From positions 96,001 through 160,000 of the forward strand of contig JAHLWS010000078.1 of NCBI GenBank assembly GCA_019057795.1: DNA of 64,000 nt. Reading direction: 5' to 3'. Shown here one piece after another: positions 1 through 64,000 of the stretch. A program made the translations under genes and the position numbers. A model generated the notes under the pieces. The model was given only the letters and a program-made list of their open reading frames with translations. It did no database searches and had not been told where the DNA came from. This DNA comes from Promethearchaeota archaeon. GTDB taxonomy: Archaea; Asgardarchaeota; Lokiarchaeia; Sigyniarchaeales; SOKP01. Positions within the stretch are counted from its first letter, which is position 1. Each line of letters opens with the position of its first letter.

Positions 1-1
1 G

Positions 2-1252
2 GAAGGTAATTTTTCGCTTGTTAAGGCCTCAATTAAACCATTTGAAAAACCAGATTTTAAAAAAAAGAGGAATTATCTTCACGGGAGGTTGGGAATTTAC
101 TCTTTTAATAAAATAGCTAGGAATTTATTTAAAAAAATATCTAAAAATCCCATATCCGATTCATTATATTCAATCATAATGGAATATATCGCATCCTATA
201 AAGAACCATTGATCGAAATAAGCGGGACGATTGCGTGGAATGTATTAGAACACATTGCCTCAAGATACTGGAACAAAAAAAATAAAAAAAAGTTATATAT
301 CATTAGAAAAGAGAAGTTTGAAGACTATATTGATGTCTTAAGTCAATGTGCTGAAAAATTTATTGAGAATATAGATGAACTAAAAGATGTGCTAATTGAT
401 CATCCTAAATATAAAGGAGTTTACAAAGGATTACTTAAAAATAGTTTATCTTCAGAAATTCTCAAATATTCTCCAGTAAAATTCCGTATATATAGGATGT
501 TTGAGGAAGAAAAGATCTCTGATAAATCTGATGAAGAATTGATAAAAGATATGTATGTCATCCGAAATGATATGTATCATTCTGGTCTTAATATATCAGA
601 GATACAACAAAAGAGAGGAAAAAATCCCATTGATGTTATAGTGAAGTTCAAACCGTTTCTGTATAGAAAGATCTTAGAATTTTTAGGATTTATTGATGAA
701 TTTTTCTTATTTGATACCGGACATCTAATTACCAGAGAAGAAACAATAAAAATTCCAAATATATTAGAGTGGGAACCAGACATTCCTATCAAATTGGATG
801 AATCAAAATTAATTCAACAAATAAAGTCATTAGATGATTTATTGCAAAAGTTAATAGGCACCGATTTGAATGCTGAAGTAATAGATGAGGACAAACATTA
901 TAAAGTGCGCGCGATTCTCTCTAAGAATAAAGGAAAATACATAATCACATTCTTAGATTCCCCCTTGATTTTTTTTAGTGCTTTTGATGAGATTCCATCA
1001 AAGGATAAAAAATATCCAGAAGATATTACAAGATATTTAAGATCAATAAGATGTACATTCATACATAATAATATTCGATATGAAATAGAGTTCTATAATA
1101 AACCACTTGGTTATCCTAAATTTAATTTAAAGATTAGTCATCCGGAAATAGAGAAATGGATAGAGGAGCAGACTGGAAAAGAAAGAAAGATCAAAGAAGA
1201 GACCAGTAAGGTTCATTTTAGAATATCTAAGATTAATATGATCGAAATATAG
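2..1252 (+). CDS. HEPN (ApeA-like) domain protein, probably 5'-truncated by the window edge
   Basis: Frame is open from base 2 through the annotated TTG at 89; W-x-x-LE helix followed by R-x4-H motif RNDMYH. Confidence 0.55.
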   Translation, partial: EGNFSLVKASIKPFEKPDFKKKRNYLHGRLGIYSFNKIARNLFKKISKNPISDSLYSIIMEYIASYKEPLIEISGTIAWNVLEHIASRYWNKKNKKKLYIIRKEKFEDYIDVLSQCAEKFIENIDELKDVLIDHPKYKGVYKGLLKNSLSSEILKYSPVKFRIYRMFEEEKISDKSDEELIKDMYVIRNDMYHSGLNISEIQQKRGKNPIDVIVKFKPFLYRKILEFLGFIDEFFLFDTGHLITREETIKIPNILEWEPDIPIKLDESKLIQQIKSLDDLLQKLIGTDLNAEVIDEDKHYKVRAILSKNKGKYIITFLDSPLIFFSAFDEIPSKDKKYPEDITRYLRSIRCTFIHNNIRYEIEFYNKPLGYPKFNLKISHPEIEKWIEEQTGKERKIKEETSKVHFRISKINMIEI

Positions 1253-1297
1253 TAGAACTATCTATAAGTTAAATGATTTTTAACAATGAAATAACAA

Positions 1298-1481
1298 TTA
1301 TCTAATTCCCAAATGTTTTTTGATTTTTTTAATTTCTTTATCATTTTAATATAATGCTTCTATTACAACATATTGAAATTCTTCTTCCTCACTTTTAGGT
1401 GGAATCCTTTTATGCTTTTGAAAATATTTTACCAAAATAAATCAATAACTAAATATCATCAAATTCTTTAATTAAATTCAT
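1298..1481 (-). pseudogene. Degraded small gene
   Basis: GGTGA RBS then ATG at 1481; protein-like MNLIKEFDDI*...YFQKHKRIPPKSEEEEFQYVVIEALY*NDKEIKKIKKHLGIR* with stops and a frameshift. Confidence 0.4.
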
Positions 1482-1600
1482 AAAGTTCACCTTATTCCTT
1501 CAAGTTTTTAAATTTTAAGTTAAGAAATTAATCTAAAGGAAAATTAGTAAAAAAATCTTTTAGAATGAACTTTATTCTAATTTTTTACCTTTCTCTTGTT

Positions 1601-1640
1601 TATCTCCCTCCCCTGTGGTTCCCCCTCAATAATCGGGGGA
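1601..1640. repeat. Island intergenic motif, copy 1 (TATCTCCCTCCCCTGTGGT plus CCCCC/GGGGG hairpin)
   Basis: 17/19 identical to 6836-6854; both lie about 40 nt past the stop of a minus-strand gene. Confidence 0.55.
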
Positions 1641-1659
1641 AAAATTCTTTTTAAAAAAA

Positions 1660-2430
1660 TTAGAGAAGTTTTCTCATTTCTCTAGTAAATATTCTACAAA
1701 TCTTAATCGTCTCTAATATATCATCCCATTTTTCAAAATTAGCTCTAATATGATTACTATGAGCTAAATTATTTCTTAATTTTTTTAATTTCTTTAGGTA
1801 ATATCGAATATCCCCTTCATCCTTTTCACAAACTAAGCAGAAATCATTGAATTTTTCAATTTTTTTGATTATTTCGATTTTATCATCAAGAAATGAACAA
1901 TGTAGTATATCAATATCTAAATCTTGGGCTTTTAAAGATGCAAATCTTTCTTTAATTTTATCAAAAATCTCCTTATCCAATAAATTCTGCCAATTTGAAA
2001 CATATTTTATTATAAAATCAATACAAACTACTTCAAAATTCATAATCAATCCAAAAAGCAATAAACGACCTGGTCCTTTTTGTAAATCTCCAATAGTAAC
2101 TATTTTTTCGATGTTTTCATTTGAATTAAAGAAATATTTGGTTTTATGATCATCCATAAACTTGTTGAGGAGCGTCGTGATTGGTAGGTTATCTGGAATA
2201 ATTTCATCGAGATTTATGTTTTTTATTATACCCTTATTTGTTAATACTTTTTTTATCATCTTTCCTTTTCTTCTAATTCCAAGTAAATCATAGTTCTTAT
2301 TATGCATAAGTTGAAGAGCATCTTCTCTGGATTGTGAATCACATTCCCAACAGGTTAGATCAGATGCGATATGAGCAACTGTAATGTTCTCTTCAAATGA
2401 TTCAATGAAATCATAAAAATGAGGTCTCAT
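1660..2430 (-). CDS. CBS-like plus HEPN-like domain protein
   Basis: N-terminal CBS-like pattern (ITVAHIA...IVTIGDL); C-terminal RNNLAH. Confidence 0.55.
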   Translation of the reverse strand: MRPHFYDFIESFEENITVAHIASDLTCWECDSQSREDALQLMHNKNYDLLGIRRKGKMIKKVLTNKGIIKNINLDEIIPDNLPITTLLNKFMDDHKTKYFFNSNENIEKIVTIGDLQKGPGRLLLFGLIMNFEVVCIDFIIKYVSNWQNLLDKEIFDKIKERFASLKAQDLDIDILHCSFLDDKIEIIKKIEKFNDFCLVCEKDEGDIRYYLKKLKKLRNNLAHSNHIRANFEKWDDILETIKICRIFTREMRKLL

Positions 2431-2631
2431 ATATTAACACATTTTCTTTCCATAACAAAATATTGCATAAATCAAATAAGATGAGTAATCAATATTTTTA
2501 TATAATGAATGATGATTTTTTAATTGAATATCAATTAATAATCATTTGCAAACATCTAGCGCAATTTTAAGCTTTATTTATAATTTTAAAAACCAATATA
2601 GAGTAATCGATTAAAGAGTCGAGATGATTTA

Positions 2632-4359
2632 ATGACATCAATGAAGACAAATACAATTATTTATTTATATAATATGGGTGTAGACAAGTCAATAAAGAAA
2701 GAAATTGATTCAGACATAGAAAATTTCATTTACAATAGCATTAATAAATATCTTGGTAATCGTGAAGAAGTTGAAATTGAAGAAGACCCATATCAATTAA
2801 ATGGGGCAATATTAAATTGGCTTAGGCGGGCAAAAATTGATGAAAGACAAGTAAATCCTTTTTGTAAAAAGTTGCGGGACGCTCTTAGCACAAGATCAAT
2901 TGAAGCTCAGAGAAATCTTATTTTATATTTACGGTCTCATAAAAAAAGTGAGCCTTTTTTTTATATTATTCACACTTCTGAGAGACTTGAAGTTGTTGAT
3001 GAAGATTTTAAAAAAATTATTGAAGTAGGATTAGGTCCTGGAAAAATTCTAAGAGTTCTACAATTTTCTAGATTAAGTATTGATTCTATACAATTAAGTT
3101 ATAGGGAAAAATATAAATCAAATTTACTAATTAATTTATTTCATCTCACTTCTGACAGATATAAATCGACGGGCAGTATCAAGTTAAAGGGATCTTTTGG
3201 AAATGACTTAGATTTTATAATTGATTTGACTCCATCTAACTTTCTAAAGCATTATAATTCAAATAATATTAAATTTGAAGAAGATAATCAAATTGATATC
3301 TTTGATAGATATTCACTGAAGTTAAGGGAAATTAAGTTTGGCTCAGTTTATATCAAACCAACTAAAAATAAAATTGATAAATTCATAAAAACCATCAAAG
3401 ACGAATTCGATGAACACGAAGAGTTAATAGAAAAATTTCTTTTAGATTTCCAATCAATAAAACTGAAGTACGGAATTGAACAAAATATGTCTTTAACTAA
3501 GTTCTTAGATCCAAACGGATTTCCAGATCGGGAATCAATTAGATTCGAAGAAGGGAGGGAATTTGTTAAATGTTTTATTAATGATACGCTTGATTGCAGT
3601 ATTAAAAAACCAGTAGATCCTTGGGGTGAATTTTTTGTAATCGATAATTTAATTAATTTTTCACAGCATTATAGCAAAAATATTGCACGAGAAATAATTA
3701 TCGGGTCTTTAAGGAATGTTAGATTTATAGATATACCATTTTCTAAGGAAAAATTAAAAATTGGGCAATATTATTGGCATAACGATTTTTTAATCCATAG
3801 TAATTTAAAAAAATTACTTGAGTTTGTTCAAGACGAATACGATAAATCGGATAGCGACAGAAGACGAAAATTACTCTTGGTAGCTATGTTAGACATTCTC
3901 AAAAATGCTGTAGACAACATTTGTATGAGGAAATTTTCAAAAGAGATAATTTTTTGGTTAATAAAAGGAAAAGAGGATCTTTCAAGAGATATAGTTGAAG
4001 ATAATATTTTCGAATTTAAAAGGGGGGATATTTTAGATACATCAACTTTTACACTTCCACAAAGAATAACGAAAATCTCGAATGGTTTAAGACCTAATTT
4101 GAATAATAATGGATTGTCTATTTTAATTGTAGGTTATGATGAAGATAGAAATCAGATAACACCGATTAAATTTAGTCACTATAGAGAGGAAGTACGCCAA
4201 GAAATATATGATGGAATAAAAGGTGAATTATCAAATCAAGAGTTAATAATTAATATGTTCTTAATCAATACAGAAGATACAGATAAGGGACTAATCATCA
4301 TTTTTGCCGCAGATACAAATTATAGTGATAAAATAGACTTAAATAATCTTTTTAGTTAA
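2632..4359 (+). CDS. Hypothetical protein with C-terminal Schlafen/AlbA_2-like domain
   Basis: 575 aa ORF; EDNIFEFK...GLSILIVGYDED resembles AlbA_2 (E-x-K ... G-x-I-x-x-G-x-D). Confidence 0.45.
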   Translation: MTSMKTNTIIYLYNMGVDKSIKKEIDSDIENFIYNSINKYLGNREEVEIEEDPYQLNGAILNWLRRAKIDERQVNPFCKKLRDALSTRSIEAQRNLILYLRSHKKSEPFFYIIHTSERLEVVDEDFKKIIEVGLGPGKILRVLQFSRLSIDSIQLSYREKYKSNLLINLFHLTSDRYKSTGSIKLKGSFGNDLDFIIDLTPSNFLKHYNSNNIKFEEDNQIDIFDRYSLKLREIKFGSVYIKPTKNKIDKFIKTIKDEFDEHEELIEKFLLDFQSIKLKYGIEQNMSLTKFLDPNGFPDRESIRFEEGREFVKCFINDTLDCSIKKPVDPWGEFFVIDNLINFSQHYSKNIAREIIIGSLRNVRFIDIPFSKEKLKIGQYYWHNDFLIHSNLKKLLEFVQDEYDKSDSDRRRKLLLVAMLDILKNAVDNICMRKFSKEIIFWLIKGKEDLSRDIVEDNIFEFKRGDILDTSTFTLPQRITKISNGLRPNLNNNGLSILIVGYDEDRNQITPIKFSHYREEVRQEIYDGIKGELSNQELIINMFLINTEDTDKGLIIIFAADTNYSDKIDLNNLFS

Positions 4360-4372
4360 TTTTATCTTAATA

Positions 4373-4543
4373 AAGATCTGTGCGAAAGGGTCAATATCGC
4401 ATATAGTACCATGATGGAAGAAGACAATAAAATGAATCAGCTCGCATATATCACCACTTTTCTAATCGCTTTCAAGGGAAGGCTTAATCGAGTCTGCGAA
4501 AATATTTAGAAATTACTTTACTTCTTGATTAAAAACTAAAAAA
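4373..4543 (+). pseudogene. Orphan 3' copy of the 66-aa gene at 10677-10877, plus downstream flank
   Basis: Encodes DLCERVNIAYSTMMEEDNKMNQLAYITTFLIAFKGRLNRVCENI* with no start; aligns with 10741-10910. Confidence 0.9.
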
Positions 4544-4773
4544 ATAAAATCGAATTTAATCTTGAAATCATTGAGATAGTTAACATATATCCATCTTTTG
4601 ATTAATAATATTTTAGAAATGAATTGAATTCAAGGAAAAGACAACAAATATGGGAGTAAGAGATCACCTTTTTCTATTCAATCTAGTATTTCGATTACTT
4701 TTATTATCTAATTACTAGAATTATTTTTATTAAATTTCTAATTATAGATTTATAGACTTAGCGAGGAGTTTTT

Positions 4774-5859
4774 ATGACAAGGAAAAATATATCAAGAGAA
4801 CATCTTCAGAATTTGCTTTATACTTTTGAAAGAGATGAAAATTTAAATTTCTTCTTAATGATTTACACATACCTAAACATTAGTTTTATAACGTTAATTT
4901 TTATTGGTATAGGGTTATATGAAATATCATCAATAATAATTGTTCTTGTCGTTTTATTTGTAATTATTTCGTGTGCTTTTACAAGAAAGCTTTCATTACA
5001 TTTAGACAAAAAGAAGAATAAAAAGATAACTCGCAAATTAAAACAATATTTAATTACCGGAAAAAGGGAAGAGGATAATAAATTTGAAGATATTCTTGAT
5101 AAGTTAAAATTAACTGAACGACAATATAAAATAAGTCAATTAACATCTTTTTCTTATGTACTTTTAATCATCTCCATAGAGTTTTTAATACTCTTTCTTT
5201 TCCAGAAAATCCTTGTTTTAGCAAACCCTTTAAATTATAATATAGTTATTATTGGAACTTTTTTACTTATAGAATTATCAATTAATCTTCTATTGCTACT
5301 TTTTCAAACACTAAGATACATGAACTTTAAAGGTATCCATCAGTTAAGGGATTTTTTAGAAAAGATCATAACCAAAGAATTAACTAGAATTGAAAATAAA
5401 ATCGAAAAAATCATGGATTTAAAATTAAGAGAGTTTAAGTTTAAAAGAAAGCAATTACTAAGATGTCTTCAAAAATGGAGTGATCTTTATCTTGGATCGT
5501 ATTTTGTTGGATTAAGAGAACAACTATTAATATCAGATTATAAAAATTTAACATACAATATTAGAGATGAGGTCTATTATTATACATTATTTAACGATCT
5601 TAAATTTAAGATTGAAGAAAGCCATATTTTTCATTCATTAAATAGAGATGAAAGCAAAAAAAAAGAAACAGAAGATCCTATCCACAACATAATTGAACTC
5701 AATATTAAAAGGTTGAACACGAGCATTCAAAGTAGACTCTTAATAAAAAATGAAAGAAGAACTAAGATTAGAATGTCTCAAACTTGGATTGCAATAATTA
5801 GTATAACATTATCCATTATATTTTCTCTTTCAAGACTCCCTTCTCTGTGGGTTTTCTAA
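4774..5859 (+). CDS. Hypothetical membrane protein
   Basis: 361 aa, about 5 hydrophobic segments, GAGGAG RBS. Confidence 0.7.
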   Translation: MTRKNISREHLQNLLYTFERDENLNFFLMIYTYLNISFITLIFIGIGLYEISSIIIVLVVLFVIISCAFTRKLSLHLDKKKNKKITRKLKQYLITGKREEDNKFEDILDKLKLTERQYKISQLTSFSYVLLIISIEFLILFLFQKILVLANPLNYNIVIIGTFLLIELSINLLLLLFQTLRYMNFKGIHQLRDFLEKIITKELTRIENKIEKIMDLKLREFKFKRKQLLRCLQKWSDLYLGSYFVGLREQLLISDYKNLTYNIRDEVYYYTLFNDLKFKIEESHIFHSLNRDESKKKETEDPIHNIIELNIKRLNTSIQSRLLIKNERRTKIRMSQTWIAIISITLSIIFSLSRLPSLWVF

Positions 5860-6081
5860 CTTATTGATAAGTTCATTTTACCAATCTTACTTTTTTTATA
5901 TGAATTAATTTAAAAATACATCAAATATCGAAGGAAAAATTAATTAAGGAATTTTATCTAATTTACTTTCGATAAATTTTCTGTCATTTCCACCAACTTT
6001 TTCAAAGGTTTCAATAATTAATCTTTTTGTATTTTTCTTTCTAATTCATGAAACCGACTTTTCCAAATATAATCTTTATTT

Positions 6082-6744
6082 TTATAGTATTCCTTTCCTA
6101 GTACCAACCAATAATTTTTTTTTATCAATCAAATCCTTAATTTTTTCATAATTTACGATTAACGCCTTCAATAAATCATAAGTATATCGAATTTTATTAA
6201 GATCTCCTAATTTTTCGATCATTTCTTCCAATTTATAAACACAATTCTCTAAAATTACTTGATTAGCAGATATAATAGATAAATATAAAGAACGAGCAAG
6301 AATTTTAGTAACGAAATTATAGTTTTCTTTTTCAAAGAAAAAATCTGTCATCTCTAAATATCCTTCTGCAGCTTTAGAAGCAATTTTAGGATTTTTTTCT
6401 TCTGATTCCTGCCAAACAATGTCAGCAAATTTAGCTTTCAATAATGAATTTCTTGTGTTTGAAAATTTTGTTGTAAAGTAATTTAAATCTTTTTCTTCAA
6501 AATCAAATTCTTTCCCAACTATTGGAATTAATTTGTAGTCATCATTCCTAATTTCTAAGGCATGAACCAATGCTTCTTTTTGAATCGATCTAAAAAGAAT
6601 ATATTTCTTGTTTTCTTCATATTTCCTCATTAAAAGATTACATAAGTTTAACCAATCCAGTTGATTAAAATGATTAAATTTACCCTCTTCAATCATAATT
6701 CTTATTTCATTTGGTTCTTTATTATTCAAATCTTCTAAGCTCAT
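6082..6744 (-). pseudogene. Probably truncated N-terminal part of a DUF4209-type protein
   Basis: LLKAKFADIVW motif; coding-like sequence continues past the stop (*NKDYIWKSRFHELERKIQKD*). Confidence 0.4.
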
Positions 6745-6835
6745 TAATTACACCTCAAAATATTTTTATTTTTGTCTTACCCTATAATAAACACAACAGG
6801 AATATATTTTTTTCCTATTTCTCTCCTATATTTAT

Positions 6836-6875
6836 TATCTGCCTCCCCCGTGGTACTTCTTCCTAAAAAAGTAGG
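6836..6875. repeat. Island intergenic motif, copy 2
   Basis: TATCTGCCTCCCCCGTGGT followed by a CCTA/TAGG hairpin. Confidence 0.55.
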
Positions 6876-6893
6876 TGTGAAATGATCAGTGAA

Positions 6894-8003
6894 TCATTTT
6901 TTGATTATCAATATTGTTCTTAATAGCAAGATCGTATAACTATAACCCATTTTGGCTTCCCATTCGAGGACATCTTTCTCATTACCGTGCCCAGAATCCC
7001 TAGTGTTCCTCACGGTTCCAACAATATTTATCCCCGATAATAAAAGTTTATCTATACCATTCATCACATTAGAATCGGTACCTCTAAATATTTTTTTTGA
7101 TTTCTGTCTAACTTTTTGGATTAATTTTTCAAGGCTTAGTTTACTATTTTCTTCTTTATCCCCCAAGAGATTTTTATAGAAATTTTCTAATGTTTTACAG
7201 CAATAGAGCAAAACATCGTTCCACTCACCAGTTAATTTATGCTCGTAAGCTTTGTCAACATTTTCCGTGACTTTTGGATATTTTTCAAGCTCTTTGTAAA
7301 CCCTTCTTTCTTGAAATTCCTCGACACTATTTCCTATGATTCTGAGTTTCCCAGCATCACAAGAAATCCAATTTTTGCCCATCAGTCGAAAGATTTCGTT
7401 TAAAAAATCATCAAATTCTTGAGATGTGAGGATATTTTTAACAGAATTCTCATTTAAAAAAAAGTTATTAAAATTGAAGACCTTACGAAAAGATACAGCA
7501 ACATCTCCAGATCTCCAACCTTTTCCAGGATTTTTTCTGAAAAATTCCTCCTTTTCTTCGATTTCTCTTAAACCTGCGTTTTCCCAACCTCCATAATCAT
7601 CTTGATAACTTATATTTTTATACATTTCACCTATCCAACAATTCAATTCTTTGAAAAAATTATTAACTTCGATGTGATTCTTCTTTTTTGTATAACCTAT
7701 TCTTTCAAAAAGGTTTAACAAATGATCATTAATTTCTTTTCTTACTATAGGATTATCTGATCTATAATGATATTCTTTATAATTTTCAAACCAATCTAAA
7801 AACAAAGGATAACCTTTTCTGTGACATTCACTAATTATTCCACTAAATGGAAAATTATAAGGGTCCATACTAAGCAAATTTTGTGCCTGGTATGAATTGT
7901 AAGGATAAAACAATACTAAATTGTAAAGTTTAGTAACACATTCATTTACATTGATATCTTCATATTTTATTGGTAATGATTGACCATTATTAGCCAATTT
8001 CAC
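6894..8003 (-). CDS. Abortive-infection (Abi_C/HEPN-like) protein
   Basis: C-terminal CCKTLE...RNTRDSGHG, typical of Abi_C. Confidence 0.65.
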   Translation of the reverse strand: MKLANNGQSLPIKYEDINVNECVTKLYNLVLFYPYNSYQAQNLLSMDPYNFPFSGIISECHRKGYPLFLDWFENYKEYHYRSDNPIVRKEINDHLLNLFERIGYTKKKNHIEVNNFFKELNCWIGEMYKNISYQDDYGGWENAGLREIEEKEEFFRKNPGKGWRSGDVAVSFRKVFNFNNFFLNENSVKNILTSQEFDDFLNEIFRLMGKNWISCDAGKLRIIGNSVEEFQERRVYKELEKYPKVTENVDKAYEHKLTGEWNDVLLYCCKTLENFYKNLLGDKEENSKLSLEKLIQKVRQKSKKIFRGTDSNVMNGIDKLLLSGINIVGTVRNTRDSGHGNEKDVLEWEAKMGYSYTILLLRTILIIKK

Positions 8004-8308
8004 TTTTACTTCACTTACTTCGACAAAAAAATAGTTTTATTATTCAATAATCTTTGGATAAAGATCAAAAGAAAAAAACGATTGGTCTTAAGCAATTTAT
8101 TAATTTTTAAGATAAGGCAAAATATTAGTCGAAATTTAAATAGGTTTCTCCTTGAAAAAGACTAGGCTAAAAAGGAGGAAATTTCATTCTCTTAGAAAAA
8201 AATCTGAATTTCATAATCATCACTAATAGTTGCCGATTTTCTTTCTATAAGTTTATCACAAATTTTAAGAAACCAACTCAATTTTAATCTCCTCTTTATT
8301 ATAAAATA

Positions 8309-9217
8309 TTAGGATTTAAATTTCTTGTATAAAACTTCAAACATAGGTTTTATAGTATTATACCAACTTTCATCTATTATAGTGCTCTTCATTTCTTTAT
8401 TAATATGGATACAGTTTCTAAAATCTCGTAAATGGGATTGGACTAATTTCCATCGCATTTTTTCTCCAAAGATATCTTTTTGTATTGCAATATCTATATT
8501 TGCAGAGAGTCCTCTCTTTTTAGGAATATTATTAATTTCAAAGTATCTATCTAAAAGAAATTCTAAAATTGATCCCATCATTACCATACAAAATTTAAAT
8601 CTATGTTCATATTCAAATTTTAGCAGATCTCTTATGTTGTTTATAAAGATTTCCTTTTCATTATCATCTTTTAAAAATTTATCAAAGCATCCCAGTGAGA
8701 TTTCAAATTCTTCATTTCTTAATTTTGATTTATATTCTCTATAAACTTCATCCTCTATAAAATTCAATTCTATTGGAATAGCATTTAAATCTCTTTTAAT
8801 TTTTGAAATAATTTTTCTTAGAATATCTATTACGCCATCCAAAATTTTGTAAAATTCTGACTGAGGAATGAAATAAGTAATTGGAGTTCCCCAAATATTT
8901 GTTGTGTCATATCTAGAAATTTTATTTTTAAAAAAACTCACTACTTCTTCAATAGGGTTTATAAAATCTATAACTTTTTCGTATTCTCGTTCCCCGAACC
9001 AAGCAGATGCTTGTTTATGTAATTTCACATTCAATTTCCTATATTGTGGTAAAGCTTCAATTTCCTTATATCCATAAAGCTCCCAATGAGCCCACTCAAA
9101 AACACTTCTGAGGTTATGAACTTTTGCAATTTCTATCAAATTTTTTAAATTATTTGTAATTTGGTATTTATCTTCAATGTTTTTTTCTATTAATTCAATA
9201 ACTTTTTTAGTTTTCAA
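8309..9217 (-). CDS. AbiTii-like N-terminus plus HEPN-like C-terminus
   Basis: EWAHWELYGY...LPQYRKL; GSILEFLL...RNCIH. Confidence 0.6.
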   Translation of the reverse strand: MKTKKVIELIEKNIEDKYQITNNLKNLIEIAKVHNLRSVFEWAHWELYGYKEIEALPQYRKLNVKLHKQASAWFGEREYEKVIDFINPIEEVVSFFKNKISRYDTTNIWGTPITYFIPQSEFYKILDGVIDILRKIISKIKRDLNAIPIELNFIEDEVYREYKSKLRNEEFEISLGCFDKFLKDDNEKEIFINNIRDLLKFEYEHRFKFCMVMMGSILEFLLDRYFEINNIPKKRGLSANIDIAIQKDIFGEKMRWKLVQSHLRDFRNCIHINKEMKSTIIDESWYNTIKPMFEVLYKKFKS

Positions 9218-9353
9218 ATTATCACTTCATATCTTTATCTTATTTTAAAATTAAACAAATATAAATATCTCTTTTTTCCCACTTTCCTCGATATTTGCTC
9301 TCTCCCTCTCTAGAAAATTCTGCATTACTCAGAAAAAAAATAAATGATTTTTT

Positions 9354-10406
9354 TTATTTATTTTTTTTAAAAAAGTCGATCATTTTTTCTATTTTACTTT
9401 TGGTAGAAAAATGAAATAAATTTTTTTGTAAAAAGTCTGGGTTAAATATTTCCTTTAATTTATTGGAAAGATCTTCCTTTAGAATAACTCTTTCTTTAAA
9501 ATTATAATGATCTAAATCAATTGTAATTGGTTTGTTCACAATTATTAAATAATATATTTTTCTGTTTGATTTAGGAAAGAATGAACTAAACTTTTTAATT
9601 ACTGATCTAGTAATATTTACTTTGTAAAGAGATTCTTTTTCAAGTTTAGTTAATTCCTCAATCAATACGATATTATTTGAGTTAATATCATAAATGATCA
9701 TCTCTGGATGAGCCATATTATTAAATTCAGAATATTTAGGATTATGTAATAGTAGTTCAATTGGAATTGTTTCAAAACCTAATAAGAAAAAGATTTTTGA
9801 TAACATTTTCGTTTTAATATCATCATTTAAACCCGTCCAATCACTATCAAGAAAGTTTCGAATATTAGTAATTTCTCCTTGATTTAGTAAAGAAAGGCGA
9901 TTTAAACTTTTATTTAAGATAACTTGATTCTGCAGATTTTTAAGTCTATTCAAAATAGTTGATTCAATTACTCCTTTAACAAATTCTTTAACATTTATTT
10001 TCAAAAAATCTATTGGGAGCATAATAATTTCTTCGGGATATACTCTTTCCACTATTGGTTGTTTGATAGTGTAATCATAGTCAACAGGTTCCCATAAGCT
10101 ATTCTCCCATTCTTCGTGATTTTCGTGTCCAATAAAAAGAGCCTCTTCTGTTGGTACTCCAGAAGTAGTTTTGTAATCAAGAGTATATTCTTTCTCAAAT
10201 CTATCTCTAAAACTTGTTTTATAGACTCGTAATTCAAATTCTTTTAAAACTTTATCATATTCAACCTTCCAAAGACTCAATGAGACATAAGGAACTTTAT
10301 CTGAGAAAGTATGAAAAAATTCAGCATACTGCGAATGTTCATTCTTAATTTGTCGTCTGAATTCTTCGACCATATTAAAAACCCATTCTTCCTGTTCCTT
10401 TTCCAT
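9354..10406 (-). CDS. Hypothetical protein, possible degenerate restriction-endonuclease-like C-terminus
   Basis: 350 aa; IFFLLGFE...HPEMII...IVLIEE. Confidence 0.4.
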   Translation of the reverse strand: MEKEQEEWVFNMVEEFRRQIKNEHSQYAEFFHTFSDKVPYVSLSLWKVEYDKVLKEFELRVYKTSFRDRFEKEYTLDYKTTSGVPTEEALFIGHENHEEWENSLWEPVDYDYTIKQPIVERVYPEEIIMLPIDFLKINVKEFVKGVIESTILNRLKNLQNQVILNKSLNRLSLLNQGEITNIRNFLDSDWTGLNDDIKTKMLSKIFFLLGFETIPIELLLHNPKYSEFNNMAHPEMIIYDINSNNIVLIEELTKLEKESLYKVNITRSVIKKFSSFFPKSNRKIYYLIIVNKPITIDLDHYNFKERVILKEDLSNKLKEIFNPDFLQKNLFHFSTKSKIEKMIDFFKKNK

Positions 10407-10676
10407 TTCAATCTCCTAAATCGATACAATTTAATTTTTTTACTTGTCTTTTAATAGATTTAAAATAATTAAGAATAAATATTTTTACAAAGAAGTAGTG
10501 TTTGTTTCACTTTTCTCAATAATAATTTCAAGATGAAATTTTAGTTACGGCTAATAACTATATGAAGAGACTATTTAAGTAACTAAAAAAAAAGGTTTTT
10601 TTTATTTAAATACCCACGAAATTATTTAGGATTATAATAGTAGATTCAAAATTGTTAAATAAAGGAAGTAATTGTT

Positions 10677-10877
10677 TTGAAAATTAAAGGAGAAGAAACC
10701 TTTTTTGGAGATACCATCGATACACCAGAAGAATTTGTCGAAGACCTCTGCGAGAGAGTCAATACCGTCTATAACACAGCAATGGACGAGGACGATAAAA
10801 TGAATCAGCTCGCGTTTATCACCACTTTTCTAATCGCTTTCAAAGGAAGGCTTAATCGAGTCTGCGAAAATATATAG
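10677..10877 (+). CDS. Small hypothetical protein (66 aa)
   Basis: Coding status supported by amino-acid conservation with the partial copy at 4373. Confidence 0.8.
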   Translation: MKIKGEETFFGDTIDTPEEFVEDLCERVNTVYNTAMDEDDKMNQLAFITTFLIAFKGRLNRVCENI

Positions 10878-10997
10878 AAATTACTGCAATTCATGATCGA
10901 AAACTAAAAAGATTTTTATGAGATTCCATACTTTTATTTTTATCTTAATTAGGATTAAAGTTCATTTTTAATTCCAAGTTAAGAGTATCAATCAACA

Positions 10998-11162
10998 GCC
11001 AAGGTGGCGTAGCCCGGTGAGGTCGTTAGAGTCTTCCAACCTCGGGTAAGAACGCACTAGATCTATCGGAATGCCCGATACAAGTGAAACTGAAGATCTA
11101 GGTATCAGGGGTTCAAAATGTGTCTTGCGATCCGCAACAATATGAAATTCCCCTTCTTGGCA
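10998..11162 (+). tRNA. tRNA-Phe(GAA) with three introns: 11019-11048 (D loop), 11061-11088 (30/31), 11118-11148 (59/60)
   Basis: Removing the three inserts gives a 76-nt cloverleaf (GCCAAGG/TCTTGGC, GCGT/ACGC, CTAGA-CTGAAGA-TCTAG, AGGGG-TTCAAAT-CCCCT); BHB central helices CCCG/CGGG, CACT/AGTG, TTCA/TGAA. Confidence 0.92.
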
Positions 11163-11339
11163 TTTTAGATTTCACTTGAATTTCTTTTTTAAATCTTTAA
11201 TTACATTTTTAGCTTCTTCATTTAAAAATTCTCTTTATGCTTTTTTTAATCCTGTCCAATTGTCGCTATAGGTCAAAGCAACTTCTAGTTCATTGAAAAT
11301 CGATTCATTACTTACATCGCATTTCAGAATTGTCTTTTT

Positions 11340-12710
11340 TTATGAATAGTAATGAGGATCCAGCTCTCGAACTCGATTTATTTTACCTCTTAATTCATGT
11401 GACTTGAAATTTAAAAAAGTTTGATATAATTCTAAAGAGCTTGGACCTCTATTATTTTCATCATAAAATGTATCAATATAGTCATAGACAATATGGTGCT
11501 TCTCTTCTCCTCTACCATAGAGGCCATTTCCTTTTAAATATTTATTAATAGTAGGCTTTAAATCTGGTTGAGAAATCAGAAAATCTCTTAAATTAACGCT
11601 TAAAACACCTTGGTATTCTATATTACTTTTAGGATGTAACTTCTTAAACTGATTAACATATTTCGTAAAAACTGAATTCATTGGTAAAACTTCTCTGACT
11701 TCCTTGTTTCCTCTTAAAACATCAAGGATTTGGGTATTTTCTAATATTTCTCTCTTCATAGGTGACATACTTTCAATTTCTTGGCTGAGTTTTTTATTTA
11801 ACTCTTCCTGCTTTTTCATATTTTTAAATTTTTTTACAATATCATCAAGCTTGCCGAATTCATAATCTTCTGCCCATAAAGTACCATGGTGCATCTGTCT
11901 CATATCTTTACGTCTATCTAGCTTCAATTTAGCGTCATTTTTTGTTAACAAATTAATAGGGACAATATAGCTCTTAAGATTGTCCTGATTAACAGAAGCA
12001 ATAAAATCAACTTTACCTTTATACGATTCCCTAAAACGATTTCGGTTGATATTAAGTTTTCGTTGAGCTGTATCAAATCTGATATAAGTACTATCTTTTT
12101 CCTTAAATGTCCTAGCAGTTTTCACTTCTATTGCATAAAACTCACTTTTTTTTTTAACTATTAAATCAAAAGACGGTCTTCCTACAATCGGGTGAAGCAC
12201 ATTATATCCATGTTTTATAAATTCAGCGGCTATTCTCAATTCTATTGCGTCACCTCGATCAAGAGATGTTATTTCTTTCAAGAGGTTATCTTTACGTCTA
12301 ATCTCATAAAGCTTGTAATTACTTATATCTTTATTAATAATTTGAATTGGTATTAAGTAAGATTTATCACTTTTGTTATTATATATACCAATATAATCAA
12401 AATCTTCATTCTTCTTATCGAGTTTATTAGATTCTAAATTATTCTCAAAAACTTTAACTCTAGAAAACTTATCTGCACTTAAAAATGGTTTTTTACCATA
12501 TTTTTGCTGAATAATAAAATCATAATTAGGATTATTACTAATAGGTGTGGATATTATGTAGCCATTACTCACTAAATCCGCAGCAATGTTGACTCGAGCA
12601 ATTTCAATTTTATTTGGTGCTTCGACATTATCTTCTTTAATTTTTCCCCTATTTATCATCTCTATTTCATTAATATTATGAGATAAATCTTCGCTATTCT
12701 TCTTCTTCAC
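11340..12710 (-). CDS. Tandem PD-(D/E)XK endonuclease domains (group I intron-associated type); probably the 3' part of the preceding gene
   Basis: YDFIIQ...RVKV and FDLIV...AIEVKT...YKGKVDFIA; in frame with 12777-13643 across one TAA. Confidence 0.75.
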   Translation of the reverse strand: MKKKNSEDLSHNINEIEMINRGKIKEDNVEAPNKIEIARVNIAADLVSNGYIISTPISNNPNYDFIIQQKYGKKPFLSADKFSRVKVFENNLESNKLDKKNEDFDYIGIYNNKSDKSYLIPIQIINKDISNYKLYEIRRKDNLLKEITSLDRGDAIELRIAAEFIKHGYNVLHPIVGRPSFDLIVKKKSEFYAIEVKTARTFKEKDSTYIRFDTAQRKLNINRNRFRESYKGKVDFIASVNQDNLKSYIVPINLLTKNDAKLKLDRRKDMRQMHHGTLWAEDYEFGKLDDIVKKFKNMKKQEELNKKLSQEIESMSPMKREILENTQILDVLRGNKEVREVLPMNSVFTKYVNQFKKLHPKSNIEYQGVLSVNLRDFLISQPDLKPTINKYLKGNGLYGRGEEKHHIVYDYIDTFYDENNRGPSSLELYQTFLNFKSHELRGKINRVRELDPHYYS

Positions 12711-12776
12711 AATAGAATCGTAAATAACGATATCTTCATCTATTCTCCCTAATTGAGCTAAAACGATTTTATTTTC

Positions 12777-13643
12777 TTATGTTAAGCGAATCATCTCATC
12801 GATAATTGAATCAGATAATTTTTCTCTATTATTTCCATCTAAATTCTTGTTTTTTACCTCAAATCTTTCTTTTATAGAATCATCAATTTTAACTGAATAA
12901 ATGTTGTTTTTTCCTTCAATTTCACTCATTGGAATGAGATATGATTTAATCTCATTCCTATTATAGACCCCAAAATATTCTATTTCCCCTTTATAGCTTT
13001 TTATTCCTCCTTTAGATGAGCTGGATTGAATTGGAAATCTTTCATCCTTTGTCATAGTTTTTACTTGAACTCTATCTATTTTACCTTTCTCTTCAATTAG
13101 TATATCATATCGTTGAAAATCTCCATATGGGATCGAAACATTTTTACCATTTCTTTCTAAATCTCTTATTAAACTCAACTCAGAGATACTTCCAATTTTT
13201 TGCCTTTGACTAAGCTTAAATTTTTTAGTCGGGTGCTTTTTGTCTTTAAAATTTGTATCCGAACTTTCATTTTTTTTTTCGAGGTTTGTTTTTTCTTTTG
13301 ATGTAAATTTTATAATTTCAATAGGTTTTCCTTTATCGCCATATTTTTCTTTGATGTATTTTTTGTCTCTTTCTTCAGTCTGCTTCTCGTCTCTAATTCT
13401 TCTGTATTCATCAGGATGACTATTGAAACTAAATTTTGGATTTAATTCTGCATCGTCTATCGGTTCAAATGAATTATCCATTAAATCAGTGCTGTTCGGA
13501 TTTTCATCAGATGGGACGAAATCGTTTCCTAAATCATCTTTTTCCTCAAATCTGGATTCAGGTTGAAACTCATTTTCAAGTCTTTCACTGATTTTTTCAC
13601 TTTTTATCTTTTTTTCCTTCTCTTGTTCAGTATATTCTCGCAT
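12777..13643 (-). CDS. F-x-P-leader protein with PD-(D/E)XK endonuclease
   Basis: GSISE...SIPYGDFQRYDILIE...RVQVKT; first ~117 aa closely match 13700-14938. Confidence 0.85.
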   Translation of the reverse strand: MREYTEQEKEKKIKSEKISERLENEFQPESRFEEKDDLGNDFVPSDENPNSTDLMDNSFEPIDDAELNPKFSFNSHPDEYRRIRDEKQTEERDKKYIKEKYGDKGKPIEIIKFTSKEKTNLEKKNESSDTNFKDKKHPTKKFKLSQRQKIGSISELSLIRDLERNGKNVSIPYGDFQRYDILIEEKGKIDRVQVKTMTKDERFPIQSSSSKGGIKSYKGEIEYFGVYNRNEIKSYLIPMSEIEGKNNIYSVKIDDSIKERFEVKNKNLDGNNREKLSDSIIDEMIRLT

Positions 13644-13699
13644 GGAGCCACCTTTTTTCTTTTAACTATATTTCTTTTGCCAGGATAAAACAAAATCAA

Positions 13700-14938
13700 T
13701 CAATTTAATTTCTTTTCTAGTTCCTTGATCACTTCTTTTCCGTAATTATTTAACTGATCCAATTTCCTCCTTTTATCTCTTAAGGCTTTTTCAATCGCAT
13801 TTATGATGTTCTTCTTATCTACTTTGTATCCATGCTTTTCACATAAATTTCTTAAGAAATTTTCATATTCGATTGAGTAGTGAATTTTTTTATCCGGATA
13901 TTTCTTATCAAGTTCTTTTTTAATTTTAGCTCTCTTAAGTGGATCCTCAAATGTTAATAAACTCATTCCAATTGTTTTTGCATGGAAGTCCCATTTTTTA
14001 GGTTTAACATTGTATAGAAATTTGGAAATCTCAAATTTATTTTCAATAGTAGTTTGATATGTTTTGAATTCCTCCTTTGTATCAGGATTTTGATAAATTT
14101 TAGGTTTAGGTATTTTTTGAGTCTCTATTCCCACAGACTCACAAATTTCCTTAAAATCTTTAACTAAAGGGAATGAGCCATTTTTAAAATTTAATCCAAA
14201 TGATTTCTGAGTATTTCTAAGATAGACTGAGCCATCAGTATCAAAAAGGCCTCGTAAACATCCAATTTTATTTCTCTCCGTTTTTTTAACCCAATTAGGA
14301 ACTTTAACTTGGTTTTTAACTTTATCTCCAGGAATTATACCTTTTTCTATCAATCCTTCTACTACTGATTTATTATATATTGTAAGGTCAGTCCCCTTTC
14401 TATCACTTTTATCATAAGATTTCGGTGAAATATTGAAGAGTTCTTCCATCAACTCTTTGGTATAATTTCGATACTTCTTTTCTTCTACTCGATTTGAAGA
14501 TATTCTTAATCGATACTTTTTACCTTTTTCGTAGTGAGTATTACCATCTCCAAGTATGATCCCAATCATTTCTGCGAGTTTTGGGTTTTCTTCTGATGTA
14601 AATTTTATAGTTTCAATAGGTTTTCCTTTATTACCATATTTTTCTTTGAGGTAATTTTTGTCTCTCTCTTTAATATGCTTCTCGTCTTTAATTCTTCGAT
14701 ATTTATCTTTATGGCTACTAAAACCAGATTTTGGATATAATTCTGCATCGTCAAATGGCTCAAACTCGTTATCAAATTTATCAGTGTTGTTAGGATTTTC
14801 ATCAATGGGAACGAAATCATTTCCTAATTCATCGTTTTTCCTGAGTTTGGTCTTGGGTTGAAACTCCTTTTCAAATTTTTCACTCTTTTTATCGCTTTTC
14901 TTCTCTTTTTCCTTCCCTTGTTCAATATATTCTCGCAT
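13700..14938 (-). CDS. F-x-P-leader protein with double-motif LAGLIDADG endonuclease
   Basis: LAEMIGIILGDG and LRGLFDTDG. Confidence 0.88.
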   Translation of the reverse strand: MREYIEQGKEKEKKSDKKSEKFEKEFQPKTKLRKNDELGNDFVPIDENPNNTDKFDNEFEPFDDAELYPKSGFSSHKDKYRRIKDEKHIKERDKNYLKEKYGNKGKPIETIKFTSEENPKLAEMIGIILGDGNTHYEKGKKYRLRISSNRVEEKKYRNYTKELMEELFNISPKSYDKSDRKGTDLTIYNKSVVEGLIEKGIIPGDKVKNQVKVPNWVKKTERNKIGCLRGLFDTDGSVYLRNTQKSFGLNFKNGSFPLVKDFKEICESVGIETQKIPKPKIYQNPDTKEEFKTYQTTIENKFEISKFLYNVKPKKWDFHAKTIGMSLLTFEDPLKRAKIKKELDKKYPDKKIHYSIEYENFLRNLCEKHGYKVDKKNIINAIEKALRDKRRKLDQLNNYGKEVIKELEKKLN

Positions 14939-14956
14939 GAAGCCCCCTTTTTGATT

Positions 14957-15508
14957 TTATTTCTCGTAAATTGATTTTTTATATTGTTCCTTCTTGAGTT
15001 CTCTGTTAATTTCTTCATCTGATTTTACAAAAAAATTCTTGACTTCTTTTATAAAATCTTTAATTCCTTGCTCTAAGTTTTTCCAAAAATCTCCTTTTGG
15101 TTTGGAAGGCTTAGGTTGTTTTTCGGGGGTACTTTTCTTTTCTGGTTGCTGAGATACATTAATAATTGTATTACCTTTATCTTTAGGGGGGTTATCAGGC
15201 GGTTCTTTATCTGGGGGGCTAATTTTATAATCAGGCGTTTCATTCACTTGAGTATTTGGTTTATCATTTTCAATATTTTGTTCTTCACCCAAACTGTCTT
15301 TATCGCCAGGATCGAATGGTTCAAAATCGTTTTGGTCGAGATTGTCATCCATTTCTCTTTCATCTTGGGGTTCGAACTCATTGTCCATTTCTTCATTGGT
15401 TTCATCATCTATATCGGTTGGTTCGAATTCGTCTTCAATATCAGATATTTCGTCTTCAATTTCGTCATCAACATCTGAATCATCTAAATCTTCATACTCT
15501 TCACTTAT
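14957..15508 (-). CDS. Very acidic, Pro-rich protein with three F-E-P repeats; probable ATA start
   Basis: Frame is open 40 codons upstream of ATG 15388 to an ATA preceded by AGGTGAT; the extension has the same D/E-rich composition (EDEFEP). Confidence 0.7.
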   Translation of the reverse strand: MSEEYEDLDDSDVDDEIEDEISDIEDEFEPTDIDDETNEEMDNEFEPQDEREMDDNLDQNDFEPFDPGDKDSLGEEQNIENDKPNTQVNETPDYKISPPDKEPPDNPPKDKGNTIINVSQQPEKKSTPEKQPKPSKPKGDFWKNLEQGIKDFIKEVKNFFVKSDEEINRELKKEQYKKSIYEK

Positions 15509-18338
15509 TTTTGATCACCTTTTTTTTTTCTTTTAAAAAATCAAGATTAAATCTATTCTGAGAATCAAGTAAATCGGGAGATAATGGTTCTCCACAATAC
15601 GTGCACATAAAATCATTCTCATCAGGGGGATTACTACAGTATGGGCATATATTTTTGTCATGTGACATGTTAATTTGTTCTCTGAGCTCTTGTTTATTAA
15701 CTTTAATATCTAATGTTTCAATGATAAATTTTTCTCCATTAATTCCGTTTAAAATTAACGCTTGTCGGTTTTTTTGGCACATTAGGAATTCCTGCTCTAC
15801 GGGATTTCCGATCATAATAGTATTGCAAGGATACCCGACCCGAAAAATAATTTTCAAGCTGGGGAGTGTGGTAACGCAATCAAAAAGTCTTGAAGGGGTT
15901 TGGTCCGATAAGATAAAGGAGAGTCCTTTGGAGCGAAATTCTCTTAAAAGCTCGTTGAAAATTTTTTCTAATTGTTCTCGAGAAATAAAGTCATCATCGT
16001 CGTAATTGTTTGTGATTGATTTTTCTAAGATCTGGTGAGCCTCGTCAATTAAAATAATGTTTTTTAATTTACCAGCTTCTCTATCTGGAATTAAAACGCG
16101 GATTAATTGAAAAATCGCGCTTGTTAAGACTCTCTTTTCGTAAATCGTGCACATCGAGAAATCGAGAAAAATTTTCTTCCCTTTCTGCCAATCCATAAAC
16201 CAACCAGGAACCGCTTTATCAGGGTTTAAACGGAGGGTATTCGTTAAAATTTCGTTGGAAAAAAGTGAGAGCACTCGATTTTTTATAGCCCTTACTATGT
16301 TAGTTTGAAACTTTACATGGTATGGATATTGTTCAAAATACCTTAGGAGATTCTGAAATAGCATTTTTAACGAGCTAGGTAATTTTCCTTTCTTTGTTAG
16401 AAACGAGTTCATTACGTTGACCATATTCTTTTCGACGATATTTTTTAACCCAAGAGCAGCAATTAAGTAAGTAGCAGTTTCTTGTAAGCTTCTTTCAAGA
16501 TACTGTCCTTCATGAAAATAAGGCACTTTGAAATCAGAGGATCCAAATTTAATAACTTTATCAACTTTATAGAAAAGTTCCTGATTTCCTTTTCCAAGGT
16601 TTAATATTAGAATTCCGACATCAGGGTTTTTATTATAAAACTCGTTAACGATTTGAGCTAAAAGATAAGTTTTTCCCGTACCTTGTTGTCCTGCTATCAA
16701 AAGACTTTGAGCGAAGGAATTTTTATGCAATAATATTTTTCGCTTGGTGCTTCTCCCATTGTTGACATATTTCCCAATTAAAATATGATTTGGGTCACTA
16801 TCGCTAATAGGAATGTGTTTAATATTTTCATTTCTTAAAGTAAACGGTTTAGTTAACGGGATGTTCTCCGGAATGTTAAAATCAACGCAATTAGATGTAA
16901 TATAACCTCCAGATATGATGTTAACCCGTTTAATATTTCCATGGGTTCCTAAAGGTACTCTTTTAAGCTGTGCTGGATTTTTTTTATTGCGGCAGGACAA
17001 TGTAAGGCTCTTTAATTTACCCTCGAGGGTTTGAATTTCTTGTTTCATTAACACGGGATCAGTTTGGTTTATTTGATAATTGATATAAATCCGCACTCTG
17101 AAAATATCATCTTGCCACATTGATAATAACCGTTTTTTTTCATCTTCGTCTTTGAATTTTAAATTTCCAATTTTATCTCTAAATTTGCTAACCTTCTTAT
17201 CTTCAGTTCTTTTCCAGATGATGTAGAGTTTAACTTTTTTATCGCTCCGATGGAAAAGATTAATAAAATCGTTGATTAGTGTAAATTTCTCCATATAAGG
17301 TGGTTTAGGTAATTTGATTTCCCAAAACCGGTTATTCTTGTAAATTTTCTGTTTGGTAATGGGTTTTAATTCCAAAGTTCCATCTAAACCAGGATACATA
17401 CTCGTTATTCGGCTGAGAAGTGCTTCCCCCAATACTCTTGCTGTTTTCTCGTTTCGAGCTTTGAGAAAAAAAGTCCATCGAAAATCTTTATCTGATTTCA
17501 ATTCTAGGCCATATCTGTGTTTATCAGAGAAAAAATCTTTTAACCAAGCTATTTCATTTTCATTTTTCTCGCTTCCATATTCCATATTTTTACTAAGAAC
17601 TCCTTGGGAAATTTTAACTCTAGCTTGCCAAAAGAGAATCTTATTTTTTTTCTCTTTTTTAGGCTCTAATTGCTTTTTTTCTTCGTTTTCATAACTATTG
17701 ACGCGATGCCTTTTAGATACCTTTAATTTTAATACAATAGTTTGATAGAACGAGGTTATTCTGTTTCTAAAAGATTCGTTTGAAATAGCAATTGTAAGAG
17801 AAACTAAGCATAGCATAAGAGACGCTAAAACAAAAACATCTAGAATTATGGAACTATAAAAAAATAGAGATAGTCCAATAAAAAAGGCTATTAGTTTATA
17901 CTCTTCGTCAAATGGAATAACGATTATAGAAATAACTACGCCTATAATAGTAATGGTGAGCGTTCCAGTAATAAACATATCTGGAAGTCCGACAACGAAA
18001 ATATGAAATGCTAATAGAACCATTATCGAATGAAAGTATAATATTAGATTAGATCGAAAGTTCCTTTGAAATATGAATAAATTGACGCAAAGAACAATTA
18101 GGATTATAAAAAATTCCATTTCAATAAGAATGATGATACTTGGACTCAAAAATTTTAGAAGGAACATATCTTCATATATTATAAAAATAATAACCATTAG
18201 AATAAATGTTCCAAAATACTTCATTAAAGATTTAATCCGTTCTTTCTTATCGGTCAGCCAGTAATAAATAGAAATTAAACTAATAAGTGTAATCGCGATA
18301 ATAATGCCTAGCCAAAAGTTCTCAGAAAAGAAACTCAT
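15501..18338 (-). CDS. Membrane-anchored HerA/VirB4-like P-loop ATPase with C-terminal zinc ribbon
   Basis: About 7 N-terminal TM segments; GQQGTGKT; ILIDEAH; EFRSKG...DQTPS; CPYC...CTYC. Confidence 0.88.
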   Translation of the reverse strand: MSFFSENFWLGIIIAITLISLISIYYWLTDKKERIKSLMKYFGTFILMVIIFIIYEDMFLLKFLSPSIIILIEMEFFIILIVLCVNLFIFQRNFRSNLILYFHSIMVLLAFHIFVVGLPDMFITGTLTITIIGVVISIIVIPFDEEYKLIAFFIGLSLFFYSSIILDVFVLASLMLCLVSLTIAISNESFRNRITSFYQTIVLKLKVSKRHRVNSYENEEKKQLEPKKEKKNKILFWQARVKISQGVLSKNMEYGSEKNENEIAWLKDFFSDKHRYGLELKSDKDFRWTFFLKARNEKTARVLGEALLSRITSMYPGLDGTLELKPITKQKIYKNNRFWEIKLPKPPYMEKFTLINDFINLFHRSDKKVKLYIIWKRTEDKKVSKFRDKIGNLKFKDEDEKKRLLSMWQDDIFRVRIYINYQINQTDPVLMKQEIQTLEGKLKSLTLSCRNKKNPAQLKRVPLGTHGNIKRVNIISGGYITSNCVDFNIPENIPLTKPFTLRNENIKHIPISDSDPNHILIGKYVNNGRSTKRKILLHKNSFAQSLLIAGQQGTGKTYLLAQIVNEFYNKNPDVGILILNLGKGNQELFYKVDKVIKFGSSDFKVPYFHEGQYLERSLQETATYLIAALGLKNIVEKNMVNVMNSFLTKKGKLPSSLKMLFQNLLRYFEQYPYHVKFQTNIVRAIKNRVLSLFSNEILTNTLRLNPDKAVPGWFMDWQKGKKIFLDFSMCTIYEKRVLTSAIFQLIRVLIPDREAGKLKNIILIDEAHQILEKSITNNYDDDDFISREQLEKIFNELLREFRSKGLSFILSDQTPSRLFDCVTTLPSLKIIFRVGYPCNTIMIGNPVEQEFLMCQKNRQALILNGINGEKFIIETLDIKVNKQELREQINMSHDKNICPYCSNPPDENDFMCTYCGEPLSPDLLDSQNRFNLDFLKEKKKVIKNK

Positions 18339-18559
18339 TTATTCAGTCTTTAGATTTTATAAATAAGTTCGAGAAGATTTATAAAAAGTAAGAGAATTTT
18401 ATATGTTTGAATAGTTATAATTATTCTAGATTGAAAAAAATCCTTATTCCGAGTAATATAATCTCAACATTTTCAATACTTAAAAAAAAAAATGATAAAT
18501 CTTTTAAAAATGATTAATAAAAATAATAATAATTAGATAAAAATTAAGAAATATGACTT

Positions 18560-19756
18560 ATGAACTTCGGCGAATTTTGTTCTACAGTTAAAAAATTTTT
18601 CGAGGAATCTCTACAAAATGTAAATGAAGAAATAAGAAATGGAAATATTAAAATAAAAGTTGATTATTCATTTCCATCGTATTTAAGAATTGGAGAGAGC
18701 CCTCAACATTGGATGGCGGAATTAACTGGAGCTAGTGAAATGATTAATGTTAATAATTATGGACTTGAAGCGCCAAATGTAAGTGAAAAGCATGAAAATA
18801 CATCTGCTTTTTTCAATCCTGGTTTAGATATTGAGGATTCAATGAAACCAGTATCTAATATTGTAGCAGTAAAAGGTGTTGGATTTGTTAATTTATGTGT
18901 TGCTACAAATTATGATTATACTGCTTTTAAAAAATTTATTAATTTAGAAACTTCATCTACTGAGGTTAGACTTGATAGTGCTGAGGTTCCAATTACAATT
19001 CAACCAGACTGTAAAACAATTTTTTTCTATAATGTCGACCTGATAAGAACTGAAAATTTCAAATTATTTTTTAAATCTATTCCCACAGCAATAGCAGTTA
19101 AAAAAAACATTACAAGAAATGAATTGAAACAATTTCTAAAACAACTTGTGAATAAATTATTTAAATCAAGGCCACCTACGATTTTTGGGATAAATATAGG
19201 TTATTCTTATTCCTCAGAGAAATTTGCTCGAGATTTATTGAGTTTAACAAATCAACCTATAAATGAACCTATAATTGATGGATTTATTCAAAAACATTTG
19301 AAATTTTTTACAAAAGGTCTTGGATATCAAAGAGGGCTTAGCCAAACTGAATTGAAAATATTAGAAGGAGACTTTGGAGATAAAGAATGTCTTAAACCTG
19401 ATTATTTGATGTTAAGAAATGATGGTTTTTATGATATTCTTGATCTTAAGACATCTGCTTTAAAGAAGAAATCAATCACGATAGGAGATACAAGTCGAAT
19501 GAGATTTAATGCATATGTAAGTGAATTAATATCTCAACTTGTAGGTTATGAAAGATATTTCAAATTAGAAAAAAACTATAAATGGGTTTTAAAAAAATAT
19601 GGTATAAAAATAAGAAATCCAAAACTAATTGGAATTGTTGGTAGTTTTCAAAATTTCGATCGCTCTCAGGTTGATTTAGCATTAGAACAATATAAAGATA
19701 ATATCGCTATTTTAAGCTACTCTGATTTAATCAATTTATTAAGAAAAAATATCTAA
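18560..19756 (+). CDS. Shedu (SduA/DUF4263)-like anti-viral nuclease
   Basis: C-terminal E..I..FI.KH, PDYL, ILDLKT, ISQLVGYERY, IRNPKLIGIVG. Confidence 0.7.
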   Translation: MNFGEFCSTVKKFFEESLQNVNEEIRNGNIKIKVDYSFPSYLRIGESPQHWMAELTGASEMINVNNYGLEAPNVSEKHENTSAFFNPGLDIEDSMKPVSNIVAVKGVGFVNLCVATNYDYTAFKKFINLETSSTEVRLDSAEVPITIQPDCKTIFFYNVDLIRTENFKLFFKSIPTAIAVKKNITRNELKQFLKQLVNKLFKSRPPTIFGINIGYSYSSEKFARDLLSLTNQPINEPIIDGFIQKHLKFFTKGLGYQRGLSQTELKILEGDFGDKECLKPDYLMLRNDGFYDILDLKTSALKKKSITIGDTSRMRFNAYVSELISQLVGYERYFKLEKNYKWVLKKYGIKIRNPKLIGIVGSFQNFDRSQVDLALEQYKDNIAILSYSDLINLLRKNI

Positions 19757-21295
19757 ATTATCTGGGATGTCAATAAAATCTAATTTAATGACCGATAAAA
19801 TATTTTCAGAAGGTATTTCACAGAATATTTCCCTTACACCCTTATTTATAGTAGTAGTGATTACTTCTGGTGGAAAAGTTTGAAAGATATAATTAGAATC
19901 CTCCTGAGTTGTAGATATCCACCAATATGGATTTTCATAAATATTATATATTCCAGATTCAGCTGGAGCAAGACATCTTTCATCAAAACTTTGAGGAAGG
20001 ATAATTCTAAGGTTTTGGGAGAATATTGGACCACTTCTGTCATTATCAATATCATTTTGAATAATCATTTCTGACTGGAATTCAATATTTTCTATAGGTA
20101 TTGAACCATCTCTATCCTTTAGTTGGATATTACTTTGATTTTGAGTTAAAAGATTATAAGAGAATTTATTCAAAACTTTATCTTGAGTTAACGGTCTCAA
20201 ATTATCACTGAGATCTCTAATCCTATTTTCAAATTTCCAGTCTGATTCCCCATTCAAGAAAAGATTAAGCTCAAAATCCATTAAGATTTTTATAGTAGAC
20301 ATTAAAATTGATGTATCATTAACAAATCCAGGTGAATGTGTATATTTTTCCAAACTATGTCCGATTTCATTCCTTCGAGTATATATTTGGCGAAAATATT
20401 TTAACATGGCTTGAATGTATTCATTTTCCTGTAATTCTTTAGTTAGACGGTTACTAAAATAACTTTTAAAACGCTGGTTGAGCGATCTCATTATATTTCT
20501 ATCTGTAGGAAATATAGAATTCTTGAAGGAATTCAATTGTTTCAATTTATCGTTGCGTAAGTTTTGATCTTTAATAAACTGTTCAAAATTAGATCTTAAA
20601 TCTTCATGTATACCCTTTTGCTCATTTGGATCTGCAATTGCAGTACCCCATAAATGAGAATATCCATGAAAATCTGCCCAATTATGGAAAATTCCCTCGA
20701 ATGTTGCGTAACTAAAAAAGTAACCGATTAACACTGAATTACCTACTTTACTATTAGCATAATTATACATAATTGCCCTCAATTTGTCTGTAGGTTTGAA
20801 TTGTAGTAATTTGTTAAGAAGAGGAAAAAATAATTGATATTGATTATATTCTTCTTGAAAATTACTACTGTGATCACATTTTAAATCAATTACTTTCTGA
20901 AAAGAGAGTTTAGGACGACTATTCTGCTCTTCAAAGTTTTCAACATGGAAATAAACTTTAGCTTTCAAATTTAAATTAATAATGAAACGCAGAAGATATA
21001 AAAAATCCATTATCCAACTACATAAATTATTATATAATCCAACATTCTCGAGAAAAGATTCTTTCGGTGTGATATTGACACCTAACCATATTGAGTCAAT
21101 ATCCATACCGCCTCTGCGTCTGAGAAGATCAGTTGGTAACTGTGGTTTAGGTTCAATACCCTCAATATATACTTTGTCATCCCTAATAGTAGATCTTCCT
21201 GTGGTGAATAGATCATGAGGAAAATTGTGAAGAGTGTTAATACCATGATAATTATCTTTATCAATAAGATGTACTATGAAAAAAGATTCTGTCAT
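19739..21295 (-). CDS. HEPN (ApeA-like) domain protein
   Basis: YATFEG...RRNEIGH; layout similar to the ORF at 2-1252. Confidence 0.55.
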   Translation of the reverse strand: MTESFFIVHLIDKDNYHGINTLHNFPHDLFTTGRSTIRDDKVYIEGIEPKPQLPTDLLRRRGGMDIDSIWLGVNITPKESFLENVGLYNNLCSWIMDFLYLLRFIINLNLKAKVYFHVENFEEQNSRPKLSFQKVIDLKCDHSSNFQEEYNQYQLFFPLLNKLLQFKPTDKLRAIMYNYANSKVGNSVLIGYFFSYATFEGIFHNWADFHGYSHLWGTAIADPNEQKGIHEDLRSNFEQFIKDQNLRNDKLKQLNSFKNSIFPTDRNIMRSLNQRFKSYFSNRLTKELQENEYIQAMLKYFRQIYTRRNEIGHSLEKYTHSPGFVNDTSILMSTIKILMDFELNLFLNGESDWKFENRIRDLSDNLRPLTQDKVLNKFSYNLLTQNQSNIQLKDRDGSIPIENIEFQSEMIIQNDIDNDRSGPIFSQNLRIILPQSFDERCLAPAESGIYNIYENPYWWISTTQEDSNYIFQTFPPEVITTTINKGVREIFCEIPSENILSVIKLDFIDIPDNLDIFS

Positions 21296-21344
21296 TTTTG
21301 GGGTTTATTTTTTCTTTGGTTATAATATTCTGAAAAATATATAA

Positions 21345-21536
21345 ACTTCCCCTTTAGGAAAGGAGTATCAGTCAATTGAATTAAAATTAGATCACGATTC
21401 ATATATCATCAATGAAGAATGTCTTTTTAATTTAAAACATTATGAAGAAGTTCTAGAAGCCATTGAAAATGCCATTATTTCCGGTAAGGAGGAGTGGTTA
21501 AGAATTAATGATCTAAATTTAGATTTAAGAATTTGA
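21345..21536 (+). pseudogene. Start-less 3' gene remnant, TPR-like
   Basis: 63 open codons with no upstream start: ...CLFNLKHYEEVLEAIENAIISGKEEWLRINDLNLDLRI*. Confidence 0.45.
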
Positions 21537-21559
21537 GTTAATAGTTGAAATTTATTAAG

Positions 21560-22177
21560 TTAAATTATCAACTTGATGTAAGTTGTAAATCCGAATACGA
21601 TGCTCAATATTATTCCTAAAAAAATTAAACTGATAGGCTTATATTTGGTGCGTAAAATATTCTTGTTATAAACCACCAAAAATAATCCAAGAGATATTAA
21701 TATTACTGAGATAAAGGACATTAGGGCTGTAAAAAATATGAAGCTTATCGTTATATCATTATAGGGGAGAAGATCATTTATTGTAATTATTGAATTAAGG
21801 GCGTCTTCAACTTCAAATCCTCCAAACCAAATCACGAATGGGGGTAGAGTAAAAGATTGATCGAACCACAGTAAAAGAAATGGGATCACTTTAAATAAAA
21901 ATAATATTGCTACAAACACAAGTATAGCCGCGCTAATTCTCCCTCTCTTTCTTATAAATTCTAAATTCCTTCCATAAATTTTTTGTTTATCTTCAACATT
22001 TTTTGCGCTTACTAATAAATATCCTCCTAAAACGAAGTAAAATAGGAATAAGATCAGGTTTCCATACTGAAATATATTATAACAAACAAAATTGAATCCC
22101 CTAAAAATACCATTTAAACTTTCAAGAAGCGATTCTACTATATCATCTATGATATTTGTTTGTCCAAGAAAAATCAT
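21560..22177 (-). CDS. Hypothetical membrane protein (about 4 TM)
   Basis: Hydrophobicity pattern. Confidence 0.7.
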   Translation of the reverse strand: MIFLGQTNIIDDIVESLLESLNGIFRGFNFVCYNIFQYGNLILFLFYFVLGGYLLVSAKNVEDKQKIYGRNLEFIRKRGRISAAILVFVAILFLFKVIPFLLLWFDQSFTLPPFVIWFGGFEVEDALNSIITINDLLPYNDITISFIFFTALMSFISVILISLGLFLVVYNKNILRTKYKPISLIFLGIILSIVFGFTTYIKLII

Positions 22178-22231
22178 TAATTTATTTCTAGATCAAATTA
22201 TAAAAAATTATATAATTTTAGTAGAACTCAG

Positions 22232-22786
22232 TTAATCCCTAATCCCAAGTCTAAGTTTTACTCTTCTCTTATCTTTTTCTATGAATTCTTTAAATTCTAG
22301 ATTATTATCATTGATAACATCCCAAAATTCGTCGTATACTTCTTTAAGGCTTCTTTTCCCTGTATTTTTTTTAGTATTTTTTTCAGTATCTTTTGGAGGA
22401 GGGCGTGAATCTCTATTAATTTTCCGTTTAGGATTAAATTCGACATAGTTTCCTTCAAAAATTAGGTCTTCAAAGAGTCCATCGTCATTTTCGTTAAATA
22501 GGTTTGCGTCAGCTTTAGGTTTCAGAGTTTTTTTAGATTCAAATTCAAAATCTACTTTTTGATATCCGCGAACGATAAAATTTTTATCGACAAACGCTTG
22601 AAAGTGGTGATCGCAAATTAATCCTTTAGGCAGAGAAATTGTGGTTAATTGCCTCGCTTTATTAATTACGGATTTCGGGAACTTTAATTCTTTATTAACT
22701 TTGCACACGGGACATACAATTTTCATGCTTGAATATTCATTTAACTCGCTTATCTGTGGATGAATGTTTTGGTCTAAAATTGCCAT
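22232..22786 (-). CDS. Zn-finger protein of a Lokiarchaeia-expanded type
   Basis: CPVC...CDHHFQAFVDKNFIVRGYQKVD. Confidence 0.65.
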   Translation of the reverse strand: MAILDQNIHPQISELNEYSSMKIVCPVCKVNKELKFPKSVINKARQLTTISLPKGLICDHHFQAFVDKNFIVRGYQKVDFEFESKKTLKPKADANLFNENDDGLFEDLIFEGNYVEFNPKRKINRDSRPPPKDTEKNTKKNTGKRSLKEVYDEFWDVINDNNLEFKEFIEKDKRRVKLRLGIRD

Positions 22787-22900
22787 AGCTATTCAACACC
22801 CGCAGTATTTTTTAAAACTACAAATAAAAACTACGATATTTTTCAAACAATTTTCAAAACTATTCGAAAATAAGAAAATTGAGCGTTAAAAGAGCAATAT

Positions 22901-23443
22901 TTAGTTATTTAGAGAATCAAAGTTTTGATTCAAATTTTCTTTTCCTAGCTCAAAGTTGAATTCAAGGGTAGGACTTATTTTTGACTTGAATTTGAAAGTA
23001 TGTTTTCCTTCAGAAAATTTTTCTAAACCGTCCTTATCAATTTTAATTAGTATATCTATAGTATCTCCTAAAGCTATCATTCTCCCAGCAAGCTTACCGC
23101 TCAATAAATCGTCAATTGCGAATCTTTCTCCCTTATGATAAAGCGCGAAATGGTCTTTAAGTTTCTCTACATCGTAATCTTTCTTAGAGACATTGATCGG
23201 AATTTCGTCAAGATACATTTTACCATAATCTGATAGCTCGAAGTTTTTAATATCAAAACTTTTGGTGCTAAATCCTCCGATTTCAATTTCTTTTGGAATC
23301 AGAATTGGCATTATAAGGTTCAAAGCCTTAATTAGGAGGGCGTCTACCTTTCCATCGCCAGTAGTATCTACTGTATATATAGATTTCTTAGACGGAAAAA
23401 TTTTTTTGATAAGTACTTTGAGAGCGGAAATATCGAAAGACAT
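22901..23443 (-). CDS. Hypothetical protein
   Basis: 180 aa ORF; DTTGDGKVD possible Ca-binding loop. Confidence 0.65.
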   Translation of the reverse strand: MSFDISALKVLIKKIFPSKKSIYTVDTTGDGKVDALLIKALNLIMPILIPKEIEIGGFSTKSFDIKNFELSDYGKMYLDEIPINVSKKDYDVEKLKDHFALYHKGERFAIDDLLSGKLAGRMIALGDTIDILIKIDKDGLEKFSEGKHTFKFKSKISPTLEFNFELGKENLNQNFDSLNN

Positions 23444-23522
23444 AATTATTCAGACAAATTAAGAGTTTTATTTTTATCTTTGTTTTAAGTAATCATTATT
23501 CAATTAAAAATTTATGATACGA

Positions 23523-24572
23523 TTAAGGTATTGTAATTATTTTTACGCACTTTCTTTCTTTCATAAGATTAAACCCAGTTGAAATTAATTTTTCTAAAGG
23601 TATTGTTGTTGTTATTAATTTGTTAACATCTATAACTTTGTTTGAAATTAGCTCGATCGCGTCTAAAAAATCTTCAGCACAACCAATATAAGATCCCATA
23701 ATTTTCCTCTGATACCTTACAATATCGTTTGGTTTTATTATCGCTTCAGCACGCGAGTCTTGCCCAAAACAAATCAATCGAGCACCAGGCGCCCATATTT
23801 TAGTAGCCATTTCAAAAGTATCTGTAATCCCCACGGCATCAATGATAACATCTGCTCCTTCACCATTGGTTATATTTTGAATTTCTTGTTTTACATTCTG
23901 CGTTTTAGGATTAATCCAATGATCAGCACCAAGTTCTAATGCTTTCTGGCCACGCCATTGATCTATTTCTATACTAATTAATTTTTTTATTGGATGTTTC
24001 CTTATAACAGATTCGATAATTAAACCCATAGGCCCTGCTCCAATTATAACAACATTATCTGATTCCTTGACATCCGCAATATTATGGCAATGAACCGCAC
24101 ATGATAAGGGTTCAATTAAACTTGCAGCTATCATATCAATAGAATCGGGAAGTTTGAATAGTGCGTTTCTTGGTAAAACACAATATTTAGCAAAACCTCC
24201 ATTTTGAAATATCCCAAATGTTGTTCCTAGGGCCATATATTCACATAGATTCGAGAGCCCCCTCCTACAATTAATACAATAACCGCATTTTTCATTTGGA
24301 TCAACGACAATTTTATCCCCAATCTTAAGATCACTAATATTTTCTCCGATTTCTTTAACTACTCCTACAAATTCATGACCTAAAATAGTATTATCTGTAG
24401 CAGGATGACCTCCCTTTAATATCTTTAGATCAGTTCCACAGATACTGGATGCCTTCACTTCTATTAGTACATGATCCCCTTTTTTAATTCGAGGAATATC
24501 CACTTCTTCTAATTTAATCTCTCCACCCGATTTTTCATCTTTATGAAAAACTGCTGCTAACATTTTTTTCAT
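23523..24572 (-). CDS. Zn-dependent MDR alcohol/sugar dehydrogenase
   Basis: ICGTD, GHEFVG, CGYCINC...C, GAGPMG. Confidence 0.93.
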   Translation of the reverse strand: MKKMLAAVFHKDEKSGGEIKLEEVDIPRIKKGDHVLIEVKASSICGTDLKILKGGHPATDNTILGHEFVGVVKEIGENISDLKIGDKIVVDPNEKCGYCINCRRGLSNLCEYMALGTTFGIFQNGGFAKYCVLPRNALFKLPDSIDMIAASLIEPLSCAVHCHNIADVKESDNVVIIGAGPMGLIIESVIRKHPIKKLISIEIDQWRGQKALELGADHWINPKTQNVKQEIQNITNGEGADVIIDAVGITDTFEMATKIWAPGARLICFGQDSRAEAIIKPNDIVRYQRKIMGSYIGCAEDFLDAIELISNKVIDVNKLITTTIPLEKLISTGFNLMKERKCVKIITIP

Positions 24573-24750
24573 TTTATTTACCTCAAGATATTCTAGGAAG
24601 CTATTGGTTATTATATTGGCTATAGGTTATTTCCCACTAAACCAAGATTTAATATTAAATAAAAATTTTTAGCTAAAGATTTAAATTAATAAAAAGTTAA
24701 ATTCGATTAACTAAATAAAATTAATTTTAAAAAAAATGGTTGATGAATGA

Positions 24751-26163
24751 ATGAATGAAAGAAAATCTGAGAAAGTTCCTCTAGGAAAACGGGTCGCATT
24801 TGCAATGGGGGAAGTCGGAGACAATACGGCAATGCAAACATTCCAGTTCCTTATTTTTACATTCTACTTTGCAATTGTAGGATTACCTGTTCTTTGGATT
24901 ACTGGTGGTTTTATTTTATGGAGTTTATGGAACGCATTCAATGATCCACTGATAGGATATCTTTCTGACCGTACTAAAACTAAATGGGGGAGAAGAATTC
25001 CTTGGATGTTAGGCGCCACTATTCCATTAGCAATATTAATGATTTTACTTTTTACACCACCTCTTGCTCTTAATTCGGACTTATTAAACTTCATATACTT
25101 CTTTATAATTCTTATTCTCTTTGATACTACTTATACTGCGTTTAATCTAAATTATAATGCTGTTTTTTCTGAAATGTTTGTAACGATGGAAGATCGTAGT
25201 TCAACAGGAAAAGTTAGGATAAGTTTTGTGATGATTGCATTGATTTTTGCGTTTTTACTTCCCACATTAATTATAGAAGATCTCTTAGGGGGTGATCCGC
25301 AAACACCCGCAACTATAAGTAAGGCATTAGGGGAATACCAGTTAACAGGAATTATTGCTGCTGTTGTAATTATTATCTCATATTTCATAATTTTGAAATG
25401 GGGTGTGAAAGAACCTAAATATATCTCAAAAGACGCTGAAACCGCTATGTCTTTTGGAAAAACGCTGAAAACTACATTTAAGAATAAGTCTTTCCTATGG
25501 TTTTTAATACCTGCTTTAGGAACATGGATTGCCATAAATATTTTACCAACTTTGGCACCACTTTTTATGATCCATTCTCTTGGAGTTACAGATATGGAAT
25601 TAATTGGTTATGCTCTAGCTTTACAGTTCATTGTAGCTGCCGTTTCTACTCCTTTATGGGAAAAAATTCGTGTTAAAAAAGGGGCTCGTATGGCTGGATT
25701 GATAGGAATTGTAGCATGGATAATTCCTATAATATTTTTTGCTTTCTCAATAAACATTGAAATGGTTTTTATTGTGCAGATCTTCAACGGAATTGGTTTG
25801 GGCGGAGGATTATATTTCTACGATCAGTGTATCGCAGAAATTATTGATGAAGATGAAATTCGTCATGGAACAAGGCGATCAGGTATTTACTATGCTGTCC
25901 TTAATTTCTTTATTAGATTTTCGGCGATTATTAATTTCGTCTTAATAGGGATAGTCTTCAGTACAACAGATTGGCAAAGCTATGACCCAAATCCAGGTGT
26001 TAATACAATTTTAGGCCTCCAAATCTTAATGGGTGTTTTTCCCGCAATTGTGCTTGTGATATCATGGATTGGGCTGTATTTCTATCCAATTAAAGGCGAG
26101 ATATTAGCTGAAAATCGAAGGAAATTAACAGAATTGCATGAAGAAAAACAAAAAAGCCGTTAA
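24751..26163 (+). CDS. GPH/MelB-family MFS sugar transporter
   Basis: DPLIGYLSDRTKTKWGRR; 12-TM pattern. Confidence 0.93.
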   Translation: MNERKSEKVPLGKRVAFAMGEVGDNTAMQTFQFLIFTFYFAIVGLPVLWITGGFILWSLWNAFNDPLIGYLSDRTKTKWGRRIPWMLGATIPLAILMILLFTPPLALNSDLLNFIYFFIILILFDTTYTAFNLNYNAVFSEMFVTMEDRSSTGKVRISFVMIALIFAFLLPTLIIEDLLGGDPQTPATISKALGEYQLTGIIAAVVIIISYFIILKWGVKEPKYISKDAETAMSFGKTLKTTFKNKSFLWFLIPALGTWIAINILPTLAPLFMIHSLGVTDMELIGYALALQFIVAAVSTPLWEKIRVKKGARMAGLIGIVAWIIPIIFFAFSINIEMVFIVQIFNGIGLGGGLYFYDQCIAEIIDEDEIRHGTRRSGIYYAVLNFFIRFSAIINFVLIGIVFSTTDWQSYDPNPGVNTILGLQILMGVFPAIVLVISWIGLYFYPIKGEILAENRRKLTELHEEKQKSR

Positions 26164-26324
26164 TAATCTAATTATTTTTTTTTATTTTATTTTTATCTTT
26201 TTGAGATTAAAATTTCTGTTTGTTTCGTAAAATTTTAAATTCTATAAAGATTTTCCTGAGAGTTTTTGTTTAAATAGAAATGATATTAATTTTTCTTTAT
26301 ATATAAGGACAAAAATATAATATC

Positions 26325-26996
26325 ATGACTGATACTAACTTTACTTTTTTATCCTTAGAAGATAGTATTTATGAAACTCCTTACTTGGATGATGATATAG
26401 ATGACGATATTCTTGAGTGGCATTCGATTGAAGGTGCTGAACGAATTAAGGAGCTTTCAAGACAATTACGAACATTTCTAAATTACAAGACATCAATGAT
26501 TTATTTAAGATTTTCAAGATCTCAGAATTGTGATCCCTTTCATAATAGAAATATGATTATAGAAAAGGAAAGAGAACTTAACATATTAACTTCACATCTT
26601 TTAGCTAATTTAAAAGAGATTGGTGTAGATGACGGAGATATTATTGGTGAGAAAATTCAAAGTCTATTTGATAAAATAAAGACCCTCCCAAATGAAATTG
26701 ATATAAACCGATTAAAAGATATAAAATCAATAAATAAAAAAATATGGGTGTTAATTCACATTTTATCTGAACTTGAGATTCATCATCACTCAAGGCTTTT
26801 TAATAGGATAACGAATATTGCCTGTATTTCTTGTGAAATTCAAAGCATATTGTTTCATCCTTTTTCAGAGTTCTATTATGAATTGAAAAGCAATTATCTT
26901 CTTTTAGTTAAGGAGATATCTGATTTACTAAGAATAAACAATAAGAACAAGGCTCCATCTATTAAAAATAAAAATAGGGAGAGAGTTCTTACATGA
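26325..26996 (+). CDS. Partner protein A of two-gene nuclease module (copy 1)
   Basis: W..IEGA..IKELSRQLRTF.NYKT shared with 58255-58869; ATGA overlap with next gene. Confidence 0.8.
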   Translation: MTDTNFTFLSLEDSIYETPYLDDDIDDDILEWHSIEGAERIKELSRQLRTFLNYKTSMIYLRFSRSQNCDPFHNRNMIIEKERELNILTSHLLANLKEIGVDDGDIIGEKIQSLFDKIKTLPNEIDINRLKDIKSINKKIWVLIHILSELEIHHHSRLFNRITNIACISCEIQSILFHPFSEFYYELKSNYLLLVKEISDLLRINNKNKAPSIKNKNRERVLT

Positions 26997-29821
26997 ATAC
27001 TAAAATTGAATCAGTAAATAGGGGAATGCTAAATGAGGAACGAATTGCAATTTGTTCCCATTTTGGATGTGGTACAATCAAAAAGGTTAAACCACTAAAA
27101 TTCGGTTCATTCGGATTTCGAAAATATCCTAAATGTTCAAAACACAAACTATCTTTAGTATTTGTCGATGAATTTGTAGAGCAATTTATTTGCTCTGTAA
27201 ATGCTTGTTTGTTTGATTTATCAAGCTTGCCACCTAAAGATTTGGTAAATTCTATTACTGAAGATGTTCCAGAAGAATTAGAATTATTTATCAATGTTTG
27301 GATGTATTGCAGTCCTATAGGACGAGGTGCTCAGATTATATCACGATATTTCGATGGACTTTCAAAGGGTTATATCAAATTACTCAGTCGTAAACAGAGA
27401 AAAGCAATTCAATGTGGAAAATCAAGCAAACGAAGTTACAATATGTTGCGTCAGGGATTAAAAAAAATTGCAGATGAATACACACTTTTCTTACAAGAGC
27501 TTCGTGTCGTATCGCACGATTATTGTGATCTAAATAAAGTACTTCCATTATCAAAAAAATCATGTGATATTATTAAAACCTGGCGAAAAAAACAATCAGT
27601 TAATAGAAGAAAGAAAAGTACTAAAGATGAAAATCTAAATGACATTTCATTATTAAAAAATGATTATGATGATATTCTACATTTAAGGACTTCTTCTTTT
27701 ATTATAGGAAAACCTCCTACAGAAAAAATATCTGCATTTGAGCTTTTTTCAGCTTATTTTGAATTTCTAAAGGAAGGTTTATGTAGCAAGCTAAAAAAAG
27801 AAAATATTCAACAAGTATTAAATATCCAAGAAACTAATACAGAGAACTCTTCATCTAAATCTCATTTAAGGCAAGAATTGTTAACCAATCTTTATGGTAT
27901 AATAGATTTAATAAACTTATATAATTCTGATCAAAAAGATGTAATGAAATCTAAATCTAAGGAAATACTAGAAGAATTCATATCCAGAATTGAACAAAAG
28001 GAATTTTATCTACCCAAAAATGCTAACTTAAGAGTTATTGCAAGTACGGTTGTATATACTACAGCTCTTTATGTTAAAAAATTGCCCATATTAACCACAA
28101 GAAAGATTGGAAACATTGCTGCTGCTACTCCCAGCAATATAAGTAGGTATTATAGAAGATATTTTGAGAAATTATATCCTCGAGAAAACTTTGAGATATA
28201 CGGATTTAAACGTATAAAATTAATTATTTCACTATATTTTTTTGAATTATTAAAGAATTCAAAGTTAAGAACATCCGAACTCATTTCAAACCTAGAAAAG
28301 GAGATATATAGTGAATTTTTTAAGGAAGAATTTGGAGAATATTTTACAAAAGACATTGAAATACTCCGTAATATGGTAACTCAATATCGAGATAAATTTA
28401 TTAAATACTTTTCTGATCTAGCTGAAATTGTTAAATTATTAGCAAATACAAGTAAAATTCATAAAGAAATTGGAGCAAAGGTATATCTCAAACCTATTAT
28501 CGACCTTTTAAATGAAGAAAACTTTAACTTGTTTCAAAAATCTCGTTTTGTTTTTTCCGTTAGAGAAATATATGATAGTTTAAGACATAAAAATCCGGAT
28601 CTTTTTCCTCCTCGAGCTTATCAAACAAAAGATAGAAATGTTACGAATAAACAGAGAACTAAAACCGATAAAGATTTGATAAGAATAATTGGAAGTAGAT
28701 TAAAAATATATGCCATAAAAAATATCTATAAAGGTAAGTATTTTAAAAACGGACAAGGAAAGTGTCAAGAATGTCAAGAAGAAAAAATGCTTATAAATAC
28801 CGACATTTCAAGATTGAATGCTCTAGAATTTCACCACACTTCTGAGAAAGAAAATCATTTTACTGCCAATAGACTTTATGAATTATTTACTAAAAATTTA
28901 CGTAATTTGAATTTGTTAGAATGGTTAATCGAGCTAATGGAAGCAGAAGAGGTGGTTCTTGTATGCAGAAATCACCATCGTATATTGGAAGAAAAGTACT
29001 ATGGATATTTTCATTATCTTATAAATTGGAAAAATTTATTCTGTTATCCACCAGAGGTAATACATGCACTCATTAGGATTTCAGTAGATACATTTTATAA
29101 AACAAAACGATTATCTGTAAACAAGAAAGCGGGTATTAGGGATGCAATTGCTAGATATATGAAAAAAAGGTATATTATAGAATTTTTTTATGGTGGTTCT
29201 TGTCATACTTGTGGAGAATTCCATACAAATAATCACTTACCAGCTTTCGTTTATCATCACAAAAATGAAGAGTCTAAAACGGTTAATATTAGTAAAGTAT
29301 ATCATCTTACTTGTTCTGAAATTATTCAAATCATTATAAAAGAGCAAGGTGGATATGTTTGTTCGAATTGTCATAGATTACTTCATTATAACAAATTTAT
29401 CCCCTTATTAGACGATATTTATAAAGATAAAAATATGATTAAAAGGATTATTAAAGACTATAATCGTATTCTCAGAGCATTTTCCCCCATTGAAAGTGTA
29501 GATATTAGAAAGAAGAGTCCTTTAATTAAACCTACTTTAGATACAGATAGCTTTATGAAGTTCTTAATAGCAATTTATGAGATTTCAAAGATGGGTAAAG
29601 AAGTCAATAATACTGAATTAAAAGAATATTTAAGCTATCACGATGTATCGTCCATAACAAGAATTTTTAGAAGAAAAGCTGATATTATTGGTAATTATAT
29701 CAGTATAATAAAAGGAGTTTCCAAATCTAGTCCTACTAAATACAAATTAAATGAAAAAGGAAAAAAAGTTATTTCCTTATTTCAAAAATTTAAGGATTTT
29801 TACGCTATTAGTTCAAATTAA
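26993..29821 (+). CDS. Module protein B (copy 1): conserved Cys/His N-terminal domain, TFIIB/cyclin-like helical region, two HNH-like domains, wHTH
   Basis: C..FGC...KPLK...PKC.KH; CQEC...LEFHH...CRNHH and CHTC...FVYHH...CSNCH; C-terminal KYKLNEKG. Confidence 0.75.
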   Translation: MNTKIESVNRGMLNEERIAICSHFGCGTIKKVKPLKFGSFGFRKYPKCSKHKLSLVFVDEFVEQFICSVNACLFDLSSLPPKDLVNSITEDVPEELELFINVWMYCSPIGRGAQIISRYFDGLSKGYIKLLSRKQRKAIQCGKSSKRSYNMLRQGLKKIADEYTLFLQELRVVSHDYCDLNKVLPLSKKSCDIIKTWRKKQSVNRRKKSTKDENLNDISLLKNDYDDILHLRTSSFIIGKPPTEKISAFELFSAYFEFLKEGLCSKLKKENIQQVLNIQETNTENSSSKSHLRQELLTNLYGIIDLINLYNSDQKDVMKSKSKEILEEFISRIEQKEFYLPKNANLRVIASTVVYTTALYVKKLPILTTRKIGNIAAATPSNISRYYRRYFEKLYPRENFEIYGFKRIKLIISLYFFELLKNSKLRTSELISNLEKEIYSEFFKEEFGEYFTKDIEILRNMVTQYRDKFIKYFSDLAEIVKLLANTSKIHKEIGAKVYLKPIIDLLNEENFNLFQKSRFVFSVREIYDSLRHKNPDLFPPRAYQTKDRNVTNKQRTKTDKDLIRIIGSRLKIYAIKNIYKGKYFKNGQGKCQECQEEKMLINTDISRLNALEFHHTSEKENHFTANRLYELFTKNLRNLNLLEWLIELMEAEEVVLVCRNHHRILEEKYYGYFHYLINWKNLFCYPPEVIHALIRISVDTFYKTKRLSVNKKAGIRDAIARYMKKRYIIEFFYGGSCHTCGEFHTNNHLPAFVYHHKNEESKTVNISKVYHLTCSEIIQIIIKEQGGYVCSNCHRLLHYNKFIPLLDDIYKDKNMIKRIIKDYNRILRAFSPIESVDIRKKSPLIKPTLDTDSFMKFLIAIYEISKMGKEVNNTELKEYLSYHDVSSITRIFRRKADIIGNYISIIKGVSKSSPTKYKLNEKGKKVISLFQKFKDFYAISSN

Positions 29822-29889
29822 AATAACATGTCAATTTATATTATTTTTTGAATTTATTAAATCAATTATATACTAAATATTTAAAAAAA

Positions 29890-31098
29890 ATGAAAGCTAT
29901 AGAATTAAGAGCAAAATGGGATCCTAAACCAGATTTCAAACTTGGTTTAAAGGATAATGATGGAAAGCTTACTTATCTCGGTTCTCAAGTTTGGAGAGGT
30001 CCACATATAAGTGTTGTGGATAAGGAAAAGCCAAAGATTCTTCCAAATGAAGTGCTTATCAGAGTAAAACGCTGTGGAATTCTTTAAAGATTTGTTTTAA
30101 AGAACACAATATGCGGCTCTGATGTTCATATGAATCAGGCTTACGATGATGGGTATATCTATTATCCTGGGCTAACAGCATTTCCAGTAACCCTCGGACA
30201 TGAATTTGCAGGAGAAATTGTTGAAGTAGGATCTCAAGCAATAAGTAAAAGGACTGGGAAACATTATGAAATAGGAGAGCCTGTAACCGTAGAAGAAATG
30301 GCATGGTGTGGTGAATGCAAACCTTGTTGTGATGGATATCCGAATCATTGCGAACGATTACAAGAAATTGGTTTTTCTATAGATGGAGCGTTTGCCGAGT
30401 ACATAACGGTTCCAGCAAAACTTTGTTGGAGTTTAAAGAAATTAGAAAGAAATTACGATGATGTTTTTAAAATTGGTAGCTTGGTTGAACCAACTTCAGT
30501 TGCTTTCAATGCAGTTATTGAGAGAGGTGGAGGCATTCGTCCAGGAGAAAATGTTATAATCTTGGGGGCTGGACCAATTGGATTAGTCTCTACTAAAATA
30601 TTGAAGACCGCAGGAGCGGGGTTATGCATTGTTTCAGAACCTGAAGAACATCGAGCGTCGTTAGCTAAACAAATGGGAGCCGACTATGTTATTAATCCTC
30701 TTAAAGAAAACTTTGTAGAAAAAGTAAAAGAATATACCGACAATGAAGGTGCAGCGCTATATCTTGAAGCTACAGGATTGCCACAAGTAGTAACTGATGA
30801 CATTCAAAATGCTATTTGGGAATGCAAGGCGGTTAATAGTACCGTCGTAATAGTTGCAAGAGCGGAACAAAGAATGCCAGTGTGTGGAGAGTTTTTTCAA
30901 GTCAAAAGGGCTAGAATTGTAGGAGCTCAAGGGCACTCAGGACACGGAACTTTTTTCAACGTAATTAGTTCGATGGCAGCTGGTATGGATGTTACTCCGA
31001 TGATTACAAAAGAAATTTCTCTTGAAGAAGTCCCAGAAAACATAAAACTTTTACAAACTGATAGAAAAAATTGCAAAATCTCCGCAATTATAAACTAA
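29890..31098 (+). CDS. iolM: scyllo-inosose 3-dehydrogenase, interrupted by a 30-nt insertion
   Basis: The 79-aa and 322-aa ORFs share a frame; AKWDPKPDFKLG...LTYLGSQVWR and YYPGLTAFPVTLGHEF match Thermotoga IolM; removing 30 nt restores VKRCGICGSDVH and a 392-aa protein. Confidence 0.88.
30080..30109 (+). other. 30-nt hairpin insertion with in-frame TAA; candidate BHB-type mRNA intron
   Basis: TTCTTTAAAG-ATTTG-TTTTAAAGAA stem; TGTG/CACA pairing; AAT direct repeat makes the boundaries slide by a few nt. Confidence 0.55.
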
Positions 31099-31105
31099 TA
31101 TGGGA

Positions 31106-31918
31106 CTACAAAATCGATCTTAAATATTGCAAAGAGCTTTTCGCTACTTCTTCAAAAGAAGGCTTCATAATTGTTTCAATTGAAACAAATTCGCTATACC
31201 CTGCGTTTTTAAAAATACTTAGAAAAGTTTTAAAATCAAAATGCCCTGAACCGGGAGCTCTTCGAGTTGTATCTGCTAAGTGTACATGTCCGACATGACG
31301 GGCCACTTCTTTTAAATTCTCCCAAACATAGATAGGATCTTCTTCTAAATGCGTATGAAATGAATCAACTAGCAACTTTAAGTACTCTGATCCTATTTCT
31401 TCAATTAATTTTAATGATTGAGAAATCGTATTATAGGAATCTATTTCGAAACGATTAATAGGCTCAAACACGAGCATTACGTTATTGTCTTCAGCTAACT
31501 TACAACATTCTTTTAAGGAAGAAATAATGTTTAACCTTTCTTTATTTGGATTACTATTGTGTTTGAAACGACCTCTTATTAACCCTATTATGACTTTAGA
31601 TCGCGTTTCTCGAGCAAAATTAATGTATTTTTCAATTCTTTCTATCGCTTTTTCCCGATTAGACTTTTCAGTATCTCCAAAAGAATACCCATAACGTATA
31701 TATGTGCTCCCTGTGCCAAGAGCAGAGATTTTTAATTCGTAAGATTCCGCAATTTCCACAATTTTATCAACATCGATTTTTTCAGGTTCAAGAAGGCTTA
31801 ATTCTACCCCATCATACTGTAAAGGCGCTAGTAATTGGCATAACGACGAAAACTTTTTGATTATGCCCTCTTTGTTGCTTTTAGATTCGTTTAATCCGGC
31901 AACTATACTAAGCAACAT
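31106..31918 (-). CDS. iolO: 5-keto-L-gluconate epimerase (xylose-isomerase-like TIM barrel)
   Basis: ISALGTG, VIIGLIRG, EPINRFE, DSFH, HVHLADT.R.APGSG; adjacent to iolM/iolN. Confidence 0.78.
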   Translation of the reverse strand: MLLSIVAGLNESKSNKEGIIKKFSSLCQLLAPLQYDGVELSLLEPEKIDVDKIVEIAESYELKISALGTGSTYIRYGYSFGDTEKSNREKAIERIEKYINFARETRSKVIIGLIRGRFKHNSNPNKERLNIISSLKECCKLAEDNNVMLVFEPINRFEIDSYNTISQSLKLIEEIGSEYLKLLVDSFHTHLEEDPIYVWENLKEVARHVGHVHLADTTRRAPGSGHFDFKTFLSIFKNAGYSEFVSIETIMKPSFEEVAKSSLQYLRSIL

Positions 31919-32011
31919 ATACTTATCTAAATCTGTTATTATTAAAATATTTATCAGATGTGAATGACTAAAATTATTAATATAGAATTAATTTTTAGGT
32001 GAAAATAAAAA

Positions 32012-32065
32012 ATGGGAAAATGGAACCTTCCTCCATCTGGCGGACACAAATATATAAGAATTTAA
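32012..32065 (+). pseudogene. Orphan 5' end of iolN (MGKWNLPPSGGH)
   Basis: AGGTGA RBS, ATG at 32012; matches MTKWNLPP....GH of 33887-34867; similarity ends near 32048. Confidence 0.85.
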
Positions 32066-33726
32066 TTATTTATCCAATCTTTAAGTTTTTGTTCACATTC
32101 TCTTTTTAATTTAGGATTATACTTATTCTTCCTCCAATAACCCATTGGTGGTTTATCAATCCTAGATAATTTGCATAACTTATCAATATCCTTAGGTAAA
32201 ACTCCTAATATTTTGGCTATTCTATTTTGGGGGATCTCCCATATTATCTCTTCTATATTCTCTTTAGGAATATTGGCTAAATTTTCTCTATTCTGTTCTA
32301 ATATAGGAGATTTCTTAATAGCTATAGCAGCTATTCTTGCTCTTTTTATACTTTCCTCTAAAGGAGTAAGATAAATTCTTTTTCTTGGTAAAGAATCTTT
32401 ATAATTATCTAAAATTTTATTAAATAGTTGTACTCCTAAGAACAATCTATAAGCATTTACATTTTTATTATCTCTGGTTACTAGATTATCAATGTTAAAT
32501 TTTTCTTTAATTTGTTCAAGAAATTTTCGATTTCCCGATGTAATTTTTGAAGTTCCTTTAGTTCCATCACCATCAAAATAACCTAATAGGAAAGCTAGTT
32601 CTATTTCACGATTAGGAAGTATAGGGTATTCAATTTTAAGAGATTTGTTAGGAATACAACCATGACTATTTAAATCATCAAACATCCTTTTACTGCTAAT
32701 TCGTATACGCACATTATTGTCAATATATTCTTTCTTCTCTTTATTAGCTCCCGAAAAATCAACATACTTATCAATTAATATTTCATCTTTCAAATTTACT
32801 TTTAGAGTTACTTTTTTAGATTTAGTATCCTTTTTTATATAAATAGAGCCATCTGAATACATCACACCTAACCAATATCCTTTTTCTTTAGTATTTATTA
32901 ATTCAAAACAATTGTCAATTAAATTTGGATGTGCTACATTCTCTCTTAAAACTCGTCGCTTTTCTAACCCTAATTCCTTTTCTTTATCTAGAACATAGTG
33001 ATGATCAATCCATATACTTTTAATATTTTTAAATTTAGCTATATTACTAGCTGCTTTTGTAGTTAACATAAGCTGATCAATTATGTACATCTCAATAATT
33101 CTTTCCTTATTTATAATCTTAACACATTTTAATAATTCTTCCTTGTCTTTATCTAATAAATCTTGATTTGTTTTAATGAAATCAACAAATGCAGGTCTTA
33201 AAACAACTCCTTTATTTGCTTTTTGCTTTCTTTTTTCAAAATAATCATTAAAAAGAGATAATAGCTTTGGATGAAATAATGTATTTTCAAAATAATTTTT
33301 ATCTCTATCCTTCAAATATTTTAGTCTAATTCTATCCAACTGTTCTTTATATTCTATTCTGTTTTCATGAGGATTTTTATCAATTTCTAAACTGCAATCT
33401 GGAATAAAGGTTCTCTCATTATTTTCTTGCATTTCGAGGGAGGGAGTAAAACTTCGCTCTTCATTCTTGATATTGAAGTTTAACTTAGGTGTAAAAGTTA
33501 TATTCACAAAATCTTCAGATATTTCAGCAGAAGGATTGAAGCTAGTAGTTTCTTGTTTAAGATCTGGAGTAAAAAATCTTTCTTTATCCAATTTTGGTAT
33601 TTTTAAAGATGGAAAGAATATATTGTCTTCTTTAGATTTACCTTTGTAAATATCTGAATTATTCTCTTTAGATTTAACCTCTTTCCAACTCTTTCTGTTC
33701 TTATATTCATTACCATATTTGGACAT
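32062..33726 (-). CDS. Free-standing LAGLIDADG endonuclease with six F-x-P repeats in its leader
   Basis: YWLGVMYSDG and FLLGYFDGDG; FFP/FTP/FNP/FTP/FTP/FIP then RI...KDRDKNY; C-terminal HTH-like KPPMGYW. Confidence 0.88.
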   Translation of the reverse strand: MSKYGNEYKNRKSWKEVKSKENNSDIYKGKSKEDNIFFPSLKIPKLDKERFFTPDLKQETTSFNPSAEISEDFVNITFTPKLNFNIKNEERSFTPSLEMQENNERTFIPDCSLEIDKNPHENRIEYKEQLDRIRLKYLKDRDKNYFENTLFHPKLLSLFNDYFEKRKQKANKGVVLRPAFVDFIKTNQDLLDKDKEELLKCVKIINKERIIEMYIIDQLMLTTKAASNIAKFKNIKSIWIDHHYVLDKEKELGLEKRRVLRENVAHPNLIDNCFELINTKEKGYWLGVMYSDGSIYIKKDTKSKKVTLKVNLKDEILIDKYVDFSGANKEKKEYIDNNVRIRISSKRMFDDLNSHGCIPNKSLKIEYPILPNREIELAFLLGYFDGDGTKGTSKITSGNRKFLEQIKEKFNIDNLVTRDNKNVNAYRLFLGVQLFNKILDNYKDSLPRKRIYLTPLEESIKRARIAAIAIKKSPILEQNRENLANIPKENIEEIIWEIPQNRIAKILGVLPKDIDKLCKLSRIDKPPMGYWRKNKYNPKLKRECEQKLKDWINN

Positions 33727-33886
33727 AAAAACTTCCCGTATTTTTTTTAATTGTTGAGAAATTTATTATTATATTCCAGTAAAAAATTTGGAGTGATCTA
33801 AATTTTAAACTTAAAAATCATTATTTCAAATAGAAATAATTTGAAGAATTAATAGTATGATGAAAAAGAAAAATAGGTAAAATTAA

Positions 33887-34867
33887 ATGACAAAATGGAA
33901 TTTACCACCTGAATATAGTAAGTGCAGAGGACATATGGACTTACCGGATGGAATTTATCTCCAAAATATGAACATTTCTGAAATTCGAGAACGCGTAAAA
34001 AAAAATGACGTTATAATCATCCCAATCGGGTCTACTGAAAACCACGGTCCAGCAGCTTGTATAGGAGAAGATACATTTTTAGTAACGAGAATGGCTGAAA
34101 TAATAGCGCAAAAAACGGGTTGTACAGTTGCCCAACCAACTTGGTACGGTTCTCATCCATATCATCACGTTGGAATGCCTGGTACCATAATAGTTCCTGA
34201 AGAAACATTTAAGGGACTTTTGCGAGCTATAATGGCTGGTTGTTGGAACATGGGTTTTAGAAAAATGATCCTATTAAATGGTCATGGTCACGAGTATGTT
34301 ATCCCGAGCGCAATTCACGAGTGGGCCAAAAACTATCAATTACCTGCCGTAATTTGTAATGTTAACTGGTATCACGCAATTCCAGAATATTGTAAGGATA
34401 AAGAACACGGAGGCCCTTTTGAAACTCCTTTCGTTCATGCAGATGAAGCAGAAACCTCATTTTCAATGACACTCTTTCCAGAAATGATAAGAAAAATTGA
34501 TTCTAGCGAAGATAACGAAGTTGTTGGATGGATGCCTGATGGACATGTTGATAAAGCTGGAAATATCTATCAAAAACCAATCCGATGGTATGGACAAATA
34601 GGGTTTGGACCAATTGAACTTGCAGCATATCCTGAAGGGCATGTAGGATGTCCAAGTAAAGCAACTTTCGAGAAAGGCGAACCTGGTATGGAGGCTTTTT
34701 TAGATTACTTAGAGAAATTAGTCGTTGATATATTGAAGACTTTTCCACCAGGAAAATTACCCCCTACTGATCAAATTACGCAACGAGATCCGAAAGAAAT
34801 TGAACCGTATTTAAAAGGACCTTTAAATGGTGGAAAAAGTATTTATGAATTGAGATATCCACCTTAA
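33887..34867 (+). CDS. iolN: 3-dehydro-scyllo-inosose hydrolase (creatininase family)
   Basis: PIGSTENHG, EDT, NGHG, HADEAETS; similarity to Thermotoga IolN and gene context. Confidence 0.88.
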   Translation: MTKWNLPPEYSKCRGHMDLPDGIYLQNMNISEIRERVKKNDVIIIPIGSTENHGPAACIGEDTFLVTRMAEIIAQKTGCTVAQPTWYGSHPYHHVGMPGTIIVPEETFKGLLRAIMAGCWNMGFRKMILLNGHGHEYVIPSAIHEWAKNYQLPAVICNVNWYHAIPEYCKDKEHGGPFETPFVHADEAETSFSMTLFPEMIRKIDSSEDNEVVGWMPDGHVDKAGNIYQKPIRWYGQIGFGPIELAAYPEGHVGCPSKATFEKGEPGMEAFLDYLEKLVVDILKTFPPGKLPPTDQITQRDPKEIEPYLKGPLNGGKSIYELRYPP

Positions 34868-34982
34868 TTATTTTTTTTCTTATTCTATATATCCCAACCT
34901 TTTAGGATAATTTAAAATAATTATTTTATTTCATTGATTTTTAAAAAAAATTTAAAAGAAACTTAAAAAAAAAGTATATAAG

Positions 34983-35489
34983 TTAGAATTTGGACCCACA
35001 ATATGCGCAATATACGGCTTCATCCTTACTAATAGGCGTTCCACAGTTGGGACAAAATTTTGAATGTTCTTGAATAATAGCCTCTTCCGCCTTCTCAACT
35101 CGCATTGACTCAGCGTCTCCGGTTTGGGTGGAAAATTGACCTTTTAACCTACCTGAAGATTTCAAGTCTAAAATAATCGCTCGAATATCTCTGACTGAAA
35201 TGCCCGTGTTATTACTTATCTCTTCTACGGAAATATTGGGATTGTGTTCAAATTCATGCGATACAACATTTTTTAATTTACTACGATTAGTAAAGGCGGC
35301 AATTTGACTTACTAAAATAGCGGTTCCTATCCCAATCCAAAGAAAACTCATCCAGTTTACTCCACCAAATTGCCGAAAACCATCAACTAATCCGATAATA
35401 CCCCAGTAGAAAAATATGCCTGCGAATATTAAAGCACATATCGAGAAACCATTAATATATTGGTCTTTTTTATATTTCATCTCTATCAT
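34983..35489 (-). CDS. 2-TM, winged-helix and zinc-ribbon protein
   Basis: CPNC...CAYC; paralog of 35623-36108. Confidence 0.8.
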   Translation of the reverse strand: MIEMKYKKDQYINGFSICALIFAGIFFYWGIIGLVDGFRQFGGVNWMSFLWIGIGTAILVSQIAAFTNRSKLKNVVSHEFEHNPNISVEEISNNTGISVRDIRAIILDLKSSGRLKGQFSTQTGDAESMRVEKAEEAIIQEHSKFCPNCGTPISKDEAVYCAYCGSKF

Positions 35490-35622
35490 TTATAATTGAT
35501 TTTTAATTAAATAAAAATGCCATTAAATATATCTCTTCTATGGTCCAATTTTTAGAAACTATTGATTCAGATTTTAAAACTTATTAAAATAAAAAGTAAA
35601 ATAAAAATTTATATGTTATTTG

Positions 35623-36108
35623 TTAAACCTTTGCTCCACAGTAAGCACAATATAATGCAGATTCCTTCTTAATAGGTGTGCCACAATTTGCACAGTAGTT
35701 CCCTTTCGCTTGAGCCTCTGGTTGATTAGAAATTGTAACTTCCACATATTTTGCTTCGCCTGTTTTAGTCGAAAATTTCCCTCTTAACTCTCCCCTTGCT
35801 TTCAAGTCTAACACTATTGCTCGAACATCTTTAATCGTAATTCCAGTTTTTCTAGCAATTTCCTCAATTGAAGCGTTAGGATTTTGCTCAAATTCTTGTT
35901 TAACTACTGTTCTTAGTTTGCTTCTATTAGTAAGTTTATATATTTGGCTTGAGATTATGGATATTCCAATAGCAATTAAAATGAAGCCAAACCACCACCA
36001 GAACCCCCAATTAATTAAATTATTAAAACCCCAATACAAGAAAGCTCCTGCAATAATTAACCCGCAAATGCTAAATCCTTCATTGTATTCATTTCGTTCG
36101 TAATGCAT
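35623..36108 (-). CDS. 2-TM, winged-helix and zinc-ribbon protein
   Basis: Tandem paralog sharing TNRSKL, RAI.LDLK, CAYCG. Confidence 0.8.
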   Translation of the reverse strand: MHYERNEYNEGFSICGLIIAGAFLYWGFNNLINWGFWWWFGFILIAIGISIISSQIYKLTNRSKLRTVVKQEFEQNPNASIEEIARKTGITIKDVRAIVLDLKARGELRGKFSTKTGEAKYVEVTISNQPEAQAKGNYCANCGTPIKKESALYCAYCGAKV

Positions 36109-36278
36109 TTTTAATAATCACTTCTTCTTTATATGAAATAATTAGTTGAATGATATATATGAGTTAAAGAGACCAATATTTATATTATTTTTATATTAAT
36201 TACATTAATTATTTGGATTTGATTTTGATCTATTTGAATTACAAAAGATTTAGTTTATCTTGAGAATAGTTTAAAATT

Positions 36279-36635
36279 TTAAGGAGGAGTGACCGATCGG
36301 TTAATAATTTTAAAGATATCTTTCACGTCAACTTGGTCCTCAGTTAAAAGGATAATTAACTTTTCGAGAATTTTTATAGATAAAATATAATAATTATCAG
36401 AATGAATTATAGTAAAATCTGGACTGTGTAAACCTATACTCTCGGTTGTTTCCTCTGCTAATTCATATAATTGAGAAATATTTAAAGAAATAGAAGCTTT
36501 GTTAAACTCTTCCTCATTTATATAAGACTTTTTAATTACTCCATTTTCCGATGATATCAATATGAAATAAACTGCTGGCCCTAATTCGCTAACAAGTGAA
36601 TTTAAAATTAAATCTAAATCTATCAAAACAGTCAT
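36279..36635 (-). CDS. Roadblock/LC7-like protein
   Basis: 118 aa; helix, ILISSENGVI, helix, three strands, helix. Confidence 0.6.
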   Translation of the reverse strand: MTVLIDLDLILNSLVSELGPAVYFILISSENGVIKKSYINEEEFNKASISLNISQLYELAEETTESIGLHSPDFTIIHSDNYYILSIKILEKLIILLTEDQVDVKDIFKIINRSVTPP

Positions 36636-36777
36636 TTCTAAATAATTTATAAATCTTTATTTATAAATATGTTTGTGTGAAATTAATTACGAGTACGAAT
36701 GTCCCGTAAAGCTTGGAACTTAAAATTTTTTTGTAAAAAAAAAATATTTGATTTTTCAAACCTAAATAAGAACGCAA

Positions 36778-37578
36778 TTACATATCAAAATATTTATCAA
36801 CTAAGTGTTCAAAATTGCGAAATTGGCTTCTGTCTCCATTAAAATCCTCAACACAATAGCAATAATCGTCTAGAAACTCTTCAATTAATAACTCCATAAA
36901 TCTTTTAATATTTTTTGATTTTGTAAAGTCCTCAACTAAATACGCAAATATAACGTCCTCTTTAACCGTTAAAAGGAATTGCTGATTTTCGAAATTAATT
37001 GCTTGAAGGGTATCACCCGTATTTTTTCCAATAACCTCATTAGAAAAAGATAAAATAGCTGATATAAAACCCGATATCGTTATAAAATTATCTGCCAAAT
37101 ACTTTTTATCCTTTCTAATTTTCGTAAATAGCGAAAGACCTGCCTTGCTTATTACGAAAAGAGCTGAAAGTTCTTTAGCGCTAGGAATAGCATGCTTACA
37201 CAATTGATTGATTTCTGAAAATGTGGCGTTCGAACGATATGAATTAACTAATTGTTTTGAGAGCGAACAAAGGCCGTCGTATTTAATTAGCTTGCTTGTC
37301 TCACTAACATAGAATATAGAAATACTTTCATCTTCAATTGTATAAAAGTGAACATAAATTGTATAAGCCCCTAACAACTTTATTCTTTTCCCTTCCTTCT
37401 TTTCAAGAATTTCAGAACGATAGAATTTGATGAGTAATTTTATTAGAGAACGCTTTATTCCCTTACTAAAAATAATTGTATAACGCTTCTCAGTCATTGA
37501 GACTAATCCAACCCCCAATAGGTCCATTAAGCTTGGATGTTCCAATGTTTCCTGATAAACATTCTCTAGTACTAACAT
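36778..37578 (-). CDS. Longin-like domain protein
   Basis: LFVISKAGLSLF...ISGFISAILSFSNEV. Confidence 0.65.
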   Translation of the reverse strand: MLVLENVYQETLEHPSLMDLLGVGLVSMTEKRYTIIFSKGIKRSLIKLLIKFYRSEILEKKEGKRIKLLGAYTIYVHFYTIEDESISIFYVSETSKLIKYDGLCSLSKQLVNSYRSNATFSEINQLCKHAIPSAKELSALFVISKAGLSLFTKIRKDKKYLADNFITISGFISAILSFSNEVIGKNTGDTLQAINFENQQFLLTVKEDVIFAYLVEDFTKSKNIKRFMELLIEEFLDDYCYCVEDFNGDRSQFRNFEHLVDKYFDM

Positions 37579-37857
37579 TATTTATTTATTATACTTTTTT
37601 GTGGTAAAAAATCCCCTTAACAAAAAAAGTTGTGTGTATTATTTAACTTTAGAACACTTTAATATTTAAACATTTCGTTTTTGTTGTAAAAATATTTTAA
37701 TAAAACGATTAAAATTTTAATGAAAAATCAAATTTAAAGGGCAATTAGATTTAAATAATCTCTATTTTATTATATTTTTGATAAAATATTTTTTCATAAC
37801 AAAAATGTTAATAAAAAAATAAATTTTACCACAAATTTATAACAGTGTATAAAAAAT

Positions 37858-38154
37858 ATGTCTGATATAATGAAATTTGATATAGAACTTTATGTTAATC
37901 AGTTTAAAAATAAAAAATTCCTTATAAAACACTTGATTGATATCGAAAAAATAATTATTTCCTTCGAATATTCTAAATTCATCAATAGTGTGTACAATTT
38001 CTTTAATTCTAAAGTAGAAGCCTCAGAAGAAAGATTAAACGCTAAACACTACAACGATGCGGGAGAGATTATCGACCGTTTCTGGAAATTATTATTAAAC
38101 AACGATTCAATTGCCAGTTATCAATCAAATTTGAAAATAAAATTAAAAATCTAG
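37858..38154 (+). CDS. Hypothetical protein
   Basis: 98 aa ORF ending next to the tRNA. Confidence 0.55.
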   Translation: MSDIMKFDIELYVNQFKNKKFLIKHLIDIEKIIISFEYSKFINSVYNFFNSKVEASEERLNAKHYNDAGEIIDRFWKLLLNNDSIASYQSNLKIKLKI

Positions 38155-38258
38155 TGGGCCTGGCAGGATTCGAACCTGCGACTTTGGGTCAATGGAAGTT
38201 TCCATCTTGACATCCCAGTCCGAAGCCGGGTACCCTATCCAGACTAGATTACAGGCCC
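38155..38258 (-). tRNA. tRNA-Arg(TCG) with a 29-nt variable-loop intron (38183-38211, position 45/46)
   Basis: GGGCCTG/CAGGCCC, CCCGG-CTTCGGA-CTGGG, GCAGG-TTCGAAT-CCTGC; central helix TGGG/CCCA. Confidence 0.92.
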
Positions 38259-38344
38259 AATGTAAAAAAATTCAGATTATATTATTGTTTACGCATTATT
38301 TCTAAAAAATTTTGCATAGTTTTTATGCGCGTAAAAGCTATTTT

Positions 38345-38806
38345 TTAATCGATATCTTCTGTGAGATAATTCATATTAGTAAAAAAAGACTTTAAAATAT
38401 TTTTAATTTTAATTATTCCACTCATATACTCATCTGATCCCCTAATTTTGATTAATCCCCTCATGTAAGCATCTGCTACTTGAATCTTTCGCGTTATGAT
38501 TTTTCTCAAATTTTTTTTTGTAAGGATGAGGTGAATGACATTGATCTCTACTGAGTTCGGTTCGTAATACGAATTGTTATAAGTTAGAAAACCTTCGACT
38601 TTTTTTATCCATATGTTATAGTCAATGTCATAAATGTACACGTGGTATATTGTATCTTCGTACAACTTTAAATCTTCATGAATTTCTTTGGAATTATTGG
38701 CAATCGTAATTCCCAACTTAATTAACTCATCTAATGTAGATTTAAATTTATTCTCTGTCGATTCTAATGAGTTCAACATCATTAATATAGTATTTGAGTC
38801 AATCAT
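38345..38806 (-). CDS. SCP2 lipid-binding domain protein
   Basis: DAYMRGLIKIRG. Confidence 0.75.
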   Translation of the reverse strand: MIDSNTILMMLNSLESTENKFKSTLDELIKLGITIANNSKEIHEDLKLYEDTIYHVYIYDIDYNIWIKKVEGFLTYNNSYYEPNSVEINVIHLILTKKNLRKIITRKIQVADAYMRGLIKIRGSDEYMSGIIKIKNILKSFFTNMNYLTEDID

Positions 38807-38965
38807 AGCAAAATAACGTCTTTATACTTCATTCTTAAGAATTAATAAAATTCGTTTAATCTTATAATAAATCTACGAACAAAATATGAATGTCTTATTT
38901 AAAATTTTATATAATATAACGATGATAAAAAGGATATTACGATTATTTAAATCCAATTTTTCTGT

Positions 38966-39412
38966 TTAAATACTTGTTAAATAATTTAATCCATTTTTTT
39001 TGCTTAAATATTTAAAAAATGTTCGAAAAAGCTTAATATATCTCAAACCTTGAGAGAGAGAACCTTCTACTTTAATTTTTCCCTTCATAAACGCATCCGC
39101 GCCGCCTATTTCGTCCTTTAGAATCTTAATAAATAAATCTTTACTAAAAACCATTTTAAATAACGCCTGAGGATTAACCCCCTTCTCGTAGTGAAGTTTA
39201 CCGTGCGAAACTTCGAGCCAATAGCTTAAGTTCACATCAAATATGCATGTTTGGTATATGTCATCAAAACCTATTAATTCCTCCTTGAGTTCTTCAGTAT
39301 TATTCATGATAGATACTCCCGCCTTAATGATTTTATCCAAAATATATTCAAATTTCTTGCCGTTTTTACTCAATTCTTCCAATATTAAATTAAGCGGGTT
39401 TTGACTGGCCAA
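38966..39412 (-). CDS. SCP2 lipid-binding domain protein
   Basis: DAFMKGKIKVEGSL. Confidence 0.82.
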   Translation of the reverse strand: MASQNPLNLILEELSKNGKKFEYILDKIIKAGVSIMNNTEELKEELIGFDDIYQTCIFDVNLSYWLEVSHGKLHYEKGVNPQALFKMVFSKDLFIKILKDEIGGADAFMKGKIKVEGSLSQGLRYIKLFRTFFKYLSKKNGLNYLTSI

Positions 39413-39688
39413 AAAGTTACATATCCTATTAAATTTTTTTTCTAAAATTCCTTATACCTATAATTAAAAAGATATAACTCCTATTTATGTGTTTTTCTTC
39501 AAAAAATTACGCCTAAACCAATAGTTTAATATTAAAATTCTATTGATTAAAGAATTAAATTTAAAGTTGAAAATTCGTCTCCTTTAATTCTTTTCGGTTA
39601 AGTACATCGAATGTTTTAATTTTAAAATAAAATTTTTATATTTGGAATTATTTCAATTGTTATATCAAAACTATTTTTTATTAAAAAA

Positions 39689-39795
39689 GCCCATATAGTG
39701 TAGTACGGTTAGCATTAGGGACTGTCACTCCTTCGACCCGGGTTCAACTACGCGTGTGAAAACCATACGCGATGAAACTCCCGGTGTGGGCGCCA
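39689..39795 (+). tRNA. tRNA-Asp(GTC) with a 30-nt T-loop intron (39749-39778, position 59/60) and encoded CCA
   Basis: GCCCATA/TGTGGGC acceptor, CTGTCAC loop, CCGGG/CCCGG; TTCA/TGAA central helix. Confidence 0.93.
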
Positions 39796-40066
39796 TTATT
39801 CATATCCGCATTTAAATTTATTATAATTCCATCATTAGCTATTGATATTAATACAAAGTTAATGACAAGAATTTTTTATAACTTAAAATAAAATTTTTAT
39901 CTTTTGTATCAGACTTCCCGAACCCTAATTAAAACCTTACGATTTTTGTAGGTGCAAAAGATTAAAGCTTTTTATATCAACATGAATTATCTTAAATCAC
40001 CATATTAATTAATTTAATTAATGTCAATAAAATATAGGTTGAAATTTAAAAAGAGGTTAAATAATA

Positions 40067-40501
40067 ATGGTAGATAAAGCATTATTAAAAGAAATTAAGG
40101 ATAAAATCGATGCGGGAGCGGCAGCTGCCGACCCAAAAGATACTCTTAAAGTATACGAACTTTTCAAGCAAGTAGCGGAAGAGAACGAGGACTTAAAAGA
40201 GGAACTAGAAGATATGGATATTACCATCCAGATGAACATTACCGACAAGGATGCTAAGTTCTGGTTGAAGGCACACGATGGTACATTGGAATTTGGCGAA
40301 GGTGATGTTGAGAACCCATCGTTTACTTTTTCCGCCACTAATGAAATTGGTGCAGGAATGCTTTTTGGCGAAGTTGACGCCACCAGTGCATATATGGCTG
40401 GTGATATCACGGTTGAAGGTAATTTACAAGATGCAATGGCTTTTCAAGAGATTATTGAACTCGCCTTAGAAGCTCTTGAGGACATGTTTGAAGAGCTTTA
40501 A
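40067..40501 (+). CDS. SCP2 lipid-binding domain protein (acidic)
   Basis: GEVDATSAYMAGDITVEGNL. Confidence 0.9.
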   Translation: MVDKALLKEIKDKIDAGAAAADPKDTLKVYELFKQVAEENEDLKEELEDMDITIQMNITDKDAKFWLKAHDGTLEFGEGDVENPSFTFSATNEIGAGMLFGEVDATSAYMAGDITVEGNLQDAMAFQEIIELALEALEDMFEEL

Positions 40502-40825
40502 GTTATCTTAATTTTCCATCAACTTTAAAAATTATTTTATTTTTTATTTTAGCTCTCAGTTGTTTTTTTATGCAAATTTAATTTTTCGTTAATTCTTACT
40601 AATTAAAAGCAAGAAATATACGACATAAATTGCAAAATTGTATACTATCAAACTATAGTAATTATGGATTTCACTGTGTAATTAGTAAAAGAAATAAAAC
40701 CTTTTTATATAGTAAAAAGTTATACTAACTAGTATTTATTTAATCAATAAATATTTTGAAAATTAAATTCAATAAACAAAAAATAAAATCAAATGTGTAA
40801 ATAAACCAAAAAGGTTGATAATAAA

Positions 40826-41260
40826 ATGGTTGATGAAGCATTATTAAAAGAAATGAAAGTTAAATTTGAGGCTGGAGCTGCTGCCTCTGATGTTATGGAC
40901 TCGTTAAAAGTTTTTGAGATGTTCAAGCAAATTGCTGTAGAGAACGAGGACTTGAAAGAGGAACTAGAAGATATGGACATAACCATCCAAATGAATATTA
41001 CAGACGAAGACAAAAAGTTCTGGTTGAAGGCGAAAGAGGGAACTTTGGAATATGGCGAAGGTGATGTTGAGAACCCATCCTTTACATTCTCTGCCACTAA
41101 AGAAGTTGGTTCAGGCATGTTGTTCGGCGAAGTTGACGCTACAAGCGCATACATGGCCGGTGACATTACCGTTGAGGGTAATCTTCAGGATGCAATGGCC
41201 TTTCAAGAGATTATTGAGCTCGCATTAGAGGCTTACGAAGATTTAGTCGAAGATTTGTAA
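40826..41260 (+). CDS. SCP2 lipid-binding domain protein, tandem duplicate
   Basis: Same length as, and very similar to, 40067-40501. Confidence 0.9.
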   Translation: MVDEALLKEMKVKFEAGAAASDVMDSLKVFEMFKQIAVENEDLKEELEDMDITIQMNITDEDKKFWLKAKEGTLEYGEGDVENPSFTFSATKEVGSGMLFGEVDATSAYMAGDITVEGNLQDAMAFQEIIELALEAYEDLVEDL

Positions 41261-41339
41261 TAAATCCCGAATTTAAACTATATTAAACCTTTCGTGAAAT
41301 CTCTTATATTTTTTTTTTATTTTATTCTATTTATTAAAT

Positions 41340-42605
41340 TTAATTTTTTTTTTCAAGTTTGAAGATTTTGTCGTTTTTTTTGACAGGTGTATCAACTAAA
41401 ATACCTACAGTAAGTCGTTGAGTTTTCGATTTAACTAAGGGTGTTTCAGTTAGATTACTCTTTTTTTTAATCTGCAGTGAATTAATTATTTGACGCAAAT
41501 ATGTATCAGTATGAGTTCCAATTATAAAAATCTCGTCCTTCAATTTTAATTTACCTGCAGTTAATAGTATTTTAGCCGCTTTTTTTTCCGAGTAATAAGA
41601 AAGAACTTTTCCAATTTCGACTTTTTTATAATTCGAGATATTTCCATCAAATTCTCGTAGAATTTCGCTTCCTTTTGGGCGCTCAAAGTAGAATCCCGTT
41701 GAAAAACCTCTGTTATACACCTTACTTAATCGTGTGAGCCATCCTTTGACCTTCTCTTGGGTAAATGTATTATCGTAATAAGCGTCAATTGCTTCTTTGT
41801 AGCAAGAAGTAGTTTCTTCGATATAGATTGGGTCTCTCATGCGACCCTCTATTTTAAAAGCGTCGATTTTAGCTTCTATTAATTCGGGGATATGCTCGAT
41901 TAAACACAAATCTTTTGCGTTGATGAAAAAAACTCCATCATAGAGAAATTCGTTTGATTGATCGTCGTATACGCGCCATCTTCTACGACAAGGTTGAACA
42001 CACCTTCCTCTGTTAGCAGAATACTCTTGAGACTCACATGTTTCGGCCGAGAAATAACAACGACCGGATACCGAAGTACATTGAGCACCGTGCACAAAAG
42101 TTTCAATTTCAGCCTTTTTTATTTTACTTTTTATTTCTTTAATTTGTTTCAGAGATAATTCTCTAGCAAGAATTAATCTTTGGGCTCCCAAATCTTCATA
42201 GAATTTTGCAGATCGAGAGTTCGAAATATTAGCTTGAGTTGAGATGTGAAAGGGTAATCCTTTCTCTTTGACGACTTCAATAGCTCCAATGTCGTGAATT
42301 ATGACGGCATCAATCTCTGCTTCTGCGGCTTTATCTAAAATAATATTGAAGAGGTCGAACTCGTTTTCATATATTATTATGTTCGTAGTCATATAAGCCT
42401 TAATATTATTGTTATGGCATTTTTTCACTATATTGTTTAACTCTTCTAATCTGAAATTATCGCTAAACATTCTCATGTTAAAAGCTTCTATGCCAAAATA
42501 GACCGCATCAGCTTTACCTAAAACAGCGTTTAAGGATTTATAGTTTTTTAAAGGCGCCATTAGTTCCAGTCTTTTATTAGCTGTATCCAACATTTTCAAT
42601 ATCAA
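41340..42605 (-). CDS. Peptidase U32 family protein (TrhP/RlhA-like)
   Basis: ETFVHGAQC..SGRC...NRGRCVQPCR, FKIEGRMR. Confidence 0.92.
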   Translation of the reverse strand: MILKMLDTANKRLELMAPLKNYKSLNAVLGKADAVYFGIEAFNMRMFSDNFRLEELNNIVKKCHNNNIKAYMTTNIIIYENEFDLFNIILDKAAEAEIDAVIIHDIGAIEVVKEKGLPFHISTQANISNSRSAKFYEDLGAQRLILARELSLKQIKEIKSKIKKAEIETFVHGAQCTSVSGRCYFSAETCESQEYSANRGRCVQPCRRRWRVYDDQSNEFLYDGVFFINAKDLCLIEHIPELIEAKIDAFKIEGRMRDPIYIEETTSCYKEAIDAYYDNTFTQEKVKGWLTRLSKVYNRGFSTGFYFERPKGSEILREFDGNISNYKKVEIGKVLSYYSEKKAAKILLTAGKLKLKDEIFIIGTHTDTYLRQIINSLQIKKKSNLTETPLVKSKTQRLTVGILVDTPVKKNDKIFKLEKKN

Positions 42606-42655
42606 CTTATGTAAAATTACAAATCTTGAATAAAAAAAAAAATTGATAGATTTTA

Positions 42656-44377
42656 TTAAATTGCGGTAAACCAGAGATAGAAAAGGAAGGCGCCAATACC
42701 AAAGAATATCACTGCTAAGATATAAGTCATATGCTTCGAGTAATTGCGATATCGTTTGCCCGATTCTGTCTCAATCGTGTCGACTTGAAGGTATGGACCT
42801 GGACCTCTTCTATACCACCCTTTAATTCTTACTCGTTGTCCTACTAATCTGTTAGCTTTCGAAAGAGCCCAAAAAAAGTCTACCAGGCCAAATCCGAATC
42901 GGTAATCGATGTACATTAGGCCGGTGTTATCTTGGAAGTATAGATCTTCTCCAAAGTAATAACCTGGAATTCCTTTTCCCACTATTTTCCCTTCGATAAT
43001 TGCAGGAACTGGACGAATTGGCGATACTTTTATGTTGGTAATTAATTCAACTATGTTACTAGGTTCAAACTCGCTTCGATACATAAAAGAAGTTCGTCCT
43101 ATAACTCCCAAACCCATAATGAAAAATCCAATAGCCCATAGAAGAATCAAATTGTTTAATGTAATTAAGGTTCCTATGGATATCAAACCTATTAATCCCA
43201 GGATCCAGATGGCTGTCATTCCAGCTAATATTATAAGAATAATCGTTGGCAACTGTTTAATGAAAATATCGGTAATGAATTCGCCGACCATAGATTTTCC
43301 TACTTGTTGTTCTTTAATAATTCTTGCCTCAGAAAAATCATATTCAACAGGTACTCCATAGGTGGCACATTGTCCATTTAATCGTTGGATTCTTTTCGCA
43401 GGTAAAGGATGGGTGCTAAATACTTGAAAATATTTTGCCCAAGGATTAAAAAGATCCCATCCTGCGGCTGCTTGAACTACTCTCTTCGAAACGCGACCAT
43501 GATTGTCCATACTTTGCGCAGCTAACTGACTCGCTTTCTTCGGATCGAAAATCCCCAAACCTCGAAGTCCTCTTACGCTTGATTTTTGCCTTTCTTTTAT
43601 TTCAGCTTCGGTACCGCCCGCTATCAATCCATACGCTATTTTGACTAAAGCTGTGGATAATGTATTTGGGTTTTCAGTCAACTCAGCAGCGTGTTGATCC
43701 GCAAAATATTCTCGAATTCGACTAACGAATAAAGACACTAAGTATCCAATATAATAAGAAATATAAGATACAACTGCGACGACAATTAATACTAAAACAA
43801 TATAACTTCCTGCATCATCATCTTTAGAGCTTCTGAATAGGCCTGAAAAACGAACGGTGAAGTAAGCCCATCGGGCTATCGTTAATAAAATTAAAGGAAT
43901 AGCAAAAACTACTGTCATTAAAATGAAATCATTGTGTACAACGTGTCCTAATTCGTGAGCAACTACTGCACTTTGTTCGCCTTCGTCTAAATAATGTAAT
44001 ATTCCGTCAGTGATTACAATTCTCGCGCTATTCTTTGTATAACCAAATGTAAAGGCTTGGGGGTTTAAATCGTGAATTATTCCCATTCTAGGTGTTTTAA
44101 TCCCCCGAATTGCCACAACTTTATCTATTACATCTGCTAAATGTGGATATTGGTGTGCATAAACTTCGTAGGGAATCCAATCGATTCTGTAAATTAATCT
44201 TATCATTAATGGGGAAATTCCATATTGAAACAGTATGATTAAAACAGTAAAACCAATCATTAAAGACAAACCTAATAGATTACTTGGTAAAAACCAAACT
44301 CCGATAGTAAAAACCAACGCATAGATAAGGCCAAATAAGAATAAAATTGCCATTGTTGATGCTAATTTCAATCCCAT
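42656..44377 (-). CDS. htpX: M48 zinc metalloprotease HtpX with C-terminal extension
   Basis: HELGH, SRIREYFAD, FSTHP. Confidence 0.88.
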   Translation of the reverse strand: MGLKLASTMAILFLFGLIYALVFTIGVWFLPSNLLGLSLMIGFTVLIILFQYGISPLMIRLIYRIDWIPYEVYAHQYPHLADVIDKVVAIRGIKTPRMGIIHDLNPQAFTFGYTKNSARIVITDGILHYLDEGEQSAVVAHELGHVVHNDFILMTVVFAIPLILLTIARWAYFTVRFSGLFRSSKDDDAGSYIVLVLIVVAVVSYISYYIGYLVSLFVSRIREYFADQHAAELTENPNTLSTALVKIAYGLIAGGTEAEIKERQKSSVRGLRGLGIFDPKKASQLAAQSMDNHGRVSKRVVQAAAGWDLFNPWAKYFQVFSTHPLPAKRIQRLNGQCATYGVPVEYDFSEARIIKEQQVGKSMVGEFITDIFIKQLPTIILIILAGMTAIWILGLIGLISIGTLITLNNLILLWAIGFFIMGLGVIGRTSFMYRSEFEPSNIVELITNIKVSPIRPVPAIIEGKIVGKGIPGYYFGEDLYFQDNTGLMYIDYRFGFGLVDFFWALSKANRLVGQRVRIKGWYRRGPGPYLQVDTIETESGKRYRNYSKHMTYILAVIFFGIGAFLFYLWFTAI

Positions 44378-44591
44378 TTCGATTCACTTAAAGTTCTAAT
44401 TTTACTTTACTAATTTTGGATAAATTTATTTATTATTTTATAATAAATCGTTAATAATATTCATGTAACATTAACTAATTAATATTTTCTATTAGATTTG
44501 TAAGTTTGACAATATTCAATATTCCGAAAAGAATAAAATAGAATTTTCTTACTAATATTTCAACAAGACTTGCAATATTCATTTAGGTGGT

Positions 44592-45221
44592 TTGGTTATA
44601 AATACCGATTTAAAGCGCTTATATAAAGTTACAGATAATCTTATTAAACAACAGTTTTATTTAAGTGGTAGCGATACAATTATCGGTAGAACGCCTGAAA
44701 TATCAATTAAAATAAAAAGCTCTGGTCTAGTTGTTAAAAGATTTACGGATCTCTTTAACGATAATATTCAATTGTTTTTAGAAGGTAATTACCTAAGCTT
44801 TTTTCAACCTTTTAAAATAATTAAAGGAATTGACGATAATTACATAAGAGAAATATATCAAGATATACAAATCAAATTAACGGCAATGCATGGTACGGAT
44901 TTTGATGTAGTAATTTTATATACAATTGTATTAAGTTCTTTAATTACAAGTATTCGAGACATACACTTTGATAAGTCAGTACAAGAAGTTATTAAAAGAG
45001 TATGGAAGAAATCAGATAAAATGAGCCAAAAACAAATTCAGATTGAATTGGATAAATTGTATATGCATAATAACAAAAATGTTTCGATTTTATATAATAT
45101 TTCCTATCTTGATGCGTTAGCAGAATCCTTTCATTTTATGAAGACTGCTCGCACATGCAAAATCCAAAAAAGCAAATATATTAACCGTATTGTAAATTTG
45201 ATACTTTTTTCAAAGAACTAA
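44592..45221 (+). CDS. Hypothetical protein
   Basis: 209 aa ORF, AGGTGG RBS. Confidence 0.7.
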   Translation: MVINTDLKRLYKVTDNLIKQQFYLSGSDTIIGRTPEISIKIKSSGLVVKRFTDLFNDNIQLFLEGNYLSFFQPFKIIKGIDDNYIREIYQDIQIKLTAMHGTDFDVVILYTIVLSSLITSIRDIHFDKSVQEVIKRVWKKSDKMSQKQIQIELDKLYMHNNKNVSILYNISYLDALAESFHFMKTARTCKIQKSKYINRIVNLILFSKN

Positions 45222-45328
45222 GAATGTGATGATAAAACACCAAAAAATTAAAAAAAAAAATTTCTCTAACCAAATCCAAATTTGTTAGATGATAGAAAGC
45301 TTGTTTTGATTATATTTAAAATTGTTTA

Positions 45329-47278
45329 ATGCTTATCGATAATTGTAAGGCTAAATATATAATTGGTGATTATTTGTCCAACTATCGTAATGAAGACTTA
45401 TCCATTTTAATGAATAAATATAGTAAAAAAAAAGTATCAATTACAAAAGCGATTAAAAATTTCATAAAACCAGGAGACCGGATATTTATAGATTCAGGCT
45501 GTGCAGAACCAATAGATTTAACTAAGAAGCTAATAGAATTAGGTTTAGAACTTCCTGATGTAGAAATCCTGCACTTTCTTAGTTTAAGCGATTTAGATTA
45601 TTATGAAACGGCTGGTGGACTAGAAGATTTATTTAGACATAATGCTTTTTTTATAGGAAAATCACTTCGCAAATACATTAGAGACGGTCAAGCGGATTAC
45701 ACTCCAATTCTCTTATCTGAAATTCCTTGGTTATTTAAACTAGGTAAAATGCATTTAGATACCGCACTCATTCAAGTAAGCCCACCAGATAGATATGGCT
45801 TTTGTAGTTACGGTATTAATGTAGATATTGTTAAACCTATAGCAGAAAGTTCCGAATATGTAGTAGCCGAAATTAACCCCAATATGCCCCGCACATTAGG
45901 TGACTCGTTTATCCATATGGACGACATAGACGCGTTTATTATTTCTAATCACGATATTATTGAGTTCAGTTACGGAGAACCTGATGCTGTTTCTACTAAA
46001 ATAGCAAAATTTGTAGCATCCCTAATAGAAGATGAATCCACTATCCAAATGGGCATTGGTGAAATTCCAAATGCGGTTACTATCGAATTAGCAGATAAGA
46101 AAAATTTGGGGATACACAGTGAAGTTTTTTCAGATGGTATAGTAGATCTTGTCGAAAGTGGAGTTGTTACCTGTAAAAAAAAGACGATACATAAGGATAA
46201 AATAATCTGTTCTTTTGTTATGGGCACCAAACGATTATACGACTTTGTGGACGATAATCCAATGGTAGAATTTCATCCGTGCGATTATACAAATGATCCG
46301 TTTATAATTAGCAAGAACAAGAAGCAAATTGCGATTAACGCGGCGCTTTCTGTTGATTTAACTGGACAAGTAAATTCGGATTCGATTGGACATCAATTTT
46401 ATAGTGGAATTGGGGGACAAGTTGATTTTGTGAGGGGCGCTGCTCGATCTAAGAATGGGAAACCAATTATGGTTCTTCCTTCTACGGCCACTATGAAAGA
46501 TGGGACTTTAGTCTCTCGAATCGTTCCATTCCTTCAACCTGGTGCGGGAGTGGTAGTAACTAGAGGTGATGTACATTACATTGCAACTGAGTGGGGGTTA
46601 GCTTATCTTTATGGAAAAAGCATACGAGAAAGAGTTCTAGAAATGATTAACATCGCTCATCCGGATTTTCGAGAAGAACTATTAGAACACGCGAAAAAAT
46701 GGAATTATATCTATTCTGATCAGACCTTACCAGTTTCTATTGATGGTAGAATAAGCGTTTATCCCGAAAAATACGAAACTAAATTGGAGTTAAGGAATGG
46801 AAAAACCATCAAGATTCGTCCAGTAAAACCAACTGACGAAAGAATGATCCAAGAACTTCATTATTCCTTAGATGATAGAGATAGGTATTTTAGATTCTTT
46901 TCTCCCATGAAAGATTTTCGTCACAAGAAAATTCAACCCTTAGTTAATATCGATTATACTACAAATATGATATTAATAGGAGAATTTAACGAAAAAGGAA
47001 AAGATAATATTATTGCGATAGGGGCATTCTTTAAAACGTTCCAAGCCTCCTTCGGAGAAATTGCGTTTGTTGTTCATAGAGATTGGAGAAATTTAGGAAT
47101 TACTAAATTCTTTTTAAATTACTTAGTACAAATTGCTAAAGAACTCAATTATAGAACATTTGGCGGTTCAATTTTATTAGAAAATAAATCTATGCTCCAT
47201 GTTATTAATACATCTGGCTATACATTAAAAATAAAAAAGATTGAAGAAGGTGTTACTGAATTTGCCTTTGATCTGTAA
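45329..47278 (+). CDS. Acetyl-CoA hydrolase/CoA-transferase fused to a GNAT domain (true start may be downstream)
   Basis: QMGIGEIP, GIHSE, SGIGGQVDFVRGA, IAHPDFR; C-terminal GNAT (EIAFVVHRDWRNLG). Confidence 0.92.
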   Translation: MLIDNCKAKYIIGDYLSNYRNEDLSILMNKYSKKKVSITKAIKNFIKPGDRIFIDSGCAEPIDLTKKLIELGLELPDVEILHFLSLSDLDYYETAGGLEDLFRHNAFFIGKSLRKYIRDGQADYTPILLSEIPWLFKLGKMHLDTALIQVSPPDRYGFCSYGINVDIVKPIAESSEYVVAEINPNMPRTLGDSFIHMDDIDAFIISNHDIIEFSYGEPDAVSTKIAKFVASLIEDESTIQMGIGEIPNAVTIELADKKNLGIHSEVFSDGIVDLVESGVVTCKKKTIHKDKIICSFVMGTKRLYDFVDDNPMVEFHPCDYTNDPFIISKNKKQIAINAALSVDLTGQVNSDSIGHQFYSGIGGQVDFVRGAARSKNGKPIMVLPSTATMKDGTLVSRIVPFLQPGAGVVVTRGDVHYIATEWGLAYLYGKSIRERVLEMINIAHPDFREELLEHAKKWNYIYSDQTLPVSIDGRISVYPEKYETKLELRNGKTIKIRPVKPTDERMIQELHYSLDDRDRYFRFFSPMKDFRHKKIQPLVNIDYTTNMILIGEFNEKGKDNIIAIGAFFKTFQASFGEIAFVVHRDWRNLGITKFFLNYLVQIAKELNYRTFGGSILLENKSMLHVINTSGYTLKIKKIEEGVTEFAFDL

Positions 47279-47298
47279 CATTCATTAAAACAATTAGT

Positions 47299-48588
47299 TC
47301 ATTCCTTTTTAGCTTTTAAATATTTAGATATTTTCTTTGCTAACATTTCTTGTTTTTTCCAATTTCCATCAGCCAATCCTTTTGAAGTTAGTTCTGAAAT
47401 TACCTTTCTAATTTTTTCTTCGACCTTTTTCACTTTCTCATTCGCAAAAACTGTAAGAGGTAAGGGCATAAAAGTGTGCGTATGTATATTTGCTCCCATA
47501 TCAGACAAATCTTTCATTAATTTAATTGTGAGATCTACATCTTCCTCTGTTTCGTTAGGCAAGCTAAAAATAAAGTCTACATTTGCTAATAGGCCGTTTT
47601 CTATCGTCAATTTAACAGCTTTATAAACAGATTTAACAGAGTGACCTCTATTACACAAGTCTAAAATTCTCTGACTTCCCGATTGGGCTCCAATTGTTAT
47701 GTTATCATTAGTAGCGTATTTTAAAACCAATCCTAAAGTTTCATTAGTCACATGTTCAGGTCTAACTTCAGATGGAAACGATCCTAAGAATATCCTCCCT
47801 TTCGGTTTAATTATTTCTCTTATTTGAATTAATAATTCTTCTAATTGGGGAAGATTAAGCGTTTTTCCATCTAATGAGCCGTAAGAAAAAGCATTTGGAG
47901 TTATAAATCTTATATCTGTTTTATTAAAACTTTTCATAAATTTAACTGTTTTACAAATTGAGTTAATACTTCTATGTCTTGGAAGAGTTCCCAAAATATA
48001 AGGTGTTTGACAAAAATAACAAACATAAGGACAACCCCTAGTTATTTCAATTGCTCCAAACTTTACATTTTTAACAGGTAAAGGAGGATATTTATCCAAA
48101 TTGATCCATTGTCTTTTTTCAGTTAGTATAAAGTTATTACCTACATCAAGATAAGCAATTCCAGTTATATCATTAACATTCTCATCATTCTTAATCTTTT
48201 TAAGAATTTCTATTAGAGTTTCCTCGCCTTCGCCCTTCACGACTAAATCAAATCCCATTTCAAGAGTTCCTTCTGGATCACCTGTTGGATGAGGGCCACC
48301 CGCGATAAATAAAGCTCGTTGGATATATTTTTTCCGTAATATTTTAATTAAATCAAGAATCTCCCATAATTGAGTTGTAAAAAAAGATATTCCTACTACA
48401 ACTTTTTGATGATTTTGAATTATTTTTTCTAACTCGTCAATAAGGTTTTCATAGCCACGAATAAAATAAATCTTAATGTCATCTAACCCGCGCTCAGTTT
48501 CAATGGCACCAATTAACGCGTTGAAACTATAAATATTTTGTTTTTGATACAAAACAACTAATGCTATTTTTGATTGCAAATATAACAC
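47299..48588 (-). CDS. B12-binding radical SAM protein (TIGR04013-like)
   Basis: GGPHPT, GEGE, EITRGCPYVCYFCQTP. Confidence 0.9.
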   Translation of the reverse strand: MLYLQSKIALVVLYQKQNIYSFNALIGAIETERGLDDIKIYFIRGYENLIDELEKIIQNHQKVVVGISFFTTQLWEILDLIKILRKKYIQRALFIAGGPHPTGDPEGTLEMGFDLVVKGEGEETLIEILKKIKNDENVNDITGIAYLDVGNNFILTEKRQWINLDKYPPLPVKNVKFGAIEITRGCPYVCYFCQTPYILGTLPRHRSINSICKTVKFMKSFNKTDIRFITPNAFSYGSLDGKTLNLPQLEELLIQIREIIKPKGRIFLGSFPSEVRPEHVTNETLGLVLKYATNDNITIGAQSGSQRILDLCNRGHSVKSVYKAVKLTIENGLLANVDFIFSLPNETEEDVDLTIKLMKDLSDMGANIHTHTFMPLPLTVFANEKVKKVEEKIRKVISELTSKGLADGNWKKQEMLAKKISKYLKAKKE

Positions 48589-48690
48589 AACACAAAATAA
48601 GATATACTCTTTTTGGTATTATATATTTAAAGTATATTTTAAATTAATTCATAACAAAAAAATCAAATAAAATGTCAGAGTGATATAAAT

Positions 48691-49140
48691 ATGTTATTAA
48701 ATTGGTTTTTTGCAGAAACAGCACTTGAAGTAGGAAGATCCTGGTTTGACTTTTATTCAATAGGCCACATTTGTTTTGGTATAGGTTTGTTCCTTTTCTT
48801 TTCGCTGTTCTATACTATACCCAAAAAACATGGTAAAACGCCTATTTTCTCGCTAGTCTTCGTATTTATTCTTAGTTTCGCATTTATAATTTTATGGGAA
48901 GTTTTAGAGAATTTCTTGTTCATTGGATTGGGATGGAAATTTGAGAACCGGCTCGACAGTTGGCAAAATATTACAACAGACATCATAATAGGTATTCTCG
49001 GAAGTCTAATTTCTTGGCTCTTTTGTCACGAGGTTTTTGTGAAAGATAAAAACATTTGGGCTTATTATATTTTTGGTATTATCGGTTTTGGATTGTGGCT
49101 TGTTGTGTTTATTATACTACGCGCTCTTACAATAACCTAA
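48691..49140 (+). CDS. Hypothetical membrane protein
   Basis: SIGH...WEVLE...D pattern, 4 TM. Confidence 0.7.
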   Translation: MLLNWFFAETALEVGRSWFDFYSIGHICFGIGLFLFFSLFYTIPKKHGKTPIFSLVFVFILSFAFIILWEVLENFLFIGLGWKFENRLDSWQNITTDIIIGILGSLISWLFCHEVFVKDKNIWAYYIFGIIGFGLWLVVFIILRALTIT

Positions 49141-49231
49141 GCAAACCTTTTATTTCTAATATAAAACAATTTTTTTAATAACTTATTTTCTTTTTCTACT
49201 ATAGATTTTATGGTTTAAGGAAAAACTGAAT

Positions 49232-49969
49232 ATGGTAAATATTAAAGATTTTATTGAATATAACAGGGGATCAATTCCATTAATTATCTCCGTCCCTCAC
49301 GGCGGTACAACTAAATGTGACCATATACCTCAGAGAACTAACGGGATCCATGGATTAGATAAAGATACAATAAAATTAGCACGTGAGTTAATTGAAAAGA
49401 TTAAAAATGTCTTTAAATTTAAGACGCCATCCTATATCATATCAAAAATCCAGAGAGTAAAAATAGATTTTAATAGAAATTCATCTGAAGCATTTGATCA
49501 AAAATCAGAATTGGCTAAGAGAATTTATCGTTTTTACCATAATAAGATAGAAGAATTAATTTTATACAATTTAGAGACTTTCAATAGTTCAATGTTAATA
49601 GATATTCACGGATTTGAAAAAGACAAAAGACCAAAAGGATTTCGAGACGTTGAATTAATTTTAGGAACAAATAATTTAGAAACATTGTATCCTAATTCGA
49701 TCCCCAAAAGGGATTGGGGTAAAAATCTTCGGGGGAAAATAGTAAAGAAGTTTAACAATTTAAATATAGCCATAGCGCCCGGTCATCATTTAAGAAGAGA
49801 GTTTGTTTTGACAGGGGGTTATATCACGACGAAATATGGTGCAAGTCATATTAAAAATAGTCAAACCATTCAAATTGAATTTTCTGATAAAATTAGACTA
49901 TATGATAAAGAATTAAAAAATATAGTACTTTCAACGCTTGCAGATTTGCTATATAAAGAATTTGGATAA
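49232..49969 (+). CDS. N-formylglutamate amidohydrolase-like protein
   Basis: ISVPHGG, DFNR, IDIHG, GGYIT, QIEF. Confidence 0.82.
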   Translation: MVNIKDFIEYNRGSIPLIISVPHGGTTKCDHIPQRTNGIHGLDKDTIKLARELIEKIKNVFKFKTPSYIISKIQRVKIDFNRNSSEAFDQKSELAKRIYRFYHNKIEELILYNLETFNSSMLIDIHGFEKDKRPKGFRDVELILGTNNLETLYPNSIPKRDWGKNLRGKIVKKFNNLNIAIAPGHHLRREFVLTGGYITTKYGASHIKNSQTIQIEFSDKIRLYDKELKNIVLSTLADLLYKEFG

Positions 49970-50153
49970 AAAGCACTATAGATTTTATTGTAAATATTAA
50001 ATAGAATTTTTACTGTGTAAATAAAAGATTATTGATAGTAATTTCGCTTTATTGGTATTTATTTTAATTTTAAGATAACACATGAAGAAATTTATATAAA
50101 AACACACCATATAGGATATAAGAAGTGGAATTATTTAGATTACAGAAATTTCT

Positions 50154-50489
50154 ATGAACGAGGAAAAAATTGACATTAGCGATTTAGAATCATTCATCAA
50201 TGGTTTACAAGTCTCATTAGATATGCTTGCTGGCGCCGATCCTTCTAAATCAAAAGGATTTCAAGCCCAGTTAGCTAAAACAATATCGAACTTAAGAATA
50301 AAGAGAGTCGAGCAATTTGAGCCGTTACCTAAGATTTTAGGAAATGTAACGAAAGAAGACATTAAAAAGTACTTAACAAAAGAGTTAGAACAATTAATGC
50401 GTTATTTAGATACTCAAGAATACCCTAGAGGAAAATACGCTTTAGTAAAGAAAATCGTTCATTTAAGGGCTGAAATTAACCGAATGTAA
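50154..50489 (+). CDS. Hypothetical protein
   Basis: 111 aa ORF. Confidence 0.65.
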   Translation: MNEEKIDISDLESFINGLQVSLDMLAGADPSKSKGFQAQLAKTISNLRIKRVEQFEPLPKILGNVTKEDIKKYLTKELEQLMRYLDTQEYPRGKYALVKKIVHLRAEINRM

Positions 50490-50528
50490 TATGATGTTAT
50501 TTCTAAACCTTACTTTAATTATATAAAG

Positions 50529-51299
50529 GTGATTAAAATTCTAATTGATGTGCACTGTCACGCAAATCTTTATTTGGATATTGACAAAGTTATTAATGAA
50601 GCTAAAAATGTAGGAGTTGAAAAGATCATTGCTGTAGCAATGAGTTCTATAAGTCAAAGGAGAGTCTTAGAAATTGCTGATCAATATAAAGAGATTTATG
50701 CTGCTTTAGGAGTTCATCCCGAGGAGGTGAAAATGAATAGAAACATAGAAAATCAGTTAGAATCAATCATAGACTTAATCAAAACCAAAAAAGAAAATAT
50801 ATGTGCTATTGGAGAAATTGGTTTAGATCACTATTTCGTTAAAGATAAAGAGTTATATCCTCTTCAAAAGACAATTTTTGATAAAATGTTATTGCTCGCT
50901 CAAGGTTTGGAACTCCCAGTTAATCTCCACACAAAAGGAGCTGAAAAAATAATTTTTGATACCCTGCCTTCATATAAAATTCCTAATGTCAATATTCATT
51001 GGTATTCAGGACCAGAAATTTTTTTAAAAAAAGGAATCGATAGAGGTTATTTCTTTTCTATTACCCCTGCTCTTAGTTATTCTCCACCGGTAAAAAAAAC
51101 GGTTTTAACTGTGGATATAGAACATTTACTTCTAGAAAGCGATGGTCCAGTTAAATATACAAGAAAAGTTGGTACACCCGCTATGATAAGAGATGTTTTA
51201 AACACTATATCAAAATTAAAAGAAATTCCGGTAATTGTGTTAGAAAACCAAATATTAGATAATACAAGAAAAATTTTTCCTAAAATTTTTGAAAACTAG
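50529..51299 (+). CDS. tatD: TatD family nuclease
   Basis: DVHCH, GVHP, GEIGLD, LESDGP. Confidence 0.92.
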   Translation: MIKILIDVHCHANLYLDIDKVINEAKNVGVEKIIAVAMSSISQRRVLEIADQYKEIYAALGVHPEEVKMNRNIENQLESIIDLIKTKKENICAIGEIGLDHYFVKDKELYPLQKTIFDKMLLLAQGLELPVNLHTKGAEKIIFDTLPSYKIPNVNIHWYSGPEIFLKKGIDRGYFFSITPALSYSPPVKKTVLTVDIEHLLLESDGPVKYTRKVGTPAMIRDVLNTISKLKEIPVIVLENQILDNTRKIFPKIFEN

Positions 51300-52309
51300 C
51301 TACTATTTTCTTCCAGTAATTCAATTACTTCATCGGGAAATTGTTCTCCTTTATTTTTCATGCGTTCAAACATGTCCTTAACTTCAGAAATCGTATTTCC
51401 ATAAATATGCAGAGAATTGCTAAAATCTAAGTAATGACCCATCCCTACGCCGAGCTGTTCAGCAACATATTTCTGAATTCGAATCATTCCATTTACATTT
51501 GCTTCCCACGCTCTAAATAAATCTCTGCTTCTCCAAGTTGTTTGCATTATTAATTTATCATCTTTCACTCGCATATAAATTCTCTGAAGACAGGGAGGGT
51601 CGATATGAAAGGGATCAACAAGTGGACGCCATGTAATTGCTTGAGCTCTGCGCGAATAAGGTTTTTCTTTCAATTTGTTAATTATATATTCAATTTGATC
51701 TATTTTTGGGAATTTAATTACTTCAATTGGTATCTTTTGAATTCCAACTTGCTCTGATATTTTTTTATTTAAATCGAAGTCAACAAGATTTTTCAATTTC
51801 CAAATTATTGATTCGCCAGATGTCTGGACCTTTTCTGACTTCAATAGTTTTTGGTGTTTTTTGACAAAGTCATTATCAACTAATTCTAAATCGTAATTAA
51901 CATGGATAGAATCCTCTAGGGAATAGGGAGAATAATTAAATATTCGATCGTGATAGGAATACGGAAAACTCGAGCCAGAATCCCAGATATAATGATCATT
52001 TACGCCCTCCATAATCTCTTCAATGTAACCACTTTGGATTGATCCGATTAAATAGGTATCTGCCATACAACCGTATACTTCAAAAGAGTTTCCATACTTT
52101 GATCTAATTTTCATTACTTTATCTTTACGCATAATCGGACTACTTATAGGATCTTTTATTTCTATTAATACAGTAGCATCTTTAGATGGAAGATCTTCTT
52201 GTTTATCGTACTCTGTTTTAATATCGTCACCGTTATATAAAACTTGAGCCACAGCTGAAAGCCACGCGTCTCGAACTGTTTTTTTGGAAATAAATATAAC
52301 TTGAGCCAT
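51296..52309 (-). CDS. thyA: Archaeal-type thymidylate synthase
   Basis: SRRA, DPPCLQ, WRSRD, SLHIY. Confidence 0.88.
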   Translation of the reverse strand: MAQVIFISKKTVRDAWLSAVAQVLYNGDDIKTEYDKQEDLPSKDATVLIEIKDPISSPIMRKDKVMKIRSKYGNSFEVYGCMADTYLIGSIQSGYIEEIMEGVNDHYIWDSGSSFPYSYHDRIFNYSPYSLEDSIHVNYDLELVDNDFVKKHQKLLKSEKVQTSGESIIWKLKNLVDFDLNKKISEQVGIQKIPIEVIKFPKIDQIEYIINKLKEKPYSRRAQAITWRPLVDPFHIDPPCLQRIYMRVKDDKLIMQTTWRSRDLFRAWEANVNGMIRIQKYVAEQLGVGMGHYLDFSNSLHIYGNTISEVKDMFERMKNKGEQFPDEVIELLEENSS

Positions 52310-52551
52310 AATTTTAAACCTCTAAACATTCACTTAACATGTTAATTTTTTAGTATTATAATTTTATTGTTAAAACTTTAACAAAATGATATTTTTGTTA
52401 TACTATATCAAAATTCGATTACATTCGATTACATTTATCGATTATACATAAATAAATAATAATTTTTTATTAAAAATTACCAACAATATTTTATATTCAA
52501 ACTTATTTAGTCTTCTAAAGAGATTATGAAATTATTGGAGAGATTGATAAG

Positions 52552-52845
52552 TTGATTTCTTTAAAATTTAGATTTGAACCTCCTTTTAACGAAATTACTA
52601 AGGGTACAAACCAAATTATTAATTTTGAGAATGAATTAACAATTAAAGAATTATTAGAATTTTTTAAAGAACATTTTGGCGAAAAATTCTACGAACTACT
52701 CTGGGATAAAAAAAAAAGGGACGAGTTTAGTTCCTTTCTTTCAATAATCATAAATGGTAGAAGTTATAGGGACGAAAATTTCTTAAAAACAGTTTTAAAA
52801 GATGGAGATGATATCTCTTTTTTGTATCTCTATTTTGGTGGATAA
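52552..52845 (+). CDS. MoaD/ThiS/SAMP ubiquitin-like protein
   Basis: IIINGR...LKDGDDISF...GG C-terminus. Confidence 0.85.
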   Translation: MISLKFRFEPPFNEITKGTNQIINFENELTIKELLEFFKEHFGEKFYELLWDKKKRDEFSSFLSIIINGRSYRDENFLKTVLKDGDDISFLYLYFGG

Positions 52846-52860
52846 ACTTATAAAGACTAG

Positions 52861-53892
52861 CTATAGTAATAAGATTATCCACATACCTAACCCTGTCAAT
52901 ATAGGATTTAAGATATTATCGGATATATGCTCTATAGAGAAGTCTACTAATAAAAACAAAATTACTGATACTAAAGCCATTATTAAGATTTTTATATAAC
53001 TTATAGGCATCCAGAAGTGGTATAAATTCATAACTATAAAGACAATTAAAAACGTAGTAATGCCTCCAGCGATAAAGCCTTCTATTGTTTTATTAGAATT
53101 TTTTTTAAGCCTGTGCGTCCCATATTTTTTACCAATTAAACATGCTACCGCGTCAGCTCCCGTAGTAATTAACGCAACAGATGCTAAAATAGGAAATGGT
53201 GCAAAAACGAAGGGTATTAAAGATAAAACTAAAGGAGTTGATGCTATAAAAGTATCAAGTTCGCTTGGCCTCATTGCTAACAGCCAACGCTTACCCCACT
53301 TAGGCAAAATATAAAATTTATTTAATCGAGATAAATCAGCAATTTGGAACATAATTACGAACCCCAAACCAAACGTGATTATTAACCAATAAGAAAAACT
53401 ATATTGGTCTAAATTTAATTGACTTAAAATGCCTAAATTATCAAGAATGGTTCCTAACGACCAAAAAAAAAAAATTATAAATGTTGTTAATAAATGTAAA
53501 AATTTTCTTCCAAATTCACTTTTAAAGTCATCAACCCACTTATCATTCACTTCTTTGCAATAAATACTATAATCTCTCTCTGCCATAATTTCAGGGTTTC
53601 TTTTTGAAATAATTGCATTATAAATCAAAAAAGCGCTCCAAATTCCCATTTCAATTAAAAAAAATGTAGATGTAAAAAACCACAAAAAGTTCAACGTGTT
53701 ATTTGCTAATTGAGGGGAATGAAATTGAATCATAAACGGAAATAGAATTCCCGCCATTAACAGCAGTAGAACTATTAATAGTTCGTTAAAAAACAAATGC
53801 TTTTGTATCTTCTCTCTTCTGTTCTTAAATACATAGATGAAAGTTATAATTGAATAACCAATAAAAATCAAAGAGGATGGTAAATAATACAT
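52861..53892 (-). CDS. CTP-dependent dolichol/phytol/diacylglycerol kinase family
   Basis: RKFLH, DAVACLIGKKYG, KTIEG, DN. Confidence 0.82.
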   Translation of the reverse strand: MYYLPSSLIFIGYSIITFIYVFKNRREKIQKHLFFNELLIVLLLLMAGILFPFMIQFHSPQLANNTLNFLWFFTSTFFLIEMGIWSAFLIYNAIISKRNPEIMAERDYSIYCKEVNDKWVDDFKSEFGRKFLHLLTTFIIFFFWSLGTILDNLGILSQLNLDQYSFSYWLIITFGLGFVIMFQIADLSRLNKFYILPKWGKRWLLAMRPSELDTFIASTPLVLSLIPFVFAPFPILASVALITTGADAVACLIGKKYGTHRLKKNSNKTIEGFIAGGITTFLIVFIVMNLYHFWMPISYIKILIMALVSVILFLLVDFSIEHISDNILNPILTGLGMWIILLL

Positions 53893-53984
53893 TTTTAATC
53901 ATTAAAGTCGAATAATTTAAATATTTTTACTTATTGTGTAAATTGATTAATCAGAAACCTTCCCGAAACTTCTTTTCAAGATCT

Positions 53985-55091
53985 TCAAATCCAATTCAAA
54001 ATAATTGTATAATAATCGAAATTAAAAAAAAACCTAATAAACAAATAGATAAGGCTACTTCCAATAGGGATCAATAAATTATCGGATATATCAATTGGCT
54101 TATTAGTGAAAATATCAAAAAGTAAGAATGCAAAGGTAAAAATAACCGCCCAAGGAATACCAATAAAAAAGAAGCATATTATAAAACAGGCAATAATTCC
54201 TGCTATTGAGCCTTCCCAAGATTTTTCTTTATTCCATCTAATTTTATTTTTCCCAAATCTTATACCGATTTGACTCGTTGCTAAATCCGCTATAGAACTT
54301 ATTCCTAAAATCGTTAAAAAAACCATAGGTGGAGTAATTAAGGCAGCAACCATCTGTCCTATTGCAAAATAGAGATAAGTACCATAACCCTTTTTCTCTT
54401 CTTCACTGAGTAAAATATTGCTGAGAAAGTTAAAGGGAAAAGCAAAGAATCTAACTTTTCGAGTTAGTTCGTTTGCTAATATGATAAAGCAAAAACCATA
54501 GAAAAAGAAAAATATAAGATAATAAAACCAACCTAAAGAAAATAAAACCTCACTAATACTATTTGGCTCAAATAATATTTGTATGAACAAACTAAACATA
54601 TTATTATCATCCGGAATCATCCCACTAATCGAACCAGAAAGGTTCATTACAAAACCAACGCCTAAATACCATACCACAAACAAACCTACAAAAATTAAAA
54701 CATGAGGGATTTTTCTGTATGTATCTCCCCTAAGTTTACTTCTATTACTTGTTTTTTCCTCTAACGAATTCCAAAATTTTGATAAATCTTTGTTTTTAAA
54801 AACAAGCTTAAACAAAAATAAAATACCAGTCGATATAAAAACTATCGCACCAATTATAAGCAAGGGGAGCCCTAACGCAAGAGAGAAAATTGGTAATGTG
54901 TCAGAATAAAGCGTTGTGTCTTGAAGCATTAGTAATTCTATAATTATAATAATAATAAAAGTCAAAAACAAGGCGCCAAACCCAAAAAAATTGTTAAAAA
55001 CTTCCTTTTTATACGAAAAATGTATGTAACTAAATAATATGATGATGTAAGAACATAAGTTTAATAGAAACCAAAATAAAAATTCTACCAT
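53985..55091 (-). CDS. CTP-dependent dolichol/phytol/diacylglycerol kinase family
   Basis: RKIPH, KSWEGS, SDNLLIP. Confidence 0.82.
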   Translation of the reverse strand: MVEFLFWFLLNLCSYIIILFSYIHFSYKKEVFNNFFGFGALFLTFIIIIIIELLMLQDTTLYSDTLPIFSLALGLPLLIIGAIVFISTGILFLFKLVFKNKDLSKFWNSLEEKTSNRSKLRGDTYRKIPHVLIFVGLFVVWYLGVGFVMNLSGSISGMIPDDNNMFSLFIQILFEPNSISEVLFSLGWFYYLIFFFFYGFCFIILANELTRKVRFFAFPFNFLSNILLSEEEKKGYGTYLYFAIGQMVAALITPPMVFLTILGISSIADLATSQIGIRFGKNKIRWNKEKSWEGSIAGIIACFIICFFFIGIPWAVIFTFAFLLFDIFTNKPIDISDNLLIPIGSSLIYLFIRFFFNFDYYTIILNWI

Positions 55092-55175
55092 ATTTAGTTC
55101 AAATTTAATTAATTAATTCCTAATATTAAATATAGGGGTTTTATTCTTTAATTAAGGTTATTTACATCAGTAAAA

Positions 55176-55778
55176 ATGAAAAAAATTATACTCGCATCAA
55201 AGTCTATCGATCGAAAAAAAACATTCAACCGTTTAAACATTCCGTTTGAAACTATAATTACGGATATAGACGAAGGATATTACAAAGGAATATTTTCAAA
55301 TCCAGTTGAATTAGTTAAAGAAATAGCTAAAGCCAAGGCGTTAAAAGCTAAAGATTTGTTAAAAAATAAAAATATGGAAGCGATAATAATTGCTGCTGAT
55401 ACAATTGTGGAATTTAAAGGTAAAATCATAGGAAAAGCGAAAAATAAAGCTCAAGCATTTCAAATATTGAAATCCTTAATTAATCGCTCTCATAACCTAA
55501 TTACAGGCGTGGCAATAACGGAGTTAAACGACCCAAAAGTCGTGGTTGATTACGATTGTACTATTGTTACTTTTTTAGATATTTCTGATAATGAAATTCG
55601 GAATTACCTTAATACCGAGGAATGGAAAGGTAGAGCGGGCGCATATTCAATTAGAGATAGAGCAAGTTTATTTATCAAGGAAATTCGAGGATCCCCCTCA
55701 AATGTTATTGGTTTACCAATGCAAAAAATATTTGAAATTTTAAAAAAAGATTTTGGCTTGAATTTATTTGATACTTAG
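55176..55778 (+). CDS. maf: Maf nucleoside triphosphate pyrophosphatase
   Basis: ILASKS, AADTIV, AGAY, NVIGLP. Confidence 0.92.
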   Translation: MKKIILASKSIDRKKTFNRLNIPFETIITDIDEGYYKGIFSNPVELVKEIAKAKALKAKDLLKNKNMEAIIIAADTIVEFKGKIIGKAKNKAQAFQILKSLINRSHNLITGVAITELNDPKVVVDYDCTIVTFLDISDNEIRNYLNTEEWKGRAGAYSIRDRASLFIKEIRGSPSNVIGLPMQKIFEILKKDFGLNLFDT

Positions 55779-56189
55779 TTAAATTCGGGATAGATATAAT
55801 AAAAAGATATATTTCTTAATTTTCTGAAATTTCTTTCCACATTTTTAAATTTTCATAGAATTTTAACATTCTCTTAAGTCTACTAATCATTTCTTCATAG
55901 TAATCAAGATCAGCGTACTGATTTTTAACCAATTTATTGGCTAAAGCTAAATTGTTTTTATATTGTAGTATTTTATCCTCAATCACATACCTTTTTCGAA
56001 TGGCTTTTTATTTAAAATAAAAAAATATCTGTATATTATCACGGTAGTTTTGAATCTAAAAAAATAATGAATAAATATCAAAAATCTACCTTAAATTAAC
56101 ATAATTGATATTTCTGAAATGAAAATATTAAATGCTTTTATAGATTAATTTCTTTATAAAAAAATTACTACTTTAAAAAATGATGTAAA

Positions 56190-56534
56190 ATGACTAAACA
56201 CTACAAAAATGAACAAATAATGAAAATTTTAACGGTACTAGGAGCAATAGTAGGACTGGTATATATTATTAATGGTTTTGCTGGCTTAGCTGGAATGAGT
56301 TTTTTACCCATCATAGTCGACATTCAGCTTCTAGATAGAATAATCAGTTTAATTATTGGACTCGTAATTGTTATTTTAACATTTCTAGTAGCTTTAAAAC
56401 CAAATCAACCACTTCCGTTTCATTGGCTTGTATTAATAATCCTTGCGATATTGCTGGTGCTTTTTAGTGCGGGAATTTGGGCTTGTGTACTTGTAATAAT
56501 CGCGGCACTAATTGGTTTAATTGAAGAATTATAA
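56190..56534 (+). CDS. Small membrane protein
   Basis: 114 aa, strongly hydrophobic. Confidence 0.7.
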   Translation: MTKHYKNEQIMKILTVLGAIVGLVYIINGFAGLAGMSFLPIIVDIQLLDRIISLIIGLVIVILTFLVALKPNQPLPFHWLVLIILAILLVLFSAGIWACVLVIIAALIGLIEEL

Positions 56535-56581
56535 TTTTTTATTTTTTAAAATCAATTTTTTTTTGATTTACTACATGTAGG

Positions 56582-57451
56582 CTAGATACATGCATTTTTT
56601 AGGAAATACGATACGATTTCTTCTGCAAGGTTGATATCCGTTACTTTTTGCAGGGCGGTGAACCCTGGAATTGAATTTACTTCCAAAATTAATAAACCCT
56701 TTTCGCTTTCAACGATATCAACACCAGCAATTTCTGTTTTTGTAATTTTTGCTGCTTTTATTGCTAGCGTTTTTAACTCTTCTGTGAGTTCTAATGGCTC
56801 CATTCTTGCGCCTGCATGAATATTAGTTTTCCAATTATCACTTACTCTATACATTCCAGCTATAGCTTTATCACCTAAAACTAAAATTCGGATATCTCGA
56901 TTGTAATGTTCGATAAATTCTTGAATATAAAATACCTGGTTTAGTTGACTTAGAGTAAATATAACATTCTCTGCAAAGCCTTTATCGTTTATTCTGGTAA
57001 TTCCAACGCCTTTCGAACCATATAACGGTTTTAGTACGATATCTCCTCCAAACGCCTCAAATGCCTCTATGGCATCGTTGGGATTTTCGCAAATAATCGT
57101 TTTTGGAGTAGGGATGTTATGCCGATCTAAATAAATTGATGTTAAAAACTTATCACTAGCTATTTCTAGTGATTCTCGAGAGTTTATTAATTTAAGACCA
57201 TATTCCTCCATAGCGTTTAGTAGATCAAGCCTAAAAAAGATCTTTTGAGTAGCAGCAGCTCCAAAACCTCTTACAAGAGCGCCATATGGATCGAGCTTTT
57301 CAAATTGTTCTTGAAATTGCTTATTGTCTATTTTAACTTTTACTTTTGATGGAACGAAATATTTAACCTTATATCCTCTTTTTTCAAATTCTTTAGATAA
57401 AATTTGAACTTCAGGATCTTCCGGCTTTGGAGTAATTATCATGGAATACAC
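56582..57451 (-). CDS. RimK-family ATP-grasp glutamate ligase (MptN/CofF-like)
   Basis: KPLYGSKG, QEFI, DIR, WKTN, EVNSIPG. Confidence 0.9.
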   Translation of the reverse strand: MYSMIITPKPEDPEVQILSKEFEKRGYKVKYFVPSKVKVKIDNKQFQEQFEKLDPYGALVRGFGAAATQKIFFRLDLLNAMEEYGLKLINSRESLEIASDKFLTSIYLDRHNIPTPKTIICENPNDAIEAFEAFGGDIVLKPLYGSKGVGITRINDKGFAENVIFTLSQLNQVFYIQEFIEHYNRDIRILVLGDKAIAGMYRVSDNWKTNIHAGARMEPLELTEELKTLAIKAAKITKTEIAGVDIVESEKGLLILEVNSIPGFTALQKVTDINLAEEIVSYFLKNACI

Positions 57452-57525
57452 ATTTTATTACCTCTTAAAAAATTACTTAAATCAACTGACACTAAATAAA
57501 TAAATTTAAGTTCTTATATATATAT

Positions 57526-58128
57526 ATGAAGTCAATGGATTCGAAAGACGCAGAAAACGAAACGGAAAAATTAACAAAAGTACTTTCTATTGTTCAAAAT
57601 CTTTACTATAAGAAGAAGGAACAATTAGACGATTTAAAATTAGAAATCTCTGAATTACACATCGTTTTAGATTATTTAAACTCATTGATTTCAAAGCAAT
57701 CGTTTTCAAGTGCAGATGAAATTTATTCGAAGCTTTTAAATCGTGAAGAGAAAACGATTGATGATTATTTTAAAAAAGATATTTCACAGGAAGATTTTAA
57801 TGGAACTAACATTAAAAGAAAAATTTTCTCGAGCAAAAATCAGAATGAAGAAGATTTATTATGTGTGCTTAACCTCTACGACTTTAAAAGAGTTGAGATA
57901 AAATTTATTGATCCTGAAAAAAGGGAGATACAAGAAACTTCAGAGAATTTTATTAACATTTTTCTCAAGGGGGCACTTATTAAAATAAAAGAAAATAACC
58001 CTAATTTGAGCATTAATTACAATTTTTTCAAAAATTCCGATAAAGTTGAATATATTCACATATCTAATTTAAGTTCAATTGAAGACTATGATTTGATAAC
58101 GGACAAAATCCGCGAATTATTATATTAA
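57526..58128 (+). CDS. Hypothetical protein; host gene of the module insertion
   Basis: 200 aa; its 3' end recurs in diverged form at about 61325-61417. Confidence 0.75.
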   Translation: MKSMDSKDAENETEKLTKVLSIVQNLYYKKKEQLDDLKLEISELHIVLDYLNSLISKQSFSSADEIYSKLLNREEKTIDDYFKKDISQEDFNGTNIKRKIFSSKNQNEEDLLCVLNLYDFKRVEIKFIDPEKREIQETSENFINIFLKGALIKIKENNPNLSINYNFFKNSDKVEYIHISNLSSIEDYDLITDKIRELLY

Positions 58129-58171
58129 GATATTATATTGATTAATTAAAATACAAAGAATTAATTATACA
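58127..58171. repeat. Direct repeat, left copy
   Basis: AAGATATTATATTGATTAATTAAAATACAAAGAATTAATTATACA; recurs at 61469-61510 and 61520-61554. Confidence 0.9.
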
Positions 58172-58254
58172 AATTTTCATCATTGAATCTTTTTTTTTTG
58201 TTCTTTATAAATAACTGTGATAATTGTCTAGTAAATAATTTAAAACAATAAATT

Positions 58255-58869
58255 ATGACGGACAATATTGAAGAACATTATATTGAATCAGAATATGAAG
58301 AAATTTTTAATGATTGGTATGAAATTGAGGGCGCAAGAAAAATAAAAGAACTTTCACGCCAACTCCGAACTTTTTTCAATTACAAGACAGAATTAATAAG
58401 ATATCGATTTCGATCCAGTCCAAATCTTGCCGAAAATTATACAAATAATAAATTTTTTGCTCAAAAACAAAAGATTGAATCATTATCTGATGAATTTATA
58501 ACCCTTTTAAAAAAAATTAAGAAACATAGACAATCCCTTGAACAAGTAATTCGTTCTCTATTTTTTAATAATAATAAAACAGTATTAAACAAACTTTCAG
58601 AAATCACAGAGAAGTTGTCCATTCTACTCCACTATTTCTCAGAGGAATGCATTCATGATCATCCAAGATTCCTCAAATTCATCGTTGTATTAGCACAAAA
58701 CATTTGTTTGGTGAAAATGTGCTTGTATGCTGAATTCAGCGAATTTTATGGGGAACTTGAAGTTAACTACAATGGTTTAAATGGAGAAATGGAGATAATA
58801 TTAGAAGAAACGCTAGGAGATAAAATTAAAAAAACAAAAAATCAACTTGAGGAGAGATTGAGGATATGA
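58255..58869 (+). CDS. Partner protein A of two-gene nuclease module (copy 2)
   Basis: Homologous to 26325-26996; ATGA overlap. Confidence 0.8.
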   Translation: MTDNIEEHYIESEYEEIFNDWYEIEGARKIKELSRQLRTFFNYKTELIRYRFRSSPNLAENYTNNKFFAQKQKIESLSDEFITLLKKIKKHRQSLEQVIRSLFFNNNKTVLNKLSEITEKLSILLHYFSEECIHDHPRFLKFIVVLAQNICLVKMCLYAEFSEFYGELEVNYNGLNGEMEIILEETLGDKIKKTKNQLEERLRI

Positions 58870-61283
58870 AGGCATACACAAATGTATCACGGAAAACAGT
58901 GGAAGAGGATCGAGTAGCAGTCTGCCCAAATTTTGGGTGTGAGTTTATGACACGAGTTAAACCACTTAAGTTAAAGTTCTTAGGTTTTAGTAAGCATCCT
59001 AAATGCAAGAAACATCACATCCCTTTAGTTTACATAGATGAAAGGATCGGGGATTTCGTGGATGCTGCATTAGTATGCTTGTTTGATAAAGCAGGACTCC
59101 CACCACGTGAATTACTCGAGGGAGTAAAATCAAAATTCCCCAATGAAATTACCTCGTTTATAGAAGGATGGGTGTATAGCATCACGGTTGGAAGGGGAGC
59201 TCCCATTGTATCACGTTACATGGATGCCGTTTCGAATGCATATCTCAAGCAATTAACCAAAAAACAGATAAAATCATTGAAAAAAGGAAATAATTCAAAA
59301 CCAAATCTCGTGAAAAAAGCAATTAAGGATGGTCTGGATGAAATTGCACTTCAATATACAAGACTACTTAAGCATCTTAGAGCCCATTCCGAGATCCTCA
59401 TTGATCATCAAAGACTTAAATCACTTTCAAGAAGTCTCCAAAATTATTTGAATGATTGGCATAAGGATATTTTAAAGTATAATGAAATCATAATTTTCTC
59501 AGAAAATAAGCAAGAAATGACTTTAAAAGATATCAAGTGCAAATATGATCAAATTCTTAATGTTGGCACCTGTCGATGCCTTCTTGGATTAAATCCAGAA
59601 AGTAAAAAAATTAAGAAAACAAAATTAACTGCGTTTGATCGGTTTTCCGCTTATATAGAATTTTTTTCTGAAAGTATTACTGAAAAATTTACTAAGTCCG
59701 ATATTAAAGGACTTAACTCAGATATTAATCCAATTAAAAAGTCAATAAAAAAAATGAAATCGTACGATAATTTTGAAAGTGGTAATAGTCAAAAGATTAA
59801 GGAATATTTAAAAAATCTTGATTGGGAGAATTTAACTAACAATTGGACATTATTACATAGAGAACATCATACACATCCTTACAAGGAAATTCTGCTTGAT
59901 CCTCATAAAGATCCTTCCAATGAAAATCCTTTATGGAAACACGAAATTTGGTTGAAGCGAGTTTATGCTGATGAAAATTATAATTTTTCAGATAGTCTTA
60001 TTTCTCGAATCACTGGTATTGCTCGCGACACAGTCAGAAAATACCGTAGGAAATTTAATATTAGCAATGGCTACTACAACACGACTCAAAAACCAAAACT
60101 TAGTAAAGAATTGATTGAGAAAAGGGAGAAAATTCGCAATTTTAATTGGAACATTAATATTGATTGGATGATACCCGTCGGGATTCATGGAGATTTGTCA
60201 ATTCTTAACCCAAACAAATATTGTAGTTTTGATAATCCTTTATACAAGCATAAGCTATGGTTAAAAAGAGTCTACGAAGATGAAGAGCTTGATTTGAATG
60301 GAGTTGAGATTGCCAAAATATGCAGTCTTAAAGATCAGAAACCTATTAGTTATTGGAGAAAAAGATTAGGGATACCTAAAAAAAGAAAAGGTATTTTTCT
60401 AAATAAGTCAGGACATAAGTTGGTTCTCACTCCAAATTCCTATATACACCCTCAGCGTGGTAGACTCTATCAACGTGCTGAACATACACTAATCATGGAA
60501 AGATATTTAAATAAAAATCTATCAAGACGCCAATTAGCAACACATCCGGATTTGATTCAGGGATGGTTAGGAGAAGAGGAGTATTTTTATATAAAAAAAG
60601 ATTGTCATGTTCACCATATCAATTTTGTAGGTTTAGATAATAGAATCGAGAATCTTTGGTTATTTTCAAGTAATCGCGCACATGGATTAGTGGTTAATGA
60701 GCTACATCAATGCCTTTCAATTTTGATTAAGTTACATCAAATATTTTTTAAAGAGGGCATGTATTTTCTAAATGAAGATTTTGATTGTCTTCAGTTAGAA
60801 AGAGATGATATTCGGAGTAAGTTAAATCTTAATATTGTAATAAACCACTCTCTCTCTCGATTTTATGATAAGCGAAGAAATTCTTTTAGTGTAGCGATGT
60901 CTGCCTCCTATAACAATCCCTTTATTTCTCCAAAAAAAGGAATTGATTATGTTTATATGTATGAACATAGATATATCATCGAGCAATATTTTAGGACGCT
61001 TTTAAGAAAAGAGACTATATTACTAGAGGAGCACATTGATTATCAAAAAGCTCAAGAATTCATAAATCCACAAGGGTTTTTAAAACCCGATGCTATCGTG
61101 CACCATGTAAATTTCGATTCTCGAGATAATCGGTTATTAAATTTATATGTGTGTGAAATTTCTGAACATAGGCTTGTTCATGGATTAATTTACCAATTAG
61201 TCGAAAGATTACTTGATATGGGATTGATATATTTCAGTAATGGGAAATATTTTTTGGATAACACTTTGACTAATAAAATGTGA
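58866..61283 (+). CDS. Module protein B (copy 2): conserved N-terminal domain, two NPL..H..W/HTH repeats, two HNH endonuclease domains
   Basis: First ~280 aa align with 26993-29821; HHINF..LDNRIENL and HHVNF..RDNRLLNL. Confidence 0.85.
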   Translation: MKAYTNVSRKTVEEDRVAVCPNFGCEFMTRVKPLKLKFLGFSKHPKCKKHHIPLVYIDERIGDFVDAALVCLFDKAGLPPRELLEGVKSKFPNEITSFIEGWVYSITVGRGAPIVSRYMDAVSNAYLKQLTKKQIKSLKKGNNSKPNLVKKAIKDGLDEIALQYTRLLKHLRAHSEILIDHQRLKSLSRSLQNYLNDWHKDILKYNEIIIFSENKQEMTLKDIKCKYDQILNVGTCRCLLGLNPESKKIKKTKLTAFDRFSAYIEFFSESITEKFTKSDIKGLNSDINPIKKSIKKMKSYDNFESGNSQKIKEYLKNLDWENLTNNWTLLHREHHTHPYKEILLDPHKDPSNENPLWKHEIWLKRVYADENYNFSDSLISRITGIARDTVRKYRRKFNISNGYYNTTQKPKLSKELIEKREKIRNFNWNINIDWMIPVGIHGDLSILNPNKYCSFDNPLYKHKLWLKRVYEDEELDLNGVEIAKICSLKDQKPISYWRKRLGIPKKRKGIFLNKSGHKLVLTPNSYIHPQRGRLYQRAEHTLIMERYLNKNLSRRQLATHPDLIQGWLGEEEYFYIKKDCHVHHINFVGLDNRIENLWLFSSNRAHGLVVNELHQCLSILIKLHQIFFKEGMYFLNEDFDCLQLERDDIRSKLNLNIVINHSLSRFYDKRRNSFSVAMSASYNNPFISPKKGIDYVYMYEHRYIIEQYFRTLLRKETILLEEHIDYQKAQEFINPQGFLKPDAIVHHVNFDSRDNRLLNLYVCEISEHRLVHGLIYQLVERLLDMGLIYFSNGKYFLDNTLTNKM

Positions 61284-61324
61284 TTTCTTATTTCTATCAT
61301 CACATTGGATTAATATTTTAATTA

Positions 61325-61417
61325 ATCGAATACAATACTATTTCTAATTTAAGCGCTATCGAAGATTACGATTTAATAACCGCATAAATACGAGAATTAT
61401 TAACTCGTGAGATGTAA
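61325..61417 (+). pseudogene. Displaced 3' end of the 200-aa gene
   Basis: IEYNTISNLSAIEDYDLITA*IRELLTREM* versus VEYIHISNLSSIEDYDLITDKIRELLY*. Confidence 0.88.
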
Positions 61418-61468
61418 TCCATCTATAAAATGCGGATTAGATAAAGTTTGAATAGTATGTATTATATA

Positions 61469-61554
61469 AAGATATTATATTGATTCATTAAAATACAAAG
61501 AATTAATTATTTAAATTTAATTGATTAATTAAAATACAAAGAATTAATTATACA
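61469..61554. repeat. Direct repeat, two right copies
   Basis: Near-exact matches to 58127-58171. Confidence 0.9.
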
Positions 61555-61598
61555 GAGTTTTATATTATTTTTAATTAAAAATTTGGAGCGTATGAACA

Positions 61599-62414
61599 AT
61601 GGCTAAGAAGAAAAAATTTTTGATGATGCCTGTAATTCATTCAAAGTTTAACGATAAAACTCTCGAGAATATACTAATCAATAAATCGAGAACTCTCTTA
61701 ACAGAAAAGAAGGGTGCTGTCCCCTCGTTTATTTTTCTTTCTGGAAGTTTTTTTGATGTAAAAGGTTTTGTATACACGGGGCTTCGAGCATGGAAGGGTG
61801 CAGTAAAACCATCAAATAGCGATGAAGGTAGAAGGCCATTACTTGAAGCTACTTTCGCTTCTCTTTCAGTTTATCTAAGTTCATTACTTGCTCTACAAGC
61901 AGATTTTTACTTCGCTTACGAAGAGATCAAAGACATATTATTAGAAAAGAAAAGGGAAGATCTATGGACTATTGTATCAGAAAAATTACCATTTATTTCA
62001 CTCCCTCCAAAAGAAATGTATGGAAGCCAAGTTTCGCCAATATCTCCATACTTTGTAATCGAACAAGATGATGAACTCATATTAGGGGAGATATATCCAT
62101 CGGCTTATTTAACAAAAGTTATCTCTTCTATTAAGACCAGATTTTTCGTGTTTTTCCAGTATCAAGGATATTCCGCTTTTGGATTTTTCGATTCTTTACC
62201 TAAACATGCTAAGTTTGGTTTTGAGGAAAAAGCGAGAGAGTTTGAAGAAGAACCTACATCAGAAAACCTACAAAAGTATGCTAATAATGCTAAAAATTTA
62301 AAAGAAGTTCTAATCGCGCTCATCGAAGCGCATAATAATGCGTATTTAGGACAGTATTTAATTGAGGATTACGAACTCCTATTAAATAAACTACTAGAAT
62401 CGGAGGACCTATAA
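61599..62414 (+). CDS. Hypothetical protein, probably co-transcribed with the GTPase
   Basis: 271 aa; 1-nt gap to next gene. Confidence 0.7.
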   Translation: MAKKKKFLMMPVIHSKFNDKTLENILINKSRTLLTEKKGAVPSFIFLSGSFFDVKGFVYTGLRAWKGAVKPSNSDEGRRPLLEATFASLSVYLSSLLALQADFYFAYEEIKDILLEKKREDLWTIVSEKLPFISLPPKEMYGSQVSPISPYFVIEQDDELILGEIYPSAYLTKVISSIKTRFFVFFQYQGYSAFGFFDSLPKHAKFGFEEKAREFEEEPTSENLQKYANNAKNLKEVLIALIEAHNNAYLGQYLIEDYELLLNKLLESEDL

Positions 62415-62415
62415 A

Positions 62416-63048
62416 ATGGTGAATATTGGGCTTTTGGGTGATATCTCTGTCGGAAAAACTAGTATTCTCCGTTTATTCGTAAGATATTTAAAAGTTGGTG
62501 ACATAGAAAAAGTTAAGGGGGGACAAAAATGTACAGTAATAAAAGCAGATTTTTCAGGAGAGGCAACAGTGCCGGGAGGAGATAAAGAAGATAAACTTAA
62601 TCAAAAAGAAACGAAAACAATCCATCCAAATAGGATTGTTTTTAGAGAAGATAAATCGGGAAAAGCACATACAATCTTCGCACCAGGAGGAGATCGGAAA
62701 CGAAGTGTAATTCGAATGGGAATTATAACGATATCCCGAATCGCAACCCAGATAATAGCGATCTTTTCGTGCGATAGAGATGTAAAAACTCAATTTGAAT
62801 TTTTCAACGATGTTCGATTTTTCCCAGATAAAATTAATCTTTGTATAAATAAAGTAGATTTACTTAAAGGCGATAAAAAGAATAAACTAGAGAAATTGGA
62901 AACAGAAATTATAGATTTTTTTAAGACAAGAAAAATACAAATAGTAGAGACCTTTATAACATGTGGTGAAAGTGTGGAAGGGTTTGAGGATGTCCAGATT
63001 TATAACGACCGCGTCGTAGAGATGATCCTAAGAATTATTACTCAATAA
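62416..63048 (+). CDS. Small GTPase with atypical G3 (MglA-like)
   Basis: GDISVGKT, T in G2, FAPGG at G3, NKVD. Confidence 0.8.
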   Translation: MVNIGLLGDISVGKTSILRLFVRYLKVGDIEKVKGGQKCTVIKADFSGEATVPGGDKEDKLNQKETKTIHPNRIVFREDKSGKAHTIFAPGGDRKRSVIRMGIITISRIATQIIAIFSCDRDVKTQFEFFNDVRFFPDKINLCINKVDLLKGDKKNKLEKLETEIIDFFKTRKIQIVETFITCGESVEGFEDVQIYNDRVVEMILRIITQ

Positions 63049-63157
63049 CCAGTTTAAGTGGCATGGTAGAATCTCTGATCTTTTTCTGGAATTTGCGGGA
63101 CTCTTCTTCGATTTTTCATTGTTCTCTGATTCTTCTGGAAATGGGGGCTAAAACCCC
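63038..63157 (-). pseudogene. Orphan 3' gene end next to the HNH gene
   Basis: GVLAPISRRIREQ*KIEEESRKFQKKIRDSTMPLKLVIE*; GC-richer than normal intergenic DNA. Confidence 0.5.
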
Positions 63158-63170
63158 GAAATTTTTCTTT

Positions 63171-64000
63171 TTACTCTTCATAATTTAAATAATATTTACC
63201 CTTCTTGAAAGAGAGTAAACCAGATTGTATTAGCGGGCTAACGGTGTCTAATAAGCTCGCATGTACAGAATTGTGCCCCTTATGTTCTTCACAAACCCAT
63301 AAGTTTTTTAATCGATTATCTAGGGTAACAAGGTTGATATGATGAACTTTATATTCTGATTTTAAGAATTTTCCATCAAGAAGGCTATTTTGAGAGATCC
63401 CCAATTCAAGATGTTTCGCTAAATAGTTTTCTATTACATAGCGATGTTCAAGCATTATATTTTGTCTACTGAGCTTTATTGCGAATGGGTTTTTGTAATC
63501 ATTTGGTATTTTTCTCCATATACGATCACCAGCGCTCTCGCTTCTCTTAATGGTGCGAATATTTCCCCATCGTTCATAATAAGTTGGAATTTTATGATGA
63601 TTCCATCTCCATTTATATGCTGTGGACTCTGAAATGCCGCATACTTTCGCGAGCCGTGGATCTGTCAAGTTATATTGTTTTTCTCTGACGATGGTTTCCA
63701 TCCAAAACTTATTTCTATAAAGTGGATTTTCTTTTGAGCAGTCCTTGTAGGGATCAACTGTCATACTAACTTGTCCATATTGATTAGAATTTTTCCACAC
63801 ATTCCAATCGTTAGGGACATGATCCCAATCGAGTGTTTTTATTTGGTGTTTTATTTCTTTTATACTCATATCACCTTTAAATTCAGCAGGCTTAATTATT
63901 TCCTTAATTTCTGAGAGATCTAGCGTTTTATAATCGAATTTGTAGTTTACATTGTATTTTCCCTCATTAAATTGGATTTGACTAAGTTTATATAAGCAAC
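63171..64000 (-). pseudogene. C-terminal part of a frameshifted HNH-repeat protein related to 58866-61283, running off the window
   Basis: LDWD...DPYKD..KENPLY...HHINL..LDNRLKNL; upstream in another frame LYKLSQIQFNEGKY matches IKLHQIFFKEGMY; frameshift near 63925. Confidence 0.75.

Follow-up and report, generated by a model that had tools for sequence, protein, structure and literature searches.

Duplication of a gene end that keeps the host gene whole when an endonuclease gene settles behind it has been documented in yeast nuclei and in fungal mitochondria (PMC7282813, PMC3630166). For the WHO elements of yeasts, homing with gene-end duplication was demonstrated experimentally (Coughlan et al. 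2020, eLife, PMC7282813). The fragment offers a second region of homology and may decay, homing produces a chimeric host gene, one locus is visited repeatedly by diverse family members, and an element can take fragments along to other places (PMC7282813). A similar picture emerges for the mORFs of fungal mitochondria (Glomus atp6, atp9, cox2 and nad3; Allomyces macrogynus atp6; Beaudet et al. 2013, PMC3630166, citing Paquin et al. 1994), where an endonuclease ORF lies at the 3' end of a gene between inserted and native C-terminal copies that differ mostly by synonymous changes, and where gene end and ORF are interpreted as having been transferred horizontally together (PMC3630166). The literature that we searched holds no description of such homing elements in archaeal chromosomes. 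Intronless homing is also said to account for the seg and mob genes of phage T4 (e.g. mobE), in which conserved genes flank a free-standing gene of the HNH or GIY-YIG type; the T4 endonucleases reportedly cut an endonuclease-free genome near the insertion site, and spread with co-conversion of flanking markers.

Here we describe a two-gene cassette with an HNH nuclease that lies behind a 200-aa host gene, q200, in a 64,000-nucleotide stretch (the window) of a Promethearchaeota genome (G000). The cassette is probably a homing-type free-standing mobile element of Loki-type Asgard archaea, and the orphan gene end behind it a foreign relic that travels with it. The features of the locus are collected in Table 1.

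Table 1. Features of the q200 locus, with positions given in the window.
Feature	Position	Strand	Basis
q200, 200-aa host gene, target or neighbour of the cassette	57526..58128	+	ORF
Copy A, attached q200 3' end, resident-clade type	58048..58122	+	Identity to G020 and G042; alignment
Deletion joint, GAATTATTA joined to TATTAA	58114..58128	+	Alignment with G020, G042 and G051
Left copy of spacer/promoter-like segment (29-mer 58137–58165), now upstream of the cassette	58123..58179	+	Repeat families D1 and D3
Cassette proper, with both genes, a TATA-like motif of its own, left end TCATTG... and 40 nt of right end	58180..61323	+	Alignment with empty sites and sister cassettes
204-aa partner gene (q204), 4-nt overlap with the next gene	58255..58869	+	ORF
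805-aa protein gene: N-domain, two HTH-like units, two HNH domains	58866..61283	+	Pfam, motif reading, alignment
Swapped segment, N-domain coding part	58866..59540	+	Identity and dS contrast
Copy B, orphan q200 3' end of foreign type (from codon 175 to the stop)	61324..61417	+	Identity comparison
3' UTR and spacer of foreign type, up to a point within the promoter-like motif	61418..61511	+	Alignment
Right joint (TTAAATTTA filler), resident promoter-like motif (61520–61548), q271 leader	61512..61598	+	G020-like from 61520
q271, downstream host gene, directly adjoining q200 in cassette-free genomes	61599..62414	+	Gene order of relatives

The empty site and the inserted cassette

The gene q200 is conserved across the genus, with orthologues in 28 of the 41 relatives searched, always beside rimK. 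In G020 and at least eight other species rimK, q200 and q271 are contiguous and the cassette is absent, which establishes that the two-gene module is an insertion, as the first-pass annotation of this DNA had proposed. A promoter-like motif stands 50–80 nt upstream of q271 in all relatives, and 127 nt separate the q200 stop codon from the cassette. Occupied sites, always in this same spacer, were found in G000, G042, G050, G051, JABUBN010000286, ENA NODE_489 and G041. Pfam has no family for q200, q271 or the 204-aa partner. Vertical inheritance, which had been named as the finding that would speak against arrival of the module from outside, holds only in part: the module is syntenic in the close relatives G042, G050, G051 and JABUBN, but it is missing in G020, and in two distant lineages the same spacer is occupied with other junctions. 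As the cassette is common to these four close relatives, it was inherited in G000 rather than newly arrived; their assemblies are independent and repeat the same architecture, so the layout is not an assembly artefact.

This genome contains six copies of a Lokiarchaeal two-gene cassette, among them the insert of about 3.1 kb, and all six have a conserved upstream motif in common. Of 42 genomes of the genus, 20 contain members of the family, as many as nine in one genome, and in each of the 26 cassettes that were examined the 204-aa partner gene stands before the large gene. The 805-aa protein has an HNH_3 domain (PF13392) at aa 575–603 (36.7 bits against a Pfam gathering cut-off of 24.8; E = 3.2e-9) and, read by eye only, a second HHVN...DNR..NL motif near aa 760–790. 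Its N-domain (aa 1–285) is conserved and contains CPxFGC...KCxxH zinc-ribbon-like motifs; an AF2 model of this domain (pLDDT 80) gave no fold match in the PDB at E <= 0.001, so no function can be assigned to it. The nuclease parts vary across the family (HNH_3, LAGLIDADG_3, PD-(D/E)XK, exonuclease and wHTH). Among the sister cassettes the nuclease part has a dN/dS of 0.35, and the reading frames are intact, at 798–808 aa, in all five that are complete, the G050 copy being cut by a contig end. Full-length homologues of the C-terminal part (69–84% amino acid identity over 521 aa) are found only between q200 and q271, in six hosts from three lineages (G000, G042, G050, JABUBN010000286, ENA NODE_489 and G041), and a left joint ending in GATAAAGTTT is common to G042, G051, JABUBN, ENA NODE_489 and G041. 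From the HNH domain and this fidelity to one site we infer that the protein cleaves DNA at a target here, though the activity responsible for mobility could sit in the partner protein or the N-domain rather than in the HNH part.

The first-pass annotation saw no integrase or transposase in the module, and Pfam likewise finds no such domain in either cassette protein. A repeat search of the locus found neither terminal inverted repeats nor identical direct terminal repeats at the cassette ends, and no Rfam intron family matched at E <= 0.1 in 56500–64000. The cassette lies outside the q200 reading frame, and the context of a self-splicing RNA or protein (group I/II intron, intein) was not found. 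The prophages e14 and phage 21 in the icd gene of E. coli carry a substitute gene end, and the order of gene end, element and displaced end seen here resembles attL and attR with such an end, as expected of an element driven by an integrase or transposase with its attachment site in the gene end. However, given the lack of a recombinase or transposase domain in either protein and of a fold match for the N-domain, the absence of terminal repeats, and joints that differ between sister genomes, we consider an integrative element of this kind highly improbable and rejected it.

Origin of the attached and the orphan gene end

The attached 3' end of q200 (copy A) recurs behind the module at 61328–61402, as 75 nt that are 75% identical (repeat family D2) and, at the protein level, as 26 aa that are 77% identical (VEYIHISNLSSIEDYDLITDKIRELL against IEYNTISNLSAIEDYDLITA, a stop codon and IRELL). 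A tblastn comparison of the orphan with q200 gave E = 1.9e-7 within 2.5-kb flanks and 1.3e-5 across the whole genome. The duplication of the gene end noticed at first reading is therefore real, though it covers about 25–26 codons, by the 26-aa alignment, and not about 28; the repeat downstream of it, first put at about 45 bp, measures 59 nt at 93% identity (family D1; 58118–58176 against 61460–61518), and a third copy, at 80%, lies 41 nt further on at 61501–61559. The core 29-mer of this promoter-like spacer motif, ATTGATTAATTAAAATACAAAGAATTAAT, stands at 58137, 61479 and 61520. The orphan has a TAA stop at 61385–61387 where relatives have AAA (Lys), and its reading continues past this codon to ...IRELLTREM, with a stop at 61415–61417.

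The two ends have different affinities. Copy A is 98.6% identical to G020, where the site is empty, 100% to G042, and only about 80% to other species. Copy B is 89–93% identical to G011, G004, G008 and ENA NODE_489 and 71% to G020 and copy A, together with its spacer (195 nt) it shares 91% identity with G008 and G011, to which the flanking genes are only 73–84% identical, and the orphan of G051 matches the native end of ENA NODE_489 at 136 of 137 positions; the pieces are short (95 nt coding and 95 nt spacer) and these figures rest on few sites. The 3' UTR and spacer behind the orphan continue exactly as in the unoccupied foreign allele. By these identities the orphan and about 95 nt of spacer are shown to come from another species group and not to be the displaced end of the host, in agreement with the earlier view that the module arrived with foreign DNA including a foreign copy of the gene end. 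Relatives without the module had been expected to end in ...IRELLTREM; instead, q200 of the resident group ends in ...IRELLACEK, and that of the foreign group (G004, G008 and the ENA contig) in ...IRELLAREM. The synonymous differences between the copies, first taken as recoding, are ordinary divergence between species and not rewriting. Direct repeats would also flank the insert if gene end and spacer had been duplicated locally in tandem and had then diverged within this lineage, with no foreign DNA, but at site after site the differences in the orphan match the G004, G008, G011 and ENA alleles, and the indel pattern of the spacer matches them as well. Duplication in place is contradicted by this match; we rejected it as exceedingly unlikely.

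The first-pass annotation had assumed the opposite polarity, in which the cassette brought a foreign attached end and the orphan is the host's own displaced end, which is also the model for WHO elements and mORFs. Exactly this pattern is found twice on the same contig. At the neighbouring HD gene, the attached end is 99–100% identical among cassette bearers and 78–84% to empty clade members, whose own ends match the HD orphan at 86–94%. The GTPase gene is resident-like to codon 94 and foreign (G008-like) from codon 95, and the resident end, beginning with codon 111, is found displaced on the far side of an HNH gene of 797 aa. The proposed terminus replacement, with a donor-derived attached end and the recipient's former end downstream, thus holds at these two cassettes and not at q200. 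The gene-side copy of the spacer in G050 differs from the resident one, so the attached side can in principle be donor-derived. At q200, however, the attached end matches the clade, G020, which was never invaded, included; the orphan, like its sister copy, matches the other species group; and the flanking genes differ from that group by 16–27%, all of which makes the assumed polarity very unlikely here. The attached end may be truly resident, or it may be cassette-borne and originally from this clade.

Joints, mosaic structure and orphan ends elsewhere in the genome

In G000 the attached end lacks its native last four codons (ACEK, with the stop) and about 70 nt of 3' UTR, so that the shortened q200 ends in ...ELLY and a stop, while G020, G042 and G051 keep ...IRELLACEK, the stop and the UTR; two ATTATTA repeats border the deleted sequence, and G000 shows a third left joint. 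The right joint is common to G000, G042, G051 and JABUBN, with a tandem promoter motif in the first three, and differs in G050, where the foreign spacer is joined at TTAAAAT to a complete resident spacer. An 8-nt indel distinguishes the spacer copy that G050 has on the left of its cassette from the resident one. Genomes that are nearly identical thus show at least three variants of the joints, suggesting that targeted events took place repeatedly. A Campbell-type single crossover of a circle was rejected as the full explanation, the left and right joints lying at positions that are not homologous and the resident spacer of G050 being duplicated.

The cassette itself is a mosaic. Its swapped segment is 75% identical to cassettes at the same site and 84% to cassettes elsewhere, and dS between G000 and G042 is 2.3 for the swapped N-domain part against 0.27 for the C-terminal part. 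Judged by these figures, the left third of the G000 cassette (N-domain part and q204) is taken from another cassette subfamily; its best matches are only 81–84% identical, so the donor has not been sampled. Among cassette bearers, dS is 0.06–0.11 for q200 compared to 0.33–0.49 for rimK and 0.19–0.34 for q271, a hint that q200 may have been transferred along with the cassette, to which we give little weight because dS varies widely from gene to gene in the clade. Neither one metagenome scan nor one genome scan yielded the expected intermediate, a host of the foreign type that has a replaced q200 end and carries, besides the cassette, its own end in displaced form. In both scans the pattern of the joint between cassette and orphan, GGATTAATAYTTTAATTAATCGAATA, was found only in the known resident-clade genomes and JABUBN010000286.

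Considering the whole genome, orphan ends are enriched beside this nuclease family, as first suggested: they accompany 3 of the 8 family genes compared to 50 of 4289 other ORFs (Fisher p = 9.5e-5), and orphan blocks are about 50-fold enriched there. About 30 of the 37 orphan-end blocks lack a nuclease, most of these other ends lying beside ordinary cargo such as toxin–antitoxin pairs, GNAT and MFS genes, which indicates that a homing enzyme is not required for an orphan end to arise. The cassette could then be passive cargo, brought in by uptake of foreign DNA and by one-sided homologous and illegitimate recombination in which the nuclease plays no part. The blocks of gene, insert and orphan end without a nuclease (MNT/HEPN, TGT/DUF6884, GNAT, MFS and GH4) fit this, as do the 5–9 nt microhomologies at the joints of the q200 locus. 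However, the nuclease type is perfectly tied to one spacer across the six hosts and three lineages, with a shared left joint, and both the enrichment at the nuclease family and the several joint variants argue against it, so that passive carriage is unlikely.

A homing model and known systems

In the homing-type reading that we prefer, the large protein joins a conserved N-terminal 285 aa to an exchangeable DNA-binding and HNH nuclease part. The nuclease would cut cassette-free alleles in or near the q200 end, and a copy with the cassette would serve as the template for mending the break. Repair would be homologous on the gene side; on the far side it could be homologous, giving a clean insertion, or a microhomology join, leaving a displaced gene end behind the cassette. 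The displaced end would then move with the cassette as its downstream flank and homology arm, like the FBA1 fragments of yeast WHO elements. The orphan of G000, with its spacer to about 61511, would be part of an allele from another species group that had no cassette, acquired in an earlier host (an order of host jumps that we infer) and now decaying, as its TAA stop suggests. The deletion between ATTATTA repeats would have shortened the attached end at the time when the cassette received its left third from another variant.

Far more tentatively, these cassettes might constitute an undescribed class of cellular homing element, in which a two-protein core (204-aa partner and 285-aa N-domain) gives mobility, exchangeable nuclease heads choose the site, and displaced gene ends are portable homology arms. 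Were this doubtful proposal true, each cassette would be a readable record of the species it has passed through, and movement would be possible between species whose genes are 20–25% diverged. Insertion of such cassettes creates chimeric host genes, for instance the GTPase, and moves short foreign gene pieces and promoters between species, and annotation could mistake the orphan ends left behind for pseudogenes or assembly errors. The reversed polarity at q200 is a caution that an orphan end is not necessarily the former end of its host; an orphan end can also be used to trace the earlier hosts of an element.

From its sequence, the q200 cassette is a likely archaeal counterpart of the yeast WHO elements and the fungal mitochondrial mORFs. 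The phage T4 cases differ from it in that they leave no duplicated gene end and act in co-infection, not between cellular chromosomes. The WHO elements at FBA1 in Torulaspora and Lachancea share with the cassette a free-standing endonuclease gene after a host gene, with a 3'-end fragment downstream. However, the cassette lies in an archaeal chromosome, has HNH and not an intein-derived LAGLIDADG with zinc finger, and is a two-gene unit with a conserved N-domain that lacks a PDB fold match; at q200, moreover, the orphan is foreign and the attached end resident-type. The mORFs are found in organelles, are of the LAGLIDADG or GIY-YIG type and are often fused in frame with their gene, whereas the cassette occupies a spacer, and in the mORFs it is the native end that lies downstream, the reverse of the arrangement at q200.

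The cassette and its site

The source genome (G000; 4.95 Mb, 31% G+C), of which the window covers C78:96001-160000, has protein homologues solely in metagenome bins of Promethearchaeota (Loki-type Asgard), with “Loki_b31” among the close relatives. A repeat search finds the end of the 200-residue gene q200 (58048-58122) again beyond a two-gene cassette, at 61328-61402, over 75 nt with 75% identity; as protein the match covers 26 residues at 77%, with a lysine codon replaced by TAA (61385-61387), and has E values of 1.9e-7 in the local flanks and 1.3e-5 genome-wide. The spacer at 58118-58176 is likewise repeated at 61460-61518 (93%), with a third copy 41 nt further on. Considering these repeats, the E values and the fact that the same layout of gene end, cassette and detached (orphan) end occurs in four other independent assemblies, the duplicated gene end and downstream repeat described in the first-pass annotation are both real.

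Features at the q200 locus, at neighbouring loci on the same contig (C78) and in orphan-end blocks elsewhere in the genome; coordinates without a contig name are positions in the window
Feature	Position	Strand
rimK-like ATP-grasp gene	56582-57451	minus
q200, 200-aa gene, family not known	57526-58128	
q204, 204-aa gene	58255-58869	
q805, 805-aa gene, overlaps q204	58866-61283	
q271, 271-aa gene	61599-62414	
Small GTPase-like gene	62416-63048	
797-aa HNH gene	C78:159171-161564	opposite to GTPase gene
Start-less open frame past the 797-aa HNH gene, displaced GTPase end	C78:161663-161986	
HD-domain gene	C78:186811-187401	
Orphan of HD-domain gene	C78:191528-191695	
MNT/HEPN toxin-antitoxin pair in orphan-end block	C15:23903-24710	
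MNT/HEPN toxin-antitoxin pair in orphan-end block	C62:14523-15490	
TGT/DUF6884 pair in orphan-end block	C13:29873-31656	

The cassette is a mobile unit inserted between q200 and q271. As had been proposed, it is an insertion: rimK, q200 and q271 are contiguous without it, across an empty q200-q271 spacer of 150-170 nt, in the close relative G020 and in eight or more further species of the genus. The two-gene unit is present in six copies in G000 and in 20 of the 42 genomes of the genus, with a maximum of nine copies. Conserved across copies are the small protein and the N-terminal ~285 residues of the large protein (70% mean column identity in alignment A1), and the remainder of the latter differs among copies and relatives, carrying HNH_3, LAGLIDADG_3 with an intein-type domain, PD-(D/E)XK, an exonuclease domain, or winged-helix domains. 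The q805 protein has HNH_3 at residues 575-603 (Pfam) and a second motif, HHVN...DNR..NL, near residues 760-790. Its N-domain is predicted to start with a zinc-ribbon-like fold followed by a helical body (pLDDT 80), and the predicted structure has no match among solved structures. No recombinase, terminal inverted repeats or intron RNA were found at the cassette. Another family copy in this genome (G000:C54:9212-11374; L043:5212-7374) has LAGLIDADG_3 instead of HNH after the same conserved N-domain.

Five other hosts (G042, G050, JABUBN010000286, ENA NODE_489 and G041) carry full-length homologues of the C-terminal 522 residues of q805, 69-84% identical, and all have the cassette in the q200-q271 spacer; where the C-terminus is of another kind, the cassette is located elsewhere. 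The hosts belong to three lineages, with q200 proteins that share 93-95%, about 86% and 68% identity with that of G000. The left joint, ...GATAAAGTTT, is identical in G042, G051, JABUBN, ENA NODE_489 and G041 and lies at a host-dependent distance of about 45-75 nt past the q200 stop, and ENA NODE_489 and G041 carry clean insertions with no orphan. In another relative, G015, the q271-GTPase pair has the inverted orientation with respect to q200 (L018, G015:C212:25700-36700). A 20-residue remnant at the breakpoint shares 85% identity with the C-terminal end of the 805-residue protein and resembles a relic cassette linked to the rearrangement.

Origin of the two gene-end copies

G000 forms a tight clade with G020, G042, G050, G051 and JABUBN, with flanking genes 90-97% identical in nucleotides; G004, G008, G011, G012, G015 and ENA NODE_489 are 73-84% identical to this clade. 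The attached q200 end is 98.6% identical to G020, 100% to G042 and about 80% to the other group. The coding part of the orphan is 89-93% identical to G011, G004, G008 and ENA NODE_489 and 71% to both G020 and the attached copy. Over 195 nt, the orphan and the spacer that follows share 91% identity and the indel pattern with G008 and G011, and they run on precisely as in an unoccupied allele of their group. Between the sister orphan of G051 and the native end of q200 in ENA NODE_489 there is a single difference in 137 positions. These identities mark the orphan, with about 95 nt of spacer, as foreign and the attached end as being of the resident clade's type. The polarity proposed in the first-pass annotation, an imported attached end and a displaced resident orphan, is thus reversed at this locus. 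The ...IRELLTREM-like ending it proposed to look for in relatives without the module also falls on the other side: q200 ends in ...IRELLAREM in the foreign group and in ...IRELLACEK in the resident one. What it described as synonymous recoding is ordinary divergence between orthologues. The TAA is common to the orphans of G000, G042 and JABUBN and missing from those of G050 and G051, which indicates that the orphan is decaying. Among cassette-bearing genomes, dS is 0.06-0.11 for q200 (57526-58125), 0.33-0.49 for rimK and 0.19-0.34 for q271; the low q200 value may mean that the whole small gene was co-converted with the cassette.

The joints differ among these genomes. In G042, G051 and JABUBN the native q200 end and UTR are complete up to GATAAAGTTT. 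The G000 gene is without its last four codons and about 70 nt, a gap bounded by two ATTATTA repeats, and the joint makes a new end, ...ELLY*, followed by a copy of a spacer/promoter-like segment, which accounts for the left “45-bp” repeat, and then by the cassette. The right joint is common to G042, G051, JABUBN and G000, and is the source of a tandem promoter-like motif. That of G050 differs: the foreign spacer ends ...CATTAAAAT, and a TTAAAAT microhomology links it to a full-length resident spacer starting at the q200 stop, so that resident UTR lies on both sides of the cassette, the two copies differing by an 8-nt indel. With the left joint of G000 included, there are at least three joint variants among genomes otherwise 90-97% identical.

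The G000 cassette is itself a mosaic. Its q204 and N-domain part are 75-81% identical to cassettes at the same site; against cassettes elsewhere, the N-domain part reaches 84%. From about 59540 on, the identity to site-mates is 87-89%, and dS between G000 and G042 is 2.3 in the N-domain part but 0.27 in the C-terminal part. This switch shows that the left third was exchanged by recombination with another cassette, whose donor is not among the data compared.

Orphan ends at other loci

The idea of terminus replacement, though not its polarity at q200, finds support nearby, so that the earlier interpretation stands in part. The GTPase gene is a chimera, with codons 1-94 of resident type (92% nucleotide identity to G020) and codons 95-210 like G008, G012 and G014 (83% to G008 versus 77% to G020). 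Past the neighbouring HNH gene, the displaced GTPase frame shares 88.7% protein identity with the G020 end versus 57.7% with that of G008. JABUBN has the same arrangement; G012 and G014, which also have HNH genes at this site, carry the second allele type and lack an orphan. At the HD-domain gene, G000, G020 and G042, all of which bear the cassette, agree with one another at 99-100% over the last 56 attached codons but at only 78-84% with G005, G051 and G050, members of the clade with an empty site. The native ends of the latter three are 86-94% identical to the orphan. With imported attached ends and resident-type orphans, terminus replacement holds at both loci. The cassette following the HD-domain gene (locus L042, C78:186811-191695) encodes 203 and 1122 residues; its resident-type orphan lies directly after the cassette's stop codon and has no internal stop, and the HD gene of G005 has a hybrid, partly converted end.

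A third cassette, on the minus strand (locus L041, C78:169121-173881), adjoins an ACR3-like transporter gene; past it lie copies of the upstream region of that gene and of its last 24 codons, which look like a second gene copy with nearly the whole body deleted. Downstream of a cassette at 26325-29821, an alcohol-dehydrogenase-like gene is broken within 29990-30130 by a 30-nt stop-carrying insert between ...KRCGI and CGSDVH.

We searched the first and last 60 residues of 4297 ORFs against DNA within 12 kb on the same strand, excluding full paralogues, which gave about 37 candidates for a gene, an insert and an orphan end. The expected enrichment beside nuclease genes is borne out for this cassette family, with three of eight family genes in such blocks compared to 50 of 4289 other ORFs (odds ratio about 51, p = 9.5e-5). 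The scan overlooked a fourth member, at C78:170413-173576, although this cassette does show flank repeats. Other blocks lack a nuclease and contain MNT/HEPN pairs, a TGT/DUF6884 pair, or GNAT, MFS, GH4, esterase, peptidase and TPR genes; orphan ends are therefore strongly enriched at, though not exclusive to, the nuclease family. One-sided homologous plus illegitimate recombination is suggested as a general entry route for foreign DNA and accessory genes into G000.

A cut-and-repair reading and related systems

The simplest common reading of these cassettes is the cut-and-repair mechanism demonstrated for yeast WHO elements (PMC7282813). The nuclease would cut an empty allele inside the end of the target gene, the gene-side break end would invade a cassette-bearing copy, and the donor's gene end and cassette would be copied by synthesis, the far end being captured via downstream homology or short microhomology. 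Capture by microhomology would leave the recipient's old gene end behind the cassette, and in later moves this fragment, as part of the donor's right flank, could travel along. For q200, the foreign orphan would then point to an earlier stay in a G004/G008/ENA-type host, where the native end from codon 175 on was displaced before the cassette passed into the G000 clade, though cleavage, its position and the succession of host jumps are here inferred. The attached end in this clade may be truly resident, or may be cassette-borne and originally of this clade; the 8-nt indel between the UTR copies of G050 favours the latter.

A full-text literature search found no archaeal chromosomal example of such a layout. 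It resembles that of WHO elements (PMC7282813) and of fungal mitochondrial mORFs with duplicated C-termini (PMC3630166), but differs from both in that the host belongs to another domain of life, the nuclease is of another type, the cassette is a two-gene unit with a conserved core matching no solved structure, and the polarity of the two gene-end copies at q200 is reversed.
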